Both the position numbers and the translations under genes were made by a program. This document shows, piece after piece, positions 1-64,000 of a stretch of DNA of 64,000 nucleotides. Position 1 is the first letter of the stretch. Each line of letters begins with the position of its first letter. The stretch is from Escherichia coli. GTDB taxonomy: Bacteria; Pseudomonadota; Gammaproteobacteria; Enterobacterales; Enterobacteriaceae. Below the pieces are notes generated by a model that saw only the letters and a program-made list of their open reading frames with translations, was not told the DNA's origin and searched no databases. Where the stretch lies: the NCBI GenBank assembly GCA_902500055.1, contig GCA_902500055.1_4131.1; one strand, written 5' to 3'.

Positions 1-266
1 GTACCTTTTTTAACATCACAGACTTCTTCCATCCAATGTGGATTTTCGTTTTTATCAGTGAAGATTTGTTCTGCTTCTTCTTTTGTTTCAGCTAGGACAA
101 TACGATCCCCTTCATCCAAATCACGGATACGATACACTTTCAGTTCTTGTTTCTTCTCAAGAATATTACACAGTTCACGTGCTTTTTCTTCATCGCACTT
201 CCCTTCATTAGCATAAAACCAAATTGCTTTTTTAATAAGGTCACGTTCTTCTTTAGAAAAAGACAT
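1..266 (-). CDS. hypothetical protein (partial, C-terminus outside window)
   Basis: Minus-strand ORF starting MSFSKEERDLIKK at 266 and running off the window start; consensus promoter immediately upstream. Confidence 0.5.
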   Translation of the reverse strand, partial: MSFSKEERDLIKKAIWFYANEGKCDEEKARELCNILEKKQELKVYRIRDLDEGDRIVLAETKEEAEQIFTDKNENPHWMEEVCDVKKG

Positions 267-311
267 AATATTTCCTATCATTTGTTAAAGTGGATTTCGT
301 TTGATATAAAC

Positions 312-339
312 ATTATACAGTACTGATATCTTATGTCAA
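312..339 (-). promoter_or_regulatory. sigma-70-type promoter (TTGACA-N16-TATAAT)
   Basis: Minus strand reads TTGACAtaagatatcagtactgTATAAT; perfect -35 and -10 hexamers. Confidence 0.6.
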
Positions 340-435
340 GTATTAATCACCAAAAATCATCAGATACCCAAACCAACCCACACAGACGACTAAGCTAACA
401 ATACCAAAGACAATCTCTAAAGTCATGTTACATCC

Positions 436-636
436 TTAATCAATGATTTTATATTCACGATGACCATAGAAGCCAGCTTCAAGGATGCGATTACCATCAG
501 CATCTTCCAAGTCCCAGCCACGGGATGTTTCGGCAATAATAGTCATGATGTGACCTCTTGGGAAAATCCCACTCAGAGTGGATACATCCTCAAGTAATTG
601 AACTTTCTTACCAACATTGGAATTCGGTTTAAACAT
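436..636 (-). CDS. hypothetical protein
   Basis: 66 aa ORF, no recognisable motif. Confidence 0.4.
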   Translation of the reverse strand: MFKPNSNVGKKVQLLEDVSTLSGIFPRGHIMTIIAETSRGWDLEDADGNRILEAGFYGHREYKIID

Positions 637-646
637 TTTATTTCCC

Positions 647-829
647 TTATTCGTTGATTACATCAAGTACTTTATCCAGCTTTTTACCAATGCTTTCCTT
701 TGGTTTCTCACCATTCTGGAATACATTAGTACTGCAATACTCAGGACGCGTATTAGGAAACTTCTCGTTCATCCAGGAGTGACCGTAAACACCCAGCATG
801 ATGCCAACGATAAGAATGATAATTTGCAT
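647..829 (-). CDS. hypothetical small membrane protein
   Basis: 60 aa ORF with hydrophobic N-terminus MQIIILIVGIMLGV. Confidence 0.3.
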   Translation of the reverse strand: MQIIILIVGIMLGVYGHSWMNEKFPNTRPEYCSTNVFQNGEKPKESIGKKLDKVLDVINE

Positions 830-844
830 GATAATTTCCTCTGA

Positions 845-1633
845 TTAAATGTTAGTAGTATAGTACTTGATTTCGTTTTGAATTGCAAGTTCTATTTGTT
901 TATTGAAAAGAATTCCAAACTCTTTGATTGATTCACAATCGAATTCAATAGAAAAAGTATACTCTGGTACACGTACATTGTCAATACCCAAATACTCTTT
1001 TATGTAAATTTTAATGAGTTCACATAGTGCAGTACTAAGACATTGAATTTCAAAATGTTTTGCACCTTTGTCAAAATACTTGAATGCATCAATATCACCT
1101 ACAATAAAACTATTCTTTAATGTAGTGAATAGGTTCTCAGGAAACACGGTAATAGGTGACATTGATTTAAGAATGTATGTATCTTTGGCATTCTTAATGT
1201 ACTCAATGAAGCAGTAGTTAACGTCAGGCTCGATTGAACGATCCGCGTTATGATACCAGTGTTTAAACTCACTGTATTCAGCAAACTTATGCTGGCGTAA
1301 TGCGTTACAATCTTCACACAGTGCAGTCATGTTCTCTTTATCATTACCGCCCTGAAGACAGTCCAGTACATTATGGTCTAACGTCATGCGTACAAGGCGT
1401 TTCCCTTTAAGTACATAAGGTCTGAATTTATAACGATCTTTAGTACTGTGCTTGTGTAAAGTGAATACTACATTTGATTCACCGCAACAATCACATTTAA
1501 AGCCATCACGTGACATTACATGAATGAGTTTTCGAGTATTTGGACCAAACTCTGATTTGGTAATGTTACCTACAATTTCTGATGGTTGGTAATATTTTGA
1601 ATTCCGTCGAATCAGTTCATCTATAGTGCTCAT
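845..1633 (-). CDS. HNH endonuclease
   Basis: Cys/His pattern CDCCGES...DHNVLDCLQGGNDKENMTALCEDCN typical of HNH nucleases. Confidence 0.7.
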   Translation of the reverse strand: MSTIDELIRRNSKYYQPSEIVGNITKSEFGPNTRKLIHVMSRDGFKCDCCGESNVVFTLHKHSTKDRYKFRPYVLKGKRLVRMTLDHNVLDCLQGGNDKENMTALCEDCNALRQHKFAEYSEFKHWYHNADRSIEPDVNYCFIEYIKNAKDTYILKSMSPITVFPENLFTTLKNSFIVGDIDAFKYFDKGAKHFEIQCLSTALCELIKIYIKEYLGIDNVRVPEYTFSIEFDCESIKEFGILFNKQIELAIQNEIKYYTTNI

Positions 1634-1634
1634 T

Positions 1635-1865
1635 TTACATTAATCCTTCTATGCTACAACCAATAAGTACTTTTTTAACTTCAACAACTCGTACCAAATA
1701 GAATCCATTTGAAAAGTTAAAACTATACATTTGTACTAAGGCATCTGCTTCAGATTTCGCACGGATACATGATAGATAAATTTCACGTATATCACCATCT
1801 AACGATACTTGTTTCTCTGCATCGATGACAATAGAACGAATCTCAAAACGAACACCATAACTCAT
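1635..1865 (-). CDS. hypothetical protein
   Basis: 76 aa ORF abutting neighbours on the same strand. Confidence 0.4.
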   Translation of the reverse strand: MSYGVRFEIRSIVIDAEKQVSLDGDIREIYLSCIRAKSEADALVQMYSFNFSNGFYLVRVVEVKKVLIGCSIEGLM

Positions 1866-2071
1866 TGAGTTTGTCCTACAATAAGCTTTGTGTTAGTATT
1901 ACTATTGTAACACCACATTTGTTCTTTATTAACTGTAATCCAAATATCTTTGTTTACTTGTTCGTATGTACTATCACGTACTGCTATGCATTGATTCATG
2001 GAATTCATTGGGGTTATTTGTATACCGGAATTAACAGAGAAAGCGACTACTAAAAAGATTACTGAATTCAT
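1862..2071 (-). CDS. hypothetical protein
   Basis: 69 aa ORF with hydrophobic N-terminus. Confidence 0.4.
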   Translation of the reverse strand: MNSVIFLVVAFSVNSGIQITPMNSMNQCIAVRDSTYEQVNKDIWITVNKEQMWCYNSNTNTKLIVGQTQ

Positions 2072-2658
2072 TGGATATTCCTTAATGGTTAATCATCCAT
2101 CTCTTCGAGATGTCTGTTCGCTTCTAATACTACGTATTCTACGCGAATGATTAATAACTGTCAAGGACTTTTAATATTGACGGGATTTGAGGAAGGGATT
2201 TTTCTTCCCCCCCCAAGGAGGGAAATTTGACGCTGATGGTATCAGAGCTATTGCATTGAAGATTACTCATAACGAGTGCGAAAGCGGGTCATCCTGTTTC
2301 TCTCTACTTCAGTTTCATATGACGGTCTACACTTTTAAACATAGTGTATCTTCATTAAGTATCTATGCAATCAAATACTTAATGTGAGTACTCAAATTTT
2401 GGACGCAACTTTCCTGTACAAAATTCGATAACTCTCCCTTAGATAATTCGTAAGGTGTTATCCTTATATGTCTATCAAGGAACCACCAGCTATCCTAACG
2501 TGGTTCTTTATACAGCCGCATTGCCGTGAGGGGTTCAAACTATGCCCACATCTAACGGGTTTCTTTTGCTGTTCGCACTGTCGGACTGCTCAACTGCCCT
2601 CTACGTTTTCGAGTGGATCAGGTACATGAATATCATGCCAACAGAATTGTACAAGATA

Positions 2659-2687
2659 ATTATATCACAAACTTTTACTTCATCCCA
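2659..2687 (-). promoter_or_regulatory. extended -10 promoter candidate
   Basis: Minus strand TGTGATATAAT with poor -35; points into the ORF-free island 2072..2650. Confidence 0.35.
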
Positions 2688-2688
2688 T

Positions 2689-2720
2689 AAAAAAAGGTTG
2701 GCATAAGCCAACCTTTTTTC
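2689..2720 (-). terminator. rho-independent terminator (bidirectional hairpin)
   Basis: ggttggc-ataa-gccaacc stem-loop flanked by A-run and T-run, directly after the sigma gene stop. Confidence 0.7.
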
Positions 2721-2721
2721 T

Positions 2722-3687
2722 TTAGAAATCTTCGTATTCGTACCCTTTTGCAAGTACTAACTTCTTAAGCTTTTGCATAGCTTCACTGTACTTTCGGTGT
2801 ATTGATGAACGGGATTTAACATATTTTCCATTATCATCAACAAAACCATTATCAGCAATCTCACGAAGCGTTTCAGGTTCATATTCACCTAGACCATGAA
2901 CACGCTGGATAATCTCACGTTCTTTAGTACTCAATTCGTTAGTCAGTTCATTGATAGCATAACGTAAAGGTGCACGGATACTATCAACATTGAGGTTAAA
3001 ATCAGAAGCAGGTGAATGAATAATGTCACCTAATGTACCATCTGTAACACCGTCTAATGGTGCATCCAGCGAAGTGTATTCGCTTTGAAATAACAAACAA
3101 TTATTAACATGCTGAATCTCAATCCCAGTACCCTCTGAGATTATTTCAGGAGTTGGGCGAACACCATGTTTACGCATATATTCCTGACAGAATCTTTTTA
3201 CTTTGATCTTATGAACACTCATATAACGTGGGAAGTGTACCATATAGTTAGCGTCAGAACTTTCGTTATAGACTGTCATGTAAATACTAGAAGAAGCATA
3301 GGTAATGAACTTAACATTCTTATTAAGATCAAAGGTTTTTAGTGCTCTCATGAACCCCTCAACACCATATGAAATCTTATCTTCAAATGGGATATAACAA
3401 GTACATTTACTTGCTACATCAATAATCAGTCCATAATTGTAACGAACTAACAGTTCAGTGTTTTTCTTTACATTGATACCAGCTTGAATATCACGAATTA
3501 GATCTTCATTGGAAACATTTGGTGGTCGCTTAAGTGTAATATTATATTTGAAACTGCTTTGTACTTTACCTTCATTTTCATCTTTATCTTCAACGAAATC
3601 TAAGGCTTCTAGTGTGTTGACTTCTTCATTAGCAAAACATTCATCCAGAACTTCTTCGGCAATTGTATTTAAATCAAGCTTTTTCAC
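2722..3687 (-). CDS. RNA polymerase sigma factor, sigma-70 family
   Basis: Region 2-like YGLIIDVASKCTCYIPFEDKISYGVEGFMRALKTFD and region 4-like EREIIQRVHGLGEYEPETLREIADNGFVDDNGKYVKSRSSIHRKYSEAMQKL. Confidence 0.8.
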   Translation of the reverse strand: MKKLDLNTIAEEVLDECFANEEVNTLEALDFVEDKDENEGKVQSSFKYNITLKRPPNVSNEDLIRDIQAGINVKKNTELLVRYNYGLIIDVASKCTCYIPFEDKISYGVEGFMRALKTFDLNKNVKFITYASSSIYMTVYNESSDANYMVHFPRYMSVHKIKVKRFCQEYMRKHGVRPTPEIISEGTGIEIQHVNNCLLFQSEYTSLDAPLDGVTDGTLGDIIHSPASDFNLNVDSIRAPLRYAINELTNELSTKEREIIQRVHGLGEYEPETLREIADNGFVDDNGKYVKSRSSIHRKYSEAMQKLKKLVLAKGYEYEDF

Positions 3688-3708
3688 TTACATCTCCTAA
3701 TGACGAAA

Positions 3709-4206
3709 TCAAAATCGATATACATTAATATTATCATCTGTGAAGCAATCATGGTTATGCACATCCATGAAAGTACTAAACACTTTATCATATAAAGTTG
3801 TATGTTCTTCATGAATAGCAGCATCTACCATGTATTCTCCACCACTTCCCATAAAGAAAGTGTAGTCTTCATGTAGATATTCAAGTTTTTTAATAAACTT
3901 TCCTTTAGTTAAAATCATATGAATAACATAATCTTTAGAAAGAAGCACACAATGGCAACTTAACTTTCTGTCAGGTATAACTGGTACTTTATTAATTAAC
4001 CAATCCAGTACTTTATCAATTTCACTTACTGCCCCACTAGCACTGAATAAACGGTCATGTACATATAAAGTTTTTTGATTAACAACTCCATATTGATATT
4101 TTGGTCTTAGTGGAAAAAAACCAAATAAGTTTCGTGGTATAGTTGACGTAACTCTAGAATCGGTAATCAATAAATTTAATCGTTTATCAATATAAACAGT
4201 TGTCAT
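3709..4206 (-). CDS. hslV: HslV-like Ntn-hydrolase peptidase (proteasome beta-type)
   Basis: N-terminal MTTVYID and motifs LFSASGAVSE and FMGSGGEYMVDAA align with HslV MTTIVSV, AGFAGGTADAF and IGSGGPYAQAAA. Confidence 0.55.
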   Translation of the reverse strand: MTTVYIDKRLNLLITDSRVTSTIPRNLFGFFPLRPKYQYGVVNQKTLYVHDRLFSASGAVSEIDKVLDWLINKVPVIPDRKLSCHCVLLSKDYVIHMILTKGKFIKKLEYLHEDYTFFMGSGGEYMVDAAIHEEHTTLYDKVFSTFMDVHNHDCFTDDNINVYRF

Positions 4207-4207
4207 A

Positions 4208-4627
4208 TTAAACCTTATCTAAGAATTTATCGTATATATAAAATTCTTTATCGGTGAATACATTAATTCTAGTATCGAATCTTTGCATCGTGTTCATATA
4301 CAATGAACTTTTTAAATAAAAATACAAAGCAACAAATTCTGATATATGCATATTCTTTTTATTGTTACATAAATTCTTTAGCATTTTGATGCTATCAAAT
4401 TCTTCTTTATCAAATCTGTACTGGTAAAAATTATATCTATTGAACTGGCACTCATAGATACGAAGTGCCATTATATCAATACATGCTTGCGATTTACAGT
4501 ACTTATTCAATACGTCATAATCACCCGTACATAATGCTACAAAGATTTTATGTGCAAGTGTAGCTTTTCCTTCAATCGTATGATAACCAAAGAACTTAAT
4601 GATTAAGTACTGAAGAAATCTAAACAT
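4208..4627 (-). CDS. hypothetical protein
   Basis: 139 aa ORF in tight minus-strand array. Confidence 0.5.
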   Translation of the reverse strand: MFRFLQYLIIKFFGYHTIEGKATLAHKIFVALCTGDYDVLNKYCKSQACIDIMALRIYECQFNRYNFYQYRFDKEEFDSIKMLKNLCNNKKNMHISEFVALYFYLKSSLYMNTMQRFDTRINVFTDKEFYIYDKFLDKV

Positions 4628-4632
4628 TTTAT

Positions 4633-4893
4633 TTAGAATTTCTCCGAAATTACAAGTGTATCATCATAATCATCAGCAATATCATGAAGAACTTTTAAGT
4701 TACTTTCACCAGAAACGCTTTTTACTTCGTTCAAAAGATAGTTTAGATCAACTTTAGTTACTTTTTCTGAATCAAACACACAGAAAGTTAATTCAGCGTT
4801 TGGACAGATCTTCTTCAGATTATCAGCAACCACTTGTTTGAAGTTGAAAGATGGGGAAGCAACTAGGTTAACTGCAACGAGAATAGATTTCAT
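4633..4893 (-). CDS. hypothetical protein
   Basis: 86 aa ORF. Confidence 0.5.
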   Translation of the reverse strand: MKSILVAVNLVASPSFNFKQVVADNLKKICPNAELTFCVFDSEKVTKVDLNYLLNEVKSVSGESNLKVLHDIADDYDDTLVISEKF

Positions 4894-4967
4894 AATGTTT
4901 TCCTTTCTAGCTGATAATTAAATTAGGAGCACATTGTACTCCATATTATTTGTTATGTCAAATACTT

Positions 4968-5219
4968 TTAGATACCAAGTGCAGTAGATAACTCTTTACG
5001 TTTGTTATATGAATCAGATTCAATCTTACTTTTCTTGTTGAAAAGGGATTCGATATCCTTATAGATTGCTTCGATAGATTTAGTTACTACCCATTCTGAT
5101 TCTTGAAGCATACCTTGGAGTCGTGCGTACTCAACTTTGATAGTACTGCGAAGTTCTTCACAAACTTCTTCATTCTTAATTAGTGCAGCACTAAGTTCTT
5201 TGACCTTATCGATGTTCAT
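4968..5219 (-). CDS. hypothetical protein
   Basis: 83 aa ORF, helical/charged composition. Confidence 0.45.
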   Translation of the reverse strand: MNIDKVKELSAALIKNEEVCEELRSTIKVEYARLQGMLQESEWVVTKSIEAIYKDIESLFNKKSKIESDSYNKRKELSTALGI

Positions 5220-5278
5220 AAGTTCCTTACTCTAATTTGTTTTTAACAAAATAATTATATATAACATACTAAATTATG

Positions 5279-5704
5279 TCAAGTATTTTTAGTACCTTCT
5301 TCTGCCATTTTTGTGATATACCAATTAAGTACTGATTTGTGTACCATAAAAAATGTGAATGCAAATATAGCAATAGCTGCTGATGTAACACTATTAGATA
5401 ATGACCCAAGTTGGATGTTAGTACCTAAAATAACAATAAATGGATACAACACAATCAATCTACTGTAAGGTTCGTCTCCAGTATCACGGAGAAATCCAAG
5501 CCTTTCATGATCAGTATCCATAGTGACAATTGGACAGAACATAAGTGCAGACATAAGAGCAATACCAATTTGTGCTACATTGGAAATTGTAAACCACAAA
5601 GGATTTAAACCATATGAAATATTATTTTCTGTACAGTAGTAACCAAACGAATTGAATGCACAAACTAAAAATACAAAAATACAAATCTTATTATAACCTC
5701 TCAT
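5279..5704 (-). CDS. hypothetical membrane protein
   Basis: Several hydrophobic segments. Confidence 0.5.
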   Translation of the reverse strand: MRGYNKICIFVFLVCAFNSFGYYCTENNISYGLNPLWFTISNVAQIGIALMSALMFCPIVTMDTDHERLGFLRDTGDEPYSRLIVLYPFIVILGTNIQLGSLSNSVTSAAIAIFAFTFFMVHKSVLNWYITKMAEEGTKNT

Positions 5705-6123
5705 TTGTTTAGCTCCGTTAATTTTCGTTTAACTTCTAGATCATGAAATTCATCGGCATATGAGTTTTGAACAGTTCTGATGTATTCCAACATAACAAAC
5801 ATAGTTCCACATACCCATAGATATGTATAGTAATCAAATACAAATGCATATAACATACACGGTACTAAAATGAAAGTGTAAACAAAACTATATCGGGTAG
5901 TTCCAAATACTTTCAGATATAACAAACGTCGATAATCACGGGCAAATGTATTGATGCACACTGAAAATGTAATTAATGTATACCATGAAATACCCTGAAT
6001 TAAACCTGAAACATTTAAAAGTTTATGTTCATCGGAAAACCCCAGTGCATTTAGCACTGGAGCCATAACCCAACCAATAATACTAATAAGAAAAAGATAT
6101 TTTGCATTACTTAGTGTGAACAT
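5701..6123 (-). CDS. hypothetical membrane protein
   Basis: Several hydrophobic segments; 4-nt overlap with downstream gene. Confidence 0.5.
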   Translation of the reverse strand: MFTLSNAKYLFLISIIGWVMAPVLNALGFSDEHKLLNVSGLIQGISWYTLITFSVCINTFARDYRRLLYLKVFGTTRYSFVYTFILVPCMLYAFVFDYYTYLWVCGTMFVMLEYIRTVQNSYADEFHDLEVKRKLTELNK

Positions 6124-6124
6124 A

Positions 6125-6583
6125 TTACTTTAGTCCCCATGCTTTTTTGATTGCATCAACAGAGTTTTGGTCCACTACTTCCTTTTTTTCTGATGTAGTT
6201 TGAAGTTTATTAATTACATATTCCTTTGCATCTTTTTCTATCATAAATTTACCATCAACCAACACACCAAAAACTTTAGAATTTCGGGCTGGATATGGAT
6301 TAATTTCATCAAGAGTACGGACTTTCTTATCAACTATAATGGCTTTGATGTAACCAGTTTCAAGTACTGTTGTAATCACAGTCATTTCAATTGCAACTGG
6401 TGAATCTTCCCAATACGCAATCCATTTAGTAAAGCTACGATCAGGTGAATCTTTTGTGCATTTTAATTTAATTGCACTATTAAAAATGTATTGTTTAAAA
6501 TTGTCATCGACAACTTCACTAATACTCAAATAACCTTCACGCTCTTCTGTGTTACGTTTGAAATTTGTAGCTAATACATCCAT
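6125..6583 (-). CDS. hypothetical protein
   Basis: 152 aa ORF. Confidence 0.5.
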   Translation of the reverse strand: MDVLATNFKRNTEEREGYLSISEVVDDNFKQYIFNSAIKLKCTKDSPDRSFTKWIAYWEDSPVAIEMTVITTVLETGYIKAIIVDKKVRTLDEINPYPARNSKVFGVLVDGKFMIEKDAKEYVINKLQTTSEKKEVVDQNSVDAIKKAWGLK

Positions 6584-6625
6584 TTTCCATCCCCCCTTGG
6601 GTTACTTGGTGTGTTAATTATAATA

Positions 6626-7102
6626 CTAAGAATCTTTGTTGTCAAACTTTTCCCTCAAGTATTTTTCTATTAATCTAATTTGTGTTGGTGGTAAGATAAA
6701 GTAATCGTACATAGATTTACTACCATGTATCGAACAACCTACACTAATACTATAATCATATGGATATAAGTATATTGGGTCTTGTATATCAGGTATGAAA
6801 ACTATTCTTGGTATATTACCATTTCCTATTCTTACTTGGACGTTATCATTATTATTAAGATAATTTCTTATACAGTACTCAATTATACCATTTACTTTAG
6901 AATCATAACCATAATTTTTATATTCAGGAAAAATGAAATAGCGTTCATGGTATAGATATGAGCATAGTAATGCTGGGAAAAAATTCCAAAAACCTTCATG
7001 CTTTGCAATTGTTTGTGCATATTTAAAATGATTAGCATTACTAAAAATATTATACAGCACAAAATACACAAATGGACTAACCAACAACACTATTGTTAAC
7101 AT
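6626..7102 (-). CDS. hypothetical membrane protein
   Basis: Hydrophobic N-terminus MLTIVLLVSPFVYFVLYNIF. Confidence 0.45.
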   Translation of the reverse strand: MLTIVLLVSPFVYFVLYNIFSNANHFKYAQTIAKHEGFWNFFPALLCSYLYHERYFIFPEYKNYGYDSKVNGIIEYCIRNYLNNNDNVQVRIGNGNIPRIVFIPDIQDPIYLYPYDYSISVGCSIHGSKSMYDYFILPPTQIRLIEKYLREKFDNKDS

Positions 7103-7563
7103 CAGAAGCCTCTGTATTTTTCATACACTTCAACGCATTCCATGATTTTGTCATCGTCCATCATATCATAGCCTTGTAGAAATTCTTCTTTATCAACCTT
7201 CCCTGCCATCATATCTGTGTCAGAAATTCTGGAGTCATAGAAGTAATACATATCTTTATAGTACTGGTTTTTGTGCTGCTCAATCTTTACTTTAGCATAT
7301 CCAGCACAAAATGAAGGAGATTTAACAACTTCCCATTTATGCTTCTTGATGGGTTTATCATTAGCATGTTTTTCCCTGTATGTCTGACGATAACGTTCAC
7401 GCATTTCAGGCATGTATTCTTCAGCAGTACGTTTAGGGGGAGTTTTACCAGTCCCAATAGTTTTAATAGTTTGACGTTGTTCTTCTGCGTGTACTGGGGA
7501 AATGAAACATGATGTACCAAACAGTACTGCTACGATAACCATAAAATTCTTAAACATAATCAA
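7102..7563 (-). CDS. hypothetical secreted protein
   Basis: Signal-peptide-like N-terminus MIMFKNFMVIVAVLFGTSCFISPVHA. Confidence 0.55.
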   Translation of the reverse strand: MIMFKNFMVIVAVLFGTSCFISPVHAEEQRQTIKTIGTGKTPPKRTAEEYMPEMRERYRQTYREKHANDKPIKKHKWEVVKSPSFCAGYAKVKIEQHKNQYYKDMYYFYDSRISDTDMMAGKVDKEEFLQGYDMMDDDKIMECVEVYEKYRGF

Positions 7564-7787
7564 ACCTCTTTTACAATAATATCGATTGATACTGGAATTG
7601 CAATTTCACTATTACATGAATATACATCAGCACAGTACTCAATATCTAGCACTTTATAATATTTCTCAAAACCACAAATGGTAAGATTCAACGTTGACCC
7701 AACTGCTGGGAGTACAGGAAATGATAAGAACGCAATTTTAGAATGAAATTCTTCATTGATATCTTGATATACAGTTGCAGTAATCAC
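7560..7787 (-). CDS. hypothetical protein
   Basis: 75 aa ORF, 4-nt overlaps with both neighbours. Confidence 0.4.
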   Translation of the reverse strand: MITATVYQDINEEFHSKIAFLSFPVLPAVGSTLNLTICGFEKYYKVLDIEYCADVYSCNSEIAIPVSIDIIVKEV

Positions 7788-8368
7788 AATGGTAACTCCT
7801 GTAGTGGTTTCATAATACCGAGTACTGGGTGATTTTCAATCATTGGTCGCCCTGGTACACCAGTGAGGATAACTGGGATAGAACTAATATCTTTTACATA
7901 GTTGAATCCCTCAAACGTGAACTCTTGTTTTTTCTCATTATACAATACCCATAGTATTACGTCAGCTTTTTTCTGGATATTTTTTAACTGTCGAGTACTA
8001 ACACATGGTCCAAAGTCAGTCCATGATTTATACTTGATACCTTTTACTTCAATACGAAGGTTGTTTACCTTAATATCACATTCACCGTCACGTGCTTCAT
8101 TTTGGAATGCTGGATCGATATTAAGTTTAATACCAGTATTGTTTTCAATTTCATTAAAAAGTACTAAAGATGCGTGCTCACACACCATACCAACAAAATG
8201 ACTATGTGCATGATTAAAACCATATGGCGATTTACTTGCTGGAGCCAAAAGTTTATATCTTTCTGATTTTTCAATCGCTTTTGCCATAAAGGAATCAGCT
8301 TCATCTTTATATAACTTAACAGTCATTTTTCCATTTTTCAGTACTAATCTATTATCAATAACATTCAT
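7784..8368 (-). CDS. hypothetical protein, possible PD-(D/E)xK nuclease
   Basis: Segment GECDIKVNNLRIEVKG resembles the D...E-x-K catalytic motif; weak. Confidence 0.45.
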   Translation of the reverse strand: MNVIDNRLVLKNGKMTVKLYKDEADSFMAKAIEKSERYKLLAPASKSPYGFNHAHSHFVGMVCEHASLVLFNEIENNTGIKLNIDPAFQNEARDGECDIKVNNLRIEVKGIKYKSWTDFGPCVSTRQLKNIQKKADVILWVLYNEKKQEFTFEGFNYVKDISSIPVILTGVPGRPMIENHPVLGIMKPLQELPL

Positions 8369-8433
8369 AAAAACACCTCATTATTCATTCACTACATGAT
8401 AACACCAAATCATACACCAGTCAAGCTCATTTT

Positions 8434-8460
8434 TTGGATATGCATAATAAATACGTTATA
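8434..8460 (+). promoter_or_regulatory. promoter candidate for plus-strand gene
   Basis: ttggat-N-TATAAT upstream of strong SD ggaggg and ATG at 8485. Confidence 0.35.
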
Positions 8461-8484
8461 ATAATTATACCAATGGAGGGATAA

Positions 8485-9639
8485 ATGTCAAGGTCAATTG
8501 CTGCGGCTGGACGCTATAAGTTTGGTGAATGTGGTTATGTTGTTGATGGTGCAATCCTCAATGATGGAACTAGACTAAAAAATATTAGAATCTATCGCCA
8601 AAGAAGCCATAGATTATATGATTTAGTTGATCCAAGAACTAATATAATATATCGTAAAGTACAAATAACAACTAAAGATAATAAAGGTTATCTATTAAAT
8701 TACAATAAAACTAATGACCAACTATTAAGTGAAATTAATAAAAATTGTTTCTTTGTTCGTGGATATTCTGAAGAGCCACAAGAAACTGATACTGGATTTG
8801 TATATAAATTTATGCTACATAAAACAATTTTAGGTAGTTCACAAACCTTGTATCATATGTATACACCTGAATGTGGTATTATAGATCGTGATATAGATAA
8901 TATTCTCATTTCACCAGTATTTGTTGGTAATGACTCAATTAGTGGTAAATTATTCAACACTGGTTCAGAAATTGATACTAACGGTATGGTAATAACAATC
9001 GTATTACCAGACGGGACAGAATACTTTACTACCCAATTTGTTAATGATGCATTTACAATTCCAGTTGATGTTATCACACAATCAGGGAAAGGTACTGCTA
9101 CACTCACTTCTCCATATTATAACACTAAAGTGGTGGAATTTGATGTTCTTGAAAGTGGTGAGGATATTGATTTTGTTACATCAGTTCTTCTATCCCAATT
9201 TGAACCTGTTTCGGAAGGTGTATTTTCTGCGGTTGTTCCATTTGATGTTCATGATCGTGGACAGTACTTAGCACTTCAAGCATACAGTGGTGACTTATAT
9301 CAAGTTGGTGTAGATCTTTCTGTAGACGCAGAAGGTAATATTACTGTGTATCAAACTGACAATTTACCTGTTTCTTTGAGTATAATCGGAAAAACACTGC
9401 ATACTACTCCTTTCCATAAAGAATATACTTTAAGTGAGTGGGTTCTCGGTGAAGACTCTATGTACTCTATCTCAGTTCCAGTAACTGAACATGGTAAAGC
9501 ACTACCACAAGTTCAATTATATTCTTCAGACAATCATGTAGTTCATAGTGAAATACAAGTGGATGAAGATGATAATGTAATTCTTAAAGTAGTAGAACCG
9601 CTTGACTGCTCAGTCGTAATAGTTGGTTACAACGCATAA
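8485..9639 (+). CDS. hypothetical protein
   Basis: 384 aa plus-strand ORF with good SD, ends at a convergent terminator. Confidence 0.6.
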   Translation: MSRSIAAAGRYKFGECGYVVDGAILNDGTRLKNIRIYRQRSHRLYDLVDPRTNIIYRKVQITTKDNKGYLLNYNKTNDQLLSEINKNCFFVRGYSEEPQETDTGFVYKFMLHKTILGSSQTLYHMYTPECGIIDRDIDNILISPVFVGNDSISGKLFNTGSEIDTNGMVITIVLPDGTEYFTTQFVNDAFTIPVDVITQSGKGTATLTSPYYNTKVVEFDVLESGEDIDFVTSVLLSQFEPVSEGVFSAVVPFDVHDRGQYLALQAYSGDLYQVGVDLSVDAEGNITVYQTDNLPVSLSIIGKTLHTTPFHKEYTLSEWVLGEDSMYSISVPVTEHGKALPQVQLYSSDNHVVHSEIQVDEDDNVILKVVEPLDCSVVIVGYNA

Positions 9640-9640
9640 T

Positions 9641-9672
9641 AAAAAAGCCACTACATTGTAGTGGCTTTAATT
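9641..9672. terminator. bidirectional rho-independent terminator
   Basis: agccactac-att-gtagtggct hairpin between convergent genes, flanked by A- and T-runs. Confidence 0.7.
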
Positions 9673-9680
9673 TTATCTAA

Positions 9681-10493
9681 TTATTTGAAATTGTCACGTA
9701 GAACTTCTTCAAGTGTTTTATCTGGATTGCTAATGGCTACATTATAAATCAATTCTTTAAATGCAGTTAGTGCCTGCTCAGTTGCTTCTGGACCAAAGTT
9801 CTCACTAATGCTTTTAAACATACTTTGTGCACGTTCTGATTTGATACAACTAGTTACAAACTTGTCAATTTCATTACGAAGCTGCTTAGTTGTCATGTCA
9901 CCAATGAGCATCTCACTAATTTCTTTTGGTTCATCTGCACTTGTTCGGACATTCGTAAAACCAAACACATCATCACCTGAGCCAAAGCTACGTTTTTCTT
10001 TTTTAGTTTCTTTTACTGGTTCTTCTTCAACTTCTTGTTCGTATTCTTTAGTAAAGAGATGAGATAGTACATCATCAAGATTTTTAACCATACCGTCAAT
10101 ACGAGATTCAGCATTCTTGGATACATGTTTGAATGCTTGCTCTAGTGCTTTTTCTTGAATCTGGTCACGAACATTATTAACTACATTACGAAGTTTTTCA
10201 TTACAGTTGTCTAAAATTTCTAATACTTCACCAGTTTTGATTTTTTCCAAAAGTACATCTAAATCAGATTTTACATGTTGTTTTTGACTTACTTCACCAT
10301 TAAGAATTGAATTCAATTCTTTAGCACCTTCAACTGCTTCTTCATGTGTTTTAAATTCAACTGGTACGTCAACACCATCCAGTACAATATTAAGCACTTT
10401 ACCATCAACGTAGGCGTAGGAGTAAGATGCTTTTTTGAAAGAAATAGTTTTGAAGAAAATGTTGCTCATATTGATATACTCCTTAATGCCCAC
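9681..10493 (-). CDS. hypothetical protein
   Basis: 270 aa acidic/coiled-coil-like ORF. Confidence 0.6.
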   Translation of the reverse strand: MGIKEYINMSNIFFKTISFKKASYSYAYVDGKVLNIVLDGVDVPVEFKTHEEAVEGAKELNSILNGEVSQKQHVKSDLDVLLEKIKTGEVLEILDNCNEKLRNVVNNVRDQIQEKALEQAFKHVSKNAESRIDGMVKNLDDVLSHLFTKEYEQEVEEEPVKETKKEKRSFGSGDDVFGFTNVRTSADEPKEISEMLIGDMTTKQLRNEIDKFVTSCIKSERAQSMFKSISENFGPEATEQALTAFKELIYNVAISNPDKTLEEVLRDNFK

Positions 10494-10824
10494 TAGCTGG
10501 GAAGGTTTTAAACATATAGTGACATTGTACTAAATCATCGAACTTCAAGCCGAAGTCTTTAGTACCCATCAGTGTGTGGTAAAAATAATGCGAAATTGTA
10601 TTAGTTTCAGCGTCTTTAATATATATACCAAATTCGGTACAGCAAAACTGAACAACTTCATTATAACTTTCTAACTTGGAAATTACAAGTACTTGATCAT
10701 AAGAATTTTTATCAAATCCAATGATGTACATTTCCTCTGTTTCTGGGTGTACAATCATCCCACCGCGAGAAATAATTTTCTCGAAGTTACTGCTCAAGTA
10801 CTGAATTGTTGAACTTAAGTTCAT
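10483..10824 (-). CDS. hypothetical protein
   Basis: 113 aa ORF; C-terminal DFGLKFDDLVQ only weakly resembles the paralog-family tail. Confidence 0.5.
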   Translation of the reverse strand: MNLSSTIQYLSSNFEKIISRGGMIVHPETEEMYIIGFDKNSYDQVLVISKLESYNEVVQFCCTEFGIYIKDAETNTISHYFYHTLMGTKDFGLKFDDLVQCHYMFKTFPASGH

Positions 10825-11037
10825 TTACAACTCCTTACGTATTACTCGTCCGGTAAGATGTTCATCTGTACAGAACTTCATTATAAATGCTTTTAGATGG
10901 AAGTCTTCTAAAATTCTATATGCTTGCTTTTTCATAACGACTTCCTTCTTCTCCACATCAACAATTATATCATGTTTCTCGTGAAGTTCCTGGATCATTT
11001 GATATGAATTCAAACTTAGTACGCTCATAACCACCAA
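10825..11037 (-). CDS. hypothetical protein
   Basis: 70 aa ORF; N-terminus overlaps 10970..11344 in another frame, start may be internal. Confidence 0.4.
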   Translation of the reverse strand: MVVMSVLSLNSYQMIQELHEKHDIIVDVEKKEVVMKKQAYRILEDFHLKAFIMKFCTDEHLTGRVIRKEL

Positions 11038-11344
11038 TGTCCTCCATCTCCCACAAAATTTGAACTGCCACTTCTAATTCGTGGTGAATTTGAAAATAAC
11101 CATTACTTGCAGTATAGATGTAGCCATTTTTAGTAATTGCATAACCCCACTTTTTACTTTGAGAATGCATCTCACGTTTCAACCCATAAGGTGATGGTGG
11201 CTTCTTGACTGGTTCTGGTTCTCGGTTTTCGTTGTAAATCTCTTGTTCGATTCGCAACGCTTTATGATATGAGTATACATGAATCAGGCGACAAAGTACA
11301 ATAGTAATGCAACAAATAATTGTAAATGTTATCAAGCTCATCAA
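10970..11344 (-). CDS. hypothetical membrane protein
   Basis: 124 aa ORF with hydrophobic N-terminus. Confidence 0.4.
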   Translation of the reverse strand: MMSLITFTIICCITIVLCRLIHVYSYHKALRIEQEIYNENREPEPVKKPPSPYGLKREMHSQSKKWGYAITKNGYIYTASNGYFQIHHELEVAVQILWEMEDIGGYERTKFEFISNDPGTSRET

Positions 11345-11760
11345 TTTGCCCTCTGCCTAGATACATATTCATTAATTGCATCTTCCAAATCATACCCTGA
11401 CATTTTTACATTATCAATTGAAACATGATATTTTTTCAGCACTTTTTGTCCAGCAGTGTTCTCCCATATAGACCCATCAGGCTCAATATGAACTTTATGG
11501 TTCAGGATGAAATCGAACATTTCTTCTTTTGATAAGTTTGCTTTACGGGTTTCAATGTGATTAGTATTAAGTAATTCACGAGTATGTTTAATGCCATATT
11601 CAGTGTGCTCACCAACACTACGATGCAAAACTTTTAACTGCTCGGCAGCAGTATCTTCATCATAAACATGAATAGTTTCAGTACTATATAAAATATCCTG
11701 AATATTACCAGTACTCACTTCTGTCCATGTGTCTTTGAAATGCACTTTGATTGTTTTCAT
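11341..11760 (-). CDS. hypothetical protein
   Basis: 139 aa ORF. Confidence 0.55.
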   Translation of the reverse strand: MKTIKVHFKDTWTEVSTGNIQDILYSTETIHVYDEDTAAEQLKVLHRSVGEHTEYGIKHTRELLNTNHIETRKANLSKEEMFDFILNHKVHIEPDGSIWENTAGQKVLKKYHVSIDNVKMSGYDLEDAINEYVSRQRAN

Positions 11761-11771
11761 AAAAGCTCTTG

Positions 11772-12218
11772 TTAGTTATATGCAGTGAATAGATCAATAT
11801 TTTTATCATCTACACTGATTAATTTACCAGTTGAACTAACAAACACAATATTACCACCAGGGGTGATTTGAACACGCTGGTTTACTGAATATTGATCACT
11901 AAGGTTATAATTAGCCCATTCAACTACATAACGCTGTTCAACACCGTTAGTATCATATAGATAAACGTGTGTAACGTCACGCATTTTTAAACGGTCTAAC
12001 AGTGTAGAGTTGTCCATGAAATCCGATGGTGTATTGCTGCGTAATGCAATACCGAACTCACCGATAACAGTACTAATTGTCAGTCCGTTTGAAAAACGGC
12101 TACAAAGAGTCTTCTCATCAGCAATATGCATCCATAAAACATTCTTTACATCAATATCAACAAATTCACAGTTTTCAAAAACCAAACCTACTTTGGAAAC
12201 TTTACCATTAAATTGCAT
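11772..12218 (-). CDS. hypothetical protein
   Basis: 148 aa ORF. Confidence 0.55.
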   Translation of the reverse strand: MQFNGKVSKVGLVFENCEFVDIDVKNVLWMHIADEKTLCSRFSNGLTISTVIGEFGIALRSNTPSDFMDNSTLLDRLKMRDVTHVYLYDTNGVEQRYVVEWANYNLSDQYSVNQRVQITPGGNIVFVSSTGKLISVDDKNIDLFTAYN

Positions 12219-12663
12219 TAGTAACTCCTATTTTTTTATATTTTAAAATTAAATCACTCACGGCTTTCATTAGCTTATATGGAATAGCTAACTCTTGAAC
12301 AGTACTTTCCATAAAATGTTCTTCTTCTGTATCATAAAATGTTGAACTATAGTGTTCACAATCATCTATACTATCATAAAAAGAAGACGTAAGTTTATCA
12401 ACAATGACAGTGATTTGTTTGTCAGTTTTGGCACATCCTACCTGAACGGTTAATCCAATATCATCAGCCTCTACACGAATTATAAACGAATTATTAGTAT
12501 AGTTCAGCCAACAATCTTCACCAAAGTATACAACACTGTGTTTCTTCTGAAATGAAGTTGCGGTGTTAAGAACACCAATAACAACATCAACTGTTTTTTC
12601 ATTTAAAATATTAGACATTTTTATTCCTGCTTCGTATGTTTCGTGAAATCTCAAATATTCCAT
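12208..12663 (-). CDS. EExFQxST-motif paralog family protein
   Basis: C-proximal TEEEHFMESTVQE; start probably at internal Met near 12618. Confidence 0.55.
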   Translation of the reverse strand: MEYLRFHETYEAGIKMSNILNEKTVDVVIGVLNTATSFQKKHSVVYFGEDCWLNYTNNSFIIRVEADDIGLTVQVGCAKTDKQITVIVDKLTSSFYDSIDDCEHYSSTFYDTEEEHFMESTVQELAIPYKLMKAVSDLILKYKKIGVTNAI

Positions 12664-13039
12664 TCAACTGCTCAACAGTTAAACCCTGTAAATCGTAAAC
12701 TGTTGATAGCTGAAAGAACATCTCTGAATCTATAGTATCATGTTCAATTGGAAGACTCAAGAGGTCTTTATTAATAAAATAATCATATGTTCGAATTGTC
12801 AAAGAATCACCAAAGATATCAATGTAAAATTTCGGAACATTATGTAACGAAACATCTATTAATATGTTTTCAGCATATCTACAAGAAATTTTAGAATTAT
12901 TTTTATAAGATTGGTATGAAAAATTATAAGGTTCATCGACCAATGTGTATGATGAGGTATCACCTTCGGAAAATATTACACCACATTCAATAAGATGTGT
13001 TAACGACTTAGGTGGAATTTTTAACATTTCACTTCCCAT
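12611..13039 (-). CDS. EExFQxST-motif paralog family protein
   Basis: C-proximal DSEMFFQLSTVYDLQGLTVEQL. Confidence 0.55.
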   Translation of the reverse strand: MGSEMLKIPPKSLTHLIECGVIFSEGDTSSYTLVDEPYNFSYQSYKNNSKISCRYAENILIDVSLHNVPKFYIDIFGDSLTIRTYDYFINKDLLSLPIEHDTIDSEMFFQLSTVYDLQGLTVEQLNGIFEISRNIRSRNKNV

Positions 13040-13457
13040 CCTTACTCATATTACTACGGATCACCCCACTAAGAAAACATATTTTCCTTAATGTATCATA
13101 ACTGATATTTGTAAGATCATGTACAAAATTCAACTGCAAGTACATTTCTTCAGTTAATTGATTAAATGTATCATCAACATGAATGTTAGTATGTTCCGTT
13201 ATATCTATTTCTATATTATTTTCCCAAATATCAATGCTAACAGCATAGTCTGATGTATGTCTGGATTGAACTGAAATAAAAATATTATTACTGTTGTATA
13301 ATGTCTCTGTGTATCCATTCAAAAATGATCCAACGACAACATCAAAAATGCCATCTCTAATTGGGTTTTTTGTTTCAAACGTATCACTACAAACTTGACG
13401 GTATACAATGTCAACATACTTATCAATTAAAGTAAACAAATAACTCATTGCATTCAC
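13029..13457 (-). CDS. EExFQxST-motif paralog family protein
   Basis: C-proximal TEEMYLQLNFVHDLTNISYDTL. Confidence 0.55.
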   Translation of the reverse strand: MNAMSYLFTLIDKYVDIVYRQVCSDTFETKNPIRDGIFDVVVGSFLNGYTETLYNSNNIFISVQSRHTSDYAVSIDIWENNIEIDITEHTNIHVDDTFNQLTEEMYLQLNFVHDLTNISYDTLRKICFLSGVIRSNMSKDGK

Positions 13458-13463
13458 CTATAT

Positions 13464-13496
13464 AAGAAAAAAGGCCGATTCATCGAATCAGCCTTA
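13464..13496 (-). terminator. rho-independent terminator
   Basis: Minus strand aaggctgattc-gatg-aatcggcctt followed by TTTTT. Confidence 0.6.
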
Positions 13497-13682
13497 AGTA
13501 TAACACAGTAGAAGTTAAAAAGTCAACTTCTAAATTACAGCATCCAAGAGGAATAAAAAGATACTGTTAGAGGGTAACGAATATAATGAATTTGAGGGTA
13601 ATATCATTATACGTAAAAAAGTGATAGCTTCTATACATAAGGAGGAATCAGTACTGACTAGAAGCTATCGGGTTAAACGATT

Positions 13683-13967
13683 TCAGTACTGAGTGTTTAG
13701 TTTAGGATGAGTATTTCCATCTTCGATTTGTTTTAGAATCGAGTCACGAATTTCTACTGCCCCTTGATAACTATATTTATCTTTTGGGATCACCCATGTA
13801 TATTCGCCATCAGTGGTTTTAAAATCAATACATGGATTATCCCTGTATTCAGATGCAATGATTGCAATAACATGTAATGAATTCAATGAATGATTTGTAT
13901 AAGGATAATTGTTATTATCTCTGAACGTGAATGTTTTAAGTTCATCAGGTGCAACAATGAATTCCAT
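13683..13967 (-). CDS. hypothetical protein
   Basis: 94 aa ORF. Confidence 0.5.
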   Translation of the reverse strand: MEFIVAPDELKTFTFRDNNNYPYTNHSLNSLHVIAIIASEYRDNPCIDFKTTDGEYTWVIPKDKYSYQGAVEIRDSILKQIEDGNTHPKLNTQY

Positions 13968-14158
13968 TATTCATCCTCGTACTTCTTGAATGGTGGAACA
14001 TCTACCTTGAAGTCTTTGCACATCTTAGTTGTACGAACTTCAGTATTGTTGTGATAATTTTTCTTAAATTCATAAGAAACATAATTACGAATACCAGGTG
14101 TATGAATAATAGCAAGAACCAATGTACGACCAAACAAGCATAATAAATTCCAGAACAT
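13967..14158 (-). CDS. hypothetical small membrane protein
   Basis: 63 aa, hydrophobic N-terminus. Confidence 0.4.
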   Translation of the reverse strand: MFWNLLCLFGRTLVLAIIHTPGIRNYVSYEFKKNYHNNTEVRTTKMCKDFKVDVPPFKKYEDE

Positions 14159-14167
14159 ATGAATCTC

Positions 14168-14533
14168 CTAATTGTGGGTTTTAACCAAACGTGAGACAGC
14201 TAGTATAGCATTAACCTCATCCAATGTCAACCCACCAATGTCATTAATCATTGAGTACTGAAATAGTGATTCTTCAGTGTAATGGTAATCATGAGAAGCA
14301 ATAAAGATTGCTGGTTTAGATGCATCCAAAATTATCTTTGTCATTGTACTATATATATCAAATTGATATAATAGATTTTCACCTGTATATGCTACGTAGA
14401 TATTATTTGAATAGGCTGGATGTACCATTGTAAAACCATCATAACATAATATTTTTATGTTCGGATCGTCAAAATTGCCTGTATAAAGGTTATTACAAAC
14501 ATCTTGCATTATACGTACTATTAGACTAGTCAT
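14168..14533 (-). CDS. EExFQxST-motif paralog family protein
   Basis: C-proximal TEESLFQYSMINDIGGLTLDEV. Confidence 0.55.
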   Translation of the reverse strand: MTSLIVRIMQDVCNNLYTGNFDDPNIKILCYDGFTMVHPAYSNNIYVAYTGENLLYQFDIYSTMTKIILDASKPAIFIASHDYHYTEESLFQYSMINDIGGLTLDEVNAILAVSRLVKTHN

Positions 14534-14954
14534 TTAACGGATTTAATACCTCTTCTGGAATCAATCTTTGAACTTTAAGGATAGCACTAATGTCATCAAA
14601 TGTTAATCCTAATGTGTTGTTAACGAGGCAGTACTGGAAGAATTTTTCTTCAGTGTTTATATCATCTACATTAAATTCAATGTTTTCATCAATATAATAA
14701 TCTTCATTAAAATTATCATATTCAGAAATTCTAAATGTAACAGTGTTCAAATACATATCAATTGAATAAAACTGCTTATTAAGTTCATAAGCCATAAAAA
14801 TATTAAAACATTTACTCAAATCAGTGATTTCATTCAATTCTGGATCATAGCAAAAAACACGCACTTCACCAACGTCTTCTACTTGTACATCGTGTAGTGA
14901 CCATGTTTTATTTTGTAATACATAATCAACAAATTTTACAATGTTCATTTTCAT
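14526..14954 (-). CDS. EExFQxST-motif paralog family protein
   Basis: C-proximal TEEKFFQYCLVNNTLGLTFDDI. Confidence 0.55.
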   Translation of the reverse strand: MKMNIVKFVDYVLQNKTWSLHDVQVEDVGEVRVFCYDPELNEITDLSKCFNIFMAYELNKQFYSIDMYLNTVTFRISEYDNFNEDYYIDENIEFNVDDINTEEKFFQYCLVNNTLGLTFDDISAILKVQRLIPEEVLNPLND

Positions 14955-14970
14955 TGTGTACCTTAAAAAT

Positions 14971-15672
14971 TTATTTACGATTCCTTGCGGAGTTTTTATT
15001 TCTTGCTCTAAATGTCGGTGTCATTGAATGACAATTCGGACAAAGAATTTTTAAATTCGATAGGTCATTATTTGTTGCATCACCATCAATATGTTCAACT
15101 TCGGTAAGGACTGCACCATCAACTGGATGACGTTCATCCCATCCACAATCTTCACATGCAGTTCCACGTGTTTCATGTAGGTATCTTCTCACATAATTAC
15201 TAATTTTGCAAGTCTTACCAGTACAACCCAGTTTATCACCAGCAAGCCAAGACTTAACATAAGTGTCATATTGGTGCTGTTTATGGCATTTCGAATCACA
15301 ATATTTCTTATCTGTTTTTCCTTTAGGTATAAATGTATTACATGATAAACAGTACTGATCCTTCACCATCTCACCTGTATGTCGGTTATAACCTTTATTA
15401 TTATAACTAGCAGCACAAGATTGATTGCAAAATTTCTTTACTTCAACCCCTTTACAAAAAGGTATTGAGTTATGACACATCAAACACAACGTTGGATTTT
15501 CATTATAATATCTTTCACGAAATTCTTTATTAAGATTCGACAATGTAAATCCATACTTTAATAGTATTGTATTATAAGAAGGTAGTTCTTTACATTCATT
15601 GATATCTTTTTTGGTTATATTTGATTTTTTATTTTTGTATAGATTGTACATAATCTCTTTCATAACATCCAT
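14971..15672 (-). CDS. HNH endonuclease with Cys-rich zinc-finger region
   Basis: CEDCGW...EVEHIDGDATNNDLSNLKILCPNCH HNH motif plus several CxxC pairs. Confidence 0.75.
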   Translation of the reverse strand: MDVMKEIMYNLYKNKKSNITKKDINECKELPSYNTILLKYGFTLSNLNKEFRERYYNENPTLCLMCHNSIPFCKGVEVKKFCNQSCAASYNNKGYNRHTGEMVKDQYCLSCNTFIPKGKTDKKYCDSKCHKQHQYDTYVKSWLAGDKLGCTGKTCKISNYVRRYLHETRGTACEDCGWDERHPVDGAVLTEVEHIDGDATNNDLSNLKILCPNCHSMTPTFRARNKNSARNRK

Positions 15673-15729
15673 ATCCTATATAAGTAATATATAGTATTTA
15701 GTGCTATGAAATAGATTCGAACTTATTTG

Positions 15730-15803
15730 TGCCCCAATTCCGACTCGAACGGAAAAATCTCACGATTACAAATCGTGTGCATTACCAATTTTGCTATTGA
15801 GGC
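15730..15803 (-). tRNA. tRNA-Thr (anticodon TGT)
   Basis: Hand-folded cloverleaf: acceptor GCCTCAA/TTGGGGC, anticodon stem CACGA/TCGTG with loop TTTGTAA, T-arm TTCCG-TTCGAGT-CGGAA. Confidence 0.65.
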
Positions 15804-15977
15804 TAATTTAGGAAGTAAGATAACCAACAAGTCTCCATACTCTTTCGCATTGAGGGGAGGTCATCTTACTGTATTATTTATCATTTTTATTTTTGCTTAT
15901 TTCGACGCATTAACTTGATTAAAGCAAGTGTAGGCATAGGTTGTGCTGAACAAAGTACTTCAAGCTGTTTGGCAGTC

Positions 15978-16064
<87 letters not shown>

Positions 16065-16066
16065 TA

Positions 16067-16192
<126 letters not shown>

Positions 16193-16211
16193 GCATACTC
16201 GAAGTACCTCT

Positions 16212-16317
<106 letters not shown>

Positions 16318-16361
16318 AATTGCTTTATAAGCTACTGAATCGGGAATCACAACCTCCCCAT

Positions 16362-16616
<255 letters not shown>

Positions 16617-16625
16617 TAATACCCG

Positions 16626-17027
16626 CTAGTAGTTTAAGTCTGCGGCGTTGAATACACCAAGTGAAGTCTTACCACGTAGTTTAGGTGAAAGGACATACTT
16701 TGTCAATTTCTTTTTACCGTACCAGTGATTGAATTCGTCTTCAGTAACATGTGGGTTCTGGAAATCGTATTCACGTTTCTTATGAAGTTTTTTAGCTTGT
16801 TCTGCAATCTTAGTTCGTTGATCTTCTGGAATGTCGAATGTATTGTTACGTTTGCACCATTCGTGCACTAATGCTTCCAGAAGGAACTGTTCAGTTTCTT
16901 TGACTAGAGTGATTTTAGTCAAGCCTTTTTCGATGTTCATATAATCATCGACATATCCATTCCAAATAACAATCTCTGGATTGCCGTCAATCTCTTGAAG
17001 CATTTTGATCAAGTCATTCTTTTTCAT
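16626..17027 (-). CDS. hypothetical protein
   Basis: 133 aa; N-terminus MKKNDLIKMLQ paralogous to 16398..16613. Confidence 0.5.
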   Translation of the reverse strand: MKKNDLIKMLQEIDGNPEIVIWNGYVDDYMNIEKGLTKITLVKETEQFLLEALVHEWCKRNNTFDIPEDQRTKIAEQAKKLHKKREYDFQNPHVTEDEFNHWYGKKKLTKYVLSPKLRGKTSLGVFNAADLNY

Positions 17028-17035
17028 TTAAATTC

Positions 17036-17347
<312 letters not shown>

Positions 17348-17397
17348 TTAATTAACAGTTAATCGCACCACCTATTGTGCTACAGAGTCATAATTAT

Positions 17398-18102
17398 TTA
17401 TAAGCCATGTCTTTTCAAAAATCTAGCAAACACATTTTTGGAAGCACCATAACTTTCATATATACTAACTTTTTTCTCACCATTATTCAAACGTTGTTTG
17501 ATATCTTCTATGTTATCTTCTAAACGTTTTACGTTTGCAAATTTCTTAGATGGTATATTATTTTTGGTTCTATAATTCAGTACTGAACCTGAACTAATAT
17601 TCATTATTTTAGCAATTTCAGTATCTAATAAACCTTGGTTAATATATTCTTTTACCTTTTCATAATCAACAGATGTTTCACCACCCTTTGTATTAGAAGG
17701 AGGCTTGACCATTTTTTGTGAACACTCAACACTACAATATTTTGTATATGATTTCACTTTAGTATGCCTACGGGTAAATTCCATATTACAACAAGCACAT
17801 ACAAATGAATCATATCGTGCTTGCACACCATTCTTATGTGTTTTATAACGATGTTCATCAACATGAAGTATTTGCAAATTTGACAAATCATCATTTGTGA
17901 AATCATTATCAATGTGGTCTGCTTCTTCAGACTCAGTTAAATATCTACCTTCTTGTACTGCTAATAGATATCTGGCATATTGAGTACTGCTTCTATCAGT
18001 TGGAGAATTATAAAGTATTACAGTTCTTCTACCTTCAGGGTTTATCTGTATATACCCATTCTCCCAATCATTACTGTATGGATATTCTAATTTTATTTTC
18101 AT
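17398..18102 (-). CDS. HNH homing endonuclease
   Basis: EEADHIDNDFTNDDLSNLQILHVDEH HNH core with basic HTH-like C-terminus. Confidence 0.7.
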   Translation of the reverse strand: MKIKLEYPYSNDWENGYIQINPEGRRTVILYNSPTDRSSTQYARYLLAVQEGRYLTESEEADHIDNDFTNDDLSNLQILHVDEHRYKTHKNGVQARYDSFVCACCNMEFTRRHTKVKSYTKYCSVECSQKMVKPPSNTKGGETSVDYEKVKEYINQGLLDTEIAKIMNISSGSVLNYRTKNNIPSKKFANVKRLEDNIEDIKQRLNNGEKKVSIYESYGASKNVFARFLKRHGL

Positions 18103-18433
18103 TATTTTATTTCAAAGTTTGTGAGCCATCTGTGAGTCGAACACAGTACCTAACGATTCGTATAATCTATAGTTTTCACTATAGTACGGACTATATCATC
18201 ATCCCATAGGGATGCCGGACGCTAATGATGTATTACACAGTAAGATCGTACTGTACCATCTAGTCTCTGCACCTTCCCAATACGCTTATTGGGCTTGGCT
18301 CAGGATTGTCATCACCATTACGTGTTAAGATTTCCCTGAATTCATCCAGTTTTTCAATCACCATTACTGATGAAAGTCACCATTGTCGATGAGTCGTTTG
18401 CTCTAACCACCGTGAGCTAATGGCCCGATTTAG

Positions 18434-18686
<253 letters not shown>

Positions 18687-18695
18687 TACTGAAAA

Positions 18696-19085
<390 letters not shown>

Positions 19086-19163
19086 ATCACCAACTTTAAT
19101 TAAAAAAAATGGATGGTGACGCTTTTAAACGTCGCTGTCAATTCAGCTTTATAACCACCCGTT

Positions 19164-19373
19164 TTAACTTACCTTTCGGCTACCTTGACGTGGGGCGTAC
19201 AGGCTACTAAAAGCAACTTCTGTAAACATATTTCCACGCCTTACCCTTTTAAATAAAAGTCCATCCGGTTTTCCAGTTTGATGAAGGACTGTCACCTCTA
19301 GTTTAAACCTGCTAGTCAAGTAATAATTGCCTATCGTCCAATTATCAAACCCGTCTAGGTTAACATTCACCAC
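19164..19373 (-). CDS. hypothetical protein
   Basis: 69 aa ORF in a GC-richer, possibly non-coding stretch. Confidence 0.3.
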   Translation of the reverse strand: MVNVNLDGFDNWTIGNYYLTSRFKLEVTVLHQTGKPDGLLFKRVRRGNMFTEVAFSSLYAPRQGSRKVS

Positions 19374-19455
19374 TTCCTAGAGTACCAGAGATCTTGTTCT
19401 GGATTGCATCGACGTAACTTACACCATATACGTCTGATTGTGGAATTCATTTTAT

Positions 19456-19486
<31 letters not shown>

Positions 19487-19525
19487 ACAAATCTGGACGT
19501 TCATCTTTAAACATATTAATATCCT

Positions 19526-19543
19526 CAGTACTGAATTATTTAG

Positions 19544-19548
<5 letters not shown>
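19526..19548 (-). repeat. promoter-like repeat copy 2
   Basis: cagtactgaattatttagtcaag; minus strand TTGACT -35. Confidence 0.5.
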
Positions 19549-19956
<408 letters not shown>

Positions 19957-19968
19957 GCTTTTTTTTAA

Positions 19969-20129
<161 letters not shown>

Positions 20130-20133
<4 letters not shown>

Positions 20134-20294
20134 ATTCGTACCATTAGTTCAATTAAGTACTTTTTATATTCTGGGTCGTTGATAAGTTTATCATACAGAT
20201 GCAACTTTGAAATGAATTCCCAATGATACTTTAGCCATTTACCAATACCTGCATATCTAAAATTAATATCATTCATCCATTCTTCATGCGTCAT
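20130..20294 (-). CDS. MTHEEW small protein, subfamily A
   Basis: 54 aa MTHEEWMNDINFRYAGIGKWLKYHWEF...MVRI; stop overlaps next start in ATGA. Confidence 0.5.
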
Positions 20295-20455
20295 ATTCGT
20301 ACCATTATTTCAATAAAGAACCACGGATACACTTCATGATTTATAAGTTTATCGTATTCTGCTGGGTCTGATATAATCTCCCAATGATATTTTCGCCAAT
20401 TACCTATGCCGGAGTATCTGAACTTTAGTTCACTTAACCATTCTTCATGGGTCAT
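20291..20455 (-). CDS. MTHEEW small protein, subfamily A
   Basis: 54 aa MTHEEWLSELKFRYSGIGNWRKYHWEI...MVRI; ATGA overlap with next gene. Confidence 0.5.
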   Translation of the reverse strand: MTHEEWLSELKFRYSGIGNWRKYHWEIISDPAEYDKLINHEVYPWFFIEIMVRI

Positions 20456-20489
20456 GGTTTTCCCTTTTAATTAATGGAATATAATTGTA

Positions 20490-21032
<543 letters not shown>

Positions 21033-21046
21033 AATATTATATTTTA

Positions 21047-21118
21047 TAAAGGGCCGGAGAATCGAACTCCGATTGGATTCTTAGAAGGAATCTGTTTTAT
21101 CCGTTAAACTAGCCCCTC
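21047..21118 (-). tRNA. tRNA-Arg (anticodon TCT)
   Basis: Hand-folded: D-stem GTTT/AAAC, anticodon stem GATTC/GAATC with loop CTTCTAA, T-arm CGGAG-TTCGATT-CTCCG; acceptor needs two G-U pairs. Confidence 0.55.
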
Positions 21119-21128
21119 AGTACTAATA

Positions 21129-21157
21129 ATTATATCACATCTTTTTGTGCTGTCCCA
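21129..21157 (-). promoter_or_regulatory. extended -10 promoter candidate upstream of tRNA-Arg
   Basis: Minus strand TGTGATATAAT about 10 nt upstream of the tRNA 5' end. Confidence 0.35.
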
Positions 21158-21161
21158 TTAT

Positions 21162-21458
21162 TTATGATTCGGTTTGGGGATTAAATTTGATAAATTCATC
21201 TTTATGTTCATCTTCGATTGCAATATCTTCTACATCTTCAGGCCAGATTGTGGTGTCATCTTGGAAGAAGCGATAATTATCGAATTCTGCACTACGTGTT
21301 CTTCCCTGTTTCCAACCAATAGTGCAGTCATGATATACATCACCACTACGTGTACGAATACTAATTGAGTCTTGTGTTTCATAAAGAACATCAATGCGTG
21401 TGTCACGACTTGTGTTGAATTTTTCAAAATGCATAATATTATCCTCATTTAGAACCAA
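21162..21458 (-). CDS. hypothetical protein
   Basis: 98 aa ORF. Confidence 0.5.
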   Translation of the reverse strand: MVLNEDNIMHFEKFNTSRDTRIDVLYETQDSISIRTRSGDVYHDCTIGWKQGRTRSAEFDNYRFFQDDTTIWPEDVEDIAIEDEHKDEFIKFNPQTES

Positions 21459-21528
21459 TGATAATCATTATATAATGAATTAATCATTTATGCAAGTGCT
21501 TTAGATACACTAACGCAATTTTCTATAT

Positions 21529-21708
21529 TCATTGTTTGATTGTTTTTCTAAATGCCAGTTCGCATATAAACCAGGGTTTTCTGGTATCCAAAACATATGA
21601 CCTGAAAAGATTTTCATCTCTTAAGATGTCATAGTGTACCTGACGAATACCATTCCCAAAGAAATCATGTTCTTTATGTTGTTTGGACATCCATTCTTTG
21701 TGTGTCAT
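21529..21708 (-). CDS. MTHEEW small protein, subfamily B
   Basis: 59 aa MTHKEWMSKQHKEHDFFGNGIRQVHYDILRDENLFRSYVLDTRKPWFICELAFRKTIKQ; below ORF-track cut-off. Confidence 0.5.
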   Translation of the reverse strand: MTHKEWMSKQHKEHDFFGNGIRQVHYDILRDENLFRSYVLDTRKPWFICELAFRKTIKQ

Positions 21709-21709
21709 T

Positions 21710-22045
<336 letters not shown>

Positions 22046-22050
22046 TCTTA

Positions 22051-22245
22051 CTATTTTTTATCTCTAATAGCAAGCTCGTAGATGAACCAGTGGTTGGAAT
22101 CTTCGTCCAAAACCAATGATTCGAACGTTTTTTTATCGTTCAAAATATCATAATGGCCTTGGCGTATACCAAATCCAAAATGATCATGTTTATATTTTAG
22201 TGACTCTATCCATTCTTCATGTGTCATTTTATGTATCCAGTTCAA
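22051..22245 (-). CDS. MTHEEW small protein, subfamily B
   Basis: Contains MTHEEWIESLKYKHDHFGFGIRQGHYDILNDKKTFESLVLDE...WFIYELAIRDKK; likely starts at the internal MTHEEW Met. Confidence 0.5.
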   Translation of the reverse strand: MNWIHKMTHEEWIESLKYKHDHFGFGIRQGHYDILNDKKTFESLVLDEDSNHWFIYELAIRDKK

Positions 22246-22305
22246 TTAAGTGTTTCATTTATTCTTCTGTAAAGAAAGCATTGCAATGGACAATGGAAAA
22301 GGTTA

Positions 22306-22485
22306 TTATATTTTTTTGTCTCTAACCGCAAGCTCATAGATGAACCAACGATTTCCATTCTCATCTAGTACATATGATTCGAACTTATATTTGTCTCGTA
22401 AAATATCGAAATGACCATCAATAAATCCATTTCCAAACTGGTCATAACGTTTTTTCATCATTGCCATCCATTCTTCATGTGTCAT
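22306..22485 (-). CDS. MTHEEW small protein, subfamily B
   Basis: 59 aa MTHEEWMAMMKKRYDQFGNGFIDGHFDILRDKYKFESYVLDENGNRWFIYELAVRDKKI. Confidence 0.5.
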   Translation of the reverse strand: MTHEEWMAMMKKRYDQFGNGFIDGHFDILRDKYKFESYVLDENGNRWFIYELAVRDKKI

Positions 22486-22667
22486 CTCTTAATATCCATA
22501 ACGGCTATACTAAAATATGTACCAAAATCATCACAATTGATAATGTTGTTATAGTACTCAATTGGGTTACGCAATGATATATACAATTCAAGCTTAAAAT
22601 AGTATATATCTGCTGCATTTATATTATAGTGTAGATTAAACCACTCATCAAATGTCTTAGGCTGCAT
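22482..22667 (-). CDS. hypothetical protein
   Basis: 61 aa ORF. Confidence 0.4.
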   Translation of the reverse strand: MQPKTFDEWFNLHYNINAADIYYFKLELYISLRNPIEYYNNIINCDDFGTYFSIAVMDIKR

Positions 22668-23061
22668 TATATTTATCTTTATAAAAATCCATGATTTTAG
22701 TCAACAGTACTGCAATCGTATAATCTAAATCAGGATAAAGTAAATTGTACTGAAATTCTTCCTCAACACTATAGTTAGTGGTACAGTACTGGTAATCTTT
22801 ATAACCTATTGAAAAATAATTCGGATACAATGTACAACGAAAGCGATAAGCTTCATCTGTCATATAATCATTGTATTCAACACAGAAGTATAGTGATTTT
22901 GAATTTAATTCGATAAGCTCCACGAAACCATCTGGTAATGAATGATTATAAATGGTATTATCATTATTAAACCATTCATAATATTTTTCTAAAAAATCAC
23001 TAATAGATACATCAAGACTTTGTATAGGTGGAGTTATGATAATTTGAACTTCGTTATTCAT
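22657..23061 (-). CDS. EExFQxST-motif paralog family protein (divergent)
   Basis: C-proximal SVEEEFQYNLLYPDLDYTIAVLL. Confidence 0.5.
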   Translation of the reverse strand: MNNEVQIIITPPIQSLDVSISDFLEKYYEWFNNDNTIYNHSLPDGFVELIELNSKSLYFCVEYNDYMTDEAYRFRCTLYPNYFSIGYKDYQYCTTNYSVEEEFQYNLLYPDLDYTIAVLLTKIMDFYKDKYNAA

Positions 23062-23606
23062 TTTCTCCCCTTATTATATTTTACATATGGGTTATCATAA
23101 AGATCATAACTTTTCTGAGCACGTTCTTTTTTGCGTTCATACATAATTCTATCATACTCCTTCGCTTTCCCATTTGCTTCATTATACAGTTTTAAAATTA
23201 GCAAAAATGTATCAAGGTCAGGGTAGTTTGCTGGATTGATAGTACTTAACATAAATCGTTCTTCTTCAGTTCTAGCAACATCAAACTCATACTTAATAGT
23301 TTTATACCCACTCCATTTATATGTGTGTATTACTTTGTTAGTAAGTACATTATATTCAACGAAATCAGTACTACCATCAAGTACACGAGTAATCTTAATA
23401 GATGTACCAATGACAATCTGTACAGAACTCATTTCTGAAGTTTTAAAGTAATAAATGTTATTACGGCGAAGATTAACTTCTCGATCTCCAATGCGAACAT
23501 GCTTAATAACTTCCATTAATGGTTCTGGTACACCACGAATTGGCATGTTAATGCTCCTTTTTAATTCTATACATTTTAACAGCACTGGTTTCCCAAAAGT
23601 CACCAT
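23058..23606 (-). CDS. EExFQxST-motif paralog family protein
   Basis: C-proximal TEEERFMLSTINPANYPDLDTF. Confidence 0.5.
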   Translation of the reverse strand: MVTFGKPVLLKCIELKRSINMPIRGVPEPLMEVIKHVRIGDREVNLRRNNIYYFKTSEMSSVQIVIGTSIKITRVLDGSTDFVEYNVLTNKVIHTYKWSGYKTIKYEFDVARTEEERFMLSTINPANYPDLDTFLLILKLYNEANGKAKEYDRIMYERKKERAQKSYDLYDNPYVKYNKGRK

Positions 23607-23784
23607 CTAAGTTGCTGAATTTATATATAGTTTCGAGATTTTCACCATCAAACGAAAACAACACAACATCTTCTTGTACAGTGCCGTTATGTAACATGAT
23701 ATCATAAACTTCATTTCTTACAAATAATTCTTTGGCCTTAGAAATATCAAAATCAATAAATTTCATATATCCTCCTATTATCAT
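23548..23784 (-). CDS. hypothetical protein
   Basis: 78 aa ORF; overlaps the N-terminus of the downstream ORF, whose start may be internal. Confidence 0.4.
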   Translation of the reverse strand: MIIGGYMKFIDFDISKAKELFVRNEVYDIMLHNGTVQEDVVLFSFDGENLETIYKFSNLDGDFWETSAVKMYRIKKEH

Positions 23785-23814
23785 TATTTGTATTATATCA
23801 GAGTTTCATTGCAT

Positions 23815-24207
23815 CTACCAGCATGTTTTCATAACTTCTGTGATGTGATTCATTTTATCTTTAAGTACGTAAGGGATGCAAATTTCACCTGGGCTTAACG
23901 TTGTGTTCTTTTGAAACTCATCTTCTTCGGAATCAGCCAGGTAAAATGGGTGTGTCACAAAGGTATCATCAACTGGACGATTATGTGGTTTCATTAATGC
24001 ATCATGATTGACAAAATAATAAGCATCAATATCAGGACGGAAATACAAACAATCAACCTTAATGCACGGGTGTAACCATAAGGACAAAGAATATGTTATT
24101 TGGTTACCAATTTGTCTTGGGCCTGATGCAATTGTATTGATGTTATTTTTATCTTGTACCATTTCATAAATGAAATCTATCATTTCGTGTAGTTCTGATT
24201 CAGTCAT
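23815..24207 (-). CDS. EExFQxST-motif paralog family protein (divergent)
   Basis: C-proximal SEEDEFQKNTTLSPGEI. Confidence 0.5.
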   Translation of the reverse strand: MTESELHEMIDFIYEMVQDKNNINTIASGPRQIGNQITYSLSLWLHPCIKVDCLYFRPDIDAYYFVNHDALMKPHNRPVDDTFVTHPFYLADSEEDEFQKNTTLSPGEICIPYVLKDKMNHITEVMKTCW

Positions 24208-24218
24208 TTTATTTCCTT

Positions 24219-24248
24219 AAAAAAATACCCAGTACTTGACTGGGTATT
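24219..24248 (-). terminator. rho-independent terminator
   Basis: 10-bp stem aatacccagt/actgggtatt followed by a T-run on the minus strand. Confidence 0.65.
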
Positions 24249-24433
24249 TACAAAGTAACGTTTAATCAGATTTATTTTCGTAATCTGTAAAAACAGTCAG
24301 GATTGTTGCACATAGTGAATCAACTACTGATGCACGTGTGTTATCAAGGTCTTTAGCTAGTGCTTGAATCTCTTGAAGTTTTACTACTAAGTCGATTTTT
24401 TGATTACTCATTACTTCTCCTATTGGATGTTTT

Positions 24434-24724
24434 TTAGATATTAATTTTTATACCACTAAGGTCTAGAACTTTTTTATTAGATACTGTTTCTGATTCTAAT
24501 TTAGTTTCTTTTACCTCAGTGTTAATATTTACGTCATCTTTGAGAATATCAGGGATAATACCATGTTGAATATCATCGTACATAGAAACAACGGTTTCGG
24601 CACAAGATAACATTTCACGAACTTTGTACTGATAACCCTGTGGTAACTCATTGATGATTTCCATAATATCTAATAATTTAGTTTGGACATCAATAAGAAT
24701 TTTTCTTGATTTTTCTGGTTCCAT
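24434..24724 (-). CDS. hypothetical protein
   Basis: 96 aa ORF. Confidence 0.5.
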   Translation of the reverse strand: MEPEKSRKILIDVQTKLLDIMEIINELPQGYQYKVREMLSCAETVVSMYDDIQHGIIPDILKDDVNINTEVKETKLESETVSNKKVLDLSGIKINI

Positions 24725-25230
24725 TACTCCAACTCCACAACATTACTTTTTTTGGATTTAATCACTGATGGTGGCTCATTAACGCTTGTTTGACCACGAA
24801 GTGATTTTTCCAACGCAATGATGCGTTTTAAAGTTTTTATTGATGGTCGCTTCTTCGTCAACTCAGCTTTTGCTTCTGAATAATATTTTCTTACATATCC
24901 ATAGGCATAATATTTTGAACCAATGAAAATTTCAGCAACTACTGGATTTGAGTATTGTGTATCAATCCCATTCTGTTCTGTCTCTACAGTGTAAAATGAA
25001 ATATTTGTATCACATGCTGAAATTTTAGCCACCAAAAGATTTGCATCGAACTTATCTAAAATTAGAGAAATTGTTTTTTCGGCATCAGCACTATATGGCA
25101 TAGCAGACATTAAAAGTTGGAATGTCTTAAAGTACTTACTTCCACTAATCATGGTATTGAAAATCAATCCAATGGTGATTAATGCAAGTGTACCAATACA
25201 CACAAACAAAAACCAATATTCAACACTCAT
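24724..25230 (-). CDS. hypothetical membrane-anchored protein
   Basis: N-terminal TM MSVEYWFLFVCIGTLALITIGLIF. Confidence 0.5.
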   Translation of the reverse strand: MSVEYWFLFVCIGTLALITIGLIFNTMISGSKYFKTFQLLMSAMPYSADAEKTISLILDKFDANLLVAKISACDTNISFYTVETEQNGIDTQYSNPVVAEIFIGSKYYAYGYVRKYYSEAKAELTKKRPSIKTLKRIIALEKSLRGQTSVNEPPSVIKSKKSNVVELE

Positions 25231-25295
25231 TTATAAATCCTCTTACTTTATATGATTAAAATGCCCCATCAAAAATGATGAGGCGGTAAGATAAA

Positions 25296-25505
25296 TTACT
25301 TACGATTTGCTTTACGCAGTTCAGATAGTTCTTCTTGAAGACTTTTCTTCCATGCAATCAAGTGAGCAAAACGGATTGGCCTTGCACCAGTACCGTGGAA
25401 TACTGCTAGAGCTTCTTCTGCTTGATGAATCTGGAATTGAATATAGTTCACAGTGCGGTCGAAGTCGGTGATATCTAGTACTTGTGCGTTAGTTTCTTTA
25501 GCCAT
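25296..25505 (-). CDS. hypothetical protein
   Basis: 69 aa ORF downstream of a promoter. Confidence 0.5.
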   Translation of the reverse strand: MAKETNAQVLDITDFDRTVNYIQFQIHQAEEALAVFHGTGARPIRFAHLIAWKKSLQEELSELRKANRK

Positions 25506-25588
25506 TTTAATACCCTTTTATTTCTTTTTTATGAAAAACCCTCATCATTGAGGAATGGTTTGCATTTTAATATCTGCCGATAACAAAC

Positions 25589-25617
25589 ATTATATCACAA
25601 TATCTGTTCTTGTCCAA
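25589..25617 (-). promoter_or_regulatory. sigma-70-type promoter with extended -10
   Basis: Minus strand TTGGAC-N17-TGTGATATAAT. Confidence 0.5.
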
Positions 25618-25620
25618 TTT

Positions 25621-25980
25621 TTAATTATTAGAAAGAACAATTTTTGAAACTGGTAAATCTGTATTATTTACACGTTGTTCATTATATCCATTCTGTACAA
25701 GAATGTCAATAACTTTAGACTTATCAATTGTAAATGATTCTAACATATCATATCGGTAATAACCAATAGTCTGACTGAACTCATATTTTCCTGGCTGTTG
25801 ACGACAACACGTATTTGTTTCAGCCATAATCTTATTGATTAGGTAATATGTTTCAGTACTATCAATATTTGGAATATAGATCTTATCATCAAAATGAATT
25901 ACTTCATGTTTATTCATAGAGTGATTCAATCTCCGCTTTAAGAATGGAAATAATCTCTTTCTGAAGGCCAGTAATTTCAC
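25621..25980 (-). CDS. hypothetical protein
   Basis: 119 aa ORF. Confidence 0.5.
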   Translation of the reverse strand: MKLLAFRKRLFPFLKRRLNHSMNKHEVIHFDDKIYIPNIDSTETYYLINKIMAETNTCCRQQPGKYEFSQTIGYYRYDMLESFTIDKSKVIDILVQNGYNEQRVNNTDLPVSKIVLSNN

Positions 25981-26179
25981 TGTTCAAAGATGATAGTCGC
26001 TTCGATAATGCCATGAATTGCTTTGCATCTTCTTTAGAACGGTCATTTCGTACTTTATCAGAACTCCAGTTAGCATATGATTGCTCATCTTTCCTGTTAA
26101 GGATATCCCAGTCTAAACGTACTAGTTTACGTTCTTTCTTCAGTTCGCTTAAGCGAGATTTCATTTCTTCTTTAGTCAT
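25910..26179 (-). CDS. hypothetical protein
   Basis: 89 aa charged helical ORF. Confidence 0.45.
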   Translation of the reverse strand: MTKEEMKSRLSELKKERKLVRLDWDILNRKDEQSYANWSSDKVRNDRSKEDAKQFMALSKRLSSLNSEITGLQKEIISILKAEIESLYE

Positions 26180-26469
26180 TAAATTGTTCCTTTCATGAAG
26201 TCTGGAATAACGATTACGATAGGAGGATTATACTCTACATAACCATTTTTTGTCAATAGACTTTTAATATCTGAAATCACATTATCATGCTGTTCAATAT
26301 CTTTATCACAAAAGATTTCCAATTCTTTCTGAAACGGTTTTTTAACCGAGATGTTTTGAGTCAGTGTTTGGATTCTCTGTAACATATCAATTGGATCTGG
26401 ACTGAACTCATTACCAACATAAAGAGTACCAGATGCATCTTTTTCTAGCAAGACTTCTAAAATTTTCAT
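26179..26469 (-). CDS. hypothetical protein
   Basis: 96 aa ORF. Confidence 0.5.
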   Translation of the reverse strand: MKILEVLLEKDASGTLYVGNEFSPDPIDMLQRIQTLTQNISVKKPFQKELEIFCDKDIEQHDNVISDIKSLLTKNGYVEYNPPIVIVIPDFMKGTI

Positions 26470-27302
26470 TTCTTATCCTTCAATTTACTAAAGTTTTCTC
26501 GTGTAAATCCAGGAACTGGAAAATATACATCACAGTCAACATCAGGATTAATAATTACCATGTCATTACATATTATATCACGAATTTTACTACCGTCCAC
26601 GATTTTTTGCATTAAATCATTCCATTTTTTACGAGAAACAACGAATGTACTAATTATACATAAATCATGTCCACGTTTTGAAATATATCCTAATACTTCA
26701 TTATCGTAAACAACACGTATGGTAACTTTTCCAATTGTTACCCCTCTTACTGGATTAATACTAGTATCTTCAAAAATTAATTCTAATTTAAGTTTACCAT
26801 TTGAAATAAGTGATGAAGTATATTTAGAAACCATTTTATCAATTTCTTGAGTCAAATCATCTCTACCTAGATATTCAAATACAGAATAAGTTAATTCGTC
26901 TGCACCTAACTGTTGGATAGTTGGAAGCTGGGCAACCATATCTAAAGATACAGGTTCGATATATATTCTTTCAATATCAGACGATTGTATAAATAGACAA
27001 CCATCAGGTGTCGTATCTCTAACAATTTCGGCATAATATGTATAAAGATAAAAAACATTAGACTCTGATGAGTCAGTTTCTACCCAAATCTCAGATTGTT
27101 TCATTTCATCTTTATGAAGAATTCGTTGAGTAAATCCTATGTAAAAACCAAGATATAAATCATCATCAGTTTCAAACGGATTAAACATCAAATACGGATA
27201 TTTGTCAAGGTACTCATTGAACTTACGCTGCACATCTCTATCACAATCCATGATATACTTTCGGAATTCAGAAATGATTATTTTTTCTAATGACATAATC
27301 AA
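26466..27302 (-). CDS. hypothetical protein
   Basis: 278 aa ORF. Confidence 0.6.
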   Translation of the reverse strand: MIMSLEKIIISEFRKYIMDCDRDVQRKFNEYLDKYPYLMFNPFETDDDLYLGFYIGFTQRILHKDEMKQSEIWVETDSSESNVFYLYTYYAEIVRDTTPDGCLFIQSSDIERIYIEPVSLDMVAQLPTIQQLGADELTYSVFEYLGRDDLTQEIDKMVSKYTSSLISNGKLKLELIFEDTSINPVRGVTIGKVTIRVVYDNEVLGYISKRGHDLCIISTFVVSRKKWNDLMQKIVDGSKIRDIICNDMVIINPDVDCDVYFPVPGFTRENFSKLKDKK

Positions 27303-27496
27303 TCCTCAAGATGCATGTAGTACATAAACATCGCCAACCATATAAAAAAGCCGAAACAACGAAGTAAAATATCAATTGTTGGATCTGTCCCACCATTAAC
27401 TTGGTAAACGATTACTGGGATTAAAGCAATAGTAAGAGACACAGCACATAAGATGAATGCAACAAACACCTCAAACATAAACTTAATCGTTTCCAT
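27299..27496 (-). CDS. hypothetical small membrane protein
   Basis: 65 aa with two hydrophobic segments. Confidence 0.45.
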   Translation of the reverse strand: METIKFMFEVFVAFILCAVSLTIALIPVIVYQVNGGTDPTIDILLRCFGFFIWLAMFMYYMHLED

Positions 27497-28055
27497 TATT
27501 ATCCTTCAGTGTGTAGTGTAGTACATCTAAAAAGTTATACATTGATTCATTACGCATAACCTTGATTGTTAAATTACGACAACCCAACATACGTTTGAGG
27601 CGACGCTTCACCGCAGTTAAATCATGTGTACTATTCGTATACAGACCATTAACCTGACCTGGAACAGTTGGCACATGAAGAATGTAATCATAATTCATTA
27701 GTAAGCGTTGATTATATTTCTTTAATGCTTGCTTGTATTCTGAAATATTTTCAAAGAATGTACAATAACGGTCGTAACGATTCATTTTATTCAAAATTGA
27801 AATACGAAAAGCGTTACCACTATTCCAATCATCTTCAGTTGGGTTTGGGTTGATATGTGCCATGTTAGCTGTACTGTACCCACCACTTGTGAAAACTTCA
27901 GAATATCCATTCTCAAAAACATACAATGTTGCTTTGTGGCCTCTGAATTCTTTACGGTACTTTGACAGTACTTGGATGTGATTACGCTTGGACTTGTACA
28001 TTTCGTAACCTTCATAATCTGAACTGAATTCACAAATTTTATCAACACCAGCCAT
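27483..28055 (-). CDS. hypothetical protein
   Basis: 190 aa ORF. Confidence 0.55.
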   Translation of the reverse strand: MAGVDKICEFSSDYEGYEMYKSKRNHIQVLSKYRKEFRGHKATLYVFENGYSEVFTSGGYSTANMAHINPNPTEDDWNSGNAFRISILNKMNRYDRYCTFFENISEYKQALKKYNQRLLMNYDYILHVPTVPGQVNGLYTNSTHDLTAVKRRLKRMLGCRNLTIKVMRNESMYNFLDVLHYTLKDNNGND

Positions 28056-28255
28056 TTCGTATATCCTCGTTTAATTAATATAGGAGTATTATACATACTC
28101 CATTTTCATGTGTCAAGCTTTATAATACGGAAGACTTTTTACTAAAGATTCAGACGTATTATTTTTTACCCATGTACTACCGTTGTCATTAGATACGTAT
28201 CCAGTACCATTAATAAATTTACGCATAATACCAGTAAAAATGTTAGTGTATACCA

Positions 28256-28453
28256 TTATTCAGTATCCTTCGGTTTAGAATGCAAACCATACTTTTCATC
28301 ATAACGATCATAGGTAGTGCCATTAGTACTGGCTTTGATGCTTTCTGTTCGATTGATTTTTTCAATCTTAACACCACGATAACCAATCTCTTCTTTAAAT
28401 TGTTCCCATGATTCACGTAGACTCATTTTAGCCCCTTTTGTTATTTCATACAC
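28256..28453 (-). CDS. hypothetical protein
   Basis: 65 aa ORF. Confidence 0.45.
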   Translation of the reverse strand: MYEITKGAKMSLRESWEQFKEEIGYRGVKIEKINRTESIKASTNGTTYDRYDEKYGLHSKPKDTE

Positions 28454-28586
28454 TCACGTAGGTCAATCTTTTCAACTGAACCACCGAGTACTAGATAGTG
28501 AAAATTAGAATCTTTGTTTGCCATATTCAAAAGATCTGCTTTCTGTTGAAGCGTAAAGCGTGAAGTACTGTTACGTACTGGCATAG

Positions 28587-29030
28587 TTACTCCTTAAAGT
28601 AGATATCACGAATTTGCTTAATCATCTCTAACTCTTGAAGTCCTATCATACCAAAGTTTTCTTGTACTGTCAACTGTTGGAAGTACATTTCCTCTAAATT
28701 ATCATAAGGAATATCCACTAATGATAAAGGAACACGTTCACCACGGTATAGCAGATCTTCAACTAAAAGTTTTAAAATCATGATAGAAAATGAATCTTTT
28801 TGGATATGAAATTTGTAAAATGTCTGGTTAGTACTGAACATTGTATTTGATGGATTGAAACCCATTTCAACAAATACTGTATCTTTATCATTATGTGTGA
28901 CATATGTACATCTTGAATTCGCAAGAACTTTAGATTTTGGGAAATAAAAATCACCCATCAACTTCTGTCGTTTCCAATCCTCGTATACAACTGGATGCTT
29001 AACCTTCTTCAATTGGTGCAGTACTGTCAT
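28587..29030 (-). CDS. EExFQxST-motif paralog family protein
   Basis: C-proximal LEEMYFQQLTVQENFGMIGLQEL. Confidence 0.55.
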   Translation of the reverse strand: MTVLHQLKKVKHPVVYEDWKRQKLMGDFYFPKSKVLANSRCTYVTHNDKDTVFVEMGFNPSNTMFSTNQTFYKFHIQKDSFSIMILKLLVEDLLYRGERVPLSLVDIPYDNLEEMYFQQLTVQENFGMIGLQELEMIKQIRDIYFKE

Positions 29031-29410
29031 AGTTTTTTCCAGTCCAATGAATCGAAATCGATTTGCTCAGGATTATCAACAGCGACAACTCGTGCATTAT
29101 GAAGAGTTTCAAAGTAGCCGTTCCACGGTGTTCGTAATGGAACTGTCACATCGCCAACTTTAACCAAGAATGAATATTCTGGTGATATTGGGTCAAACCA
29201 CTCTTTTTGTTTAGCATTTTCAACGATAGTTTCGTGTTCTTTAGTATAGCAATTATCTTGCTTCATATAAAACACCCAATGCTCTTTTAGGCACTGTAAA
29301 GCAGCAACTGCTTCCTCTTTAGAAGACCATTGAATATCAATTGTATTAAGAACGTCATAACAATTTTCAGTGTCCCCTGTAGTGTAATGTACTTCAATGC
29401 TGTATTTCAT
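29027..29410 (-). CDS. hypothetical protein
   Basis: 127 aa ORF inside the paralog array but lacking the motif. Confidence 0.5.
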   Translation of the reverse strand: MKYSIEVHYTTGDTENCYDVLNTIDIQWSSKEEAVAALQCLKEHWVFYMKQDNCYTKEHETIVENAKQKEWFDPISPEYSFLVKVGDVTVPLRTPWNGYFETLHNARVVAVDNPEQIDFDSLDWKKL

Positions 29411-29865
29411 TAATCATCGCCTTTTAGTAATTTACAAATTTCAATCATATGATAATAACATGTATTCCAAAATTGTCCATTAGTACTTCCAACATCATGC
29501 ACAGTACTTTGTTGGAAAACATATTCATCGTTGAACATCATTTTAATATCATCAATGTAAAATTCTGGTTTTGAATCATTATTGTATTCAATACTCGTTT
29601 CACCATCTGGATCAAGTGAAATTGATGATATGTCGTGAATTCCTCTCGGATTTGTTGGATAAATTCTCAACGTAAGAGGATAGAAGTCTGGATCGGTTTC
29701 ATAAGTATATTCGATTATGTAATAACCATCACCAGTAATTGATTGATATTTAAATGTAGTTTCAATTGAATTTGAGATGTTAAATCCCAGTTTCTTTATC
29801 TCATGTAGATGTGATAATATTTTATGTAAAGATCCTAAAACATGAATCAAATTATCAATTTTCAT
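29410..29865 (-). CDS. EExFQxST-motif paralog family protein
   Basis: C-proximal NDEYVFQQSTVHDVGSTNGQF. Confidence 0.55.
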   Translation of the reverse strand: MKIDNLIHVLGSLHKILSHLHEIKKLGFNISNSIETTFKYQSITGDGYYIIEYTYETDPDFYPLTLRIYPTNPRGIHDISSISLDPDGETSIEYNNDSKPEFYIDDIKMMFNDEYVFQQSTVHDVGSTNGQFWNTCYYHMIEICKLLKGDD

Positions 29866-30404
29866 TTACGATCCTTTGAAAAGTTCAGTTTAAAAGTTTT
29901 ACCAAATTCCATTGTAGCTTTACCCAGATTGTTAATATTTTCTTTCAACATTTCTTGCATCTTCCTAATACTTTCAATCCAGGCTTCTTCTTCGATACGA
30001 AGAATTGGTCGCAATCGTTCCTGAATATCGTTAAAACGTGTATTGAGTTCAACCAATGATTCATATGTGAAATCTTTCATATCGATAATAGTACTTCTTT
30101 GAAAGAATTCTTCTTCAGACAAATTACTTAAAATGATTTTATCACGACCAATAGATAATGTCAATTCATCATCTTTATTTTTTTTAATTACAATACTAAT
30201 AGGTGTTTTTAATGTAATGCAAATATCATGATTATTAAATGTTTCAGTTTGGTTTGACATTCTGAATTGAAGTTTCCCAGATAAAGCATGTACTGGTGAT
30301 GGTTGCTTTTTACCAGTAATAACATCTTCCCATGAATCGAGAATATTATTAATAATTTTAACATAAGGAATTGGCATATATGCACCTATGAAAAATCCAC
30401 GCAT
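29862..30404 (-). CDS. EExFQxST-motif paralog family protein
   Basis: C-proximal SEEEFFQRSTIIDMKDFTYESL. Confidence 0.55.
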   Translation of the reverse strand: MRGFFIGAYMPIPYVKIINNILDSWEDVITGKKQPSPVHALSGKLQFRMSNQTETFNNHDICITLKTPISIVIKKNKDDELTLSIGRDKIILSNLSEEEFFQRSTIIDMKDFTYESLVELNTRFNDIQERLRPILRIEEEAWIESIRKMQEMLKENINNLGKATMEFGKTFKLNFSKDRK

Positions 30405-30419
30405 TGCGTGGATTTGTAA

Positions 30420-30950
30420 TTATTCAAGTATAGTAATTTCAATTAAACGAATTTCGATAAACTCGTTTTCAGTTTCCCATGACGTGCCAAATTTCTTTTC
30501 AAGTTCAGATTTCACATCACTTTTAAATTTTCCCATAGTATTAGGAATAATTTGTTTGGTTAATTTGTCGTAACCACAATAAAACATAGGTTTCTCCCTT
30601 CGAGATATTAGCTGAACAAAATCTTTTGGATATGCAGGTATGTTATGCATCACTTCATGAATACACTCAGTACTTGAATCTTGTACTTTGTACATTACAT
30701 TAAGTTTACCTCTGAAATTTGCGGTCATATCAACAATAGTTCCTTTACCCGATTTAAGTAAAGTTCCATTCTTTGAATGAGAGCAATAAAATACCTCATC
30801 ACCAATATTAGGATAATACAAATTAAATTCTAATTCAGATTTTACAGCCAGACGTTTGAAACTTTCTGCACGTTTTATATAAGTTTGGTGTTTGTTTATG
30901 TTCAAAAGAATATATCTCGTAGTAAGTGTGATATAACTGGCATAGTCCAT
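30420..30950 (-). CDS. hypothetical protein
   Basis: 176 aa ORF; start overlaps the methyltransferase 3' end. Confidence 0.5.
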   Translation of the reverse strand: MDYASYITLTTRYILLNINKHQTYIKRAESFKRLAVKSELEFNLYYPNIGDEVFYCSHSKNGTLLKSGKGTIVDMTANFRGKLNVMYKVQDSSTECIHEVMHNIPAYPKDFVQLISRREKPMFYCGYDKLTKQIIPNTMGKFKSDVKSELEKKFGTSWETENEFIEIRLIEITILE

Positions 30951-31762
30951 CCATTCCCAAGCATTTTGTATGCTTGTGTTGAACTACTAACTTTGAAGTA
31001 GTTTACATCAATTCCTTGCAACATGCAACACTCTTGTACTGTTAAATGACGATAGTCCACATTTCGCTTACCATGTTCAATAAGGAAATCCCTATCGATA
31101 TCAGGTTCTTTGAAAACAATTTGTCTTCTTGATTTATTAAAGTACTGGTTACAATCACCACCTTTAAAATAGTTAGCATCTATACAGTACGAAGCGGTTC
31201 TGTCAGTGTACCAACCATCTTCAATAATATCTTGAAGTTTAGGTGCATTGGATAATGCAGGTGGTATAAAAAGCTTATCAGTACTGTACCAGTAATATCT
31301 CTGCCTGAAGTGAGGCGTATAATGCTGGGAGTTTATCAGTACTGGTGCAACACCAATCTCTTTGTTGAATATATCCAATGATTCTTTTTTCATTTTAACA
31401 TTCTCAAACAAAAAATTCAAATTGGGATTTAAACTTTTTATGTGATTGAAAATGTCCATCATTGTGTAAAATAACATACTACGTGGATCTTGTAATCCTA
31501 ATTGTTTCCCAGCCGTTGATAGTCCTTGACATGGACTACCCCCGATAAGTAAATCAATTTTATCCCACTCAATATCCCATTCTCTCCATTTAGTTACATC
31601 ACCCAATTGGGTGATATCAGGAAAGTTAGCTTGGGATTCAGCTATTGCGTACTTGTCAATTTCGGATGAATAATATTTTTCAACAGGGATGCCAGCATCT
31701 TTTAATGCCATGTATCCCACACTCATCCCATTAAAAAGAGATAGTACTCGGATAGGTTTCAT
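30902..31762 (-). CDS. DNA (cytosine-5)-methyltransferase
   Basis: Motif I LFNGMSVGY, motif IV GGSPCQGLS, motif VI ENV, C-terminal LTVQECCMLQG and YKMLGNGWTMPV. Confidence 0.8.
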   Translation of the reverse strand: MKPIRVLSLFNGMSVGYMALKDAGIPVEKYYSSEIDKYAIAESQANFPDITQLGDVTKWREWDIEWDKIDLLIGGSPCQGLSTAGKQLGLQDPRSMLFYTMMDIFNHIKSLNPNLNFLFENVKMKKESLDIFNKEIGVAPVLINSQHYTPHFRQRYYWYSTDKLFIPPALSNAPKLQDIIEDGWYTDRTASYCIDANYFKGGDCNQYFNKSRRQIVFKEPDIDRDFLIEHGKRNVDYRHLTVQECCMLQGIDVNYFKVSSSTQAYKMLGNGWTMPVISHLLRDIFF

Positions 31763-31814
31763 ATAAAATCCTTTTTATATTGTTAAGGTACTATAATATA
31801 TTATAGCATCTTAT

Positions 31815-32105
31815 TTAGAAATCTTCCAAACTTTTTTCATCACACCATCGTGATGTACAGATGATTGCAGATGCCATAATTGAAGCACTTGCACGTCCTC
31901 CACCGAGTAAGTACTGGCTAATTACACCAATCATATTGAACACTTTATCATACTCGGTTAGTTGTTCAAAACCTTTCTTCCAATGCTGATATTCTTCTTC
32001 TGTGACATTAAACTCACCATCAAGTTCCTTTAAAATCTTTTTAAGCACAGCACTATGTTCACTCATCATCATCTCCATATCGTTCGTCATAAAAATCATC
32101 ATCAC
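31815..32105 (-). CDS. hypothetical protein
   Basis: 96 aa ORF. Confidence 0.45.
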   Translation of the reverse strand: MMMIFMTNDMEMMMSEHSAVLKKILKELDGEFNVTEEEYQHWKKGFEQLTEYDKVFNMIGVISQYLLGGGRASASIMASAIICTSRWCDEKSLEDF

Positions 32106-32144
32106 GATCTAATGGTTCTTTTGGCTTTTCAGACATATATTTCC

Positions 32145-32405
32145 TCACATGGTAAAGGTATTATCACCATCCATATCTTCATCAGTTGCTTCAGCTAATG
32201 TCTTGATTGTAAGTAATCCACGCTTCACGTACAACATGAAGACCTTTTCATAATTACCAAACATAATCTCAGGTGACATGTAATTCTCTGTTACAATGAC
32301 GATTGGACGGCCCTGTGAAAGCATACGAAACATAGTACGATATTTGTCAAATGTACGAAATTCATCCATGTTCATCATGTGGCGTTTACGAACTACTTTA
32401 GTCAT
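32145..32405 (-). CDS. hypothetical protein
   Basis: 86 aa ORF. Confidence 0.45.
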   Translation of the reverse strand: MTKVVRKRHMMNMDEFRTFDKYRTMFRMLSQGRPIVIVTENYMSPEIMFGNYEKVFMLYVKRGLLTIKTLAEATDEDMDGDNTFTM

Positions 32406-32419
32406 CTTATTACCTTTAG

Positions 32420-32860
32420 TTAATTGAACTCTACTTCTGGGTAATGATTATAGAACATCTCACGAACTGCGTCAAGATGTTCTTGAAATTGTTTTATATC
32501 TTCTAATGATGGTGCATCAATAACAGTACTAAGTTGAAACAACGATTCTTCTGTGTTATATAGTGACATATCAAATGAGTTATTGTTGTCATCAGTTATG
32601 ATATTATCACAAATTTCGTAAGTGTCAATACAAACATCATCAAGTGTTGTATTATCATATACAGTGTATACGAATACAAAAATAAAAGAAGAATGTTCTT
32701 TACCATAACGCGGTGGGTCATATGTCACATAGCATTTGTGGTCAAATGTATCGAGTTCCATAGACACCACCCCAGCTTCACGATATTCATTAGTTTCACT
32801 GGTAAGATCCGGTATTGATGTTATCGAAAGTAAGTGGAGAAATTTACTTGGATTTAGCAT
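32420..32860 (-). CDS. EExFQxST-motif paralog family protein
   Basis: C-proximal TEESLFQLSTVIDAPSLEDI. Confidence 0.55.
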   Translation of the reverse strand: MLNPSKFLHLLSITSIPDLTSETNEYREAGVVSMELDTFDHKCYVTYDPPRYGKEHSSFIFVFVYTVYDNTTLDDVCIDTYEICDNIITDDNNNSFDMSLYNTEESLFQLSTVIDAPSLEDIKQFQEHLDAVREMFYNHYPEVEFN

Positions 32861-33315
32861 TTCACCACCATTGGATTTTGCGACTGTATATTAAAAAGGG
32901 ATAATACAAAAGTACTCAATTTTTCGAAACAATCTACTAATACATTTAACTCATCATAACTAACACCAATTTCACGAATAAGCGATTGTTGAAAGAATCC
33001 TTCTTCGGTTAACGTTAAACTACTAACCTCAGTTATGTTATAATAACTGTGGGATGTTGTGGTTGATATTAGTTGTATTGCAATCGTATCTGATGTTGTG
33101 TTGTACAGATATAAATATTTTGTTTTTCTTTCCAATGGATCTATACATGAAAGATCGATCATGTCATAGGTTTTTCCAATAAAAATATTACAATCATCTG
33201 ACAATTCACAACAAATGCGTATATGTTCTTTCGGGTCATGAACACGTTGTGTGTCAAATTCACATGACATTGCAATTTCAAAATGATTTTTTATTTCGTC
33301 AACATTCATCTGCAC
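32854..33315 (-). CDS. EExFQxST-motif paralog family protein
   Basis: C-proximal TEEGFFQQSLIREIGVSYDEL. Confidence 0.55.
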   Translation of the reverse strand: MQMNVDEIKNHFEIAMSCEFDTQRVHDPKEHIRICCELSDDCNIFIGKTYDMIDLSCIDPLERKTKYLYLYNTTSDTIAIQLISTTTSHSYYNITEVSSLTLTEEGFFQQSLIREIGVSYDELNVLVDCFEKLSTFVLSLFNIQSQNPMVVKC

Positions 33316-33683
33316 CCACCATTAATTCTTATATTTGTATAGTTTAATGCTTTTTTAATAATACCAATTTCTGTAATTCCTATTACATTTTTCTCAATCA
33401 ATGACAATTGGAATAGTTCCTCTTCGGAAATATCAATACTGTGGATTCTTGTACAATAATCGTTGAAGTCATATACATATCGTATTGTATAGTCGTTTAT
33501 AGAAACTGATACAATTGCAATCCCATCATGGATGTAAGTTAGTTCATTTGAGTATCTATTAAAAATTAACCTATCTGGTGAACCTATTGGTAGTTGAAAT
33601 GTATTTCTAGTATCTTGAACAATAACAAAATCATCATCTATATTTCTACTCAGAACACCCAAAATATCATATATAGTAGTCAT
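33306..33683 (-). CDS. EExFQxST-motif paralog family protein
   Basis: C-proximal SEEELFQLSLIEKNVIGITEI. Confidence 0.55.
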   Translation of the reverse strand: MTTIYDILGVLSRNIDDDFVIVQDTRNTFQLPIGSPDRLIFNRYSNELTYIHDGIAIVSVSINDYTIRYVYDFNDYCTRIHSIDISEEELFQLSLIEKNVIGITEIGIIKKALNYTNIRINGGCR

Positions 33684-33684
33684 G

Positions 33685-34089
33685 TTATTCTTTACCTTCA
33701 GCAGTTCTGATAATTTTCATAACTTCTCTGGATAGTGCGTATATTTTTTTATAGTACTCAAATGTAACTGAACCAAAATCATTAATAGTACTAGCCATGA
33801 AGAACGATTCTTCTGTATATAGTTCATTTGACAAAGCAACCAGTTCTTGGTGAAATTTTGCGTCCTTCCAATAACGAAATTCAAAAACAAATTGTCCGTC
33901 ATGACCGACTCTACAACATTCAGAACGATCACTGTCTACACAGCTAAACACAATATCCCTTTCAGAGTCGTACCAGATATTTCCAATATTTGTTTCAATA
34001 ACAGCATAATCAATTTTTTTAGAATTTGGAATTAAACCTTTTTTCACCAGCACTAAACTGGTATTATCAATATCTAGTAAACTTACCAT
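33685..34089 (-). CDS. EExFQxST-motif paralog family protein
   Basis: C-proximal TEESFFMASTINDFGSVTFEY. Confidence 0.55.
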   Translation of the reverse strand: MVSLLDIDNTSLVLVKKGLIPNSKKIDYAVIETNIGNIWYDSERDIVFSCVDSDRSECCRVGHDGQFVFEFRYWKDAKFHQELVALSNELYTEESFFMASTINDFGSVTFEYYKKIYALSREVMKIIRTAEGKE

Positions 34090-34090
34090 A

Positions 34091-34501
34091 TCAATTCCCC
34101 ATTACTAAAGTGTTTTTAATCTCCAACAATTCACTATACATATTCTTCAATTGTAATATATCTTCAAAAGTAATACCACCAAGATCATCAACTAATGAAC
34201 GTTGGAATAAAGATTCACTTGTTTGTAATGTATCTAAATCGGTGATTTTTAATAAAGAACTTGGATTAAGTGTTTCGACTAGTAGTATGTTTTTGTATGG
34301 TACATATGTGATCTTGATGTTCTTTTTATAATTAATCTTATAAAATCGCATAATTGACGATTCATCACTTAGTTGGATAATTGGGTCGTCTTGATCATTA
34401 GACCACCATACAGTACTAGTCATATGATTGACGTGGTGGTTCAATTCTGATATGTCCAAATCTAAAAAATATTTTAGTTCATTGTGTAAATCTAAACTCA
34501 T
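34091..34501 (-). CDS. EExFQxST-motif paralog family protein
   Basis: C-proximal TSESLFQRSLVDDLGGITFEDI. Confidence 0.55.
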   Translation of the reverse strand: MSLDLHNELKYFLDLDISELNHHVNHMTSTVWWSNDQDDPIIQLSDESSIMRFYKINYKKNIKITYVPYKNILLVETLNPSSLLKITDLDTLQTSESLFQRSLVDDLGGITFEDILQLKNMYSELLEIKNTLVMGN

Positions 34502-34556
34502 AAATTTATCCTCAATGCAGCATCATCATGTATTGTAGGATAAACCCACAATAATG

Positions 34557-34952
34557 TCAAGATGTGAAATAATTATACCAGTAATATAGTTCTTTTAATT
34601 CTTCAGTACTGAACAATACTTCTTCTATTGTAGATTGTTGAAAGTGATATTCATCATTTAGATACATAGAAATATTACTATATACTTTCCTATTGTATTG
34701 ACATAAAAAAGAAGTTTTTTGATTAATGTATTCCGTAAATGTTAATTTATCTAACTCAATATCGAATGATAATTTAATAATATGACTATTATCATTTACA
34801 TACATTAGTTTCTTTGAAAAATGATCAATTGTAATATATTCTTTATGAGAGAACTGAAATATATTATTAAATTTATTACCATTTGTGCTTCTAAATTTTT
34901 CAAGGTAATAAGAAAGTGGTTTAATTATTGAAGTTCCAATATTGTTCTTCAT
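34557..34952 (-). CDS. EExFQxST-motif paralog family protein
   Basis: C-proximal NDEYHFQQSTIEEVLFSTEEL. Confidence 0.55.
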   Translation of the reverse strand: MKNNIGTSIIKPLSYYLEKFRSTNGNKFNNIFQFSHKEYITIDHFSKKLMYVNDNSHIIKLSFDIELDKLTFTEYINQKTSFLCQYNRKVYSNISMYLNDEYHFQQSTIEEVLFSTEELKELYYWYNYFTS

Positions 34953-34973
34953 ATATCCTCAATTTTAGATAAG

Positions 34974-34996
34974 AAAAATGCCCCGAAGATCGGGGC
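34974..34996 (-). terminator. rho-independent terminator
   Basis: gccccga-aga-tcggggc hairpin followed by TTTTT on the minus strand. Confidence 0.6.
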
Positions 34997-35112
34997 AGTA
35001 CTAAAATGATTTTGTACCAAAAGGGGAATAAGAACAAAATGAAAATATAATAACGCATCATTATTATGTAAGGGAGGAAAGTAACATGATATGTTAACCA
35101 TTTCTGGTATAT

Positions 35113-35664
35113 TTATTTATCATTTAATTCTTTAAGTTGGGTTTGTATATCTTTAGTTATATTTCGAATTTTCTTAAAGCAATAAACACTATCGTCCAAT
35201 TCGATTTTAAGTTCATGTGTAAATGCATACAGAAGTTCAGCAAATACTAAATCTTGACGCATCCAGTTTCCATCTTTATATAAAGTCATTACACAATATG
35301 GGCATTCACTATTAGAAGTTTGCTTTCCAATAAAAACACTTTGAATTGATTCATGCTTAAAGCCAATAAAACTTTCATTTATTTTTTTAATTTCAGTACT
35401 GATATCGAATTTAGCACTGGTGTTGATTGCAAAAATTTTATTTCCACTTTCATCAGTATTGATGTTGAGTTCAATATCACTACCTAGTTTACGTACTGCT
35501 AGAGTATAAAGAAGTAATTCATACATGTCGTAACTTGTTACATTACCATTTGGTGCAATTACATCAACACTAACACCGTGCATTTTTACTTCTGTATTAA
35601 ATCCATCTTTATCAGAAAGAAAATCAGTGATTTGCTTTGTAAGGATTTTAATTTGGTCTATCAT
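35113..35664 (-). CDS. hypothetical protein
   Basis: 183 aa ORF. Confidence 0.55.
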   Translation of the reverse strand: MIDQIKILTKQITDFLSDKDGFNTEVKMHGVSVDVIAPNGNVTSYDMYELLLYTLAVRKLGSDIELNINTDESGNKIFAINTSAKFDISTEIKKINESFIGFKHESIQSVFIGKQTSNSECPYCVMTLYKDGNWMRQDLVFAELLYAFTHELKIELDDSVYCFKKIRNITKDIQTQLKELNDK

Positions 35665-35684
35665 ATTTCATTTCCTTATGTGAT

Positions 35685-35709
35685 AAAAGCCTCCATGATG
35701 GAGGCTTTT
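35685..35709 (-). terminator. rho-independent terminator
   Basis: aaaagcctccat-ga-tggaggctttt hairpin with flanking A/T runs. Confidence 0.65.
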
Positions 35710-35717
35710 ATATTTAC

Positions 35718-36146
35718 TTAGAGAGATTCTTCGTATTCAGCAACAATCTCAACCATTTCATTAATGAACTTGATGTGAGAATGTGTCACTGTACGGAAGT
35801 CGTAAACAAGTGACTGTTGGAAAAATACATCTTCATCAAGAGAACCATCAAAGTTCAAATCAATGTTTTCATCGTCATTGCTTGGTGCAACTTTAATATT
35901 CAGAAGATTTTCATCAACTGCAAGTTTTACAACACAACCCAGTGCAATGGCAAGAACATATGCTGGTTTCTTAGCTTTTTCATTACGGAATGGTGCACGT
36001 AGAGCACAAAAAGTACTGCTAATCTCATCATTTGGTTCTTTGTATTTAACATTGACCATTAGTTCTTCGATTTTGACGCTCTCAATAACACGACCAGTTT
36101 CTGGAGCGAAGAAAGAATGTTCACGGATAGTTTGTTCGATATTCAT
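35718..36146 (-). CDS. EExFQxST-motif paralog family protein
   Basis: C-proximal DEDVFFQQSLVYDFRTVTHSHI. Confidence 0.55.
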   Translation of the reverse strand: MNIEQTIREHSFFAPETGRVIESVKIEELMVNVKYKEPNDEISSTFCALRAPFRNEKAKKPAYVLAIALGCVVKLAVDENLLNIKVAPSNDDENIDLNFDGSLDEDVFFQQSLVYDFRTVTHSHIKFINEMVEIVAEYEESL

Positions 36147-36149
36147 ATA

Positions 36150-36344
36150 TTATTCCTTATTTAGATTGCTAAAAATACGAAGATTGCGGTTTGCTTTAAA
36201 CTGTTTCAAATCACCAAATCTATCATCAACGATGAAAGTTGCTGATTTCTTTGACTGACATATTGTACAAATCAACATACCTTGTATTGTATACTCAGTT
36301 GAGCAATTTGTACAGTACTTTTTTTCATAAAGTTCAGTACTCAT
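36150..36344 (-). CDS. hypothetical zinc-ribbon protein
   Basis: CTNC...CTIC paired CxxC motifs. Confidence 0.45.
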   Translation of the reverse strand: MSTELYEKKYCTNCSTEYTIQGMLICTICQSKKSATFIVDDRFGDLKQFKANRNLRIFSNLNKE

Positions 36345-36676
36345 AAAACCTTCACATCAGTACGTTTTTCTCTTTGTTCTTTTTTAACCTCATCAGTTCT
36401 AGTATCTTCTAATTGTAACACAACTTCTTTTAGAATGTCAACATCAATTGTTGCTTCTACATATTGATAGTCGTTTACACCAAAAACATACTTTACTGCA
36501 ACCCATACACGGTTATACCATTTTAAAAAAGGATTTAAACGCATACTTATCAGACATTGACCAAGTTTATCATCTCCATATTCCTCTGTCAAGTCAAATT
36601 GTGCAATGTGAACGCAATGCTCCATTTTATCGCCACAAGAACAACGTAAAATATACTCTTTACTATCTTCACTCAT
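36341..36676 (-). CDS. hypothetical Cys-rich protein
   Basis: CSCGDKMEHCVH motif. Confidence 0.5.
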   Translation of the reverse strand: MSEDSKEYILRCSCGDKMEHCVHIAQFDLTEEYGDDKLGQCLISMRLNPFLKWYNRVWVAVKYVFGVNDYQYVEATIDVDILKEVVLQLEDTRTDEVKKEQREKRTDVKVL

Positions 36677-37095
36677 ACTGGATAAGCCTTTAAAAATTGT
36701 TTAAGAACTCCAAACTTAGATGAATCGTAATCGTATTGATAGTTAAGCTCTCGCTTATCATTCATACGATACACCATATGAAAATTTGGATAACCAATTC
36801 TAACAGGTTTTTTAGGATTAGCAAGTAAAATTGCCCATTCTTTTACAGGAAATACGTTTTCAGACAGCATTTTGATATTTGTTTCAAAATACTTCATGGC
36901 TTGCTTTCCGTGCTTGTAATCTTCTTCACTAATCTCTTGACAATCAATTCTATGTGTTTCGGTATCTAACACCCATTGTTGATCTTCGGTATATAAATCA
37001 ATTACATCATCAATAGTATAACTATCAGGTAAATCATAAAATACCCAATGAGATAAACCAGAACTTACACCAATTCGAATTTTAAAGAACTTCAT
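36673..37095 (-). CDS. hypothetical protein
   Basis: 140 aa ORF. Confidence 0.5.
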   Translation of the reverse strand: MKFFKIRIGVSSGLSHWVFYDLPDSYTIDDVIDLYTEDQQWVLDTETHRIDCQEISEEDYKHGKQAMKYFETNIKMLSENVFPVKEWAILLANPKKPVRIGYPNFHMVYRMNDKRELNYQYDYDSSKFGVLKQFLKAYPV

Positions 37096-37253
37096 TCTTT
37101 ATCACCTTTTACATAATTATAACACACGACACAGTGAATTACAAGAAGAATTATTTCCACAATATTAAGAGACAATACATGACTCTGCGGTGTGAAAAGT
37201 GCCAATAACAACATTATAGCAGGTATTGTGAATATTTTCCAAGTTTTTTTCAT
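37092..37253 (-). CDS. hypothetical small membrane protein
   Basis: Start trimmed to internal Met (MKKTWKIFTIPAIMLLLALF) so it abuts rather than overlaps the upstream gene. Confidence 0.35.
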   Translation of the reverse strand: MKKTWKIFTIPAIMLLLALFTPQSHVLSLNIVEIILLVIHCVVCYNYVKGDKE

Positions 37254-37254
37254 T

Positions 37255-37485
37255 TTATTCCTTTGTATATGCATATGGTAAAAATAAAACCTCTGCATTA
37301 GGAATGCATTGTGCCAATCCTTCAACAATAGATTTGTTTTTATTACATTGCCAAACTTTAGTAATTTTATGTCTAAATACTTTTTTATCAACGACAATCC
37401 AGTACATGTCCATTTTAACAGTACTGTTATCAGATGGTGTTAGTAAAGTATCGATGTCATATGTATCAAAGATTTTGTCGTTCAT
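37255..37485 (-). CDS. hypothetical protein
   Basis: 76 aa ORF. Confidence 0.4.
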   Translation of the reverse strand: MNDKIFDTYDIDTLLTPSDNSTVKMDMYWIVVDKKVFRHKITKVWQCNKNKSIVEGLAQCIPNAEVLFLPYAYTKE

Positions 37486-37747
37486 ATAATCTCCTAATAA
37501 AATATTCTCGATTCTCTCTTATATACCCAGATACACAGTTAGTTGTGGCTTGGTTAGTGAATGAAATCTCACTATTGGACACGCCATTTGCATCACACAA
37601 AGGACATATTCCCATGTACTTGGGGGTCGGGTAGGTGTCCAATTTGTATTTTCCATTACATACCATGTACTGCTGTGGCAATACATCTAATATTATTTCA
37701 TATTCTTCATCAAACACCTTGAAGCATACCCAACATTTACCCATCAT
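37466..37747 (-). CDS. hypothetical zinc-binding protein
   Basis: CWVC...CNGK...CPLC cysteine pairs. Confidence 0.45.
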   Translation of the reverse strand: MMGKCWVCFKVFDEEYEIILDVLPQQYMVCNGKYKLDTYPTPKYMGICPLCDANGVSNSEISFTNQATTNCVSGYIRENREYFIRRLYERQNL

Positions 37748-38228
37748 AGTTTTCCTTTAACACAGTTCTTATATATTCGAATGTTTTAACAAACCAATCA
37801 TGTTCGTCGGATACATCTACAACTTTACCACCATATACATAGTAATGGTAAAAAGGCAACTTGCTTTTTCTTAATCTTTCGGCTAACTCTGGATTTTGAA
37901 TTATTTTAGCACAAATAGCATCTTGAATAATAGAAATACAATCATCCGTCATTTCAATTCGATCATGCATATATTTGTTAGCGGCTGCTTTTGCTGCTGC
38001 ACCAGATACTTTTCTAAGGTCATCATGTTTTTGCCCAGTTAAAAACCAAAAGTAAAATGTTTCAACTGAAGGGAACCAACCATATGGTTCAAGTGTGAAG
38101 CTATGCGAAGAAAAGTTAGATAGATCTCTACCTAACTTCGTTCTGGCTTTACTATAAATGTTAATATGTCGGTATCCATCATCAGTAGGGTCAATGAAGT
38201 TAAATGACTCTTCTGGGAATTCAAACAT
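37737..38228 (-). CDS. NADAR-domain (YbiA-like) protein
   Basis: HINIYSKARTKLGRDLSNFSSHSF...SVETFYFWFL resembles the YbiA pattern FYS...FSNF...TSEHYFQ. Confidence 0.45.
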   Translation of the reverse strand: MFEFPEESFNFIDPTDDGYRHINIYSKARTKLGRDLSNFSSHSFTLEPYGWFPSVETFYFWFLTGQKHDDLRKVSGAAAKAAANKYMHDRIEMTDDCISIIQDAICAKIIQNPELAERLRKSKLPFYHYYVYGGKVVDVSDEHDWFVKTFEYIRTVLKENYDG

Positions 38229-38230
38229 AA

Positions 38231-38584
38231 TTATTCTTCTTCTCCTGAAGGTGTTCCACGTAGTTTATCAAAATCAACCCAAATACCATGCTGGTTTTTA
38301 AATCGACATTTCTCATAGTACCAACTATAGTCTGTTTCAACACCTTGTGAAATAGAACGCACACTACAATCATACATATTATATAAATGTTCCCTGACAA
38401 TATATGTATTAATCAGTACAACGAATAATACAATAATACCACAGATTTTAGGATGGTCCATAATCAAGTCAAGTACTGAACTAGTTTCAGAACTATCAAT
38501 CTTACTTCTACAAATAGCAACAATTTTAAGAACAGAGAATGATACCAGTAATGAAATTACAATAACACTTAAATAAATTAGCAT
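38231..38584 (-). CDS. hypothetical membrane protein
   Basis: Two hydrophobic segments. Confidence 0.5.
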   Translation of the reverse strand: MLIYLSVIVISLLVSFSVLKIVAICRSKIDSSETSSVLDLIMDHPKICGIIVLFVVLINTYIVREHLYNMYDCSVRSISQGVETDYSWYYEKCRFKNQHGIWVDFDKLRGTPSGEEE

Positions 38585-38587
38585 AAA

Positions 38588-39169
38588 TTACACTCCTACA
38601 CCAAAACGTAAAATAATATTATTAACAAACACTAAATCAAAAGGTGACTTTGGTTCAGATACTGAGTACTGAAATGATTCTGCTGCGAAATTTTCTCTAT
38701 TATACCATGTTTCAGAATTTATTAGCATTTTTTTATCACCAATCGTCACTGAATGTAATGGAACATTTGAAGAAGAATTTATTGAATATGCATTAAGATT
38801 ACCGTTTTCATCTAATGTGATACTAAGATAATATTTTTTCTCAATATCAGGAATAAGTTCTTTTGTATACGAATAGATTGAATCAACCCATTCATCATGT
38901 ACATTTTCTGCACCAATCAGGTGTCCGAATGATAAATTACGTTTAACTGGCTTTGATCCTGGTCGAGTTAGAATGAATTGTTTTGTTAAGTAAAAATTAT
39001 TATGTTTTACTTCAATATTAACATTTTTAAAATTCACCACTTTATCATATACATTTCGAAAAACTGTTATATCCCAAGTACTAATTTCATCCATAATACT
39101 TATCACCAGTTCTTCTAGTTCTTGTATAAATGGCAAATCATCTTGATGAAATCTAGTCATGGTTTTCAT
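38588..39169 (-). CDS. hypothetical protein
   Basis: 193 aa ORF. Confidence 0.55.
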   Translation of the reverse strand: MKTMTRFHQDDLPFIQELEELVISIMDEISTWDITVFRNVYDKVVNFKNVNIEVKHNNFYLTKQFILTRPGSKPVKRNLSFGHLIGAENVHDEWVDSIYSYTKELIPDIEKKYYLSITLDENGNLNAYSINSSSNVPLHSVTIGDKKMLINSETWYNRENFAAESFQYSVSEPKSPFDLVFVNNIILRFGVGV

Positions 39170-39770
39170 ATACCTTTTTCAAATTCATAATTTCAAGAAT
39201 GCTGTATTCTTTATCACCAATCAAATCTTCAGTGAATGCAGTGGGGTCGGCATCGCTATACAACTTACCATTGATGATAACACAACCATTACTAAGATAC
39301 AATGCACTCATGATCTGTTGTCCTTCTTTCACATTTTGTGCTAGACCTGTATTTGTTACTACAAATCCATTTGTTGCTAATGATGATGTTAGTTCTGACC
39401 ATTCAACTGATATTAAGTCGCGATAGTCCTTAGATACTTTTATATTCACAATACAAGCAACTCGTTTAATAGGTGGAGTGCTAATCGTGTACATTTGTGG
39501 TTGTTGGTAATTAGAGTTGTATGTTTGTGGTGTTTTAACAGCAGTTCCTGAATTTTGAGTTGATTTGGTAATTACTGGTTCTACACTGGGGACTGTTGTT
39601 CTTAGTGATATAATACGTCCAGTTTCATCCAATTTAAGGACTAAACGATGAGTTTCATCCTCAGAGTAATAGGGAAACAAGCCACCGGAATTCATATTTT
39701 GAAGCATTTTAATTAATTCATAAGTATTTTTTAAAAACATAGTACACCCCATAGAAAAGGGGGAGTACAA
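39153..39770 (-). CDS. hypothetical protein
   Basis: 205 aa ORF. Confidence 0.55.
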   Translation of the reverse strand: MYSPFSMGCTMFLKNTYELIKMLQNMNSGGLFPYYSEDETHRLVLKLDETGRIISLRTTVPSVEPVITKSTQNSGTAVKTPQTYNSNYQQPQMYTISTPPIKRVACIVNIKVSKDYRDLISVEWSELTSSLATNGFVVTNTGLAQNVKEGQQIMSALYLSNGCVIINGKLYSDADPTAFTEDLIGDKEYSILEIMNLKKVYENHD

Positions 39771-39788
39771 AGTACTCCCAACATTTAA

Positions 39789-40343
39789 TTATAGTTTAAT
39801 TGATTCTTGAATACCAGTATCCATTGCTTTCTTGGTACGTGTATCAGATACTACTGTACAAAGGTGTTCAATATTTTCACTTGGAAACGTATTCGAATCA
39901 AGAATTTTGGAATTCCAGAAGCCTTTGCGGAACTTAGCATAATCAGTACACTGGTCAATTTTCATTTTCTGAAGATTGTTGAACTTTGTACGTCCTGTTT
40001 CAATTGTCACCATCAATTCCTGATAAATTTTAGGATCAAGATTTGGAACCTGTTGTTGAATCTGTGACATTACAAACTTCTGGTCAACACCTTCACGCCC
40101 TTTAAAGTATGATTCAATCGTTTCTTTCAACGCATCTTTATACTTATCGGCTACTTGAACCTTATCTTGAATAGTAAGAGTATAATTGCTAAGTTGACTT
40201 TCTGATGCATCATAATACTTTTTAATGTTTCCTTCAAACTCAACTGCACGATCATGTGCACCAACATACATACTAATAGAACCAAACACCATTAGTACGA
40301 TAACTACCAAAATACCAATTAACGCAAGGAGTTTACCATTCAT
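39789..40343 (-). CDS. LemA-like membrane protein (tentative)
   Basis: N-terminal TM plus C-terminal IETGRTKFNNLQKMKIDQCTDYAKFRKGFWNS resembling the LemA C-terminal region. Confidence 0.4.
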   Translation of the reverse strand: MNGKLLALIGILVVIVLMVFGSISMYVGAHDRAVEFEGNIKKYYDASESQLSNYTLTIQDKVQVADKYKDALKETIESYFKGREGVDQKFVMSQIQQQVPNLDPKIYQELMVTIETGRTKFNNLQKMKIDQCTDYAKFRKGFWNSKILDSNTFPSENIEHLCTVVSDTRTKKAMDTGIQESIKL

Positions 40344-41434
40344 AAATCGTTATCCCTCATATAAAGGCCAATGAAAATAGACAGAATCAACAACACAATG
40401 GAAGCACCGATAAGAACATCTTTTCTAGGTTCCATTTTTACTGACAAGTACTCAAACTCTTTATTAGAGAGTCTCTCAAAATGTTTGTCAATATTATGTA
40501 CTTCTTTAACTAGTAAGTCAAGAGTTAATTTTTCATTTAATGCATCAATACGCATCTTTGCATGTAACTCTTCATTCTTCATTCCTTGTGCAAATGATGT
40601 ACTGTAAAATTTGACAACGTTACCATCATTGTCAATACCAAAGAACATAATAACATCATTCTTCTTACCACCACGCCACGATGCAAGGGTAGCATCAACA
40701 AAATCCACATCTTTGTAATCATAAACTAGTACTTGGATGTTTACCTGCTTTCGTGCACCCATCGTTTTTAGCTCATTACGAAGGTATTCATCGTAACCAT
40801 CAACGTTGTAATTTGTAGTGTTAATTACGTGATGTGTTTTGTAATAATCAACTACACTTGGGTATTCTGGAATAGTACTAAGATACTTTTCATCATACAT
40901 GTTGTGTAGTTCTTCAGGACTAAACAATGAGTTCTTATCAGCAAATAGATAGTTGATATATGAACTCTCTGCGGCGGCATAGTCACCAATCATAACTTGC
41001 TGCCAACGTGGTGGTGTCATTGTACCTTGACGGTTCACACGTTCAATCTCAAACTCACCTACTGTACTTTTCACATACCAATCAACTTCATATGAGTAAT
41101 CAAAAACCTTATATGATTCACACTCACGATGTGATTTACCTTTACTATCATATCGCGTATGGCACTTCTCATGCCATGTATAGTGCTTACATGAACTAGA
41201 TTGTGTGCAATATTCTTTGTGGCTGTATTTTGAAGTTACTTGACCATTCAGAATCTCAACATCATAAAGCTGGCTATAGTTGATTGCGTATGAAATACCA
41301 AGAACAAGAGCCGCACCAACCAGACAACAACCAATATGAATCAATAGTTCTTTAGTACTGATATGCTTATCGTACATGTATTTCATAACGAATACAACGA
41401 TAAGAGCAGGTATTAACAGAATAATGAAATTCAT
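40340..41434 (-). CDS. hypothetical membrane protein with N- and C-terminal TM segments
   Basis: TM helices at both ends flanking a Cys/His-rich extracytoplasmic domain. Confidence 0.55.
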   Translation of the reverse strand: MNFIILLIPALIVVFVMKYMYDKHISTKELLIHIGCCLVGAALVLGISYAINYSQLYDVEILNGQVTSKYSHKEYCTQSSSCKHYTWHEKCHTRYDSKGKSHRECESYKVFDYSYEVDWYVKSTVGEFEIERVNRQGTMTPPRWQQVMIGDYAAAESSYINYLFADKNSLFSPEELHNMYDEKYLSTIPEYPSVVDYYKTHHVINTTNYNVDGYDEYLRNELKTMGARKQVNIQVLVYDYKDVDFVDATLASWRGGKKNDVIMFFGIDNDGNVVKFYSTSFAQGMKNEELHAKMRIDALNEKLTLDLLVKEVHNIDKHFERLSNKEFEYLSVKMEPRKDVLIGASIVLLILSIFIGLYMRDNDL

Positions 41435-41437
41435 GTA

Positions 41438-42127
41438 TTAATCCATTTTAAGCTTGTTTAGACAGAATGAAATCTGGATTGCTTCACGTGCTGCATCAAA
41501 CAGTGGGTGATGTAACTCCAACCCATTAATCCCACACGTATTTGCATATGTGATAAATTTATCCAACTGTACCGAAACGATTTCATCCATTTCAATACGA
41601 GCTTCTTCATTCAATAAACGTTTCAATGTGCGTGCATTTTCAGGTGCATCATACTTCCACAACTCACCAGCGTTCATTAGTTTTAAATGGTTTGCTTGTA
41701 AAATACTACAATCGAAGTTACATCCGTTGCCCCAGACTGAATGAGGAACTTCTTCACCATAATCATTGTAACGTAATTCTTTCCAGAAATCAACAATACT
41801 ACTGTATGCAAAAAATCGTCGTGATTGACCATTCGGTCCATACAGTTCAGGTGCTTTGAGTTTCATAGTACTGGCAACTTCAGAATATGCATTAGGGTAT
41901 TCTTTCTGACATGTATTCATCCAAAAATCCATTGCACCTGCGTCTGATTTTAAACCAGCAGCAACTTGATCCTGGTATGGTAATTTAATATATAAGAACT
42001 GACGAATGTCATTTTCAGGTTTACTTGGAACTACTACTGCTGCGTAATTTGGGATAATAATATCATAACCGGAAAGTTCAGGTGTTCCAAGAGCTTCAAT
42101 ATCAACACTAATATGACGACGTTTCAT
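41438..42127 (-). CDS. dexA: DEDD-family 3'-5' exonuclease (DexA-like)
   Basis: Exo I-like ISVDIEALGT and Exo III-like HHPLFDAAREA; size matches T4 DexA. Confidence 0.6.
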   Translation of the reverse strand: MKRRHISVDIEALGTPELSGYDIIIPNYAAVVVPSKPENDIRQFLYIKLPYQDQVAAGLKSDAGAMDFWMNTCQKEYPNAYSEVASTMKLKAPELYGPNGQSRRFFAYSSIVDFWKELRYNDYGEEVPHSVWGNGCNFDCSILQANHLKLMNAGELWKYDAPENARTLKRLLNEEARIEMDEIVSVQLDKFITYANTCGINGLELHHPLFDAAREAIQISFCLNKLKMD

Positions 42128-42149
42128 AAGTTAGTTCCTTATCTGTACA

Positions 42150-42193
42150 TTAAAAAGAGTGCGTTTTCAATAAGATTATATTAAAAACGCACT
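42150..42193 (-). terminator. hairpin terminator candidate
   Basis: 11-bp stem gagtgcgtttt/aaaacgcactc with a long loop, followed by TTTTT on the minus strand. Confidence 0.35.
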
Positions 42194-42206
42194 CATATGT
42201 CAACTA

Positions 42207-43343
42207 TTACTTGTTAGCTTTTTCGGCAATTTCACGAAGAGTGTCTTCCAGTTCATAGGAAAGTTGTGCAATTTCCTGTTTAGCACGTTCACGTTCCAAT
42301 TTACCTTTTTTCTCTTCTTCAATAACTGCTTCAATACTGTCAATCATCGTTTTATGTACATTACGCAAGGTTTTAATATCCACAATACCACGGTTGTTTG
42401 CCTTTGCTGCGTCCAACATATTTGCTGCAACCATTTTAGAGTTAGTTTCCAAAAGACGGTTTGTCTCATTATCAATTAGATTGCCTAGTTCATTATCCTT
42501 ACGTTGACGCTCGGAAATTAACTGTTCAGCCAATTGAGACTTCCATGCTGGAATAACAACAGATTTTAAATCTTCAAACTTAGAAACAGTGTTCAAGTTT
42601 ACTTTTTTCATACTCATCAAACGTGGACCACTTAGCTCGCACATCATGATAAGACGACGAATCTTATCTTCTTGTTTAGAAAGTGCTTCACAAATCATCT
42701 TTTGCTCTTGAATAGCAAAAGAGTCTACATTTTTGTCTGCTTGCATTTCTAATAATAATGCATCTTGTGTTTTAGTTACTTCTTCTAAACCAACTAATGT
42801 ATCACGTAATTCAAACAAATATTCTTTGTTTTCATTATATGCTTTATCAAGCCATTCACATTCTCCGTGCTGGCGATTAATACCAGTTTGAAGAGTTTTC
42901 ATAATTTCGTCAATTTGCTCTTTACTGTTTTTGTACTGATCACCTACTTTCTGTTGAGCATTAACAAAGAATTTCTTAATACGACCAACAATTGATTTAT
43001 CTTCTTGAAGACTGTCAATATCAACTGCACGAGTCAACGTAAGAATTGTGGTGATTGATTTACCAAACTCGGTATTGTCATCCGTTACATTAACTTTAGA
43101 CATAATTTCATCAGCCAAACGCCCAACAGCAGCACCAGCAGTTGTACCAACAGTATTGATGTTTTGAACTGTTAGAGACATAGTATTTCCCTTAACATCT
43201 TTCAGTACTGGTAGTGATTTTGTAGTTTGGTTAAAAATATCACTTGCATCAATTGTATGACCTTTAGACGCAGTTTTAGTAGTGCGTTTTGCTGATTTAG
43301 CTGCGGTGGATGCTTTTTTAGGATTGATTTCTTTCTCGGACAT
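42207..43343 (-). CDS. hypothetical coiled-coil protein
   Basis: 378 aa, basic Lys/Ala/Thr-rich N-terminus then long helical region. Confidence 0.6.
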   Translation of the reverse strand: MSEKEINPKKASTAAKSAKRTTKTASKGHTIDASDIFNQTTKSLPVLKDVKGNTMSLTVQNINTVGTTAGAAVGRLADEIMSKVNVTDDNTEFGKSITTILTLTRAVDIDSLQEDKSIVGRIKKFFVNAQQKVGDQYKNSKEQIDEIMKTLQTGINRQHGECEWLDKAYNENKEYLFELRDTLVGLEEVTKTQDALLLEMQADKNVDSFAIQEQKMICEALSKQEDKIRRLIMMCELSGPRLMSMKKVNLNTVSKFEDLKSVVIPAWKSQLAEQLISERQRKDNELGNLIDNETNRLLETNSKMVAANMLDAAKANNRGIVDIKTLRNVHKTMIDSIEAVIEEEKKGKLERERAKQEIAQLSYELEDTLREIAEKANK

Positions 43344-43391
43344 TTAGTATTCCTCGTTTAATTTAATATGATGTGCTGCTCTGTGATAAAC

Positions 43392-43420
43392 ATTATACGG
43401 GCAGCACGTATGATAGTCAA
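43392..43420 (-). promoter_or_regulatory. sigma-70-type promoter (TTGACT-N17-TATAAT)
   Basis: Minus strand TTGACTatcatacgtgctgcccgTATAAT about 50 nt upstream of the ATG. Confidence 0.6.
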
Positions 43421-43428
43421 GTATTTTT

Positions 43429-44556
43429 TTACTCTTTGTTACCATATGCCAGATTACGAATAATTTCTACAGTACTCTCATCCACAGCTTTACCTGTCTG
43501 TGATTGTAAACGATTGATAATCAAAGGAATAGTAATAGTTTGAATATCTACCATACGATTCATATCAACTTGATATTGCTTACTTGTTGCAATAATGCTC
43601 GTTTCAGTCATGGAGGTGGTGATTCCCATTTTCATAATACGTTCTAATGTTAATTCATATTCAAACGCATCATCCACACAACGTAGTGCGTATTCACAAC
43701 CCAACTTACCATATTCAAGTTCATTTTTGATTTCATTAACTTCGTTTCTAAGTTCTGAAAACATCGTACTAAGACCACTAAACTTATTAGTGTCATACTT
43801 AACTGCTTCATTTAGTGCTTTCATCACTTTTGGCAAATCTGATGGTTGCACTTTGATATCAGTTTTACCAAACAATTTCTGTGTAAAGGTCGGCTTCAAT
43901 GGGAACAACGTCTCCAACGCAACAGTAAGGTTATTCATAAGCATTCTAATATAATCACTATGCTGTTGTAATGCTGAGTTAAGATCCAATTGACGTTCTG
44001 AAATTTGTTGAATCTTAGTTCCAATTTCTTGTGCACAAACTGGTAAGTTTACAAACCAGTCTAGTACTTTTACTGAATTCTTTTCAATAGTACTAGGGAA
44101 TTCAACCCATCTTTCAATGTCATCAATTCTGCTATCGTCTGGGTTGATAGGTTTTTTCTTAAGAACAATAGGTGCAGGTACATCTGGTGATGTTTGTACC
44201 AAGTCTAAACGTGGTTTGGCACGACCTTCTTTCCATTCACGATATTCACGCTCTAATGGCGGTACTGGCATGTTAGGATCAATTCTAATATTACTAAAAT
44301 GAATTTTATCCTTCATTAAATCAAGAACTTTCAGACGTTTATTATCAAAATAGATTTCATCTAATGACAGAGTTTTTACATCAAATAACGGATTACCCAG
44401 CGAGTCATAGGTGCGACGTACAATTACATTGTAAATGTATTTTTTGTTTGATGAACGGTCATATTGTTTCAATAAAGAGTTCAGTACATAATTATAGTTA
44501 AATTCTTGAATCTCAACTTCTTTGCCATTTTCAATGAAAAAATATTTACCTTTCAT
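43429..44556 (-). CDS. hypothetical protein
   Basis: 375 aa ORF. Confidence 0.6.
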   Translation of the reverse strand: MKGKYFFIENGKEVEIQEFNYNYVLNSLLKQYDRSSNKKYIYNVIVRRTYDSLGNPLFDVKTLSLDEIYFDNKRLKVLDLMKDKIHFSNIRIDPNMPVPPLEREYREWKEGRAKPRLDLVQTSPDVPAPIVLKKKPINPDDSRIDDIERWVEFPSTIEKNSVKVLDWFVNLPVCAQEIGTKIQQISERQLDLNSALQQHSDYIRMLMNNLTVALETLFPLKPTFTQKLFGKTDIKVQPSDLPKVMKALNEAVKYDTNKFSGLSTMFSELRNEVNEIKNELEYGKLGCEYALRCVDDAFEYELTLERIMKMGITTSMTETSIIATSKQYQVDMNRMVDIQTITIPLIINRLQSQTGKAVDESTVEIIRNLAYGNKE

Positions 44557-44597
44557 TATAAAACCTCATAATCAATTAAAATTTACGCTATGGTGAT

Positions 44598-44626
44598 ATT
44601 GTACATACTTCGACTACACATGTCAA
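44598..44626 (-). promoter_or_regulatory. sigma-70-type promoter (TTGACA-N17-TACAAT)
   Basis: Minus strand TTGACAtgtgtagtcgaagtatgTACAAT. Confidence 0.5.
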
Positions 44627-44652
44627 CACCTGAAAAGAAAAAAGGACGCACC

Positions 44653-45471
44653 TTAGTGCATCCTTTTGTTACTTTTATCCTTGTACCATACAAATGTCTT
44701 GACAGGTGGATATTTTTCATTCTTTGGTGGTTCAGGCATGTCGTATACAGTTGCATTTCTAAACTTAAGAATGTATGTGTCCATTAAACGGATTATACAA
44801 TAGTTTAAACATTTTTGTGCTCTTTCTTTCCAAAAATGTTTATATGGTTCTGGACAACCAAGATAATCAAGTTTATACATACTCATAGCAACTTGCATAA
44901 ATCTTTGGGCCGAGAATTTTCGCTTATCAATCTTACTTGCTCTGTGTTGGTCACATGTCCAACTTGATACACCAGGCAAGTGACAAAACAAATCAAAACT
45001 AACCATACTATCAAAGTATTTGTTATGACCATGTAACTCACCATAAAATACAGCTTCTGACACAGTATCATATAATGAGAAATTTGAATGTATATGTTCA
45101 TTATCAAAAATACTTTTTAAATCTTTATAAGTTTCTGGAACAGGTGGCTCAGGTAATACTTCACCGAATACTTCAACACACCATATCTTCCATAAACCTT
45201 TTGTAAATTTATTTTCTAATTCTCTATCACTATCAATATAAAAAGTTTTTTCATTTATGAAAACTTTTCTAGCCATGTATGCTTTAAAAATTGCATCTGG
45301 ATCAATGTCTTCACGATTTACATCATCCCAGCCTTTACCAATTCTTGAAATTTCAAATCTACGCATATACATACGACATGCTAAATCTTTAGTAAGGCTG
45401 CGACGATACTTTTCATCCTGATGTAATTTGGTTGTTTCGTGAAGAGATTTAAGCATATTTAAAATTCTCAT
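44653..45471 (-). CDS. hypothetical protein
   Basis: 272 aa ORF. Confidence 0.6.
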   Translation of the reverse strand: MRILNMLKSLHETTKLHQDEKYRRSLTKDLACRMYMRRFEISRIGKGWDDVNREDIDPDAIFKAYMARKVFINEKTFYIDSDRELENKFTKGLWKIWCVEVFGEVLPEPPVPETYKDLKSIFDNEHIHSNFSLYDTVSEAVFYGELHGHNKYFDSMVSFDLFCHLPGVSSWTCDQHRASKIDKRKFSAQRFMQVAMSMYKLDYLGCPEPYKHFWKERAQKCLNYCIIRLMDTYILKFRNATVYDMPEPPKNEKYPPVKTFVWYKDKSNKRMH

Positions 45472-46148
45472 CGCAACACCAAATATTTCCCGTTTCTTCC
45501 AATTACATATTGATCACCACTTCGTAGTACTGTATAGCTTTCCCCTAGTATGGAACTAAGACGCGAAGTGTCTAATTGTGTATCATTCTTTAATAACTTT
45601 TTCACATATGTTTCTGAAACAAAACCGCTTCCAGTACTGTAATGTAATTTACCATATGCTGTTTTTAATGTCAACATGTTTCCTTCTTTGATTACTGAAA
45701 CACCAGCATAATCAAGGAACTCACTAATTGAACTAGGAATACCCAAATCAATTCTCTGCTGTATTTCTTCAAAATCAACATCGATTGGGTCATTAACACC
45801 ATATAGTTGTATTTTCCAACCTGGGTCTGGACAAATATTTTCAATAGTTTTAATTAAACGTAAAAGTTTTTCAGGGAATTCGGCATTTCGTTCCATTTCA
45901 ACATAAACTTGATATCGACCATCTAAATTTGGTGTTTCTGCTGCTTCTGTATCAGCTACATCAATAGGTGATTTTTCAATAAAAGAAGATAAATCATATG
46001 CTGCATCAAAATTGTTAAGTACCTGAAACATAATAACAATATTACTATCTTCAATTTTAGGAGTATATTCATCAACACTAATGATAGGATGAATCAAATC
46101 TTTGAGAACTTGCGGACGTAAGCCTTGTTCATTTAATTTCTTTTTCAT
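45468..46148 (-). CDS. hypothetical protein
   Basis: 226 aa ORF, 4-nt overlap with downstream gene. Confidence 0.6.
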   Translation of the reverse strand: MKKKLNEQGLRPQVLKDLIHPIISVDEYTPKIEDSNIVIMFQVLNNFDAAYDLSSFIEKSPIDVADTEAAETPNLDGRYQVYVEMERNAEFPEKLLRLIKTIENICPDPGWKIQLYGVNDPIDVDFEEIQQRIDLGIPSSISEFLDYAGVSVIKEGNMLTLKTAYGKLHYSTGSGFVSETYVKKLLKNDTQLDTSRLSSILGESYTVLRSGDQYVIGRNGKYLVLR

Positions 46149-46711
46149 TACATTCCACCTTCTTGTGTCTCATCCGTTACTTCTACATCTAAATCCACAT
46201 CATCACCAGTTACAGGTTCTTCAATATTCTCAGGAGAATTCATTGGATTACTATTGAATTCTGCTGCCATTAGTTTATATTCATCAAAACTTTCTGGATT
46301 AATCAAGTTTCGTGGAATCTGCACTCTAACCAATAGTACTGGGATTCTTTCATTTTTTGGTATACGTACAGAGCCAGATTGTGTCGCTACACTTTTCATG
46401 TCAGCTTGACGATTTGGTTCTTTAATAGGAGTTATTTCATAATCAGCTTTAACATATACTTTAGTTCCATGTTTCTCTAAAATAGAGAATGCGGTAGGAT
46501 CGGGAAAATTTTCACGATAGTATTTAAATGTAACAGTACACCAATACTTACTTACAATTGGCCCCTCTACCAACTCACCCTCAATAATTCCTTTATACGC
46601 ATATAAATCATTATCATCGAAATATTTCTCTACAGCAAGAAGTATATCTAACATACCACTGTTATCATACAACTGCTGAATAGCATTATCTGTATAATCT
46701 AAATCGTCCAT
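46148..46711 (-). CDS. hypothetical protein
   Basis: 187 aa ORF with acidic C-terminus. Confidence 0.6.
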   Translation of the reverse strand: MDDLDYTDNAIQQLYDNSGMLDILLAVEKYFDDNDLYAYKGIIEGELVEGPIVSKYWCTVTFKYYRENFPDPTAFSILEKHGTKVYVKADYEITPIKEPNRQADMKSVATQSGSVRIPKNERIPVLLVRVQIPRNLINPESFDEYKLMAAEFNSNPMNSPENIEEPVTGDDVDLDVEVTDETQEGGM

Positions 46712-46759
46712 ATTTTATATTATCCTTAAAAACTAGCACATATAATACTATTTACTACT

Positions 46760-46786
46760 TTTAAAATACAACAAAAGGGGTTTGAA
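46760..46786 (-). terminator. rho-independent terminator
   Basis: ggggttt-gaatc-aaacccc hairpin followed by a T-rich run on the minus strand. Confidence 0.6.
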
Positions 46787-46807
46787 TCAAACCCCAATTT
46801 AAAAGTT

Positions 46808-47452
46808 TTATTTGTAATATTTACCTAGTACTGAATAAATTTTCAGTCTAAGTTCTGTCCAGTTTTCGATATATTCAAAACCACTATGATTCTTATACAT
46901 AGTATTATGAGAACATCCCATCATAACTGATGGAATACCAAGACCCATAGCAGTTTCAATATTATTGATATAATCATCAATCATTAGTTTTACATCATAT
47001 CGTGTTTGTAAATCCTCTAATGCTTCTTTCTTTGATTCATTCATTTCTATGATAATAATCTCATCAAAGCAGTTTTCACCAAATTCACGCATTAGATTTA
47101 CATTTCGTAAAACTTCACCATAGCCTTTTTTACCACATTTTGTGAGTACTACGAATTTTTCTTTATGAAAACGATCACGTAGCTCTTGTACAATATCAAC
47201 TGTATTTGGTTCGACTGGCTTTAACAACCCAAACAAATATGATTGTTGGTTGAACTGTTCAAGAATCTTTTTAACTTCAGGTTGAGGAACACCCAACCAG
47301 TCTGATAAATCATATTCTAATGGGTATGGTGTTGATGGTGTGATATTATAAGTTTGTTTTACAAACTCAGAAAGCATACCCATATGGTCCAATAGAACTT
47401 CATCACAATCAAAAACTATACAACGTGGTTTCATTACATGTTCCCCGAACAA
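46808..47452 (-). CDS. HAD-superfamily hydrolase (possible nucleotidase)
   Basis: N-terminal FDCDEV DxD motif typical of HAD phosphatases. Confidence 0.5.
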   Translation of the reverse strand: MFGEHVMKPRCIVFDCDEVLLDHMGMLSEFVKQTYNITPSTPYPLEYDLSDWLGVPQPEVKKILEQFNQQSYLFGLLKPVEPNTVDIVQELRDRFHKEKFVVLTKCGKKGYGEVLRNVNLMREFGENCFDEIIIIEMNESKKEALEDLQTRYDVKLMIDDYINNIETAMGLGIPSVMMGCSHNTMYKNHSGFEYIENWTELRLKIYSVLGKYYK

Positions 47453-48423
47453 ATTAGGTCAATCTCACACAGTAAAGCACTAAGATTCATTTCACGGTCT
47501 GATACTGTTGCTTGCTTAACAACTGCATCACGAATTTTAACTTTAATCTTCATCAGTGTGATTTCATCAGTACTGAACATTTCAGCATTACGATACAGAT
47601 AAGAAAAGAATGCATCCATCTCATCATCAGGGATATTTTGTACAATTTGTTCACGCATTTGGCGAATGTTGCCTGCCTTTAATGCTTCAACAATTGCAGT
47701 ACGATACCCTGCTGAATTTTCAATACTATCTTCAAGTTTTACTAGCTTACCATCAACAACTGAACTTTGCAATACGTTTAGTGTTTTACGGAAATCAGGA
47801 TAGGAAGCATTGATGTACTTTTGAACTTGTTCAACACTATCATCACTACTCAAATCAACACCTTCTGCTAGAAGAATATTATAAATTCGAGTCATGAATT
47901 GTTCCATATCATGCTTTTCGATTGTAATAACTTGAACACGAGAAATGATAGGTTTTTGAATTTTATGTGGTTCGTTACTTGTTAAAATAAAGCGAGCATT
48001 TTCATGATAGTCTTCCATTACACGTTTCAAACTACCTTGTGCTTTGTGGTTCATCTGCTCCATTTCTTCAAGAACAAAAATACGATATCTACCAAAACAT
48101 GATAGCTTTGCTGCGGCATCGATTTTGTCACGAACAGCATCAATGCCTTCATCGGACATGTTAAGCGTGGTCACATCACTTGGATCAAGGTGTCCATTTT
48201 GAACTAGTCCATTAATTAGTACTTTGATCGCAGATGTTTTACCAGTTCCTGCTGGGCCAAAAAACCCAATATGTGGAATGTCACCAGTCTTAATCCATTC
48301 TTCCATTTTCTGGCGTAGTGCATCGTTTTTTGATACATAATCTTCCATTGATTGTGGGCGATATTTTTCAGTCCATAGTGTGGTCATTTGTATTTCCTTA
48401 TGTGTACGTGTTATAGAATCCAA
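47434..48423 (-). CDS. clamp loader ATPase subunit (gp44/RFC-like)
   Basis: WTEKYRPQSMEDY, Walker A GPAGTGKT, and overall RFC small-subunit layout. Confidence 0.8.
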   Translation of the reverse strand: MDSITRTHKEIQMTTLWTEKYRPQSMEDYVSKNDALRQKMEEWIKTGDIPHIGFFGPAGTGKTSAIKVLINGLVQNGHLDPSDVTTLNMSDEGIDAVRDKIDAAAKLSCFGRYRIFVLEEMEQMNHKAQGSLKRVMEDYHENARFILTSNEPHKIQKPIISRVQVITIEKHDMEQFMTRIYNILLAEGVDLSSDDSVEQVQKYINASYPDFRKTLNVLQSSVVDGKLVKLEDSIENSAGYRTAIVEALKAGNIRQMREQIVQNIPDDEMDAFFSYLYRNAEMFSTDEITLMKIKVKIRDAVVKQATVSDREMNLSALLCEIDLICSGNM

Positions 48424-48683
48424 TCGGCTGAATTATATAATAAAGCCGTGAAAAGTTCTTCTGTCATTTCCAATTGATTTAATAAAAAATTAAAAGAATT
48501 TGCCTTATTTTTAATCCCAGTACTTTCAGCTTGGGCTGATGCAACTAATAAAACTTTAAACATATCATGTGAAACTTCATATACATATTTGGTATTTTTT
48601 CTATCTTCAAACATGAATCTTCCGTTTTTAGATACTAATGTTACATCCTTGAAACTAAATTTTCCATCATCAGTTATCATCAA
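48411..48683 (-). CDS. hypothetical protein
   Basis: 90 aa ORF. Confidence 0.45.
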   Translation of the reverse strand: MMITDDGKFSFKDVTLVSKNGRFMFEDRKNTKYVYEVSHDMFKVLLVASAQAESTGIKNKANSFNFLLNQLEMTEELFTALLYNSADWIL

Positions 48684-48736
48684 AATCTGTCCAAATAAAA
48701 AGCCCAGATATTCATCCGAGCTTTAATTATATTTTA

Positions 48737-49063
48737 TTAACGACCAAAGGTTAGCATTTTAGTTCGTGGATCTTCATCTGAAACTAAACTAACTGCGGCT
48801 GGATAATCAACCAAGTTTAATTCAATACCATCAACTTCAATAGTTCTTGACCATCGACCATGATCAATTAAAATCCATTGACCTTCTTTAATATCAGTAA
48901 TGTCTTCGCCTACAGAATAAACTTTTGCCCAGCGAGAACGAATACCTCTAATTTTACCGTCATCGTTTGTTAAAACGATACCACCTGCTGTTTTGCGTTC
49001 ACCATGTTCCAGTTCAGTTACCAGTACTTTACCTTTACATGCAGTCATTACTTTATTAGTCAT
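48737..49063 (-). CDS. groES: co-chaperonin GroES/gp31-like
   Basis: ERKTAGGIVLT matches the GroES ETKSAGGIVLT signature; about 100 aa. Confidence 0.7.
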   Translation of the reverse strand: MTNKVMTACKGKVLVTELEHGERKTAGGIVLTNDDGKIRGIRSRWAKVYSVGEDITDIKEGQWILIDHGRWSRTIEVDGIELNLVDYPAAVSLVSDEDPRTKMLTFGR

Positions 49064-49071
49064 TTAATATA

Positions 49072-49416
49072 TTACTCCTGATCTTTGGTTCTAGCTCGAC
49101 GTGGTGCTTTCTTCTCTTCAGAAACCTCAGCTTCTTGTTCTTCGGGCTTAACTTCAAAACTCTCATCATCCCATACTTCATCCGTACCATGTTCAGTACT
49201 ATGAAGTTGATGTTCAGGGATATAATCAGGAATTTGCATTTCTCGTTCTTTTTCTTGAATCAACTCTTCACGAGTTTTAATAATTGTTCCACCGGAACCG
49301 ATTTTATCACCACGTGCGTTTAGATTAGCATTACCCAATGCTACCTGATGTTGATTTTGGTACTTGAGCATATCCATGTCAATTGTTGTACCACGATAAG
49401 TTGTATGTTTAGACAT
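49072..49416 (-). CDS. hypothetical protein
   Basis: 114 aa charged ORF downstream of a promoter. Confidence 0.5.
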   Translation of the reverse strand: MSKHTTYRGTTIDMDMLKYQNQHQVALGNANLNARGDKIGSGGTIIKTREELIQEKEREMQIPDYIPEHQLHSTEHGTDEVWDDESFEVKPEEQEAEVSEEKKAPRRARTKDQE

Positions 49417-49461
49417 ATCAAAATCCTTTTATTGTATGTGTGATATAAGCCTACAATAAAC

Positions 49462-49491
49462 ATTATATCACATGTTTTTCTACCATTTCAA
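49462..49491 (-). promoter_or_regulatory. sigma-70-type promoter with extended -10
   Basis: Minus strand TTGAAA-N18-TGTGATATAAT. Confidence 0.5.
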
Positions 49492-49998
49492 AAATTCGTT
49501 AACATCAAGTTCGTACTTCAATGAATCTACCATATGTAGTCCAATCAAAAACAAACAGTATGATGCAACAGAGCTTCCACGACCTAGACCCCAAAAGATC
49601 TCATTTTCTTCCATATAATCAACAAGCCATATCATACATCTTAGTAGCTTTGTCATATTATAATATTCATATAAATCAAGTTCATACTCAACACGTTTTC
49701 GTGCTTCATCGGATGTGCATTTTTGTAAGAAAAAGTCACGCAGATTTATATTGTCGTATACTGGATCATATCGCCACAGTTCATGATTTTTATCATGCTC
49801 AATTGTATAATCCAGCATACGTTGTTCTAAGCCAAATTTTTTACAGTTATCATTGAATTTCAACCTTTCAGGTTCATCAATTTCCTGCAATTGTAAGTAC
49901 TGGATATCTGCACCGCAATTGATTGCATAAACAACTGCGTTAAGATTACATTTCACATCACCATTGGGACTTATAAATCTGTTTCCTTGTACTTTCAT
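49480..49998 (-). CDS. hypothetical protein with DnaE-like C-terminal motif
   Basis: C-terminus WGLGRGSSVASYCLFLIGLHMVDSLKYELDVNEFL resembles the Pol III alpha GPGRGSGAGSLVAYAL...FERFL segment. Confidence 0.5.
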   Translation of the reverse strand: MKVQGNRFISPNGDVKCNLNAVVYAINCGADIQYLQLQEIDEPERLKFNDNCKKFGLEQRMLDYTIEHDKNHELWRYDPVYDNINLRDFFLQKCTSDEARKRVEYELDLYEYYNMTKLLRCMIWLVDYMEENEIFWGLGRGSSVASYCLFLIGLHMVDSLKYELDVNEFLKW

Positions 49999-50269
49999 TT
50001 TTCTTCTTCTGGGCCTCTTCGTTGTCAGTTAGATATGAATCCATATCGAAGATACATGGGTCTTCTTCGTCATAAACAGTTTTTTCTTTTTGTCCTTGGC
50101 GAAGTTCTAGTTCAGCATAACATTGATTTAAGACAGTTTGCATATTACCAATAATCATGTCGCTTAGGCCAGCAGCACGAGCAGAAGTTAAACGCATAGA
50201 CTGTTCATTAATTTTTAACTGTAGTTCTTTTTCCGTCATTCCAGACGGGTCAAAAAACGGATTAAACAT
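49958..50269 (-). CDS. hypothetical protein
   Basis: 103 aa ORF. Confidence 0.45.
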   Translation of the reverse strand: MFNPFFDPSGMTEKELQLKINEQSMRLTSARAAGLSDMIIGNMQTVLNQCYAELELRQGQKEKTVYDEEDPCIFDMDSYLTDNEEAQKKKNESTRKQIYKSQW

Positions 50270-50270
50270 A

Positions 50271-52691
50271 TTAACCTCCTATGTTATTGTTTTGCAATGT
50301 AATCAAAAATGTATCTGAAACATAATTCACTGATTCATGCGAAAAGTATCCGAATTCAACCGATGTGATTTCGAACTCTACACCTACCATTGTACCATGT
50401 TCATTGTTCTGAAGTAAAGTGTTAAAAAATGCTTCACCTTTCCCTGGTTGACAATATGCAACTGGAATGATAGGCATGAATTTTTTCTGTATACCATCTT
50501 CAATGTATGGGTGATTCATAAATCTTGGAACCGTATCAAGCATTTCATCACTGATACTTGGTATCGCATCAACGTATAGACCACGATTTTGTAAATCGGT
50601 TGGGTCTTTTACTAAGTTGGTTGTGTCTTCACCAATAGCCTGAAAAATATTTTGTCGTAAACCAAATAATTCACCAAGCTGACCGTTGTCGATTTGAGTA
50701 TATTGACGTGGATTTTTGGATACAGATACTAAAGATCCTTCAGGTAAAACCTCTCTATATAATAGATCATATTGTAAGTTACCTTTATTGTCAAGTGCTG
50801 ATATTATTTTATAATTACCCATTACCATTTTAAATTTTCCATTTGGAATAGTAGTTCCATTTGGGTTAATTATACTATTTCTCAATACTTTCTTGATATC
50901 AGAAAGGTTAGTATATGGATACGTTTGACTTAGGAAGTTTTCTTTCAATAACATCTTCGGTATTTTCTGAAGACCATATCTATTGTCAGATTGTCGGAAA
51001 AATAGTTGATTAGTGAATGATGAAGTACTGATACATTTAAACCATTCTCTCTCAAATGCAACCGAAGGTAATACATGTGCACTCAAATAATTCTGTCCGA
51101 ATCCTCTTACAATCTTAAGGTTAAATATTTTTCTTGCTTCACCACCTTCAGTACTAAATGCTTTAACATAAAACGATAATTTAATATCATCATTTTCACT
51201 AAAATCAATACTTTTGGCATATGCAGTTCCTACAAGATATCCATCTGGTGTCAAATCTATCCCATACTTTCTAATGTCATCACCACCATCTAAAACATAC
51301 GAAACTTGATTAGAGCTATCAGTTTCAATTTTAGGATATATACTGTCTCCAAAATATTCACCAACATGTATGGTTCCTAAATCACTATCAGTAATAAAGT
51401 TTATATTATTACCTTCTTCTGCGTTTATCAAAACCCTGAACATTTTTTGCATACCAATGATATTATCACCAAGAGTAGAGTCATAATATCCTAAATCAAT
51501 CCAATCACTACTATCATAAACGGGCTTAATTGTTCCATTATCGTATTCACCACTAATTACGTATGGATACACAACATTATCTTTTAATTGATATAAATGA
51601 TTGGGTAGTGGTTTTTCTGAAATAGAATATATAGTATCTATGTCTTCAGGACAAACCCACATTTGATATGCTTTATATCGTTGATTGATAGCAAACCTTT
51701 CACTTTCTTCGGTGTATGTACTTAATATATCAACAATCTCAACTTTAAAATATGCATCACAAGCATCTGAGTCATATAAAAATGTTTGCAATAATTGCCC
51801 ATTTGGGTTGAACACCATTCCAGTGTCAATTAAATTACCATTTCTATTTTGAATATTAACTTTTACTTCTTTGTTTATACCAGAAATAGGCCATGTTGAT
51901 TGTGCTGGCTTGAATACTGCGAAATCATTCGTAATATGTTTATCTGGAACTTCAGAAATATCCATGTCAATCAAACGATATGCTGGAAAAAAGACACGAG
52001 GTGTAATATCAGTAGTCATGTCAGTACCCAAAATGAAAGGTCGTCTTCTTCCAAATCCTTGAACGAACAATGTACTGTTGGAGCCATACTCAACATCACC
52101 AATACAATAAAGCTTTTTGTCATCACCAATCTCAACTCCGGGTGTAACCCAAACTTCTTGACTATCATATGTTATTGATGTATCAGTTAATCCTAGAACA
52201 CCACTTGGTGAAATATTTCCAAAATACATAACATTTACTGCTTGTAAATAAAAATTTATAATTTCTGTATTATTATAGGTTCCATCATTTTTACAATGAA
52301 TTTTTATAAAATAAACATCTTCACTATTAGTACTTGCAGATAAGTTAAATTCATTTTTGCTGATTTTACACTTATGCTTACCATTTACTAATTTATTACC
52401 AGTTGTACCATCTGAAATAGGAACAAAAGTATTTTCGTCATTACCAACATAAAAAGTATAATGTGGTTCTGGATCAAATACAGCACCTGAACTATCCAAG
52501 CATTGTATGTTAAGAATCATTTCTAAGTATTCATCTTCATTTAATACATAGCTATCATCCGTTGTGCTTTCTTTATTGATACTCAAACGCACAAGAATGT
52601 CTTGTCCTTCTTGTATATATCGAGCATCGGCTTTTATATCCCATCGTGGGGTAAAAGTTGTCATTATAATTCTCCATAGCCAAGCTGCCAT
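50271..52691 (-). CDS. hypothetical large protein (possible virion/late protein)
   Basis: 806 aa ORF; TATAAATA late-promoter-like octamer just upstream. Confidence 0.65.
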   Translation of the reverse strand: MAAWLWRIIMTTFTPRWDIKADARYIQEGQDILVRLSINKESTTDDSYVLNEDEYLEMILNIQCLDSSGAVFDPEPHYTFYVGNDENTFVPISDGTTGNKLVNGKHKCKISKNEFNLSASTNSEDVYFIKIHCKNDGTYNNTEIINFYLQAVNVMYFGNISPSGVLGLTDTSITYDSQEVWVTPGVEIGDDKKLYCIGDVEYGSNSTLFVQGFGRRRPFILGTDMTTDITPRVFFPAYRLIDMDISEVPDKHITNDFAVFKPAQSTWPISGINKEVKVNIQNRNGNLIDTGMVFNPNGQLLQTFLYDSDACDAYFKVEIVDILSTYTEESERFAINQRYKAYQMWVCPEDIDTIYSISEKPLPNHLYQLKDNVVYPYVISGEYDNGTIKPVYDSSDWIDLGYYDSTLGDNIIGMQKMFRVLINAEEGNNINFITDSDLGTIHVGEYFGDSIYPKIETDSSNQVSYVLDGGDDIRKYGIDLTPDGYLVGTAYAKSIDFSENDDIKLSFYVKAFSTEGGEARKIFNLKIVRGFGQNYLSAHVLPSVAFEREWFKCISTSSFTNQLFFRQSDNRYGLQKIPKMLLKENFLSQTYPYTNLSDIKKVLRNSIINPNGTTIPNGKFKMVMGNYKIISALDNKGNLQYDLLYREVLPEGSLVSVSKNPRQYTQIDNGQLGELFGLRQNIFQAIGEDTTNLVKDPTDLQNRGLYVDAIPSISDEMLDTVPRFMNHPYIEDGIQKKFMPIIPVAYCQPGKGEAFFNTLLQNNEHGTMVGVEFEITSVEFGYFSHESVNYVSDTFLITLQNNNIGG

Positions 52692-52702
52692 TATCTATAG
52701 AT

Positions 52703-52710
52703 TATTTATA
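52703..52710 (-). promoter_or_regulatory. T4-type late promoter candidate (TATAAATA)
   Basis: Minus-strand TATAAATA close to the annotated ATG; true start may be the internal Met. Confidence 0.3.
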
Positions 52711-52741
52711 TAAAGGACAAGGAAGACCCATAAGGTCTTCC
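52711..52741 (-). terminator. hairpin terminator candidate
   Basis: ggaagacc-cataa-ggtcttcc 8-bp stem followed by a T-rich run on the minus strand. Confidence 0.45.
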
Positions 52742-52751
52742 ATTAAATATA

Positions 52752-54164
52752 TCAATTGTCTGATTTAGGAGTAAAGTCAATCTTTCTTAGTTCTTTTAGT
52801 TCAGATTTATAAATGTCCCAAATTAAGTCATGATTAGATAACAGTTCATTGTACTTATCCATCAAATCAAGATTATCTTGAATATCTTGTAGTACTGATT
52901 GATAATTATCTTGCGTCCAGCGATATGAAGGGAAGTTTACAATGCTTTGAATATTCTCTTCCGTTGCTTCAATTTCGGTATTTAACGATTTAACGAATTC
53001 AACCATTTCAGCACGGTTTGCAAATCCTTTTACCTTAGCAATCATATCATTATCGAAACATTCTTTAATTAGAATTTTATAACGAACTTCAGCAGCACAA
53101 TCATCAAGTTTCTTTTCATAACGCTTGATGTAATATTTGAAACGGAAATCAACGAAGTCTTTAATCAAATCCATCGTAGTATCGTAAACTTTCACTTTGC
53201 CATTTTCACCTAGAACAGTTAAATGTTGAGTCATTTTTTTGTTAATGCCAAAATACTCAATAACATCCATCTCTGTCCATTTAGCTGACGTTCCACGTGG
53301 AAGTTTAATGGTAATATCAATTACATCAGTACTATCATTGTCATAATCACGAATCTCACCATCATCACTCATTTTGATTAGTTTTTCGATGAATTTCTCA
53401 ATACTGTAATTAGGTGGTAAGCCTGTTACTTTAACAGTGCTTGCATCAATAACCTCAGCTTTACCATAGAATTCATACTTATTTTCATCAAGCTTAGTCA
53501 CAACATCACTTGCACCACATGAAACATAATATGGGGTCATTTCTTTTAGTGGTTTTTTATCAATAGCACGAATGCAATTATCAATAATATCTTCAATTTT
53601 ATGTGGTAGAATTGTACTCTTATAACCAACTGACATACTATCATTACCAAACAATGATAATGGAATAATAGGCAAGAAATGAACAGGTTCATATGTTGTC
53701 CCGTCATAGTTCTCTTTCATTGGTATAATATCAGCATCACGCAAAACAAGCATCTCAGTACTCTTATTCTTTTTAACATAAGTGTAACGAGCAGATGCTG
53801 GTGTACTGTTTACTTGTGTACCAAAACCACCACGTTTTCCAATAAGAGGATAGTTGTTAGCTACTGGAGATGCTAGATTTTGAAGTGTTCCTGATGCTGA
53901 CATGTCCCCATGAAGATAGATACCATCACTAATCATTTTTCCAGCACATGATACTGTTTTAATTTCCCCACTAATTTTAGATAATGTGAAGATTGCTTTA
54001 CGTTGTGAACTCTTTAGACCATCAATTCCAGGAATAGCACGGTCTAGTGTATACATCGAATATTCTAGTGATGTTGTATTCACATAATCAGAACTGTTAT
54101 AATCTAGTAGAGTTAGTGTTTGGTTATCGATATTATGATTTTCTGTTTTTTTACTTTTAGCCAT
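52752..54164 (-). CDS. DNA topoisomerase II medium subunit (gp52/GyrA-like)
   Basis: DRAIPGIDGLKSSQRKAIF resembles GyrA RALPDVRDGLKPVHRR; catalytic-Tyr region TPASARYTYV. Confidence 0.75.
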   Translation of the reverse strand: MAKSKKTENHNIDNQTLTLLDYNSSDYVNTTSLEYSMYTLDRAIPGIDGLKSSQRKAIFTLSKISGEIKTVSCAGKMISDGIYLHGDMSASGTLQNLASPVANNYPLIGKRGGFGTQVNSTPASARYTYVKKNKSTEMLVLRDADIIPMKENYDGTTYEPVHFLPIIPLSLFGNDSMSVGYKSTILPHKIEDIIDNCIRAIDKKPLKEMTPYYVSCGASDVVTKLDENKYEFYGKAEVIDASTVKVTGLPPNYSIEKFIEKLIKMSDDGEIRDYDNDSTDVIDITIKLPRGTSAKWTEMDVIEYFGINKKMTQHLTVLGENGKVKVYDTTMDLIKDFVDFRFKYYIKRYEKKLDDCAAEVRYKILIKECFDNDMIAKVKGFANRAEMVEFVKSLNTEIEATEENIQSIVNFPSYRWTQDNYQSVLQDIQDNLDLMDKYNELLSNHDLIWDIYKSELKELRKIDFTPKSDN

Positions 54165-54180
54165 TCCATTGTCTCTTGGT

Positions 54181-54203
54181 AAAAGGGGAACACCATGTTC
54201 CCC
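54181..54203 (-). terminator. hairpin terminator candidate between the topoisomerase genes
   Basis: ggggaaca-cca-tgttcccc hairpin followed by TTTT on the minus strand. Confidence 0.45.
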
Positions 54204-54214
54204 ATTAGTCTATA

Positions 54215-56179
54215 TTATTCCATCCAGTTCTTACGATCATCTGCACGTTTCTTGTTGAAAATCAAATCAAGAGTTTCTCCAAGACGTCCATCATCGGTGA
54301 TCGCTACTGCAACACTATTAGTGAATGCATCACGGAAGTTTGCTTTTTCTAAAGTTCCTAAACCTTTTGCACGCGTTGCTTTCCAGCCTTTCCAATCATC
54401 TGGGTTATATTCATGCACATTATGACCATAGTAGTATTTTGATTCTTTACCTTTCTCAAGAATGATAAATGGTGTTTTGAATACATACACAAATGGATTT
54501 TCTGGGTCTTGAAACAATTCAGGCCAGAATTTAAATAAGAAGTTACACACTAGAGCACCAATGTTCTTCCCATCTTCATCTTCATCAGCACAGATGTAAA
54601 GCTTACCATAGTTTAGTTCAGAACGTTCTGCTTTAACACCTGGAACTAAGTTGATACTAGCCATTATATCATGTAAAGCCATTGAATCCATTAATTCTTT
54701 GGTTTTCTCAGTACCACTGACGTTCATAATTTTCCCACGCAATGGTAGAATACCATGAATACTTGGTATACGAGCACTAGCCATGTTGGAAATTGCAGAG
54801 TCACCTTCTGCAATCAATAGAATACACTGTGAACGGTCTGTTCCAGTACTATCCAATAGTTTTGCAACTTTACCTTTTAGAAGTTTCTTTGCTAGGCGAC
54901 GATCTTCTTCTGCATCTTTCTTATTTGTACGGGCAGCACAACGTTCGAAGATTTCATCAACCCATTCTTTGTTCTTCTTAACTAATTCATCAAACCATTC
55001 GGTACTCATAGCTTGTTGAATTGGACGGATTACGTTTTCATTAGTTAGTTTAGATTTAATCTGTGAGTTGAATGAAGGTGCTTTCATAGTTGTGACATTA
55101 TAAATCAACAAACCTTCTTCAATATCAGAACGATTAGGTTTCATCCTACGTTTCTTAGATTCTTTCTCTAGTGCAGTTCCTACACCGAGTGAGAAGAATT
55201 TCTTGAATGTATCAAGATGTGTACCACCATCAAATGCAGGAGCATTGTTAACCAACCCATGCATATGGAAATTCGTGTTCATGCCAGCTACTGCATTAGG
55301 AACAATATAAAAAGTACTGTTAAAATTGAATGAATCATCTTTAACATTCAACTGCATTAATTTAGATGCATTGAAGAGTGCTTTTTCAGTGTTTCCTTTA
55401 ATAGCAATACGTTTCCCGTTCAGAAAGATTTTATAAGTTGGGTTAGCTGCTGCCATTTCTTTAAGAATACTATAAAGTAATTCGGTTGGTAGTTTTCTGT
55501 TTGGAAAAACTTCTTTACTCAAAGTAAAACGAATTGTTGTTCCAGTTTTATCGGTTTGTACCTTTCTAATAGTAGGTTCGTGTACATGAAGCTCAGGGAA
55601 CATAATAGTTCCTTCCTCAAACTTCTGATTGAACTTATAAAACCCATCATAACCATCATTACTACTTTGTGTTTTATACGGACGACCTTGGCGATGAATT
55701 TCTAACTCTGCCTTAGAACTGACAATCATTGCAACAGAACCACCTAAACCATTCTGACCAATCGTTTCATCACGTTTTGAATCGTCAAAGTTACGGCCTG
55801 TTTTTGTTTCAGTCATTACCATAGTACACAAGTTTTTCTGATACTCTGGAACATAATCAATTGGAATACCACGTCCATTGTCACTAATTTCAAATGATAG
55901 TTCTTCTTCATTGAAATCAACTTTCAAAACAGGTTCTTTGGTTCCAGCTTTTTTAAATTCATCTAAGCTGTTATCAATAATTTCACGTGTAGCAGTAAGA
56001 ATTGCAGGAACCCATTCTACGTTCTTAACCTCATAACCTGATTCGCCAAAAATCAGTACTTGACTTTCATGCACTGAACGAGAACCAAGATACATCTCGG
56101 TACGCAAACGAGCATGTTGATAATCATTTAGTCGTTGAACATCATGTTCCTGTAGAACAGCACTTTCTTTCTTAGCCAT
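54215..56179 (-). CDS. DNA topoisomerase II large subunit (gp39/GyrB-like ATPase plus Toprim)
   Basis: GHKL ATPase motifs IIDNSLDE and GQNGLGGSVAMIVS, Toprim LLIAEGDSA. Confidence 0.85.
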   Translation of the reverse strand: MAKKESAVLQEHDVQRLNDYQHARLRTEMYLGSRSVHESQVLIFGESGYEVKNVEWVPAILTATREIIDNSLDEFKKAGTKEPVLKVDFNEEELSFEISDNGRGIPIDYVPEYQKNLCTMVMTETKTGRNFDDSKRDETIGQNGLGGSVAMIVSSKAELEIHRQGRPYKTQSSNDGYDGFYKFNQKFEEGTIMFPELHVHEPTIRKVQTDKTGTTIRFTLSKEVFPNRKLPTELLYSILKEMAAANPTYKIFLNGKRIAIKGNTEKALFNASKLMQLNVKDDSFNFNSTFYIVPNAVAGMNTNFHMHGLVNNAPAFDGGTHLDTFKKFFSLGVGTALEKESKKRRMKPNRSDIEEGLLIYNVTTMKAPSFNSQIKSKLTNENVIRPIQQAMSTEWFDELVKKNKEWVDEIFERCAARTNKKDAEEDRRLAKKLLKGKVAKLLDSTGTDRSQCILLIAEGDSAISNMASARIPSIHGILPLRGKIMNVSGTEKTKELMDSMALHDIMASINLVPGVKAERSELNYGKLYICADEDEDGKNIGALVCNFLFKFWPELFQDPENPFVYVFKTPFIILEKGKESKYYYGHNVHEYNPDDWKGWKATRAKGLGTLEKANFRDAFTNSVAVAITDDGRLGETLDLIFNKKRADDRKNWME

Positions 56180-56213
56180 TTGAATTCCTTATCATGTCTC
56201 TTTGTCATAAAAC

Positions 56214-56241
56214 ATTGTATCACCAATGTTTTGTTTGTCTC
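56214..56241 (-). promoter_or_regulatory. promoter candidate (GAGACA-N16-TACAAT)
   Basis: Minus-strand hexamers upstream of the topoisomerase large-subunit gene. Confidence 0.4.
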
Positions 56242-56273
56242 AAAAAAAATATCGGAACGATTTGTCCCGATAT
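56242..56273 (-). terminator. rho-independent terminator
   Basis: atatcgggac-aaatc-gttccgatat hairpin followed by TTTTTTTT on the minus strand. Confidence 0.6.
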
Positions 56274-56277
56274 ATTA

Positions 56278-57068
56278 TTATTTTACTAACATAAGTTGAA
56301 GTTCGGCACTTGGACTTGATTCATCATCACTCCAGTACTTATGAACCTTATCTGGACTCGCCTTTGCAAGTACTTCACCACCACCAACAATATAAACTTG
56401 ATGGGAACCAATTAAACGGGTCCAGAATTTAATTGCATCATCAGTATGCAGACTATCACTCAGAACTTTAATACCATGTGATATCATATCCATAAAAATA
56501 TTATAAATTATACCTTTAGTTCCAGTTTTAGATGCAGTTGCGGCAATTTCAAAAACGTTTTGAACACCAAGTACTGCATCATTGGATAAATGCCCACTAA
56601 CTATAGCAAGCTGTTTACCAGACTTATCGTAAGCGATAAATCCAGTACCGTTTTTGTTCATATATACATCATAGTCTTTATGTTCTGCGAACTTAACCAT
56701 GTTGTGCTTACCTGTCATTTCGGCAGTTTTATCGACAAACTCGTCTCGGTCTTGACCTTGAAAACTATCGAAACGTTGTGGCATTTCATCCAACTTATCT
56801 TTGTCGTCTTCACATGAATCCATTATATCACAAGTTCTGTCGTCTGTATCAGCTAATTCTGCATCTTGTACAATATCGACTAAACTACGCATACTTGCTT
56901 CTTTTACTTTATTAGGAAGTTTAGAACTTTTTTTAAGATTTCCTTCCTTTTCATCAGCGGCATTCCATTCTTTAGCAGCACTTTGTGAAATTCCAGCTTT
57001 CTTTGCAAATTCTGGATTGTGTGCGGCGGCTGCGAAGAATTTAGCCTGACTTTTACTCTTACTTGGCA

Positions 57069-57069
<1 letters not shown>
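56278..57069 (-). CDS. hypothetical protein
   Basis: 263 aa ORF. Confidence 0.55.
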
Positions 57070-59236
<2,167 letters not shown>

Positions 59237-59246
59237 AGTCTATATT

Positions 59247-60309
<1,063 letters not shown>

Positions 60310-60353
60310 GTAATAAAAGCTCCAATATGATTTTAATGTTTTGTTCGATAGTA

Positions 60354-60382
60354 ATTATAGGATAGAACATTAGTTCTGTCAA
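60354..60382 (-). promoter_or_regulatory. sigma-70-type promoter (TTGACA-N17-TATAAT)
   Basis: Minus strand TTGACAgaactaatgttctatccTATAAT about 45 nt upstream of the IF-3-like ATG. Confidence 0.6.
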
Positions 60383-60573
60383 GCACTATCATTGTGTTTT
60401 TTAATTGCTTCACAGATTGCTTGAACTTGAACAAGATAAGTTTTTGCAAATTCTGCTTGGGTTCGCACACGGGGGTTCGGTGCGTCTTTGATCATAAGTT
60501 CTAGGTCATAAACTACCTTATCAAAAACTCCCTTGTCTTCAATAATACGATCATAAAATGTTTTGTCAGTCAT
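60379..60573 (-). CDS. hypothetical protein
   Basis: 64 aa ORF. Confidence 0.45.
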   Translation of the reverse strand: MTDKTFYDRIIEDKGVFDKVVYDLELMIKDAPNPRVRTQAEFAKTYLVQVQAICEAIKKHNDSA

Positions 60574-60596
60574 GTCAAGAACTCCATGTTATAAAA

Positions 60597-61187
60597 TTAT
60601 AATTTAACGTAAGATACTACAGATGCATCAGAAACAGAAGGAACATTAAGATACACGTTCTCATACTCAATGAAATCAACAGTACTTGTAGTAAGTGCGT
60701 TCTTGATTCTCTGAATGGTTTTTTGTACAGTTATTTCTTCATTTACGATAGCATTAGTACCGTCACCTTTCAATGAATCATTGATTAGTTTTTGAATTAT
60801 TTCAGCAGCTTTTGCAGTTTTCATATCTTCAGTAGTTAGTGCAGCTTGGTCAGCAACACTTAGTGTGTTAATAAACGGTTGATAACTAATATAACCAACT
60901 GTAATTGTTGCACCAGTTGGGATAGTTTTTGCAGTCCCAGGTGTAGAAAATTCAACTTTACTATAAACTGGTACTGAATACGTTGAGAGCAAACGTGAAA
61001 GTTGTAGATAACGCAAAAGTGCGATTGACTTATCAATAGTTTGCTGGTCAGTAGGTGCGGTTGTTGGGGAAGATGAATCATAATCACCATACATATAATA
61101 TGGGATATTATCTAGGTTCGTCCCTGAAACTTCAATTTTAAATACTTGTAGTAAATTGTTCATTGTATATTCTTCTCCATAATACAA
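60597..61187 (-). CDS. hypothetical protein
   Basis: 196 aa ORF. Confidence 0.5.
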   Translation of the reverse strand: MYYGEEYTMNNLLQVFKIEVSGTNLDNIPYYMYGDYDSSSPTTAPTDQQTIDKSIALLRYLQLSRLLSTYSVPVYSKVEFSTPGTAKTIPTGATITVGYISYQPFINTLSVADQAALTTEDMKTAKAAEIIQKLINDSLKGDGTNAIVNEEITVQKTIQRIKNALTTSTVDFIEYENVYLNVPSVSDASVVSYVKL

Positions 61188-61246
61188 AACACTTTTGATT
61201 ATTTATTATTAAAAATCAAAAATATTTACGTATAACATTTAGTTTT

Positions 61247-62590
61247 TTAGAATCGTGCATTTTGTCTCAACATAACACTATATCGTGGACGTGTCATGGC
61301 AGTGTATAAAATTCTACACTTAGTATCATTTGTACCAATACGTTCAATAAAATCAGTATCAAACCAAATGTTATCAAAAGTACTTCCTTGCGATTTATGA
61401 ACAGTTGTTGCGTAAGGATAATTGATAATATGCAATTTATTCTTTATTACATAGTAATCCTGCCACATATATGGTTTCTTTGTCAATGGATTTATTTCTT
61501 TTTTCTCAATATCCTTAACAAGTTTATCTAGTTTTTCGTCCATTGCAATTCTTGTTTCTGGTCCTACGCCTAAAATATAACTACCATTAGGTAAACGGAA
61601 TTGCCAACAATCAATCCCCATAAAACTTTCACGTTTCACTTCAGGACATTGTATAATTTGTTGTACTACATATGGACTATTCTCAGTTATGCTTTCAAAA
61701 ACAATTGGTTCACCTTTAGTAAATTCATCTGGTACTTCAAATAGTTGACTTCTAATGTAAATATTAGCCAAATTAACTCGATAGTTAGTATATGCTAAGA
61801 TTTTATTTTCATTTACGAAATCAAATATTTTTTTAGATGAACCCTTGTTTTCCATAATAAATTCACGATAAACATCTAAAAATAAATCTTCATCATCAAT
61901 AGGTGTAATAGTGCTTAAACCATATGTCTGATGCATAATATCAAATGGATTTTTACTAGTTCCAATACACTCTCGAATAGCAGTTGCAACTGCCAAAATC
62001 GGATTATCCAATGCTTGACGTAAAACCTCAGTTAACTCATATTGAACAGGTACATCAAACGTAGGAGACAATTTAGTCTCTCCCATTGTACCTTCGGACT
62101 CAACTGGGGGCAATTGACAACGATCACCAATGAATAAAACTGCTCGACGGACACGCCACAATTGATCCTGAATATGTTGGAATAATTCTTCTGAAATCAT
62201 ACTACACTCATCAACAATAAGAATGTCAACGTTAGTATTACTAACTTTACTTTGGGGATCATGTTTCAGTACTTGACGATTCTTTTCATATACTAATTTT
62301 AGTCCTAAAAAAGAGTGTATTGTACTAACTTGTGCATCTTCCTTAGTAAGACCAGCATTATTGATTAGCATATTACGAATAACAGCATTGGCTTTATGTG
62401 TAGGTGAAGTTACTGCAATATTATAGTTTTTACATAGTGCTTTTACAATCTCAGCAGTAGTGAATGTTTTTCCAGTTCCTGCTGGGGCAGACAAAACCGA
62501 AATGGTCTTACCTGCATAGTTGTAAACACGATCTATAAAATCATCAAAGATTTCTTGTTGCTTATCCGTAAGCTTAATTTTACTCATCAT
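61247..62590 (-). CDS. dda: Dda-like SF1 DNA helicase
   Basis: Walker A SAPAGTGKTFT, DEcSM-like LIVDECSMIS, and C-terminal TVHKSQGSTFD. Confidence 0.8.
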   Translation of the reverse strand: MMSKIKLTDKQQEIFDDFIDRVYNYAGKTISVLSAPAGTGKTFTTAEIVKALCKNYNIAVTSPTHKANAVIRNMLINNAGLTKEDAQVSTIHSFLGLKLVYEKNRQVLKHDPQSKVSNTNVDILIVDECSMISEELFQHIQDQLWRVRRAVLFIGDRCQLPPVESEGTMGETKLSPTFDVPVQYELTEVLRQALDNPILAVATAIRECIGTSKNPFDIMHQTYGLSTITPIDDEDLFLDVYREFIMENKGSSKKIFDFVNENKILAYTNYRVNLANIYIRSQLFEVPDEFTKGEPIVFESITENSPYVVQQIIQCPEVKRESFMGIDCWQFRLPNGSYILGVGPETRIAMDEKLDKLVKDIEKKEINPLTKKPYMWQDYYVIKNKLHIINYPYATTVHKSQGSTFDNIWFDTDFIERIGTNDTKCRILYTAMTRPRYSVMLRQNARF

Positions 62591-62617
62591 TCCCTCGACT
62601 GATTTTTACATTTCAAG

Positions 62618-63920
<1,303 letters not shown>

Positions 63921-64000
63921 ATTACTTCTTTCTCCATATAAACTATGTAAAACGTAAAAATGGGTAAATACTTTATAAAAATAACAATAAGATTGGAGAT

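What the first reader, a model, noticed from the sequence alone, without database searches (positions are those of the whole stretch)
30902..31762. Compact C5-cytosine methyltransferase embedded in the paralog array
A complete but short (286 aa) Dcm-type methyltransferase with motifs I, IV, VI, IX and X and a minimal target-recognition region, with no cognate restriction endonuclease nearby. This is consistent with an anti-restriction role; its specificity is unknown.
Basis: partly seen in the sequence, partly recalled or inferred. Interest (0 to 1): 0.5.

Follow-up and report, generated by a model that had tools for sequence, protein, structure and literature searches.

The report
Orphan phage cytosine methyltransferase, mosaic allele
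This is a real but already-annotated DNA cytosine methyltransferase of a jumbo E. coli phage; the unreported detail is that this copy is a recombinant patchwork whose most divergent patch sits exactly where sister phages carry a selfish intein.

Summary
The ORF at 30902-31762 (-) is real and encodes a 286-aa C5-cytosine DNA methyltransferase. It passes the curated Pfam and NCBIfam cut-offs and keeps every catalytic motif.

The window comes from an Asteriusvirus jumbo coliphage (121Q/PBECO4/G17 group). The orthologous gene is annotated in more than 30 GenBank records, and three genome papers already call it "protective methylation". The finding itself is therefore correct but ordinary.

No restriction enzyme was detectable nearby. 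It is not an E. coli Dcm ortholog.

- **Specificity hint.** A related phage, RaK2, which carries an ortholog, was reported to contain 5mCpG, but the data were not shown.
- **Mosaic allele.** Against 121Q the flanks are about 100% identical, yet 153 mismatches fall inside the gene, in two replaced blocks.
- **Intein link.** Block B1 starts about 30 nt upstream of the catalytic Cys78 codon. Five sister phages carry a LAGLIDADG intein at exactly that position (P77|C78). This window's allele is intein-free and differs from the intein's target DNA at 9 of 24 positions.

Target specificity and any role in evading restriction remain untested.

The parts
30902..31762 (-). C5-cytosine DNA methyltransferase CDS (286 aa plus TGA); ortholog of 121Q gp91
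   Evidence: ORF. PF00145 and TIGR00675 above curated cut-offs. phrog_116, E 8.9e-59. AF2 model pLDDT 93.3. 100% identical to database protein P0001.
31529..31531 (-). Codon of catalytic Cys78 (TGT) in motif IV (GGSPCQ). The boundary 31531/31532 is the position where sister phages carry a 340-346 aa LAGLIDADG intein. It is empty here.
   Evidence: Sequence. Intein maps between P77 and C78 in UE-S1, ph0011, JNE01, TH47 and A4. Intein domains Hint_2 and LAGLIDADG_3 are above Pfam cut-offs.
31347..31563 (-). Block B1 (gene nt 200-416, aa 67-139): catalytic loop, helix C, strand 5 (motif VI) and helix D. A replaced, highly divergent patch that spans the intein homing site from about -30 to +185 nt.
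   Evidence: 77/217 mismatches to 121Q against 1/215 in the next segment, Fisher P 1.7e-25; pS 0.75, dN 0.32. 65-67% nt identity to every other Asteriusvirus allele examined. No phage record carries it; the listed matches are 70-72% identical, and six unlisted records fall in the 80-90% band.
31132..31346 (-). Segment M (gene nt 417-631, aa 140-210): motif VIII and the conserved first half of the TRD (YCIDANYFKGG...KSRRQ). Identical to 121Q/G17.
   Evidence: 100% nt identity to 121Q and G17, 98% to UE-S1. TRD residues invariant across the family.
30981..31131 (-). Block B2 (gene nt 632-782, aa 211-261): variable second half of the TRD plus motif IX. A second replaced patch, of the UE-S1/ph0011 type.
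   Evidence: 99% nt identity to UE-S1/ph0011 and 62% to 121Q/G17/TH47. pS 0.89, dN 0.32 against 121Q. Larger family members carry their TRD insertions at this site.
31800..31829 (-). Sigma-70-like promoter candidate TTGGAA-18 nt-TATAAT with a TG extension, in the 52-nt gap upstream of the gene
   Evidence: 10/12 match, TG present. Promoter-like hits in this AT-rich region are no more frequent than in shuffles, so the match alone is weak. The element is identical in 121Q and UE-S1, and TGCTATAAT is retained in the diverged JNE01 upstream region.
31769..31774 (-). Ribosome-binding site AAAGGA, 6 nt upstream of the ATG
   Evidence: Sequence. AAGGAT is conserved upstream of the orthologs in 121Q, UE-S1, JNE01, A4, GAP32, XbC2 and Muenster.
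30420..30905 (-). gp92 homolog (161 aa from TTG 30905; the ORF is open up to ATG 30950). Its start overlaps the methyltransferase stop (T-TGA), so it is probably co-transcribed and translationally coupled. Function unknown.
   Evidence: 121Q gp92 annotated the same way. P0124 starts at the equivalent residue. Parts of it are homologous to the gene immediately downstream of the methyltransferase in GAP32, XbC2 and Muenster. No family or structure hit. AF2 model unusable, pLDDT 45.7.
30393..30415 (-). GC-rich hairpin (AAATCCACGCA-ATG-CGTGGATTT) followed by T-run: candidate intrinsic terminator closing the methyltransferase-gp92 unit
   Evidence: The G17 and UE-S1 records annotate a terminator at the same place.

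Best explanation
The ORF encodes a stand-alone phage SAM-dependent DNA C5-cytosine methyltransferase.

Shown:
- It is a full-length member of the C5-MTase family with every catalytic residue intact, including the Cys78 nucleophile, the ENV motif and R153/R155.
- It has a compact DNMT3-like architecture.
- It has been under purifying selection.
- It has no detectable restriction partner.

Inferred:
- It is transcribed from its own promoter together with the overlapping small gene gp92.
- It methylates newly replicated phage DNA by the standard base-flipping, covalent Cys-C6 mechanism. Progeny genomes are then protected from host restriction enzymes whose sites contain its target.
- The target is probably short and possibly CpG-containing. 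This rests on the reported 5mCpG in RaK2 DNA and on CpG enzymes being the nearest structures.

The allele in this window (shown): it is a patchwork made by recombination among co-circulating Asteriusvirus phages.
- 5' end: TH47-like.
- Segment M: 121Q-like.
- B2 and 3' end: UE-S1-like.
- B1: unlike any deposited phage.

B1 brackets the exact spot where five sister phages carry a LAGLIDADG homing-endonuclease intein, immediately before the catalytic Cys.

Inferred from this: double-strand breaks and co-conversion linked to intein homing make this gene a recombination hotspot. This allele's diverged target sequence probably makes it refractory to that endonuclease.
For: Family and catalytic integrity:
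-.
- PADLOC best hits are type II and orphan MTase models.

Architecture:
- AF2 pLDDT 93.3.
- The Foldseek PDB top 50 are all DNMT3A/B/C, TM about 0.80.
- Profile against PDB: DNMT3B 127 bits, M.HhaI 110 bits.

Orphan status:
-.
- All neighbours are 'hypothetical' in 121Q, G17 and UE-S1.
- A distant homolog, P0032, also sits alone in a phage-like 152-kb contig.

Transcription unit.

Methylation and CpG:
- The RaK2 paper reports restriction resistance and bisulfite-detected 5mCpG.
- RaK2 carries the ortholog.
- In the window, CpG O/E is 0.75 and TpG/CpA is 1.25.

Mosaic:
- Flanks are about 100% identical to 121Q, while 153 mismatches lie inside the gene.
- Segment identity matrix.
- Synonymous sites are saturated in B1 and B2, with dN about 0.32.
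- B1 and B2 assort independently.

Intein:
-.
- Homing-site mismatches at -12..+12 are 9/24 for the window and 2/24 for 121Q.
Against: - No methylation data exist for any Asteriusvirus (literature searches).
- The RaK2 evidence is 'data not shown'. The RaK2 enzyme is only about 68% identical and has a different catalytic-loop block (PCT plus an 8-aa insertion).
- CpG-containing palindromes are depleted, not spared: GCGC 0 observed against 17-25 expected, CCGG 0.48, CGCG 0.60. Full CpG protection would not predict this.
- From established knowledge, CpG-methylated DNA is restricted by McrA, McrBC and Mrr in E. coli K-12. Yet sister phages Sharanji and slurp01 were isolated on MG1655.
- Restriction enzymes are hard to recognise by homology, so 'orphan' is not proven.
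- The link between the mosaic and the intein is positional and correlative. B2 lies about 400 nt from the intein site and is also replaced, so ordinary homologous recombination between diverged alleles could produce the whole pattern.
Confidence: 0.75

Rival explanations
1. The mosaic structure has nothing to do with the intein. The methyltransferase alleles of co-infecting jumbo phages are simply old and divergent. Ordinary homologous recombination at conserved motif-coding stretches shuffles them neutrally.
For: - B2, about 400 nt from the intein site, is replaced as sharply as B1.
- Block borders coincide with highly conserved motif-coding DNA (end of motif IV region, PVLINSQ, KSRRQ, FKVSS), which offers natural crossover points.
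- Type-A B1 blocks also occur in more distant jumbo-phage homologs, P0008 and P0011, with no intein known there.
Against: - Flanking genes show almost no variation between the window and 121Q over about 15 kb, while this one gene has at least 3-4 breakpoints in 861 nt.
- The sharpest and most variable block starts within about 30 nt of the intein insertion point.
- All five intein-bearing alleles share one B1 haplotype (79-100% nt) although their inteins are only 53-54% identical between lineages. This is the expected signature of co-conversion or hitch-hiking.
Confidence: 0.3
2. The enzyme's main role is not evasion of host restriction. It may mark phage DNA as self for a phage-encoded nuclease or for packaging and regulation, or it may methylate host DNA.
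For: - The genome relies heavily on site avoidance rather than modification: GCGC absent, GATC at 0.42 O/E, several 6-bp palindromes absent.
- The gene is dispensable enough to tolerate inteins and block swaps.
- It sits among early-looking small genes of unknown function.
Against: - No nuclease partner was found.
- The enzyme is conserved across Asteriusvirus, Mimasvirus and Alcyoneusvirus and in thousands of phage contigs as a solitary gene. This is the usual pattern for anti-restriction orphan methylases.
- RaK2 DNA was reported resistant to methylation-sensitive enzymes.
Confidence: 0.12
3. It is the methylase half of a type II restriction-modification pair whose endonuclease is one of the unrecognised small neighbours, for example gp92.
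For: - gp92 overlaps the methyltransferase stop codon and appears co-transcribed.
- gp92-related sequence follows the methyltransferase in three other genera.
- Restriction endonucleases often lack detectable homologs.
Against: - gp92 is 161 aa with no nuclease motif or family hit.
- Its domains are rearranged or truncated between genera, down to 69 aa in Muenster.
- Distant methyltransferase homologs lack it.
- A lytic phage gains little from carrying a restriction enzyme against its own target site.
Confidence: 0.04
4. It is a Dnmt2-like tRNA cytosine methyltransferase acting on phage or host tRNA rather than DNA.
For: - These phages encode many tRNAs.
Against: - DNMT3B, DNMT3A, M.MpeI and M.HhaI score as high or higher.
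- PDB sequence matches to Dnmt2 cover only the N-terminal half, E 1e-8 to 1e-9 against 1e-24 for DNMT3B.
Confidence: 0.03

Closest known systems
Orthologous 'DNA-cytosine methyltransferase' of Asteriusvirus phages (121Q gp91, PBECO4, G17_00216, phAPEC6, Sharanji 'haeIIIM')
   Same: Same locus, length (286 aa), neighbours, promoter, RBS and terminator. The flanks are about 98-100% identical in DNA. It is already interpreted as protective methylation in PMC7247149, PMC11895373 and PMC12805682.
   Different: Only 82% aa identity, because blocks B1 and B2 are replaced. The window-type B1 is absent from all 50,697 deposited phage records. It occurs only in five assembly-derived protein clusters, P0001-P0005.
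Intein-interrupted alleles of the same gene (UE-S1 UES1_076, ph0011, JNE01, TH47, A4)
   Same: Same gene and locus. The exteins are collinear with the window protein. B2 and the 3' end of UE-S1/ph0011 are 99-100% identical to the window, and the 5' end of TH47 is 99% identical.
   Different: They carry a 340-346 aa Hint + LAGLIDADG intein between P77 and the catalytic C78, plus a linked B1 haplotype (GGFP|CQAWSVAGKQGGINDPRGMLFHTMVDIY). The window is intein-free with a different B1. The intein is not mentioned in the UE-S1 paper and did not turn up in the literature searched.
Eukaryotic DNMT3A/DNMT3B/DNMT3C catalytic domains (de novo CpG methyltransferases)
   Same: These are the best sequence and structure matches among solved structures. 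The alignment is full-length, with the same domain size (about 285 aa), a short TRD and the GGSPC-type motif IV.
   Different: Only 26-31% identity. There are no PWWP or ADD domains and no DNMT3L partner. The TRD-loop residues that read CpG in DNMT3 are not recognisably conserved in the sequence alignment. Oligomeric state is unknown. Resemblance among solved structures is not a phylogenetic claim. Bacterial M.HhaI is only 17 bits behind in the profile search.
Klebsiella phage RaK2 putative DNA methyltransferase (JQ513383.1:166714-167601)
   Same: Ortholog in a related jumbo-phage genus. This is the only member of the group whose virion DNA was examined. It was reported resistant to methylation-sensitive enzymes and to contain 5mCpG.
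   Different: About 68% aa identity. The catalytic loop is of a third type (PCT, 8-aa insertion) and the TRD segment is 3 aa longer. The experimental data were not shown.
Bacterial type II C5-methyltransferases M.HhaI / M.HaeIII and orphan CpG methylase M.MpeI
   Different: They have larger TRDs (324-395 aa in total). M.HhaI and M.HaeIII are paired with endonucleases. GCGC, the M.HhaI site, does not occur at all in this window, so it cannot be a self-protection target.
Homing elements in other phage DNA methylase genes (ShiLan HNH insertion, PMC11855218; mycobacteriophage methylase inteins, PMC5050341)
   Same: Phage methylase genes are recurrent hosts of homing endonuclease elements. Distant relatives of this intein interrupt methyltransferase genes of Mannheimia, Lactobacillus, Propionibacterium, P1-like and mycobacterial phages.
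   Different: The published cases are N6/N4 methylases of actinophages or a non-intein HNH insertion. The case here is a classical LAGLIDADG intein at the catalytic cysteine of a C5 enzyme in jumbo coliphages. The window itself holds the empty, diverged site.

Membership tests
DNA C5-cytosine methyltransferase (Pfam PF00145 / TIGR00675) | Whole-protein score above the curated cut-offs | tested here: met
   PF00145 117.3 bits (cut-off 22). TIGR00675 109.1 bits (cut-off 100.65).
DNA C5-cytosine methyltransferase (Pfam PF00145 / TIGR00675) | Motif I SAM-binding loop (FxGxG-type) plus motif II/III acidic residues | tested here: met
   F10, G12 and E34 are invariant; G16 and D55 are at least 90% conserved in 77 homologs. 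They align with DNMT3B LFDGIATG.
DNA C5-cytosine methyltransferase (Pfam PF00145 / TIGR00675) | Motif IV Pro-Cys catalytic nucleophile | tested here: met
   GGSP77-C78-Q79. P77 and C78 are invariant. The codon is at 31529-31531.
DNA C5-cytosine methyltransferase (Pfam PF00145 / TIGR00675) | Motif VI ENV, motif VIII RxR, motif IX, motif X GN | tested here: met
   E120-N121-V122, R153 and R155, R238/L240/E244, and G269-N270 are all invariant.
DNA C5-cytosine methyltransferase (Pfam PF00145 / TIGR00675) | Two-lobed C5-MTase fold | tested here: met
DNA C5-cytosine methyltransferase (Pfam PF00145 / TIGR00675) | Transfers methyl from SAM to C5 of cytosine in DNA | not testable with these tools
   The only indirect evidence is the RaK2 bisulfite report for an ortholog-bearing phage, with data not shown.
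E. coli Dcm subfamily (CCWGG methylase, NF007772) | Subfamily model score above cut-off | tested here: not met
   18.1 bits against a cut-off of 710; only the C-terminal 45 residues match. CCWGG is depleted in the window, O/E 0.56.
Type II restriction-modification system | Cognate restriction endonuclease gene adjacent to the methylase | tested here: not met
   No nuclease or defence-model hit in the 10 flanking ORFs or in other window ORFs. All neighbours are annotated hypothetical in six related records. Undetectable endonucleases cannot be excluded.
DNMT3 family (eukaryotic de novo methyltransferases) | Catalytic domain most similar to DNMT3 among characterised enzymes | tested here: met
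DNMT3 family (eukaryotic de novo methyltransferases) | N-terminal chromatin-reading PWWP/ADD domains | tested here: not met
   The protein is 286 aa. The catalytic domain starts at residue 2 and no other Pfam domain is present.
DNMT3 family (eukaryotic de novo methyltransferases) | CpG specificity and RD/FF-interface oligomerisation | not testable with these tools
   CpG is suggested only by the RaK2 report. No multimer modelling or assay was available.
Dnmt2 / tRNA-Asp methyltransferase | Dnmt2-specific CFT motif adjacent to motif IX | tested here: not met
   The protein sequence contains no CFT tripeptide. The motif is defined in PMC3227630.
Intein-containing methyltransferase allele | Hint + homing endonuclease insertion within the ORF | tested here: not met
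   The window ORF is collinear with the intein-less 121Q protein and has no Hint or LAGLIDADG hit. The intein is present at the same site in L006-L010.

The most novel reading that the evidence does not exclude
Near-isogenic Asteriusvirus phages hold three states of an intein 'homing cycle' at the catalytic cysteine of one gene:
- Occupied: UE-S1, ph0011, JNE01, TH47, A4.
- Empty and cleavable: the 121Q type, 2/24 target mismatches.
- Empty but diverged: this window, 9/24 mismatches.

Under this reading, the window's B1 block was selected because it makes the gene immune to the intein's endonuclease. B1 covers the DNA-contacting catalytic loop, and B2 covers the variable TRD segment. The swaps may therefore also change the enzyme's sequence or flanking preference, which would couple selfish-element dynamics to diversification of the phage's anti-restriction specificity.
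Probability: 0.25. Interest if true: 0.55.

Novelty: already known. Interest (0 to 1): 0.3.

Why it matters
As a gene call it adds nothing. The enzyme is annotated in dozens of genomes and its presumed role has been stated in print.

Three things could still be useful:
- **An experiment-ready specificity question.** No Asteriusvirus methylome has been published. The one hint, 5mCpG in RaK2, was never shown.
- **A comparator for DNMT3.** A 286-aa, single-domain, DNMT3-like enzyme from a cultivable coliphage would be a convenient minimal comparator for DNMT3 catalytic-domain studies.
- **A natural system for intein homing.** Intein-occupied, empty-susceptible and empty-diverged alleles coexist in genomes that are otherwise about 97-100% identical around the locus. 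This allows measurement of intein homing, co-conversion tract length and target-site escape in jumbo phages.

Tried and rejected
- **gp92 as a recognisable partner.** No Pfam, PHROG-function or PADLOC hit. PDB profile search found only noise, E >= 0.09. Only 4 homolog clusters exist in 5.8 billion proteins. The AF2 model has pLDDT 45.7, too poor for a fold search.
- **E. coli Dcm orthology.** Rejected.
- **Dnmt2-like RNA methylase.** Rejected: no CFT motif and weaker matches.
- **Source genome among complete E. coli assemblies.** No match.
- **Donor of the window-type B1 block among deposited phages.** None found. The listed matches are 70-72% identical. The closest protein-level relatives of the block, P0008 and P0011, are 81-82% identical.
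- **Viral structure library.** Only uncharacterised cytosine methyltransferases, no specificity lead.
- **Literature on an Asteriusvirus methylome or an intein in this gene.** Nothing found. CBB is reported to have no inteins, and the RaK2 and K64-1 inteins are in terminase.
- **Promoter scan.** On its own it is uninformative: 17 hits against 17.6 expected. The upstream element is kept only because of its intergenic position and conservation.
- **Inferring target specificity from site avoidance.** Inconclusive. GGCC is the only GC-only 4-bp palindrome that is not depleted (22 against 22.6), while GCGC, CCGG and CGCG are depleted. That is too weak to assign a target.
Full report
**1. Observation**

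The minus-strand ORF 30902..31762 exists exactly as described: ATG start, TGA stop, 286 aa.

Family assignment:
- Pfam PF00145 at E 1.2e-33 (117 bits, cut-off 22).
- NCBIfam TIGR00675 'dcm' superfamily model at 109.1 bits (cut-off 100.65).
- PHROG 116 'DNA methyltransferase' at 8.9e-59.

In a 77-sequence alignment of homologs all catalytic positions are invariant:
- F10 and G12 (motif I)
- E34 (motif II)
- P77-C78 (motif IV)
- E120-N121-V122 (motif VI)
- R153 and R155 (motif VIII)
- R238/E244 (motif IX)
- G269-N270 (motif X)

The enzyme therefore looks fully competent. Family members range from 268 to 432 aa. The longer ones all carry their extra residues at one place, between 'KSRRQ.VF' and motif IX. 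The window protein has only about 22 residues there.

**2. What genome this is, and what is already known**

A 5-kb piece around the gene is 93-97% identical to Asteriusvirus jumbo coliphages: 121Q, PBECO4, G17, Sharanji, slurp01, phAPEC6 and others. The gene is the ortholog of 121Q gp91, annotated 'DNA-cytosine-methyltransferase'.

The exact protein is in public databases as P0001, 100% identical. It comes from a 353.7-kb contig and is named 'Modification methylase HpaII' or 'DNA cytosine methyltransferase' by its sources.

Three genome papers mention the gene and attribute protective methylation to it:
- phAPEC6, PMC7247149
- Sharanji, PMC11895373, where it is called 'HaeIII methylase' from an automatic name
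- UE-S1, PMC12805682

A survey of jumbo phages also lists C5 methylases in this group (PMC7824862). I found no experimental work on any Asteriusvirus enzyme. The finding as written is therefore correct but already known.

**3. Context**

- About 108 of 111 non-overlapping ORFs in the window are on the minus strand.
- The 'paralog array' is real. A profile seeded on nine ORFs that share an EE.FFQ.S motif recruits 17 ORFs of about 120-180 aa between 12.2 and 36.1 kb, and none from shuffled ORFs. Members lie immediately on both sides of the methyltransferase cluster.
- None of the ten flanking ORFs has a functional family hit. There is no nuclease or defence-system hit anywhere I looked.
- The right-hand part of the window is a replication module: topoisomerase II subunits, a Dda-like helicase, a clamp loader and TelA.
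- The orphan status is thus supported, with the caveat that restriction enzymes are hard to detect by homology.

The E. coli Dcm subfamily model scores 18 against a cut-off of 710. 'Dcm-type' is therefore true only at superfamily level.

**4. Expression unit (inferred)**

- The 52-nt gap upstream holds TTGGAA-18-TATAAT with a TG extension and an AAAGGA ribosome-binding site.
- The scan as a whole is no better than chance in this AT-rich DNA (17 hits against 17.6 expected).
- However, the element is identical in 121Q and UE-S1, and TGCTATAAT survives in the otherwise diverged JNE01 upstream region.
- The next gene, the gp92 homolog, starts at a TTG that overlaps the methyltransferase stop (T-TGA). 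A homolog, P0124, begins at the equivalent residue.
- gp92 is followed by a GC-rich hairpin and a T-run at 30393-30415. The G17 and UE-S1 annotators also called this a terminator.
- Pieces of gp92 are homologous to the gene directly downstream of the methyltransferase in Mimasvirus (GAP32, XbC2) and Alcyoneusvirus (Muenster), whereas the upstream gene is not conserved.
- gp92 could therefore be a partner, but nothing identifies its function.

**5. Architecture**

The AlphaFold model is confident: pLDDT 93.3, pTM 0.90. Only the catalytic loop (residues about 80-95) is soft.

Comparison with solved structures:
- Sequence: the best matches are DNMT3B and DNMT3A catalytic domains over the full length (E 1e-24). 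M.HhaI matches only over the N-terminal half (E 1e-14).
- Profile: DNMT3B 127 bits, M.HhaI 110 bits, M.HaeIII 98 bits.
- Foldseek: the first 50 PDB hits are all DNMT3A/B/C, TM about 0.80.

The enzyme is thus a single-domain protein the size and shape of a DNMT3 catalytic domain, with no PWWP or ADD domains. This is resemblance among solved structures, not a demonstrated sister relationship. KEGG-based pipelines already label such phage genes 'DNMT3A' (PMC11309003).

**6. Specificity and function**

Nothing here determines the target. There is one lead. The RaK2 paper states that RaK2 DNA is cut only by enzymes insensitive to Dam, Dcm, CpG or EcoKI methylation, and that bisulfite sequencing found methylated CpG. 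Both results are 'data not shown' (PMC3622015). RaK2 carries an ortholog of this gene, about 68% identical at the protein level to the window's enzyme.

CpG specificity would fit these observations:
- CpG enzymes (DNMT3A/B, M.MpeI) are the nearest structures.
- In the window, CpG O/E is 0.75 and TpG/CpA is 1.25.

Against a blanket CpG methylase:
- GCGC is completely absent: 0 observed, 25 +/- 5 in shuffles, 17 by a Markov model.
- CCGG (0.48) and CGCG (0.60) are depleted. That is unexpected if those sites were protected.
- E. coli K-12 restricts CpG-methylated DNA through McrA, McrBC and Mrr (established knowledge). Yet sister phages were isolated on MG1655.

My confidence estimates:
- The enzyme is an active DNA C5-methyltransferase: about 0.9.
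- Its main role is restriction evasion: about 0.6.
- It targets CpG-containing sites: about 0.35.

**7. The allele in this window is a mosaic**

The window and 121Q are 98.1% identical over 15.7 kb and about 100% identical in the immediate flanks. Yet the two methyltransferases are only 82% identical in protein. Of about 258 mismatches in 15.7 kb, 153 lie in this 861-nt gene, concentrated in two blocks:
- B1: gene nt 200-416, aa 67-139.
- B2: gene nt 632-782, aa 211-261.

The 215 nt between the blocks have essentially no differences. The counts are 77/217 in B1 against 1/215 in between, Fisher P 1.7e-25.

In both blocks synonymous sites are saturated (pS 0.75 and 0.89) while dN is about 0.32. 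These are old, functional, purifying-selected sequences brought in by recombination, not substitutions that arose in place.

Comparison with seven other Asteriusvirus alleles shows a patchwork:

| Segment | Closest allele | nt identity |
|---|---|---|
| 5' 199 nt | TH47 | 99% |
| B1 | none (65-67% to every other allele) | - |
| M (middle) | 121Q / G17 | 100% |
| B2 | UE-S1 / ph0011 | 99% |
| 3' end | UE-S1 / ph0011 | 100% |

- B1 and B2 types assort independently among genomes.
- The window-type B1 is not present in any of 50,697 deposited phage records. It occurs only in the protein clusters P0001-P0005.

In structural terms:
- B1 covers the catalytic loop, helix C, the motif VI strand and helix D.
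- B2 covers the family's variable TRD segment and motif IX.

**8. The intein connection**

While checking gp92, I found that the UE-S1 'cytosine specific methyltransferase' CDS is 626 aa. It contains a 340-aa insertion beginning CFPAGT..., containing a TxxH block, two LAGLIDADG motifs (FVGRFMGDG, FIKGYMDADG) and ending ...VVHN. It lies between P77 and C78, so the methyltransferase's catalytic cysteine is the intein's +1 nucleophile. Pfam confirms Hint_2 and LAGLIDADG_3 above their cut-offs.

Distribution of the intein:
- ph0011 carries the same intein (99.7% identical).
- JNE01, TH47 and A4 carry a lineage that is 53-54% identical, at exactly the same position.
- All five intein-bearing alleles share one B1 haplotype (79-100% nt), although their inteins have diverged far more and their B2 types differ. 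This is the pattern expected if flanking extein DNA is co-converted with the intein.

Match to the intein-host exteins at positions -12..+12 around the insertion point:
- 121Q's intein-less allele differs at 2 of 24 positions, so it is a plausible homing target.
- The window allele differs at 9 of 24 positions, and at 20 of 56 over -20..+36.

The window's B1 starts about 30 nt upstream of the insertion point and runs about 185 nt downstream.

I therefore infer that endonuclease-induced breaks and their repair make this gene a recombination hotspot. I also infer that the window carries an empty site that is probably refractory to cleavage.

This is positional and correlative evidence. B2's replacement 400 nt away shows that ordinary recombination between diverged alleles also operates here. 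I give the purely neutral explanation about 0.3.

Prior knowledge:
- Neither the UE-S1 paper nor a literature search mentions this intein.
- Homing elements in other phage methylases are known (PMC5050341, PMC11855218).
- Distant relatives of this intein interrupt methyltransferase genes in many unrelated phages.
- The phenomenon is therefore of a known kind.

**9. Verdict**

The gene is a DNMT3-like orphan phage C5-methyltransferase of unknown, possibly CpG-related, specificity.

The added value of this re-examination is the mosaic, intein-site-centred nature of this particular allele, plus a few side observations: total GCGC avoidance, the gp92 coupling, and the family's TRD insertion hotspot. 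The overall interest score given is 0.3. It would be somewhat higher for people working on intein homing or on minimal DNMT3-like enzymes.

Noticed in passing
L006 (Escherichia phage UE-S1, ON568341.1) 2400-3419; same site in L007, L008, L009, L010: A 340-346 aa Hint + LAGLIDADG intein interrupts the orthologous methyltransferase between P77 and the catalytic C78 in five Asteriusvirus genomes. There are two intein lineages, 53-54% identical to each other. GenBank annotates the whole 626-632 aa product as methyltransferase, or as 'hypothetical protein' in JNE01. The intein is not mentioned in the UE-S1 paper.
   Followed up: yes
whole window 1-64000; also L001-L010: The tetranucleotide GCGC is completely absent: 0 observed, against 25.2 +/- 5.4 in dinucleotide shuffles and 17 by a Markov-2 model. 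It is also absent from about 65 kb of related loci, including Mimasvirus and Alcyoneusvirus phages. GATC is at 99 against 234 expected, CCGG at 11 against 23, CCWGG at 24 against 43. CTGCAG, CAGCTG, GGTACC and GGATCC are all absent. GGCC is not depleted (22 against 22.6).
   Followed up: partly
whole window: GTAC is strongly over-represented (380 against 270 expected, z +9.4). One copy sits in the palindromic TATAATATATTATAGTACC element just upstream of the methyltransferase. It might belong to a phage-specific regulatory motif.
   Followed up: no
window 12208-36146 (-), e.g. 28587-29030, 29410-30404, 32420-34952: There are seventeen small ORFs (about 120-180 aa) forming one very divergent paralog family with a conserved EE.FFQ.S motif about 85-115 residues from the N-terminus. 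None has a Pfam or functional PHROG annotation. A related ORF, with EESFFQSS, follows the methyltransferase region in Klebsiella phage Muenster (Muenster_437).
   Followed up: partly
window 14971-15672 (-) and 17398-18102 (-): Two paralogous free-standing HNH homing-endonuclease genes (PADLOC HEase models, E 2e-11 and 5e-5) lie inside the small-gene array. Homing endonucleases are thus active elements in this genome beyond the methyltransferase intein of its relatives.
   Followed up: partly
window 30420-30950 (-): The gp92 homolog overlaps the methyltransferase stop codon (TTG at 30905 within T-TGA; the ORF is open to ATG 30950). It appears to share the methyltransferase's promoter and terminator. 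Its two halves are separately homologous to the genes immediately downstream of the methyltransferase in GAP32/XbC2 (residues 37-119) and in Muenster (residues 124-175). Its function is unknown and its structure could not be predicted (pLDDT 45.7).
   Followed up: partly
proteins P0045, P0071, P0097, P0098, P0112, P0117 (homologs from metagenomes): Larger members of the same methyltransferase family (372-432 aa) all carry their extra 80-170 residues at a single position, between 'KSRRQLVF' and motif IX. This corresponds to the start of block B2 in the window protein. That position is the family's variable target-recognition insertion point.
   Followed up: partly
proteins P0016, P0022, P0026; L004 2501-3388 (Muenster); RaK2 JQ513383.1:166714-167601: A third version of block B1 exists in Alcyoneusvirus-type enzymes. 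Motif IV reads GGSPCT instead of PCQ, and the catalytic loop carries an 8-residue insertion (KPD.NG.GGT). This is the version present in RaK2, the only relative with reported 5mC data.
   Followed up: no
whole window: CpG is under-represented (O/E 0.75) and TpG/CpA over-represented (1.25). This resembles the deamination signature of CpG methylation, but it is also common in AT-rich genomes without methylation.
   Followed up: partly
phage records listed (for example P1-like RCS47 and Ro157c2YLVW dmt, Mannheimia phage 587AP2, Lactobacillus phage Nyseid, Propionibacterium phage B22): Distant relatives (24-30% identity) of the same intein lie inside DNA methyltransferase genes of many unrelated phages, and also in thymidylate synthase and anaerobic ribonucleotide reductase genes. 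Some RefSeq product names under the intein matches differ from the GenBank names for the same phage genes.
   Followed up: no

What the first reader, a model, noticed from the sequence alone, without database searches (positions are those of the whole stretch)
37737..38228. Possible NADAR/YbiA-like protein
The N-terminal half resembles the YbiA/NADAR signature (FYS...FSNF...E.Y). NADAR proteins have been reported to hydrolyse ADP-ribose from guanine in DNA, reversing DarT toxin modification, so a phage copy is a plausible counter-defence gene. The match is by eye over a short region.
Basis: partly seen in the sequence, partly recalled or inferred. Interest (0 to 1): 0.5.

Follow-up and report, generated by a model that had tools for sequence, protein, structure and literature searches.

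The report
Divergent phage NADAR-fold ADP-ribose hydrolase
This small gene of a jumbo E. coli phage does encode a NADAR-fold protein, the enzyme type phages use to strip ADP-ribose off DNA, but it belongs to a large, unannotated phage branch that lacks one of the fold's normally conserved active-site residues, so its exact substrate is still open.

Summary
The ORF is real. It lies at 37737-38228 on the minus strand, encodes 163 aa, and is the 'hypothetical protein' EO157G_0730 of Escherichia phage SP27, an Asteriusvirus jumbo phage.

Plain Pfam, NCBIfam and PADLOC scans find nothing, but more sensitive tests agree that it is a NADAR-superfamily domain:
- A 28-sequence profile hits only NADAR structures in the PDB.
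- hhalign gives 92-94% probability to YbiA and 97.6% (E 3e-12, full length) to the T4 gp30.3/AdfN family.

It belongs to a large phage clade: at least 2,092 clusters at 50% identity and 547 phage records. The clade is covered by neither PF08719 nor PF08010. Members are often fused to DUF4326, SLOG, Macro or a canonical NADAR domain.

The clade keeps the Ser and Glu, an AdfN-type His (invariant H-Y-Y) and a K115-like Lys. It has lost the diphosphate-binding Lys at Glu+7.

The most likely role is an ADP-ribosyl N-glycohydrolase used as counter-defence. Anti-DarT1 activity is plausible but untested. A soluble ADP-ribose derivative is the main rival substrate.

The parts
37737..38228 (-). Complete CDS (163 aa plus stop) of the NADAR-fold protein; equals SP27 EO157G_0730 / BBM61662.1
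38112..38180 (-). N-terminal clade motif D17-G-x2-H21-I-N23-I-Y25-S26-K ... T30-x-L-G33-R-x-L36-S37-N38-F39. It contains the superfamily-conserved Ser of 'LSNF' and strand beta1.
   Evidence: Translation check. Column conservation in 75 clade members: N23 75/75, G33 75/75, H21 73/75, S37 71/75, N38 74/75. Aligns to YbiA 'IINFYS..G.FSNF' and to G. lovleyi DarG1 'ISSKSKTTLGVDLSAF'.
38061..38063 (-). E56, the conserved NADAR glutamate (equivalent to PnNADAR E43, E. coli C7 E88, T4 AdfN E36) that positions the distal ribose
   Evidence: Invariant 75/75. Aligned to the NADAR Glu in the HMM and hhalign alignments. Role taken from PMC11543638 and PMC12945103.
38040..38042 (-). L63, the column of the superfamily-conserved diphosphate-binding lysine (PnNADAR K50, E. 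coli C7 K95, T4 K43). The lysine is lost here.
   Evidence: Three independent alignments place a non-Lys column at Glu+7. Clade composition at this column is L27/G15/S13/A5/K3 of 75.
37977..38003 (-). G76-A-A-A79-K80-A-A-A83-N84: the 'GxxAKxxGR' loop. K80 (37989-37991) corresponds to PnNADAR K75 / E. coli C7 K115. In this phage's subclade the usual G83-R84 is A-N.
   Evidence: G76 75/75, K80 74/75, G83 71/75 (Ala here), R/K84 55/75 (Asn here). Aligned to 8bau 'AVAKKLGR' and to gp30.3 'GxxAKxxG'.
37839..37847 (-). H128-Y129-Y130 at the start of the C-terminal beta-hairpin. H128 sits at the position of the T4 AdfN His123 / DarG1 Asp171 catalytic residue. Y130 sits in the column of the canonical YbiA/PnNADAR Glu125.
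   Evidence: H128 75/75, Y129 74/75, Y130 75/75. hhalign of the clade against the gp30.3 family aligns 'LPFxHYY' with 'avLkHSI'. DSSP strands 129-132 and 135-138. Subfamily rule (Glu, Asp or His in the last strand) from PMC11543638 and PMC11125620.

Best explanation
The gene encodes a stand-alone, core-only NADAR-fold enzyme. It belongs to a large, essentially phage-borne clade that is sister to the T4 gp30.3/AdfN family.

It most likely works as an ADP-ribosyl N-glycohydrolase. E56 and K80 would position the distal ribose of an ADP-ribose adduct, and H128 (the AdfN-type histidine, backed by invariant Y130) would take the role that Glu or Asp plays in other NADARs. The enzyme would cleave the bond between ribose C1'' and a base nitrogen. 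The most likely such bond is guanine-N2-ADPr, placed on phage DNA by host DarT1-type ADP-ribosyltransferases, so cleavage would rescue phage replication as a counter-defence.

Shown here: a real gene under purifying selection, NADAR homology and fold, the conservation pattern, and the ADPr-linked domain fusions of the clade.

Inferred: hydrolase activity, the substrate, and the counter-defence role.

Sub-probabilities: NADAR-superfamily member about 0.95; acts on an ADP-ribose-containing substrate about 0.75; physiological target is DarT1-type guanine-ADPr on DNA about 0.35.
For: Homology and fold:
- PDB profile search hits only NADARs.
- hhalign gives 92-94% to YbiA and 97.6%, E 3e-12, over 144 columns to the gp30.3/AdfN family, with Glu and His in register.
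- BFVD neighbours beyond the clade are annotated NADAR proteins.

Active-site residues: S37, E56, K80 and H128 are invariant or nearly so.

Clade context ties it to ADP-ribose chemistry:
- Fusions to DUF4326 (24/84), YAcAr/YpsA SLOG (18), Macro (6), DUF488-N3a (6), Metallophos and a canonical NADAR.
- An ADP-ribosylglycohydrolase gene lies within 0-2.7 kb in 7 of 80 viral loci.
- An ART toxin-like gene is adjacent in L005.

Literature:
- Representatives of all four NADAR subtypes tested in PMC11125620, and every NADAR tested in PMC12945103, hydrolysed guanine-ADPr in vitro.
- Three unrelated phage NADARs neutralise DarTG1 (PMC11825919).
- D/H-type NADARs were guanosine-specific (PMC12945103).

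Selection: dN/dS is about 0.03 versus 121Q, and the gene is present in all 35 close relatives.
Against: - The Lys at Glu+7 (K95 in E. coli C7 NADAR), whose mutation strongly impaired G-ADPr hydrolysis there and whose equivalent K43A weakens T4 AdfN, is missing clade-wide (PMC11543638, PMC11825919).
- In this phage's subclade the pyrophosphate-binding Arg (PnNADAR R79) is Asn, and the usual 'DW' is 'DR'. The ADP-ribose binding mode must therefore differ.
- There is no hit to PF08719, PF08010, NCBIfam or PADLOC DarG models.
- No DarT, ART, Macro, SLOG or NAD-salvage gene was found in the 64-kb window, though one search listed only the 25 strongest of 43 matched families. The immediate neighbours are all of unknown function.
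- The fusion partners (SLOG, Macro, DUF4326) were read by Iyer, Burroughs and Aravind as pointing to soluble ADPr derivatives rather than DNA adducts (PMC9503650).
- No biochemical or genetic data exist for any clade member that I could find.
Confidence: 0.6

Rival explanations
1. It is a NADAR-fold hydrolase whose real substrate is a soluble ADP-ribose derivative or NAD-derived nucleotide rather than modified DNA. Candidates are immune signals or toxins such as cADPR isomers, His-ADPR or ADPr-1''P, or by-products of NAD-dependent RNA repair. In other phages it would work in series with Macro, SLOG and DUF4326 domains.
For: - The clade is repeatedly fused to DUF4326, YAcAr/YpsA SLOG, Macro, DUF488-N3a and Metallophos domains.
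- A canonical NADAR and this domain co-occur in one polypeptide (P0103), which implies non-redundant specificities.
- The diphosphate and adenine contacts are remodelled: the K50 equivalent is lost, and the R79 and W89 equivalents are changed here.
Against: - No NADAR has yet been shown to cleave a soluble immune signal.
- Every phage NADAR tested so far acts on guanine-ADPr DNA and counters DarTG1 (PMC11825919, PMC11125620).
- The protein keeps K80, the equivalent of E. coli C7 K115, which was needed for DarT1 rescue in vivo and is proposed to contact DNA (PMC11543638).
- In SP27 the protein is stand-alone, and no Macro, SLOG or DUF4326 partner was detected in the window.
Confidence: 0.28
2. 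It is a catalytically weakened NADAR-fold protein that only binds an ADP-ribosylated ligand or a host protein, acting as a sponge, sensor or inhibitor.
For: One of the three superfamily-wide conserved residues (Lys at Glu+7) is lost, and in this subclade the Arg of the GR loop as well. Phage sponges for NAD-derived signals are an established counter-defence strategy (general knowledge).
Against: E56, H128, Y130, K80, H21 and N23 are invariant or nearly so across at least 75 divergent members. That pattern is typical of an active site rather than a binding surface. The H128 position matches the catalytic His or Asp of active NADARs. Fusions to other enzymes suggest a role in a reaction series.
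Confidence: 0.07
3. It is a YbiA-like housekeeping N-glycosidase that acts on riboflavin-pathway intermediates or other non-ADPr ribosyl compounds.
Against: The YbiA-defining last-strand Glu is Tyr here, with His two residues earlier. There is no riboflavin gene context. The clade's fusion partners are ADPr/NAD-linked, not flavin-linked. The distribution is essentially phage-only.
Confidence: 0.03
4. The resemblance to NADAR is fortuitous and the protein has an unrelated fold and function.
For: Single-sequence scans of Pfam, NCBIfam, PADLOC and PDB give no hit.
Confidence: 0.02

Closest known systems
T4 gp30.3 / AdfN (Pfam PF08010 Phage_30_3), the phage NADAR that removes DarT1 guanine ADP-ribosylation (PMC11825919, PMC11125620)
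   Same: - Phage-borne, core-only NADAR domain of about 150-160 aa.
- Full-length profile-profile homology: 97.6%, E 3e-12, 144 columns.
- Shared LSNF, Glu (E56 and E36) and 'GxxAKxxG' loop.
- Invariant His at the start of the last hairpin (H128 and H123).
   Different: - Fails the PF08010 threshold: no hit for this protein, and the best clade member scores 27 bits against a cutoff of 36.
- Lacks the K43-equivalent Lys.
- Has an N-terminal DG..HIN.YSK motif and an HYY triad that gp30.3 lacks.
- Occurs in jumbo phages, Ackermannviridae-like and Vibrio phages; no T4-like phage appeared among the rows listed.
- Clade members are often fused to DUF4326, SLOG or Macro.
- Activity is untested.
Canonical NADAR / YbiA (Pfam PF08719; structures 2B3W E. 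coli YbiA, 8BAU Phytophthora NADAR with ADP-ribose)
   Same: - Profile hits at 6e-5 and 3.8e-4.
- Shared 'IN.YS', 'SNF', Glu, the 'AKxxGR' loop in most clade members, and helix-4 Lys (K108).
   Different: - About 17% identity and no PF08719 hit.
- The last-strand Glu125 column is Tyr.
- PnNADAR ADPr contacts K50 and R93 are not conserved in the clade. R79 and W89 are additionally changed in this phage's subclade.
- A canonical NADAR and this domain coexist in one protein, P0103, so they are distinct types.
DarG1 (BC4488-family NADAR antitoxin of DarTG1; 8BAT Geobacter lovleyi, E. coli C7 NADAR)
   Same: - The catalytic residue sits two positions before the canonical Glu column (D171 there, H128 here).
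- Conserved Lys equivalent to K115 (K80).
- Similar 'SK..T.LG..LS.F' N-terminal segment.
   Different: - No adjacent DarT toxin.
- His instead of Asp, and no K95 equivalent.
- At 163 aa it is too short to hold the extra N-terminal helix and sheets that PMC12945103 describes for DarG1.
- No PADLOC hit.
- I could not build a DarG1 family profile to compare with.
NADAR domains fused to SLOG, Macro and DUF4326 in jumbo phages and giant viruses, described by Iyer, Burroughs, Aravind and co-workers (PMC7824862, PMC9503650)
   Same: The architectures I recovered for this clade (Macro+DUF4326+domain, DUF4326+domain+SLOG, NADAR+domain+DUF4326) match the fusion types those papers describe. The authors therefore very probably already counted this clade as NADAR.
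   Different: The parts of those papers I read give no clade-specific description (loss of Lys, HYY motif) and no experiment. I could not confirm that the SP27, 121Q or RaK2 proteins are in their lists, because the supplements are not held.

Membership tests
NADAR superfamily | [quoted passage not shown] | tested here: met
   [not shown]
NADAR superfamily | Statistically significant sequence homology to known NADARs | tested here: met
   The family profile against PDB hits only NADARs, at E 6e-5 and 3.8e-4. hhalign gives 92.4% and 94.4% to YbiA and 97.6% to the gp30.3 family.
NADAR superfamily | Conserved Ser ('LSNF') and Glu (PnNADAR E43 / E. coli C7 E88), as in PMC12945103 Fig. 5D | tested here: met
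   S37 is Ser in 71/75 and E56 is Glu in 75/75 clade members. Both are in register in all alignments.
NADAR superfamily | Conserved diphosphate-binding Lys at Glu+7 (PnNADAR K50 / E. coli C7 K95 / SCO5665 K94 / T4 K43) | tested here: not met
   The column is L63 here and is Lys in only 3/75 clade members. The placement is the same in three independent alignments. I could not check whether another basic residue substitutes in 3D, because no model coordinates are available.
NADAR superfamily | Charged or catalytic residue in the last strand (Glu in YbiA, Asp in BC4488/DarG1, His in phage gp30.3) | tested here: met
   H128 is invariant (75/75) and aligns with T4 H123. This is the His (phage) type.
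NADAR superfamily | Hydrolysis of an ADP-ribosyl N-glycosidic bond, for example guanine-ADPr | not testable with these tools
   Needs biochemistry. No clade member has been assayed in the literature I could search.
Pfam PF08719 (NADAR/YbiA family model) | Score at or above the gathering threshold (35.1 bits) | tested here: not met
   No hit at E<=10 for this protein. Homologues P0012 and P0027 score 14.5 and 12.7 bits.
YbiA subfamily | Glutamate in the last beta-strand (E125) | tested here: not met
   That column is invariant Tyr (Y130), with His two residues upstream (residue mapping by sequence).
gp30.3 / AdfN family (PF08010) | Score at or above the PF08010 gathering threshold (36 bits) | tested here: not met
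   No hit for this protein. The best clade members score 20-27 bits.
gp30.3 / AdfN family (PF08010) | Catalytic pair E36 and K43, plus invariant His123 | tested here: inconclusive
   The Glu and His equivalents are present and aligned. The Lys equivalent is absent.
gp30.3 / AdfN family (PF08010) | Neutralises DarTG1 during infection | not testable with these tools
   Needs plaque and toxicity assays of the kind used in PMC11825919.
DarG1 antitoxin (DarTG1) | Encoded next to a DarT1 ADP-ribosyltransferase | tested here: not met
   No ART or DarT among the 25 strongest of 43 Pfam families matched by 107 window ORFs, nor in the ten nearest genes. The gene sits in a co-directional array of genes of unknown function.
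DarG1 antitoxin (DarTG1) | Asp at the catalytic last-strand position, and a match to the DarG defence model | tested here: not met
   His instead of Asp. No PADLOC DarG hit for any of the 28 homologues.
DarG1 antitoxin (DarTG1) | Conserved Lys equivalent to E. coli C7 K115, needed for DarT1 rescue in vivo | tested here: met
   K80 is Lys in 74/75 members and aligns with 8bau K75 (paper numbering) in 'AVAKKLGR'.

The most novel reading that the evidence does not exclude
The 'HYY' clade is a functionally distinct NADAR type. Its ADP-ribose pocket has been rebuilt: the Glu+7 lysine is missing, new invariant D17, H21, N23 and Y130 have appeared, and in Asteriusvirus-like phages the GR...DW loop has become AN...DR. 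On this reading it targets something other than DarT1 guanine-ADPr, for example another ADP-ribosylated base or RNA, or a soluble NAD-derived immune signal. [quoted passage not shown] It would then be a new enzymatic counter-defence activity present in hundreds of large phages.
Probability: 0.3. Interest if true: 0.7.

Novelty: new variant of a known kind. Interest (0 to 1): 0.42.

Why it matters
Phage NADARs were shown only recently (2024-2025) to erase DarT1 DNA ADP-ribosylation, and only three types have been tested: T4 gp30.3, a T5-like type and a Vequintavirinae type.

This gene belongs to a fourth clade. It is much larger (547 phage records and at least 2,092 clusters at 50% identity) and is annotated everywhere as 'hypothetical'. 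Pfam, NCBIfam and PADLOC do not detect it, and PHROGs lists it as unknown function.

Annotating it would give a function to a gene found in many jumbo, Ackermannviridae-like and Vibrio phages, some of which are candidates for therapy.

Because the clade lacks a residue thought necessary for ADP-ribose diphosphate binding, assaying one member would do one of two things. It would either show that NADAR catalysis tolerates this loss, or reveal a new substrate class in the NAD/ADP-ribose arms race. The experiment is simple and the controls already exist.

Tried and rejected
- **Single-sequence scans.** Pfam (E<=10), NCBIfam, PADLOC and PDB phmmer gave no hits. PHROGs gave only 'unknown function' families.
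- **AFDB50 fold search.** The library was not available.
- **T4 gp30.3 against PDB.** Alone it finds no NADAR, so it could not serve as a bridge to the solved structures.
- **AdfN-Bas60 and Bas32.** I wanted to test whether they belong to this clade. The paper's supplement is not held, and a guessed BASEL accession turned out to be Bas29. A canonical-NADAR tblastn shows that T5-like phages carry the PF08719 type. The Bas60 type remains unchecked.
- **Gene context in the window.** The ten nearest genes have no informative Pfam or PHROG hit. The 25 strongest of 43 Pfam families matched by 107 window ORFs include no Macro, ART, SLOG, ARG or NAD-salvage domain. There is no second NADAR-like copy. 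The ARG gene that recurs near relatives is absent.
- **Neighbourhood clustering of 80 viral loci.** Most recurrent neighbours have no Pfam hit and probably reflect lineage synteny rather than functional linkage.
- **Promoter scan.** Counts were not clearly above shuffles (53 against 42.6 +/- 5.8), so the timing of expression is not established.
- **Rejected readings.** A chance motif match, a YbiA-type riboflavin N-glycosidase, and a DarG1-type antitoxin.
Full report
**What is there.** The coordinates 37737-38228 delimit an ORF on the minus strand. It starts with ATG at 38228, the first start codon after the upstream in-frame stop, and encodes 163 aa. A 3.5-kb stretch of the window around the gene is 100% identical to Escherichia phage SP27 (LC494302.1), a 347-kb Asteriusvirus jumbo phage. 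There the ORF is CDS EO157G_0730/BBM61662.1, 'hypothetical protein'. The same stretch matches 34 further phage records (34 of the 35 over at least 80% of its length), and wherever the annotation was read the gene is called hypothetical. It sits in a long co-directional array of small genes. The upstream gene's stop lies 2 nt before its ATG, and the next gene's start overlaps its 3' end. Against phage 121Q, dN is 0.005 and dS is 0.188, so the gene is under strong purifying selection.

**Checking the observation.** The protein has H21-INIYSK-x3-LGRDLSNFS...SVETFYFW; E. coli YbiA has IINFYST..YGDFSNFA...TSEHYFQ. A plain hmmscan of the single sequence finds no Pfam family at E<=10, nothing in NCBIfam and nothing in PADLOC. 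phmmer finds nothing in the PDB. PHROGs places the protein in phrog_652 (E 5e-45), of unknown function.

**Evidence for NADAR homology.**
1. A profile of 28 homologues was searched against all PDB sequences. It returns three hits at E<=10, and all are NADARs: Phytophthora NADAR 8bau (6e-5), E. coli YbiA 2b3w (3.8e-4) and Geobacter lovleyi DarG1-type NADAR 8bat (0.61).
2. hhalign gives 92.4% with that 28-sequence profile and 94.4% with a 75-sequence clade profile, each against YbiA.
3. I collected the T4 gp30.3/AdfN family and aligned it. Profile-profile comparison with a 75-member alignment of the clade gives 97.6%, E 3e-12, over 144 columns, which is essentially full length.
4. An AlphaFold2 model built on the alignment has mean pLDDT 90.5. 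[quoted passage not shown]
6. In the viral structure library, the nearest neighbours are uncharacterised phage proteins of the same clade. They are followed by many proteins annotated 'NADAR domain-containing' from giant viruses and phages.

**The clade.** An exhaustive profile search finds 2,092 cluster representatives at 50% identity with E<=1e-3, and 643 with E<=1e-30. tblastn finds the gene in 547 phage records, always unannotated. These include RaK2/121Q-type and Serratia/Erwinia/Xanthomonas/Ralstonia jumbo phages, many ~130-160-kb Salmonella, Klebsiella, Dickeya and E. coli phages that look Ackermannviridae-like (taxonomy not checked), and about 157-kb Vibrio phages. All genomic contexts I examined are phage-like.

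About half of the top 150 representatives are multidomain. Among 84 long members, the partners are:
- DUF4326 (24 members)
- YAcAr/YpsA SLOG (18, with overlapping DprA-like hits)
- Macro (6)
- DUF488-N3a (6)
- Rv2179c-like exoribonuclease (2)
- Metallophos (1)
- a bona fide PF08719 NADAR in one 1,415-aa protein (1)

Example architectures are Macro+DUF4326+domain, DUF4326+domain+SLOG, and NADAR+domain+DUF4326. These are the SLOG/Macro/NADAR/DUF4326 combinations that Iyer, Burroughs, Aravind and colleagues reported in jumbo phages and giant viruses. They interpreted them as NAD+/ADP-ribose-processing systems (PMC7824862 section 3.4.8; PMC9503650 section 3.7.4). Specialists using sensitive profiles have therefore very probably already counted this clade as NADAR. 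The parts of those papers I read give no clade-specific description, and I found no experiment on any member.

In 80 viral loci, an ADP-ribosylglycohydrolase gene (PF03747, E 4e-33) lies within 0-2.7 kb of the clade gene in 7 loci. In one metagenomic phage the neighbour is an ADP-ribosyltransferase toxin-like gene.

**Active-site anatomy.** This section rests on sequence mapping and on literature roles from PMC11543638, PMC11125620 and PMC12945103. Across 75 divergent single-domain members, the invariant residues are N23, G33, F52, E56, G76, H128 and Y130. Those conserved at 90% or more include D17, G18, H21, Y25, S26, L36, S37, N38, F39, K80, G83, K108, Y129 and W145.

| Residue here | Equivalent in known NADARs | Status |
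|---|---|---|
| S37 | Ser of 'LSNF' | conserved, 71/75 |
| E56 | PnNADAR E43, E. coli C7 E88, T4 E36 | invariant; positions the distal ribose |
| K80 | PnNADAR K75, E. coli C7 K115 | 74/75; needed for DarT1 rescue in vivo |
| H128 | T4 AdfN H123 | invariant; two residues before the canonical Glu column (by extension of the YbiA alignment), where the literature places DarG1 D171 |
| Y130 | YbiA/PnNADAR E125 | invariant Tyr replaces the canonical Glu |
| L63 | PnNADAR K50, E. coli C7 K95, SCO5665 K94, T4 K43 | Lys lost; Lys in only 3/75 |

This makes the clade a 'His-type' NADAR like gp30.3, while its N-terminal IN.YS segment looks more like YbiA.

The main deviation is the lysine seven residues after the Glu. 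It binds the diphosphate and adenine, its mutation strongly impaired G-ADPr hydrolysis in E. coli C7 NADAR, and it is one of only three residues described as conserved across the whole superfamily. Three independent alignments agree that it is absent here.

In the Asteriusvirus/RaK2 subclade the usual 'AKxxGRxLxxxDW' loop has also become 'AKAAANKYMHDR'. The equivalents of PnNADAR G78, R79 and W89 are therefore changed as well. No model coordinates are available to me, so I could not test whether another basic residue (R34, K27, K108, K135 or R90) fills the gap in 3D.

**Context in this window.** The ten nearest genes have only unknown-function PHROGs and no meaningful Pfam hit. I scanned 107 window ORFs against Pfam; 43 families matched, of which the 25 strongest were listed. 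They include topoisomerase II, clamp loader, RNase H, DHFR, IF3, TelA, a C5 methylase and an Rv2179c-like exoribonuclease. None of those listed is a Macro, ART, SLOG, ARG or NAD-salvage domain. There is no second NADAR-like copy. Terminator-like hairpins at 39779-39761 (minus strand) and 35683-35711 bracket a block of about eleven co-directional genes that contains the target. The promoter scan is not clearly above background. Local context therefore neither supports nor contradicts any particular substrate.

**Mechanism.**
- *Shown:* the gene is real and conserved, it has NADAR homology and fold, the Glu, His and K115-like Lys are conserved, and the clade is linked to ADP-ribose chemistry.
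- *Established elsewhere:* every NADAR subfamily assayed removes ADP-ribose from guanine N2 in DNA and RNA (PMC11125620, PMC12945103). D/H-type NADARs were guanosine-specific (PMC12945103). Three unrelated phage NADARs neutralise DarTG1 (PMC11825919).
- *Inferred:* this protein is an ADP-ribosyl N-glycohydrolase deployed by the phage against host ADP-ribosylation-based immunity, with DarT1-type guanine-ADPr on phage DNA as the leading candidate substrate.

The missing Lys, the rebuilt loop and the Macro/SLOG/DUF4326 fusions keep a soluble ADP-ribose derivative, or a different adduct, as a serious alternative. My estimates are about 0.95 for superfamily membership, about 0.75 for an ADPr-containing substrate, and about 0.35 for DarT1 adducts specifically. 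A soluble-substrate rival gets about 0.28 and a non-catalytic binder about 0.07.

**Comparison and novelty.** The protein works like, and is homologous to, NADARs. It is closest to T4 gp30.3/AdfN. It fails the family models PF08719 and PF08010, and it fails the conserved-Lys criterion. It is not a YbiA (no last-strand Glu). It is not a DarG1 antitoxin (no DarT neighbour, His instead of Asp, and too short at 163 aa to hold DarG1's N-terminal extension). I therefore file it as a divergent variant of a known kind rather than as a member of either named family.

[quoted passage not shown] What is less expected is that such a large clade lacks the diphosphate lysine and escapes all standard annotation models. 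The finding is directly testable with published assays. Overall interest is moderate.

Noticed in passing
   Followed up: partly
window 41438-42127 (-): A gene annotated 'exonuclease' in phage JP4 lies four genes upstream of the NADAR-like gene in the direction of transcription. It is probably the window ORF that matched the Rv2179c-like 3'-5' exoribonuclease domain (PF16473, E 1e-8), though the hit was not localised. The same Pfam domain is fused to the NADAR-like clade in 2 of 84 multidomain relatives, which may indicate a functional link.
   Followed up: partly
window 42157-42203 (-), intergenic between TelA-like gene (42207-43343) and the exonuclease gene: A perfect 12/12 sigma-70 consensus promoter (TTGACA-17-TATAAT) overlaps a 16-bp-stem terminator-like hairpin. 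This looks like a strong host-type early promoter or regulatory element.
   Followed up: no
window 15729-22023 (-): Five tRNA genes (Thr-tgt, Asn-gtt, Ser-gct, Arg-tct, Gly-tcc) are interspersed with small ORFs. The related phage JP4 has a different tRNA set and an HNH endonuclease in the same region.
   Followed up: no
window 37466-37747 (-), immediately downstream of and overlapping the target's stop: A 93-aa protein with two Cys pairs (CWVC...CPLC) that looks like a zinc ribbon. It belongs to phrog_35738, of unknown function, and its start overlaps the end of the NADAR-like gene, which suggests translational coupling.
   Followed up: no
window 36341-36676 (-) and 39789-40343 (-): Two genes close to the target fall in PHROGs annotated 'virion structural protein' (phrog_12660 and phrog_1383). 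Iyer et al. proposed that NADAR and Macro proteins are often packaged in myovirus virions. Whether this protein is packaged is unknown.
   Followed up: no
loci L011, L013-L016, L019 (Serratia BF-like jumbo phages) and L074: An ADP-ribosylglycohydrolase gene (PF03747, E 4e-33) recurs 0-2.7 kb from the NADAR-like gene in relatives. It is absent from this window by tblastn.
   Followed up: yes
protein P0103 (1,415 aa, metagenomic): A single polypeptide carries a canonical PF08719 NADAR (residues 10-143, E 1e-20), the HYY-clade domain (548-698) and DUF4326 (1185-1274). This argues that the two NADAR types are not redundant.
   Followed up: partly
A C5 cytosine DNA methylase and a TelA-like toxic-anion-resistance protein are placed at the last two intervals by matching the window's Pfam hits to JP4 annotation. 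Sigma70_r3-like, PIF1-like helicase, NT5C and KTSC domains are also somewhere in the window (Pfam survey, not localised).
   Followed up: partly

Follow-up and report, generated by a model that had tools for sequence, protein, structure and literature searches.

A probable LemA-like/TPM-fold membrane protein pair carried by large virulent phages

Two adjacent genes of a Rak2-like jumbo coliphage, designated here the small gene and the large gene, very probably encode a LemA-like protein and a membrane-anchored partner with a TPM fold. The pair stayed together, in large-then-small order, in nearly every phage that carried either gene. Our main reading is that it represents a phage-adapted and highly diverged form of the bacterial LemA-TPM module, which may help to maintain the host envelope or its membrane complexes from early in infection. 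With identity and proposed role blended, we put the probability of this reading at roughly 0.55.

The window (the whole 64,000-nucleotide stretch of DNA that was analysed) was assigned to the genus Asteriusvirus. The 6.9-kb region around the pair showed 99.8% identity to Escherichia phage SP27 and 98–99.7% identity to phAPEC6 (99.7%), PBECO4 and 121Q. Both ORFs were present where the original prediction had put them, encoding 184 and 364 amino acids respectively (Table 1). The 184-amino acid protein had been described as followed by the 364-amino acid protein. This holds for plus-strand order only; as both genes are on the minus strand, the large gene is transcribed first. The small protein matched phrog_1383 (labelled ‘virion structural protein’) at 1e-66, and the large protein matched phrog_2087 (unknown function) at 2.5e-135. 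These matches, the 799 cluster representatives of the small family and the homologues found in GenBank phage records (486 for the large protein and 471 for the small protein, with nearly identical host distributions) indicate that both ORFs are real genes and not chance ORFs.

The large and small genes overlapped by 4 nucleotides (ATGA). The end of the preceding gene, encoding an Rv2179c-like exonuclease, was separated from the ATG of the large gene by a gap of 3 nucleotides. From this spacing, the promoter sequence 5′ of the three genes and the terminator-like hairpin that follows them, we infer that the exonuclease, large and small genes form one compact unit. Near-consensus sigma70 promoters numbered 21 in the window, every one on the coding strand, against a chance expectation of 2.4. 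This fits early transcription by the host RNA polymerase, which is how the pair is likely to be expressed.

Table 1. Coordinates of the pair, its predicted domains and the flanking features in the window
Feature	Position (bp)	Strand	Remarks
Perfect sigma70-type promoter, TTGACA-17-TATAAT, 5′ of the exonuclease, large and small genes	42175–42203	−	12/12 match; function predicted from sequence only
Rv2179c-like 3′-5′ exonuclease, first gene of the apparent transcription unit	41438–42127	−	Pfam PF16473 at 1.1e-8
Large gene, upstream member of the pair; membrane protein with a modelled TPM-fold domain	40340–41434	−	364 aa; phrog_2087
Large protein, N-terminal TM hairpin, residues ~1–54	41273–41434	−	hydropathy segments 1–22 and 27–54; model helices 4–20 and 27–54
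Large protein, Cys-rich beta domain, residues ~55–198	40841–41272	−	no recognised family; model beta strands 57–130
Large protein, modelled TPM-fold domain, residues ~199–320	40475–40840	−	contains the near-invariant W253-x2-G-K-K-N-D260 motif
Large protein, C-terminal TM anchor, residues ~336–361, then a short tail	40352–40429	−	
Small gene, downstream member of the pair; LemA-like membrane protein	39789–40343	−	184 aa; phrog_1383
Small protein, N-terminal TM helix, residues ~5–27	40263–40331	−	
Small protein, LemA-homologous helical domain, residues ~34–155	39879–40244	−	hhalign to the 2ETD sequence and profile-profile comparison
Small protein, C-terminal extension, residues 156–184, beyond the LemA alignment	39792–39878	−	pLDDT <50 at 166–184
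Terminator-like hairpin just past the small-gene stop	39761–39779	−	8-bp stem with 5 GC pairs, then a T-rich tail

Profile comparisons identify the small protein as a remote LemA homologue. A direct Pfam scan of it gave no LemA (PF04011) match even at E ≤ 1, which places it below the gathering threshold. Scans of both proteins against Pfam, NCBIfam and PADLOC likewise gave no LemA, TPM or defence match at E ≤ 1, neither protein scored above the cut-off of any curated family, and single-sequence and narrow-profile searches of PDB sequences with both proteins returned no LemA or TPM. The link to LemA emerged only with a diverse family profile of 142 sequences. These were drawn from the 799 small-family representatives, which had been collected by an exhaustive profile search, were nearly all 180–200 amino acids long and aligned over their full length. 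When PDB sequences were searched with this profile, the LemA structure 2ETD was found at E = 1.6e-7, the runner-up being at 0.21. Individually, 31 of the 142 members matched PF04011 (best member E = 2.9e-6), compared to 12 for the next family.

Alignment of the small protein with the 2ETD sequence using hhalign gave 94.6%, with residues 34–155 falling on positions 2–141 of the 143-residue segment used. The small family aligned with 39 true LemA proteins at 97.9% (E = 3.7e-13), and still at 96.3% when the transmembrane (TM) helices were removed; reversed and column-shuffled controls reached ≤1.4%. In the reciprocal test, an HMM of true LemA proteins matched 36 of the 142 small-family members at E ≤ 1e-4, and some small-type partners in genome assemblies acted as bridging sequences, matching both the phage-family and the LemA HMMs. 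The 2ETD match, the individual PF04011 matches and the family alignment bear out the LemA likeness that had been predicted for this protein. The single N-terminal TM segment of the prediction was also confirmed, the remainder of the protein being helical.

The AlphaFold model of the small protein was of moderate confidence (pLDDT 71), and fold searches with it did not single out 2ETD. The motif QRRxDLIPN, invariant in the LemA alignment, was replaced in the phage small family. An E..NP-like motif was kept (E97..P100 in the small protein, E-N-Y-P in LemA), and the C-terminal extension was conserved inside the phage family.

The large protein had been predicted to have TM helices at both ends. 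This was correct as far as it went, but three hydrophobic segments were found, forming an N-terminal hairpin and a C-terminal helix, with a soluble region of ~280 amino acids between them. The Cys/His-rich stretch of the original prediction was also present, although it occupied the start of the soluble domain (residues 72–110) and not the middle of the protein. It contained C76, C82, C91 and C105 together with H72, H84, H88, H92 and H102. The first three of these cysteines were conserved in 89–97% of large-family members, in which D58 and G64 were invariant. The surrounding beta domain had no match in Pfam or among PDB sequences. As the number of cysteines in the ectodomain was often odd across the large family (4, 5 or 7), these counts do not settle between disulfides and metal in the Cys-rich domain; for the same reason cysteine parity, considered as a sign of a periplasmic ectodomain, was uninformative.

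The structural model gives the large protein a TPM-fold domain with a TM anchor after it. The model was confident (pLDDT 91.3) and contained the alpha-beta-alpha sandwich that characterises the TPM fold. A direct Pfam scan of the large protein gave no TPM (PF04536) match even at E ≤ 1. TPM was the commonest Pfam match among the large-family members, although these matches were few and weak (8 of 70, best E = 0.013). Aligned using hhalign, the large family gave 5.6–6% with single TPM sequences and a marginal 52.9% (E = 1.4e-4) with 26 bacterial TPM proteins, against ≤2.8% for the controls. The register of the alignment was constant across YgcG, a Thermotoga TPM protein and the 26 bacterial proteins (residues ~211–268), and placed the W253-x2-GKKND motif opposite the W-x-x-G...N-G motif of TPM. 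TPM sequences are highly divergent while their fold is conserved (PMC13456599). The arrangement of an N-terminal hydrophobic segment, a TPM domain, a TM helix and a glycine-rich tail was found in 18 of the 26 bacterial TPM proteins examined.

Profile similarity to PF04011 and to TPM had been proposed as the check on the prediction. With neither family found by the direct Pfam scans, a routine search would have spoken against it, whereas the sensitive family-profile methods recovered both, LemA clearly and TPM at the marginal level given above.

The mean number of lysine and arginine residues in the large family was 3.1 in the loop between the first and second TM segments, 2.35 in the C-terminal tail and 0.03 at the N-terminus. 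This bias suggests that the loop and tail are cytoplasmic, and thus that the Cys-rich and TPM domains are periplasmic. For the small protein, an N-terminus inside and a C-terminal domain outside were weakly predicted, in agreement with the published prediction that the C-terminal domain of LemA is extracytoplasmic (PMC3905215). Both proteins are predicted to sit in the inner membrane and to extend their soluble domains into the periplasm, where they probably form a complex.

Of 80 IMG/VR loci with the large gene, 79 had a small-family gene 3′ of it and in the same orientation; the remaining locus was on a truncated contig. The same order was found in ICP1, CBA120 and three distant contigs. Phages with the pair included Ackermannviridae, T5-like vibriophages, ICP1, Aeh1-like phages and Erwinia, Serratia and Rak2-like jumbo phages, as well as phages of Acinetobacter, Sinorhizobium and Delftia; a distant homologue of the small protein was present in Lak megaphages. 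The exonuclease is a lineage-specific neighbour that falls outside the conserved pair. TelA and the exonuclease were rejected as parts of the module, since both flanked the pair in only 14 of 80 loci, all Rak2-like, and no TelA gene was found near the pair in ICP1, CBA120 or the metagenomic contigs inspected.

That LemA proteins pair with a membrane-anchored partner, as the original prediction supposed, was evident in bacteria. A TPM gene was directly downstream of the Thermotoga lemA that encodes 2ETD and of a Neobacillus lemA. Of 80 metagenomic lemA loci, 64 had room for a downstream neighbour to be seen, and in at least 23 of these a TPM gene directly followed lemA; in 10 of the 80 a TPM gene was directly upstream. 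When 185,579 bacterial species genomes were searched, the phage-type large protein was found at only 26 loci, mostly on MAG contigs. The bacterial order, with the lemA-type gene first, was found in one MAG locus, and five loci from bacterial assemblies had a large gene with no detectable small partner inside the flanks. The phage-type large gene of an Achromobacter locus was accompanied by a YqaJ-like recombinase, RecA and thymidine kinase. The scarcity of these loci, their origin mostly in MAG contigs and the phage-like neighbours in Achromobacter do not support a cellular origin of the phage-type large clade.

For the role of the pair, we propose the following sequence of events. The genes would be transcribed early by the host RNA polymerase from the consensus sigma70 promoter. 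Both proteins would then insert in the inner membrane, where their soluble domains would meet as a periplasmic complex. This complex could serve membrane-linked complexes as a chaperone or scaffold, or contribute to envelope homeostasis, so that the host envelope would keep working during the lengthy infection cycle typical of large virulent phages. This role is favoured because of four precedents. A chaperone-like part in the assembly of membrane complexes has been proposed for TPM domains of envelope-stress systems (PMC11237479; Lipocone preprint), lemA and a TPM gene were induced in an envelope-perturbed Flavobacterium mutant (PMC13236525), and MamQ, of the LemA family, is required for magnetosome membrane formation. 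TPM proteins are also accessory subunits of photosystem II, of a nicotinic receptor and of a mycobacterial supercomplex (PMC13456599). The phage role is drawn by analogy with a cellular LemA-TPM pair whose own function is not established; taken apart from the identity of the proteins it is a tentative proposal, with the odds leaning against it.

A bolder version of envelope maintenance is that the pair is a dedicated and near-universal ‘envelope takeover’ complex of large virulent Gram-negative phages. Such a complex would bring its own activity, which might be to stabilise or re-wire inner-membrane complexes or to exclude competitors, and a phage-specific target reached through the Cys-rich domain. 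We consider this unlikely, if only slightly more doubtful than the general maintenance role. If true, it would offer the first clean genetic handle on cellular LemA-TPM, because the pair is present in the tractable phages ICP1, CBA120 and the T5-like vibriophages.

Superinfection exclusion, one of two functions suggested in the original prediction, in which an early inner-membrane pair would, like T4 Imm/Sp, stop secondary phages at genome injection or at periplasmic steps, is improbable. The early-type promoter, the membrane location and the inferred periplasmic domains would suit it, as would the wide distribution of the pair in virulent phages competing for Gram-negative hosts. However, no PHROG, Pfam or PADLOC match linked either protein to known exclusion or defence proteins, and the pair is retained among myoviruses, T5-like siphoviruses and jumbo phages, which differ greatly in their injection machinery. 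Exclusion genes are usually lineage-specific and fast-evolving, whereas this pair derives from what looks like a cellular housekeeping-type module.

We regard it as equally improbable that the TPM domain is a periplasmic enzyme with phosphatase or nucleotidase activity towards an envelope precursor or a nucleotide in the periplasm, with the LemA-like protein as its anchor or regulator. Phosphatase or ATPase/ADPase activity has been reported for the TPM proteins TLP18.3, Rv2345 and BA41 (PMC13456599). The polar residues N232, K257, K258, N259 and D260 were invariant in the phage family. The G-K-K-N-D motif and several other polar positions were strongly conserved, a pattern seen more often at ligand or catalytic sites than in pure scaffolds. 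Against this, the catalytic role of TPM domains is disputed (Lipocone preprint; PMC11237479), AscF binds neither metal nor nucleotide, and the residues that bind metal differ from one TPM structure to another (PMC13456599), so that nothing could be mapped onto the phage large protein.

A role in lysis timing, the other function suggested in the original prediction, with the small protein as an antiholin or lysis-inhibition sensor like T4 RI and the large protein as its membrane partner, is more doubtful again. The predicted topology of the small protein, one N-terminal TM helix and a periplasmic domain, resembles that of RI-type antiholins such as T4 RI; yet its homology is to LemA and not to any antiholin family, and no recognised holin, endolysin or spanin adjoined the pair in the window, ICP1, CBA120 or three metagenomic contigs. 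Least likely of all, and very improbable, is a structural component of the virion: PHROG and many RefSeq records label the small protein in this way, and the ‘putative structural protein’ of some Erwinia phage records may reflect proteomic detection, but the label is unsupported by the virion proteome of phAPEC6, whose 62 proteins do not include gp143c or gp144c (PMC7247149), and by the Ag3 proteomics paper, which identified only ORFs 206, 213, 195, 185, 006 and 192, while the small gene encodes a TM helix and LemA homology, sits inside a block of sigma70-type promoters and, in the regions examined, lay at a distance from any recognised morphogenesis gene.

In public records the large protein is ‘hypothetical’ and the small protein mostly ‘hypothetical’ or ‘virion structural protein’, although a few GenBank records already name the latter ‘LemA’. 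Literature searches found no function for a phage LemA or TPM protein, no report on expression or phenotype was found for any homologue in phages, and searches of the literature and of records found none that named the partner as TPM-fold or described a conserved phage pair. The present analysis corrects annotation and defines an architecture specific to phages, marked by a TM hairpin, a Cys-rich domain and a gene order opposite to the bacterial one. Bacteria very commonly encode LemA and TPM proteins, often from neighbouring genes, but what the two do together at the molecular level is not established. That several hundred large virulent phages, the model phages ICP1 and CBA120 among them, have kept a strongly diverged pair as a fixed two-gene unit suggests that phage genetics could help to work out the function of the LemA-TPM module.

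Comparison with known systems indicates that the pair is not a new kind of system, and its mechanism remains a proposal. Like T4 Imm/Sp and RI, it has putative early-type expression signals and a predicted inner-membrane location with periplasm-facing domains, but no sequence or family relationship was detected by Pfam or PHROG. Imm/Sp and RI are small early membrane proteins of large virulent phages, and the likeness is one of lifestyle only.

The ydjFGHL-type PspA/TPM operons of Bacillus subtilis also have a membrane-associated TPM protein working with other membrane proteins, and chaperone-like assembly of membrane complexes has been proposed for them (PMC11237479) as it is here for the phage pair. 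Cys-rich elements, zinc-ribbon-like in this case, are also present in a partner protein, YdjG, of that operon type (PMC11237479). Unlike these operons, the phage pair has a LemA-like partner and no linked PspA or band-7 gene.

The closest comparisons for the large protein are the bacterial membrane-anchored TPM partners of the E. coli YgcG type (PF04536; TLP18.3 3PW9, BA41 5ANP, 7TBR and Psb32 8C7I), with which it has in common the order of a TPM domain followed by a TM helix. It differs from them in having an N-terminal TM hairpin in place of a single hydrophobic segment, an extra Cys-rich beta domain of ~145 amino acids before the TPM domain, a short tail that is not glycine-rich, unlike that of the YgcG type, and a sequence too diverged for detection by Pfam.

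The small protein was compared with bacterial LemA (PF04011; T. maritima TM0961 = PDB 2ETD, L. monocytogenes LemA and MamQ of magnetotactic bacteria). It is encoded by virulent phages, falls below every curated threshold, lacks a ~16-residue inter-helix segment and has ~30 extra residues at its C-terminus; its gene is downstream of that of its partner, whereas bacterial lemA is usually upstream. The two nevertheless have the same size (true LemA proteins were 186–195 amino acids, the comparison range being about 185–195) and the same architecture of one N-terminal TM helix and a ~150-amino acid helical domain, their profile-profile homology extends over all of that domain, and both are encoded beside a gene for a TPM-domain protein.

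A search of the whole 64-kb window for TTGACA-17-TATAAT with no more than one mismatch revealed 21 near-consensus sigma70 promoters against 2.4 expected by chance, all of them on the coding (minus) strand. On this pattern, the entire 64-kb block looks like a region dense in promoters that is read by host RNA polymerase. The TelA and phrog_13312 genes each had their own 11/12 sigma70 promoter, and these two genes were kept beside the pair (the large TPM-fold gene and the small LemA-like gene) in Rak2-like phages only. The exonuclease carried conflicting names in public records (metallopeptidase, exonuclease, 3′-5′ exoribonuclease and DUF5051).

Features near the pair and sigma70 promoters of the window
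Feature	Position	Strand	Basis or remark
Rv2179c-like 3′-5′ exonuclease	41438-42127	minus	
TelA (toxic anion resistance) homologue	42207-43343	minus	Pfam 2e-37
375-aa protein, phrog_13312	43429-44556	minus	PHROG match
Genes with phAPEC6 counterparts gp149c, gp150c	45468-46148, 46148-46711	minus	
Sigma70-like match TTGACA-17-TCTAAT	40463-40491	minus	one mismatch; within large gene
Terminator-like hairpin 3′ of TelA gene	42157-42194	minus	overlaps promoter 42175-42203
Sigma70 promoter examples	5254-5282, 6617-6645, 25681-25709, 28088-28116, 42175-42203, 60354-60382	minus	near-consensus match

The hairpin that follows the TelA gene contained the -10 box of the perfect promoter located in front of the exonuclease, large and small genes, an overlap (42157-42203) by which termination could be coupled to re-initiation. 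The sigma70-like match inside the large gene was located approximately 120 nt 5′ of the ATG of the small gene; its single mismatch falls on the second base of the -10 box, a critical position, which makes a chance match or a weak site the probable explanation.

The label ‘virion structural protein’ has been widely propagated for the LemA-like protein (phrog_1383/RefSeq, e.g. CBA120 orf254, PBECO4 and GAP32); the protein was absent from the two virion proteomes, those of phAPEC6 and Ag3. Gp149c and gp150c of phAPEC6 were found in virions by mass spectrometry (PMC7247149), and the genes corresponding to them sit within the early-looking, promoter-rich block.

On a single MAG contig (L178), the genes of the pair were arranged as in bacteria, the small one (356-910) preceding the large one (913-1995). 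Another MAG contig, from a Kaiserbacteria bin (L174), encoded a genuine LemA gene (9414-9974, E=1.3e-59) 2.4 kb downstream of a phage-type pair. Longer variants of the large protein, of roughly 430-520 aa, were encoded by CPR and other MAG contigs (L191-L198), and their match was limited to residues ~153-364 of the large protein, such that the same TPM-plus-TM half appears to be joined to a different N-terminal module. The small partner was undetected within the flanks of the large-protein homologue in five loci of bacterial genome assemblies (L176, L184, L186, L187 and L190), which form an exception to a pairing that is strict otherwise.

The host itself encodes a TPM protein, YgcG. At the E. 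coli K-12 yqcG-ygcG locus (L010, 7558-8584) no lemA gene neighboured ygcG; YgcG was preceded there by the 46-aa YqcG, a ‘cell envelope stress response protein’.

What the first reader, a model, noticed from the sequence alone, without database searches (positions are those of the whole stretch)
49480..49998. 172-aa ORF ending in a DNA polymerase III alpha (DnaE)-like segment
The last 60 or so residues resemble the DnaE region containing GPGRGSGAGSLVAYAL...DPLEFDLLFERFL, and the ORF stops immediately afterwards. This could be a gene fragment, a split gene or a domestic domain with a new role.
Basis: partly seen in the sequence, partly recalled or inferred. Interest (0 to 1): 0.55.

Follow-up and report, generated by a model that had tools for sequence, protein, structure and literature searches.

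The report
Split mini DNA polymerase III, N-half
The 172-residue ORF is a real, strongly conserved gene of a Rak2-like giant phage that encodes the nucleotide-binding half of a miniature, two-piece relative of bacterial DNA polymerase III alpha; this split enzyme was described by sequence analysis in 2021, and I found no experimental test of it.

Summary
Observation confirmed. The ORF lies at 49480-49998 on the minus strand. It matches Pfam DNA_pol3_alpha above the curated cut-off and aligns to E. coli DnaE residues 322-393, including the GxGRGS nucleotide-binding motif. It stops 7 residues before the position of the catalytic Asp401.

It is not a decaying fragment. dN/dS is 0.06-0.08, and hundreds of homologues are 152-196 aa long and end at the same ..EFLK position.

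No fused or adjacent arrangement appeared in 160 diverse viral contigs. PHP, thumb, clamp-binding and OB domains are absent, and the phage also has a T4-like family B polymerase.

Iyer et al. 2021 (Viruses 13:63) already described this split minimal Pol III alpha, so it is already known. Additions here: the invariant split point, conserved neighbouring gene cassettes, and presence in a 141-kb non-jumbo phage. Function is still untested.

The parts
49480..49998 (-). Gene for the N-terminal (nucleotide-binding) subunit of the split minimal Pol III alpha-like enzyme; 172 aa; identical to PBECO4 gp449 / 121Q gp56
   Evidence: ORF; Pfam PF07733 above cut-off; PHROG 11127 full length, E=3e-87; 100% protein identity to PBECO4, 121Q and others; dN/dS 0.06-0.08 against RaK2 and GAP32
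49483..49701 (-). Residues 100-172: segment homologous to the rigid N-terminal part of the DnaE large palm subdomain (E. coli 322-394)
   Evidence: Ungapped hhalign alignment, probability 95.8%, E=6.7e-9; hmmsearch against PDB aligns the same segment
49570..49590 (-). Codons for G137-L-G-R-G-S-S143, the GS motif of the Pol-beta-like nucleotidyltransferase fold (equivalent to E. coli G359...R362-G363-S364)
   Evidence: The sequence reads GGT CTA GGT CGT GGA AGC TCT on the minus strand; G137, G139, R140, G141, S142 and S143 are invariant in 22 homologues down to 31% identity; role of R362/G363/S364 in dNTP binding from 10.64898/2026.06.29.735100
49480..49482 (-). TAG stop codon that defines the conserved split point (after ..NEFLKW, about E. 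coli DnaE residue 393/394)
   Evidence: In 80 of 80 IMG/VR homologues the ORF ends 0-9 aa after the end of the family profile, and in 66 of 80 exactly at it; in nearly all of the 150 best cluster representatives the profile ends at the protein C-terminus
49702..49998 (-). Residues 1-99: N-terminal region with no sequence match to DnaE. It is well conserved only among Rak2-like phages and more variable elsewhere. The model shows two short strands plus helices
   Evidence: Alignment A1; tblastn hits in PA5oct-like phages cover only residues 68-171; AlphaFold block-mean pLDDT 64 for residues 1-10 and 76-97 for residues 11-100
49072..49416 (-). Conserved downstream neighbour, 114 aa, PHROG 14844, function unknown (motif ..G...D...L...NE...AVGN..VNARGD..G.GG). 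Possibly linked functionally, but not shown
   Evidence: Immediately downstream on the same strand in 78 of 80 diverse viral contigs; no Pfam, PDB or DnaE similarity
48737..49063 (-). Cpn10 / T4 gp31-like co-chaperonin gene, the next member of the conserved block
   Evidence: Pfam Cpn10 E=2.2e-5; PHROG 931; present after the 114-aa gene in 76 of 80 contigs
47434..48423 (-). gp44/RFC-like clamp-loader large subunit, the end of the conserved block (PBECO4 annotates the start at 48387)
   Evidence: PHROG 168 E=1e-78, Pfam DNA_pol3_delta2/AAA; found 0.6-6.8 kb downstream of the N-half in 54 of 80 contigs, of which only 56 have at least 2.5 kb of downstream sequence; same arrangement in Paride, RaK2 and GAP32

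Best explanation
The ORF encodes one of two subunits of a miniature C-family (Pol III alpha/DnaE-like) polymerase that Rak2-like and related T4-type phages carry in addition to their T4-like family B replicase. This subunit (172 aa) supplies the first strand and helices of the Pol-beta-like nucleotidyltransferase palm, with the GxGRGSS motif that holds the sugar and the beta/gamma phosphates of the incoming nucleotide. The partner (212 aa, PBECO4 gp488, about 30 kb away and outside the window) starts almost exactly where this ORF stops. The partner supplies the DxDxD strand and the KxD strand that bind the two metal ions. It also supplies the RPG loop that touches the templating base, and the helix-loop-helix with the stacking aromatic residue and the histidine steric gate that excludes ribonucleotides. 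The two polypeptides must associate without a covalent link to complete one palm sheet and one active site. The break falls at the boundary, seen in E. coli alpha, between the rigid part of the palm (271-393) and the part that moves on DNA binding. The most likely product is a small, template-dependent, dNTP-selective DNA polymerase of low intrinsic processivity, used for repair, recombination-dependent or gap-filling synthesis beside the main replicase. Shown: homology, the motifs, the conserved split, co-occurrence of the halves, purifying selection, and placement among replication genes. Inferred: heterodimer formation, polymerase activity and the biological role.
Against: No experiment exists. 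Heterodimer formation was not modelled, because the structure tool predicts single chains only. The enzyme lacks the PHP domain, the thumb, most of the fingers, the clamp-binding motif and the OB and tau-binding domains. A six-frame scan of the whole PBECO4 genome with a DnaE profile found no other piece. E. coli R390, which lies within 4 A of dGTP and whose R390A mutant is 27-fold less efficient, is a nearly invariant Glu (E168) here. The index-finger basic residues R709/K714/K715 and the YQEQ motif have no visible counterpart, because only 36 residues span what takes 115 in E. coli. The C-half link to DnaE is weak by sequence alone: hhalign 52% with E=1.5e-4, and Pfam finger domain below cut-off in 11 of 23 members. 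The DIDIDF-to-D401/D403 equivalence rests on motif and order, not on the hhalign path. The two genes are never adjacent (0 of 160 contigs within 10 kb), which is unusual for obligate partners. The phage already has a complete PolB with its own exonuclease domain.
Confidence: 0.75

Rival explanations
1. The two pieces form a nucleotidyltransferase that is not a templated DNA polymerase. Examples are a terminal transferase or end-repair enzyme, a primer- or RNA-extending enzyme, or a maker of a nucleotide signal, evolved from a DnaE palm.
For: Thumb, clamp-binding, OB and PHP domains are all missing. R390 is replaced by Glu and the index-finger basic cluster is missing. The phage already has a full PolB replicase and a separate DnaQ-like exonuclease. 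The palm belongs to the Pol-beta-like superfamily, which includes many non-replicative transferases (established knowledge; Iyer 2021).
Against: The features specific to templated, dNTP-selective synthesis are invariant. These are the RPG loop that contacts the templating nucleotide and the histidine steric gate with the preceding aromatic residues. Both genes sit in replication or recombination gene blocks, not with RNA-repair or defence-related genes.
Confidence: 0.15
2. The 172-aa protein works on its own or with its conserved neighbours (the 114-aa protein, the clamp loader) as a non-catalytic structural or regulatory factor. The resemblance to the C-half's missing part would then be only historical.
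For: The N-half is never linked to the C-half, but it is almost always followed by the same 114-aa gene and lies near the clamp loader.
Against: The residues that stay invariant down to 31% identity are exactly the catalytic-site GS motif (G137, G139, R140, G141, S142, S143). These have no obvious use without the metal-binding strand. Both halves co-occur in every complete genome examined.
Confidence: 0.06
3. It is a pseudogene, a truncated remnant of a captured dnaE, or an artefact of a frameshift or sequencing error at the stop.
For: Length of 172 aa against about 1160 aa; earlier genome papers called it 'truncated'.
Against: dN/dS is 0.06-0.08. The protein is identical in more than 20 independent phage isolates. 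There are 485 cluster representatives at E<=1e-30, and all 150 listed are 152-196 aa. The stop position is the same in 80 of 80 contigs. A different conserved gene, not DnaE sequence in another frame, follows the stop.
Confidence: 0.01
4. The two halves are joined after translation by a split intein, as in cyanobacterial DnaE.
For: Naturally split DnaE genes joined by trans-splicing inteins exist in cyanobacteria (literature listed).
Against: No intein or Hint domain was hit in either protein. The N-half ends 0-2 residues after the DnaE-homologous EFLK. The C-half has only about 0-15 residues before DIDID. There is no room for intein fragments and no Cys/Ser/Thr nucleophile pattern at the junction.
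Confidence: 0.01

Closest known systems
Split minimal DNA polymerase III alpha of 'group 2.2' jumbo phages (Iyer, Anantharaman, Krishnan, Burroughs, Aravind 2021, Viruses 13:63; PMC7824862)
   Same: This is that system. It has an N-terminal NTP-binding unit and a C-terminal Mg2+/template-binding unit encoded by distant genes, in phages that also have a family B polymerase. The window ORF is the N-terminal unit.
   Different: Nothing essential differs. Points added here are listed below. I could not check whether the paper's figures or supplements already contain them. (1) The break is fixed to within a few residues across hundreds of clusters and falls at E. coli 393/394. (2) No fused or adjacent form appeared in 160 contigs. 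(3) Both genes have conserved neighbour blocks. (4) E. coli R390 is replaced by Glu and the index-finger basic cluster is lost. (5) Both halves occur in a 141-kb phage below the jumbo size limit.
Bacterial replicative Pol III alpha (DnaE) and PolC
   Different: About 384 aa in two chains against 1100-1450 aa in one chain. It has no PHP, thumb, ring or little fingers, clamp-binding motif, OB or tau-binding domain. R390 and the R709/K714/K715 equivalents are changed or missing. It is not the only polymerase of its genome.
Cyanobacterial split DnaE with a split intein (e.g. Synechocystis/Nostoc DnaE-N and DnaE-C)
   Same: The dnaE coding sequence is divided between two distant genes.
   Different: There the break is at a different position in the protein (my recollection, not checked here). 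Each part carries an intein fragment, and protein splicing restores a full-length alpha. Here there is no intein, the break lies inside the palm, and the product must stay in two chains.
Full-length phage DnaE (e.g. Bacillus phage FADO, Streptomyces Likavirus; Iyer's group 3.2)
   Same: Phage-encoded C-family polymerase. These are the nearest full-length sequences in the phage collection (28-32% identity over about 70 aa).
   Different: They are 1120-1160 aa single chains and are described as host-like enzymes with an N-terminal PHP domain that serve as the defining replication polymerase of those phages (Iyer 2021).
Multi-piece RNA polymerase subunits of phiKZ-like (group 1) jumbo phages
   Same: Core nucleic-acid polymerase modules are encoded as several separate polypeptides that assemble without a covalent link.
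   Different: Unrelated fold (double-psi beta-barrel), and those enzymes have been characterised experimentally (e.g. PMC7598289, listed).

Membership tests
C-family DNA polymerase catalytic core (Pol III alpha / DnaE / PolC) | Sequence match to the palm model (Pfam PF07733) above the curated threshold | tested here: met
   37.9 bits against a cut-off of 23.9, E=1.9e-9, residues 92-171; hhalign 95.8%
C-family DNA polymerase catalytic core (Pol III alpha / DnaE / PolC) | GS motif with preceding Arg (E. coli R362-G363-S364) that binds the incoming dNTP | tested here: met
   R140-G141-S142 are invariant in 22 homologues and aligned ungapped to R362-S364
C-family DNA polymerase catalytic core (Pol III alpha / DnaE / PolC) | Three catalytic aspartates (E. 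coli D401, D403, D555) in the same polypeptide | tested here: not met
   They are absent from this ORF, which stops at the equivalent of residue 393/394. They are present and invariant in the separate C-half protein (D16, D18, D82)
C-family DNA polymerase catalytic core (Pol III alpha / DnaE / PolC) | Template-nucleotide contact loop R639-P640-G641, and helix-loop-helix with stacking Tyr754 and steric-gate His760 | tested here: met
   In the partner protein, R149, P150 and H190 are invariant, F186 is at least 90% conserved, and an aromatic residue occupies position 185 in most members. The mapping comes; residue roles come
C-family DNA polymerase catalytic core (Pol III alpha / DnaE / PolC) | Basic residues around the triphosphate (R390; R709, K714, K715) and the YQEQ motif | tested here: not met
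   R390 aligns to the nearly invariant E168. The region between RPG and FKKxH is 36 aa against 115 aa and has no RRAMGKKK or YQEQ counterpart. Invariant K152 and K187 might substitute, but this was not tested
C-family DNA polymerase catalytic core (Pol III alpha / DnaE / PolC) | Predicted fold superposes on solved Pol III alpha / PolC | tested here: met
C-family DNA polymerase catalytic core (Pol III alpha / DnaE / PolC) | PHP domain, thumb, clamp-binding motif, OB and tau-binding domains of a replicative alpha subunit | tested here: not met
   Neither protein has room for them. A six-frame scan of the whole PBECO4 genome with a DnaE profile found only the N-half (E=2e-9), and nothing else scored below E=1
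C-family DNA polymerase catalytic core (Pol III alpha / DnaE / PolC) | Template-directed DNA synthesis | not testable with these tools
   This needs biochemistry. No experimental report was found in four literature searches
Split minimal Pol III alpha of group 2.2 jumbo phages (Iyer et al. 2021) | Two standalone proteins, an N-terminal NTP-binding unit and a C-terminal metal/template-binding unit, encoded by distant genes | tested here: met
   In PBECO4 the N-half is at 239915-240433 and the C-half at 270767-271405. The halves are 11-182 kb apart in nine other phages
Split minimal Pol III alpha of group 2.2 jumbo phages (Iyer et al. 2021) | Co-occurrence with a T4-like family B polymerase and the T4-type replication core (UvsW-type helicase, gp32-like SSB, RFC-like clamp loader) | tested here: met
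   PBECO4 gp512 has the PolB exonuclease and polymerase domains. Clamp loader, SSB, UvsX/UvsY, helicase, primase and DnaB-like genes are annotated
Split-intein DnaE (cyanobacterial type) | Intein (Hint) fragments flanking the break, with a nucleophile at the junction | tested here: not met
   No Hint or intein family hit. The termini leave 0-2 and about 0-15 residues outside the DnaE-homologous sequence

The most novel reading that the evidence does not exclude
The two-chain mini-enzyme may not be a redundant back-up polymerase. It could be a distinct kind of replisome component whose activity is gated by assembly of its halves, possibly with the invariably adjacent 114-aa 'NARGD' protein as a third subunit or clamp adaptor. 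Alternatively, as Iyer et al. suggested, the split minimal form may preserve the ancestral state of the C-family polymerase before the cellular enzyme fused and gained domains. Neither reading is excluded. I found no fused minimal form that would mark the split as derived, and no known function for the conserved neighbour.
Probability: 0.12. Interest if true: 0.7.

Novelty: already known. Interest (0 to 1): 0.3.

Why it matters
If the pair is active, it would be by far the smallest C-family DNA polymerase (about 384 aa in two chains) and a natural case of a polymerase active site shared between two polypeptides. That would help define the minimal requirements of the Pol III fold. It would bear on the debate about the origin of bacterial replicases. 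It would also help explain how large T4-type phages divide labour between a family B replicase and a second polymerase. In practical terms, many genome records label this ORF 'DNA polymerase III alpha subunit', 'DNA polymerase' or 'hypothetical', and usually label its partner 'hypothetical' or even 'membrane protein'. Correct paired annotation would be an improvement. As a discovery it adds little, because the central point was published in 2021.

Tried and rejected
1. Sequencing error, frameshift or pseudogene: rejected by dN/dS and by the universally conserved stop.

2. Intein trans-splicing: rejected, because there are no intein domains and no spare residues at the junction.

3. Other DnaE pieces (PHP, OB and so on) elsewhere in the genome: a six-frame scan of the whole PBECO4 genome and of the window with a DnaE profile and three single DnaE queries found only this ORF. 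The C-half itself is invisible to that scan. I found it through its PHROG-based 'DNA polymerase' annotation in the PBECO4 RefSeq record and then through its motifs, profile-profile comparison and fold.

4. Fused or adjacent versions: none among the 120 and 150 best N-half homologues, the 120 best C-half homologues, or 160 IMG/VR loci with 10-kb flanks. The searches list only the best hits, so rare fused forms are not excluded.

5. The conserved 114-aa neighbour as a further DnaE fragment, for example the thumb: rejected, hhalign probability 0.1%. It has no Pfam or PDB relative.

6. Plain HMMER profile of either half against PDB sequences: only marginal E-values (0.018 for the N-half, 1.3 for the C-half), so profile-profile and fold comparisons were needed.

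7. The hhalign path places the C-half DIDID on E. coli 481-485. I judged this a by-product of the missing thumb (a gap of about 80 residues) and used the motif, order and abutment argument instead.

8. Promoter and terminator scan: counts do not exceed shuffled sequence (32 promoter-like sites against a shuffle mean of 30.2; 4 terminator-like sites against 2.0, sd 1.3), so nothing is claimed.

9. Expression timing in the PA5oct transcriptome paper: the main text says nothing specific about these genes.

10. Literature after 2021: four searches found no experimental work on the split enzyme.

Full report
What is there. Window 49480-49998 holds a 172-codon ORF on the minus strand, with ATG at 49998 and TAG at 49480-49482. 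Pfam matches residues 92-171 to positions 16-95 of PF07733, the Pol III alpha palm ('NTPase') domain. The match has E=1.9e-9 and 37.9 bits against a curated cut-off of 23.9. PHROG 11127, a 171-position family labelled 'DNA polymerase', matches end to end with E=3e-87.

Where the window comes from. The surrounding 4 kb is 100% identical to Salmonella phage SD-1_S14. It is 99.7-99.9% identical to about 15 further coliphage and Salmonella-phage isolates, including PBECO4, phAPEC6, SP27 and G17, and 93.5% identical to 121Q. These are Rak2-like jumbo myoviruses of about 350 kb, genus Asteriusvirus. Window position x corresponds to PBECO4 position 190435+x, and the ORF is PBECO4 gp449. The protein is 100% identical in PBECO4 and 121Q. 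It is 77-83% identical in phages of four other named genera, Alcyoneusvirus, Mimasvirus, Eneladusvirus and the Salmonella/Klebsiella group. It is recognisable at 31-55% identity in PA5oct-like, XacN1, Atu_ph07, RsoM2USA and CM1 phages.

Exact relation to DnaE. I built a family alignment (A1, 22 sequences down to 31% identity). I compared it with an alignment of E. coli DnaE and two full-length phage DnaE proteins (A3). hhalign gives 95.8% probability and E=6.7e-9. The alignment of residues 100-172 to E. coli 322-394 has no gaps. G137, G139, R140, G141, S142 and S143 are invariant. R140-G141-S142 correspond to E. coli R362-G363-S364.

Role of that motif. In a 2026 cryo-EM preprint of the E. coli ternary complex, this 'GS motif' lies on palm strand P-beta-1. 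It contacts the deoxyribose and the beta/gamma phosphates of the incoming dGTP, and R362A is inactive (10.64898/2026.06.29.735100).

Where the ORF ends. It ends with NEFLKW, equivalent to E. coli E389-R390-F391-L392-N393-P394. That is 7 residues before Asp401, the first catalytic aspartate, on strand P-beta-2. The same preprint describes palm residues 271-393 as a rigid unit. The following part, which carries Asp401 and Asp403, moves on DNA binding. The phage break therefore coincides with a natural mechanical boundary of the palm. That last point is my inference.

The AlphaFold model of the ORF has mean pLDDT 87. The 14 best Foldseek matches in the PDB are all DnaE, Pol III alpha or PolC. The scores are modest, with best E=0.028, probability 0.99 and TM 0.45.

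Not a fragment. dN/dS against the RaK2 and GAP32 orthologues is 0.058 and 0.083, with synonymous sites near saturation. In the 5.8-billion-protein collection, 176 clusters match. All 120 listed are 95-187 aa long, and most are 171-187 aa. In the exhaustive profile search, 485 representatives of 50%-identity clusters reach E<=1e-30. All 150 listed are 152-196 aa long, and in nearly all the profile's last position falls at the protein's C-terminus. More than 575 IMG/VR contigs encode a relative. In 80 sampled contigs the ORF ends 0-9 residues after the profile end, and in 66 of 80 it ends exactly there. The start, including a 41-nt overlap with the upstream gene, is the same in RaK2 and GAP32.

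The other half. The PBECO4 annotation lists a second small 'DNA polymerase', gp488, at 270767-271405. It is 212 aa long and lies 30 kb from gp449, beyond the end of the window. Its sequence begins MQDSTDSKHYRKARTDIDIDF. This is the P-D-x-D-x-D-F strand that should follow the point where the window ORF stops.

The C-half family has 785 clusters. All 120 listed are 157-220 aa, nearly all 190-220, and none has a Pfam assignment. Invariant residues are D16, D18, D20, H48, G51, K80, D82, R149, P150, K152, K187, H190 and Y194. hhalign against DnaE is weak, with probability 52% and E=1.5e-4, but it is informative. It places H48..G51 on E. coli H511..G514, K80/D82 on K553/D555, and R149/P150 on R639/P640. 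The FKKPHAYAY segment matches F756-N-K-S-H760-S-A-A-Y764 by motif and order.

These residues have known roles in E. coli. D401, D403 and D555 bind the metals. K553A is inactive. R639, P640 and G641 lie within 4 A of the templating nucleotide. Y754 stacks on the incoming base, and H760 is the steric gate against ribonucleotides. Taken together, the two proteins contain a complete C-family active site and nothing is lost at the junction. N-half W172 corresponds to about residue 394, and C-half residues 9-15 correspond to about 394-400.

What is missing. Together the halves have about 384 residues, against 1160 in E. coli alpha. There is no PHP domain. The thumb (E. coli 433-510) is replaced by a short hairpin. 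Only 36 residues span what takes 115 in E. coli between the RPG loop and the helix-loop-helix. As a result the YQEQ motif and the basic cluster R709/K714/K715 have no visible counterpart. Everything after about residue 785 is absent. R390 is a nearly invariant Glu (E168) in the phage family. In E. coli, R390A lowers catalytic efficiency 27-fold.

I fetched the whole PBECO4 genome and scanned all 3780 six-frame ORFs with the DnaE profile and with three single DnaE sequences. Only gp449 is significant, at E=2e-9. No separate PHP, OB or clamp-binding piece was detected.

The phage also has a 1001-aa T4 gp43-like family B polymerase with its own exonuclease domain (gp512) and a DnaQ-like exonuclease (gp495). 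The mini-enzyme is therefore an accessory enzyme, not the only polymerase.

Linkage and context. The two genes occur together in every complete genome I checked, and they are always apart:
- PBECO4: 30 kb apart.
- RaK2 and GAP32: 33 kb apart.
- PA5oct and Paride: 43 kb apart.
- CM1: 14 kb apart.
- Atu_ph07: 182 kb apart.
- SCTP-2, Phosso and XaC1: both present and far apart.
- Alishewanella phage Slickus01 (141 kb, below the jumbo limit): 11 kb apart. There the N-half was found only with the family HMM, at E=9e-17.

In 80 IMG/VR loci around N-half genes and 80 loci around C-half genes, each with up to 10 kb of flank, the other half never appears. No ORF is long enough to be a fusion.

Each half has its own conserved neighbourhood. 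The N-half is followed directly by a 114-aa protein of unknown function in 78 of 80 loci. Next comes a Cpn10/gp31-like gene in 76 of 80 loci, and then the gp44-like clamp loader in 54 of 80 loci. Only 56 of those loci have enough downstream sequence to show the clamp loader. The upstream genes vary. The C-half lies in a block that runs UvsX, UvsY, UvsW-like helicase, three unknown genes, the C-half, an antisense unknown gene, primase and DnaB-like helicase. Named phages show the same order. Part of this is inherited synteny. Still, both genes are embedded among replication and recombination genes.

Mechanism proposed. Shown by the data: homology of both pieces to adjoining parts of the DnaE catalytic core, conservation of the catalytic, template-contact and sugar-selecting residues, a fixed break point, co-occurrence, purifying selection and a replication-gene context. 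Inferred: the two chains associate to complete one palm sheet, with the GS-motif strand from one chain lying beside the DxD strand from the other. The complex would then catalyse template-directed dNTP addition with low intrinsic processivity. It would serve in repair, recombination-dependent or gap-filling synthesis alongside the family B replicase.

I put 0.75 on 'subunit of a two-chain Pol III-like nucleotidyltransferase'. Within that, I put roughly 0.55-0.6 on 'templated DNA polymerase'. The main rival, at 0.15, is a non-replicative transferase. It draws on the lost basic residues and the lost DNA-gripping domains. The invariant RPG loop and histidine gate argue against it.

Comparison with what is known. 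Earlier genome papers noticed a 'truncated' 172-aa Pol III alpha in CBB and Atu_ph07. Iyer et al. [quoted passage not shown] They proposed that it cooperates with the family B enzyme and may model an ancestral state. My analysis reached the same structure before I read that paper and agrees with it. Four literature searches found no later experimental work.

The system differs from cyanobacterial split DnaE, which is rejoined by a split intein. There is no intein here.

Verdict. The 'split gene' reading is correct, and the 'fragment or error' reading is refuted. The feature is biologically striking, but it is already in the literature, so it ranks as already known with modest residual interest because the biochemistry is untested.

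Noticed in passing
window 49072-49416 (-): A 114-aa protein (PHROG 14844, unknown function) lies directly downstream of the N-half gene in 78 of 80 diverse viral contigs. It has an invariant N-terminal motif (..G...D...L...NE...AVGN..VNARGD..G.GG.I) followed by a variable, low-complexity tail. Several uncultured (IMG/VR) members end in ..GIDAALDGLE. It has no Pfam, PDB or DnaE similarity. It could be a partner of the mini-polymerase or of the clamp loader.
   Followed up: partly
window 48737-49063 (-); PBECO4 286924-287259: A Cpn10/T4 gp31-like co-chaperonin gene is the third member of the conserved N-half block (76 of 80 contigs). PBECO4 carries a second GroES-like gene, gp507. Why a head-folding co-chaperonin is locked between polymerase and clamp-loader genes is unexplained.
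   Followed up: partly
window 49958-49998 (-): The upstream 103-aa ORF (49958-50269, PHROG 15348) overlaps the start of the N-half gene by 41 nt. The same 41-nt overlap is annotated in RaK2 and GAP32, which suggests translational coupling. Yet this upstream gene is found in only 3 of 80 distant contigs.
   Followed up: partly
window 49462-49491 (-) and 49417-49479: A near-consensus sigma-70-like site (TTGAAA, 18 nt, TG-TATAAT; 11 of 12) overlaps the last codons of the N-half gene. A 9-bp inverted repeat (GTGATATAA...TTATATCAC) sits in the 63-nt spacer before the next gene. Promoter-like sites are not enriched over shuffles, so the significance is unknown.
   Followed up: no
L002 (PBECO4) 29992-33312; 80 IMG/VR loci L096-L175: The C-half gene has its own conserved unknown neighbours. 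gp490 (236 aa, PHROG 11058) lies immediately upstream in most of the 76 of 80 loci that carry it. gp487 (117 aa, PHROG 11637) lies on the opposite strand in 76 of 80 loci and abuts or overlaps the 3' end of the C-half gene in PBECO4, Paride, Atu_ph07, Slickus01 and about a quarter of the IMG/VR loci. gp491 and gp492 are present in 49-60 of 80 loci. One of these might be the clamp or helicase loader that BLAST fails to find in these phages.
   Followed up: partly
L011-L013 (Alishewanella phage vB_AspM_Slickus01, OQ508957.1): 79796-80308 and 68346-68957: A 141-kb phage, below the 200-kb jumbo limit, carries both halves of the mini Pol III, 11 kb apart. Both are annotated as hypothetical. Its family B polymerase is annotated as two adjacent ORFs (2558-4261 and 4261-5196).
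   Followed up: partly
window 46808-47452 (-): The gene after the clamp loader (214 aa, overlapping its end) starts with a DxDxV motif (FDCDEVLLD) typical of HAD phosphatases. It is called a 5'-nucleotidase in one record and 'similar to T4 gp30.2' in GAP32. It recurs downstream of the N-half in 13 of 80 contigs.
   Followed up: no
window 52721-52741 (-) and 48699-48724 (-): Two terminator-like hairpins with T-rich tails bracket the stretch that contains the 806-aa virion protein gene, the 103-aa gene, the N-half, the 114-aa gene and the gp31-like gene. This may be a transcription unit that mixes structural and replication genes.
   Followed up: no
L179 (PBECO4 157841-170100, outside the window): There is a run of ten tandem paralogous genes annotated 'regulator of chromosome condensation' (RCC1-like), all on the plus strand in a genome that is otherwise almost entirely minus-strand.
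   Followed up: no
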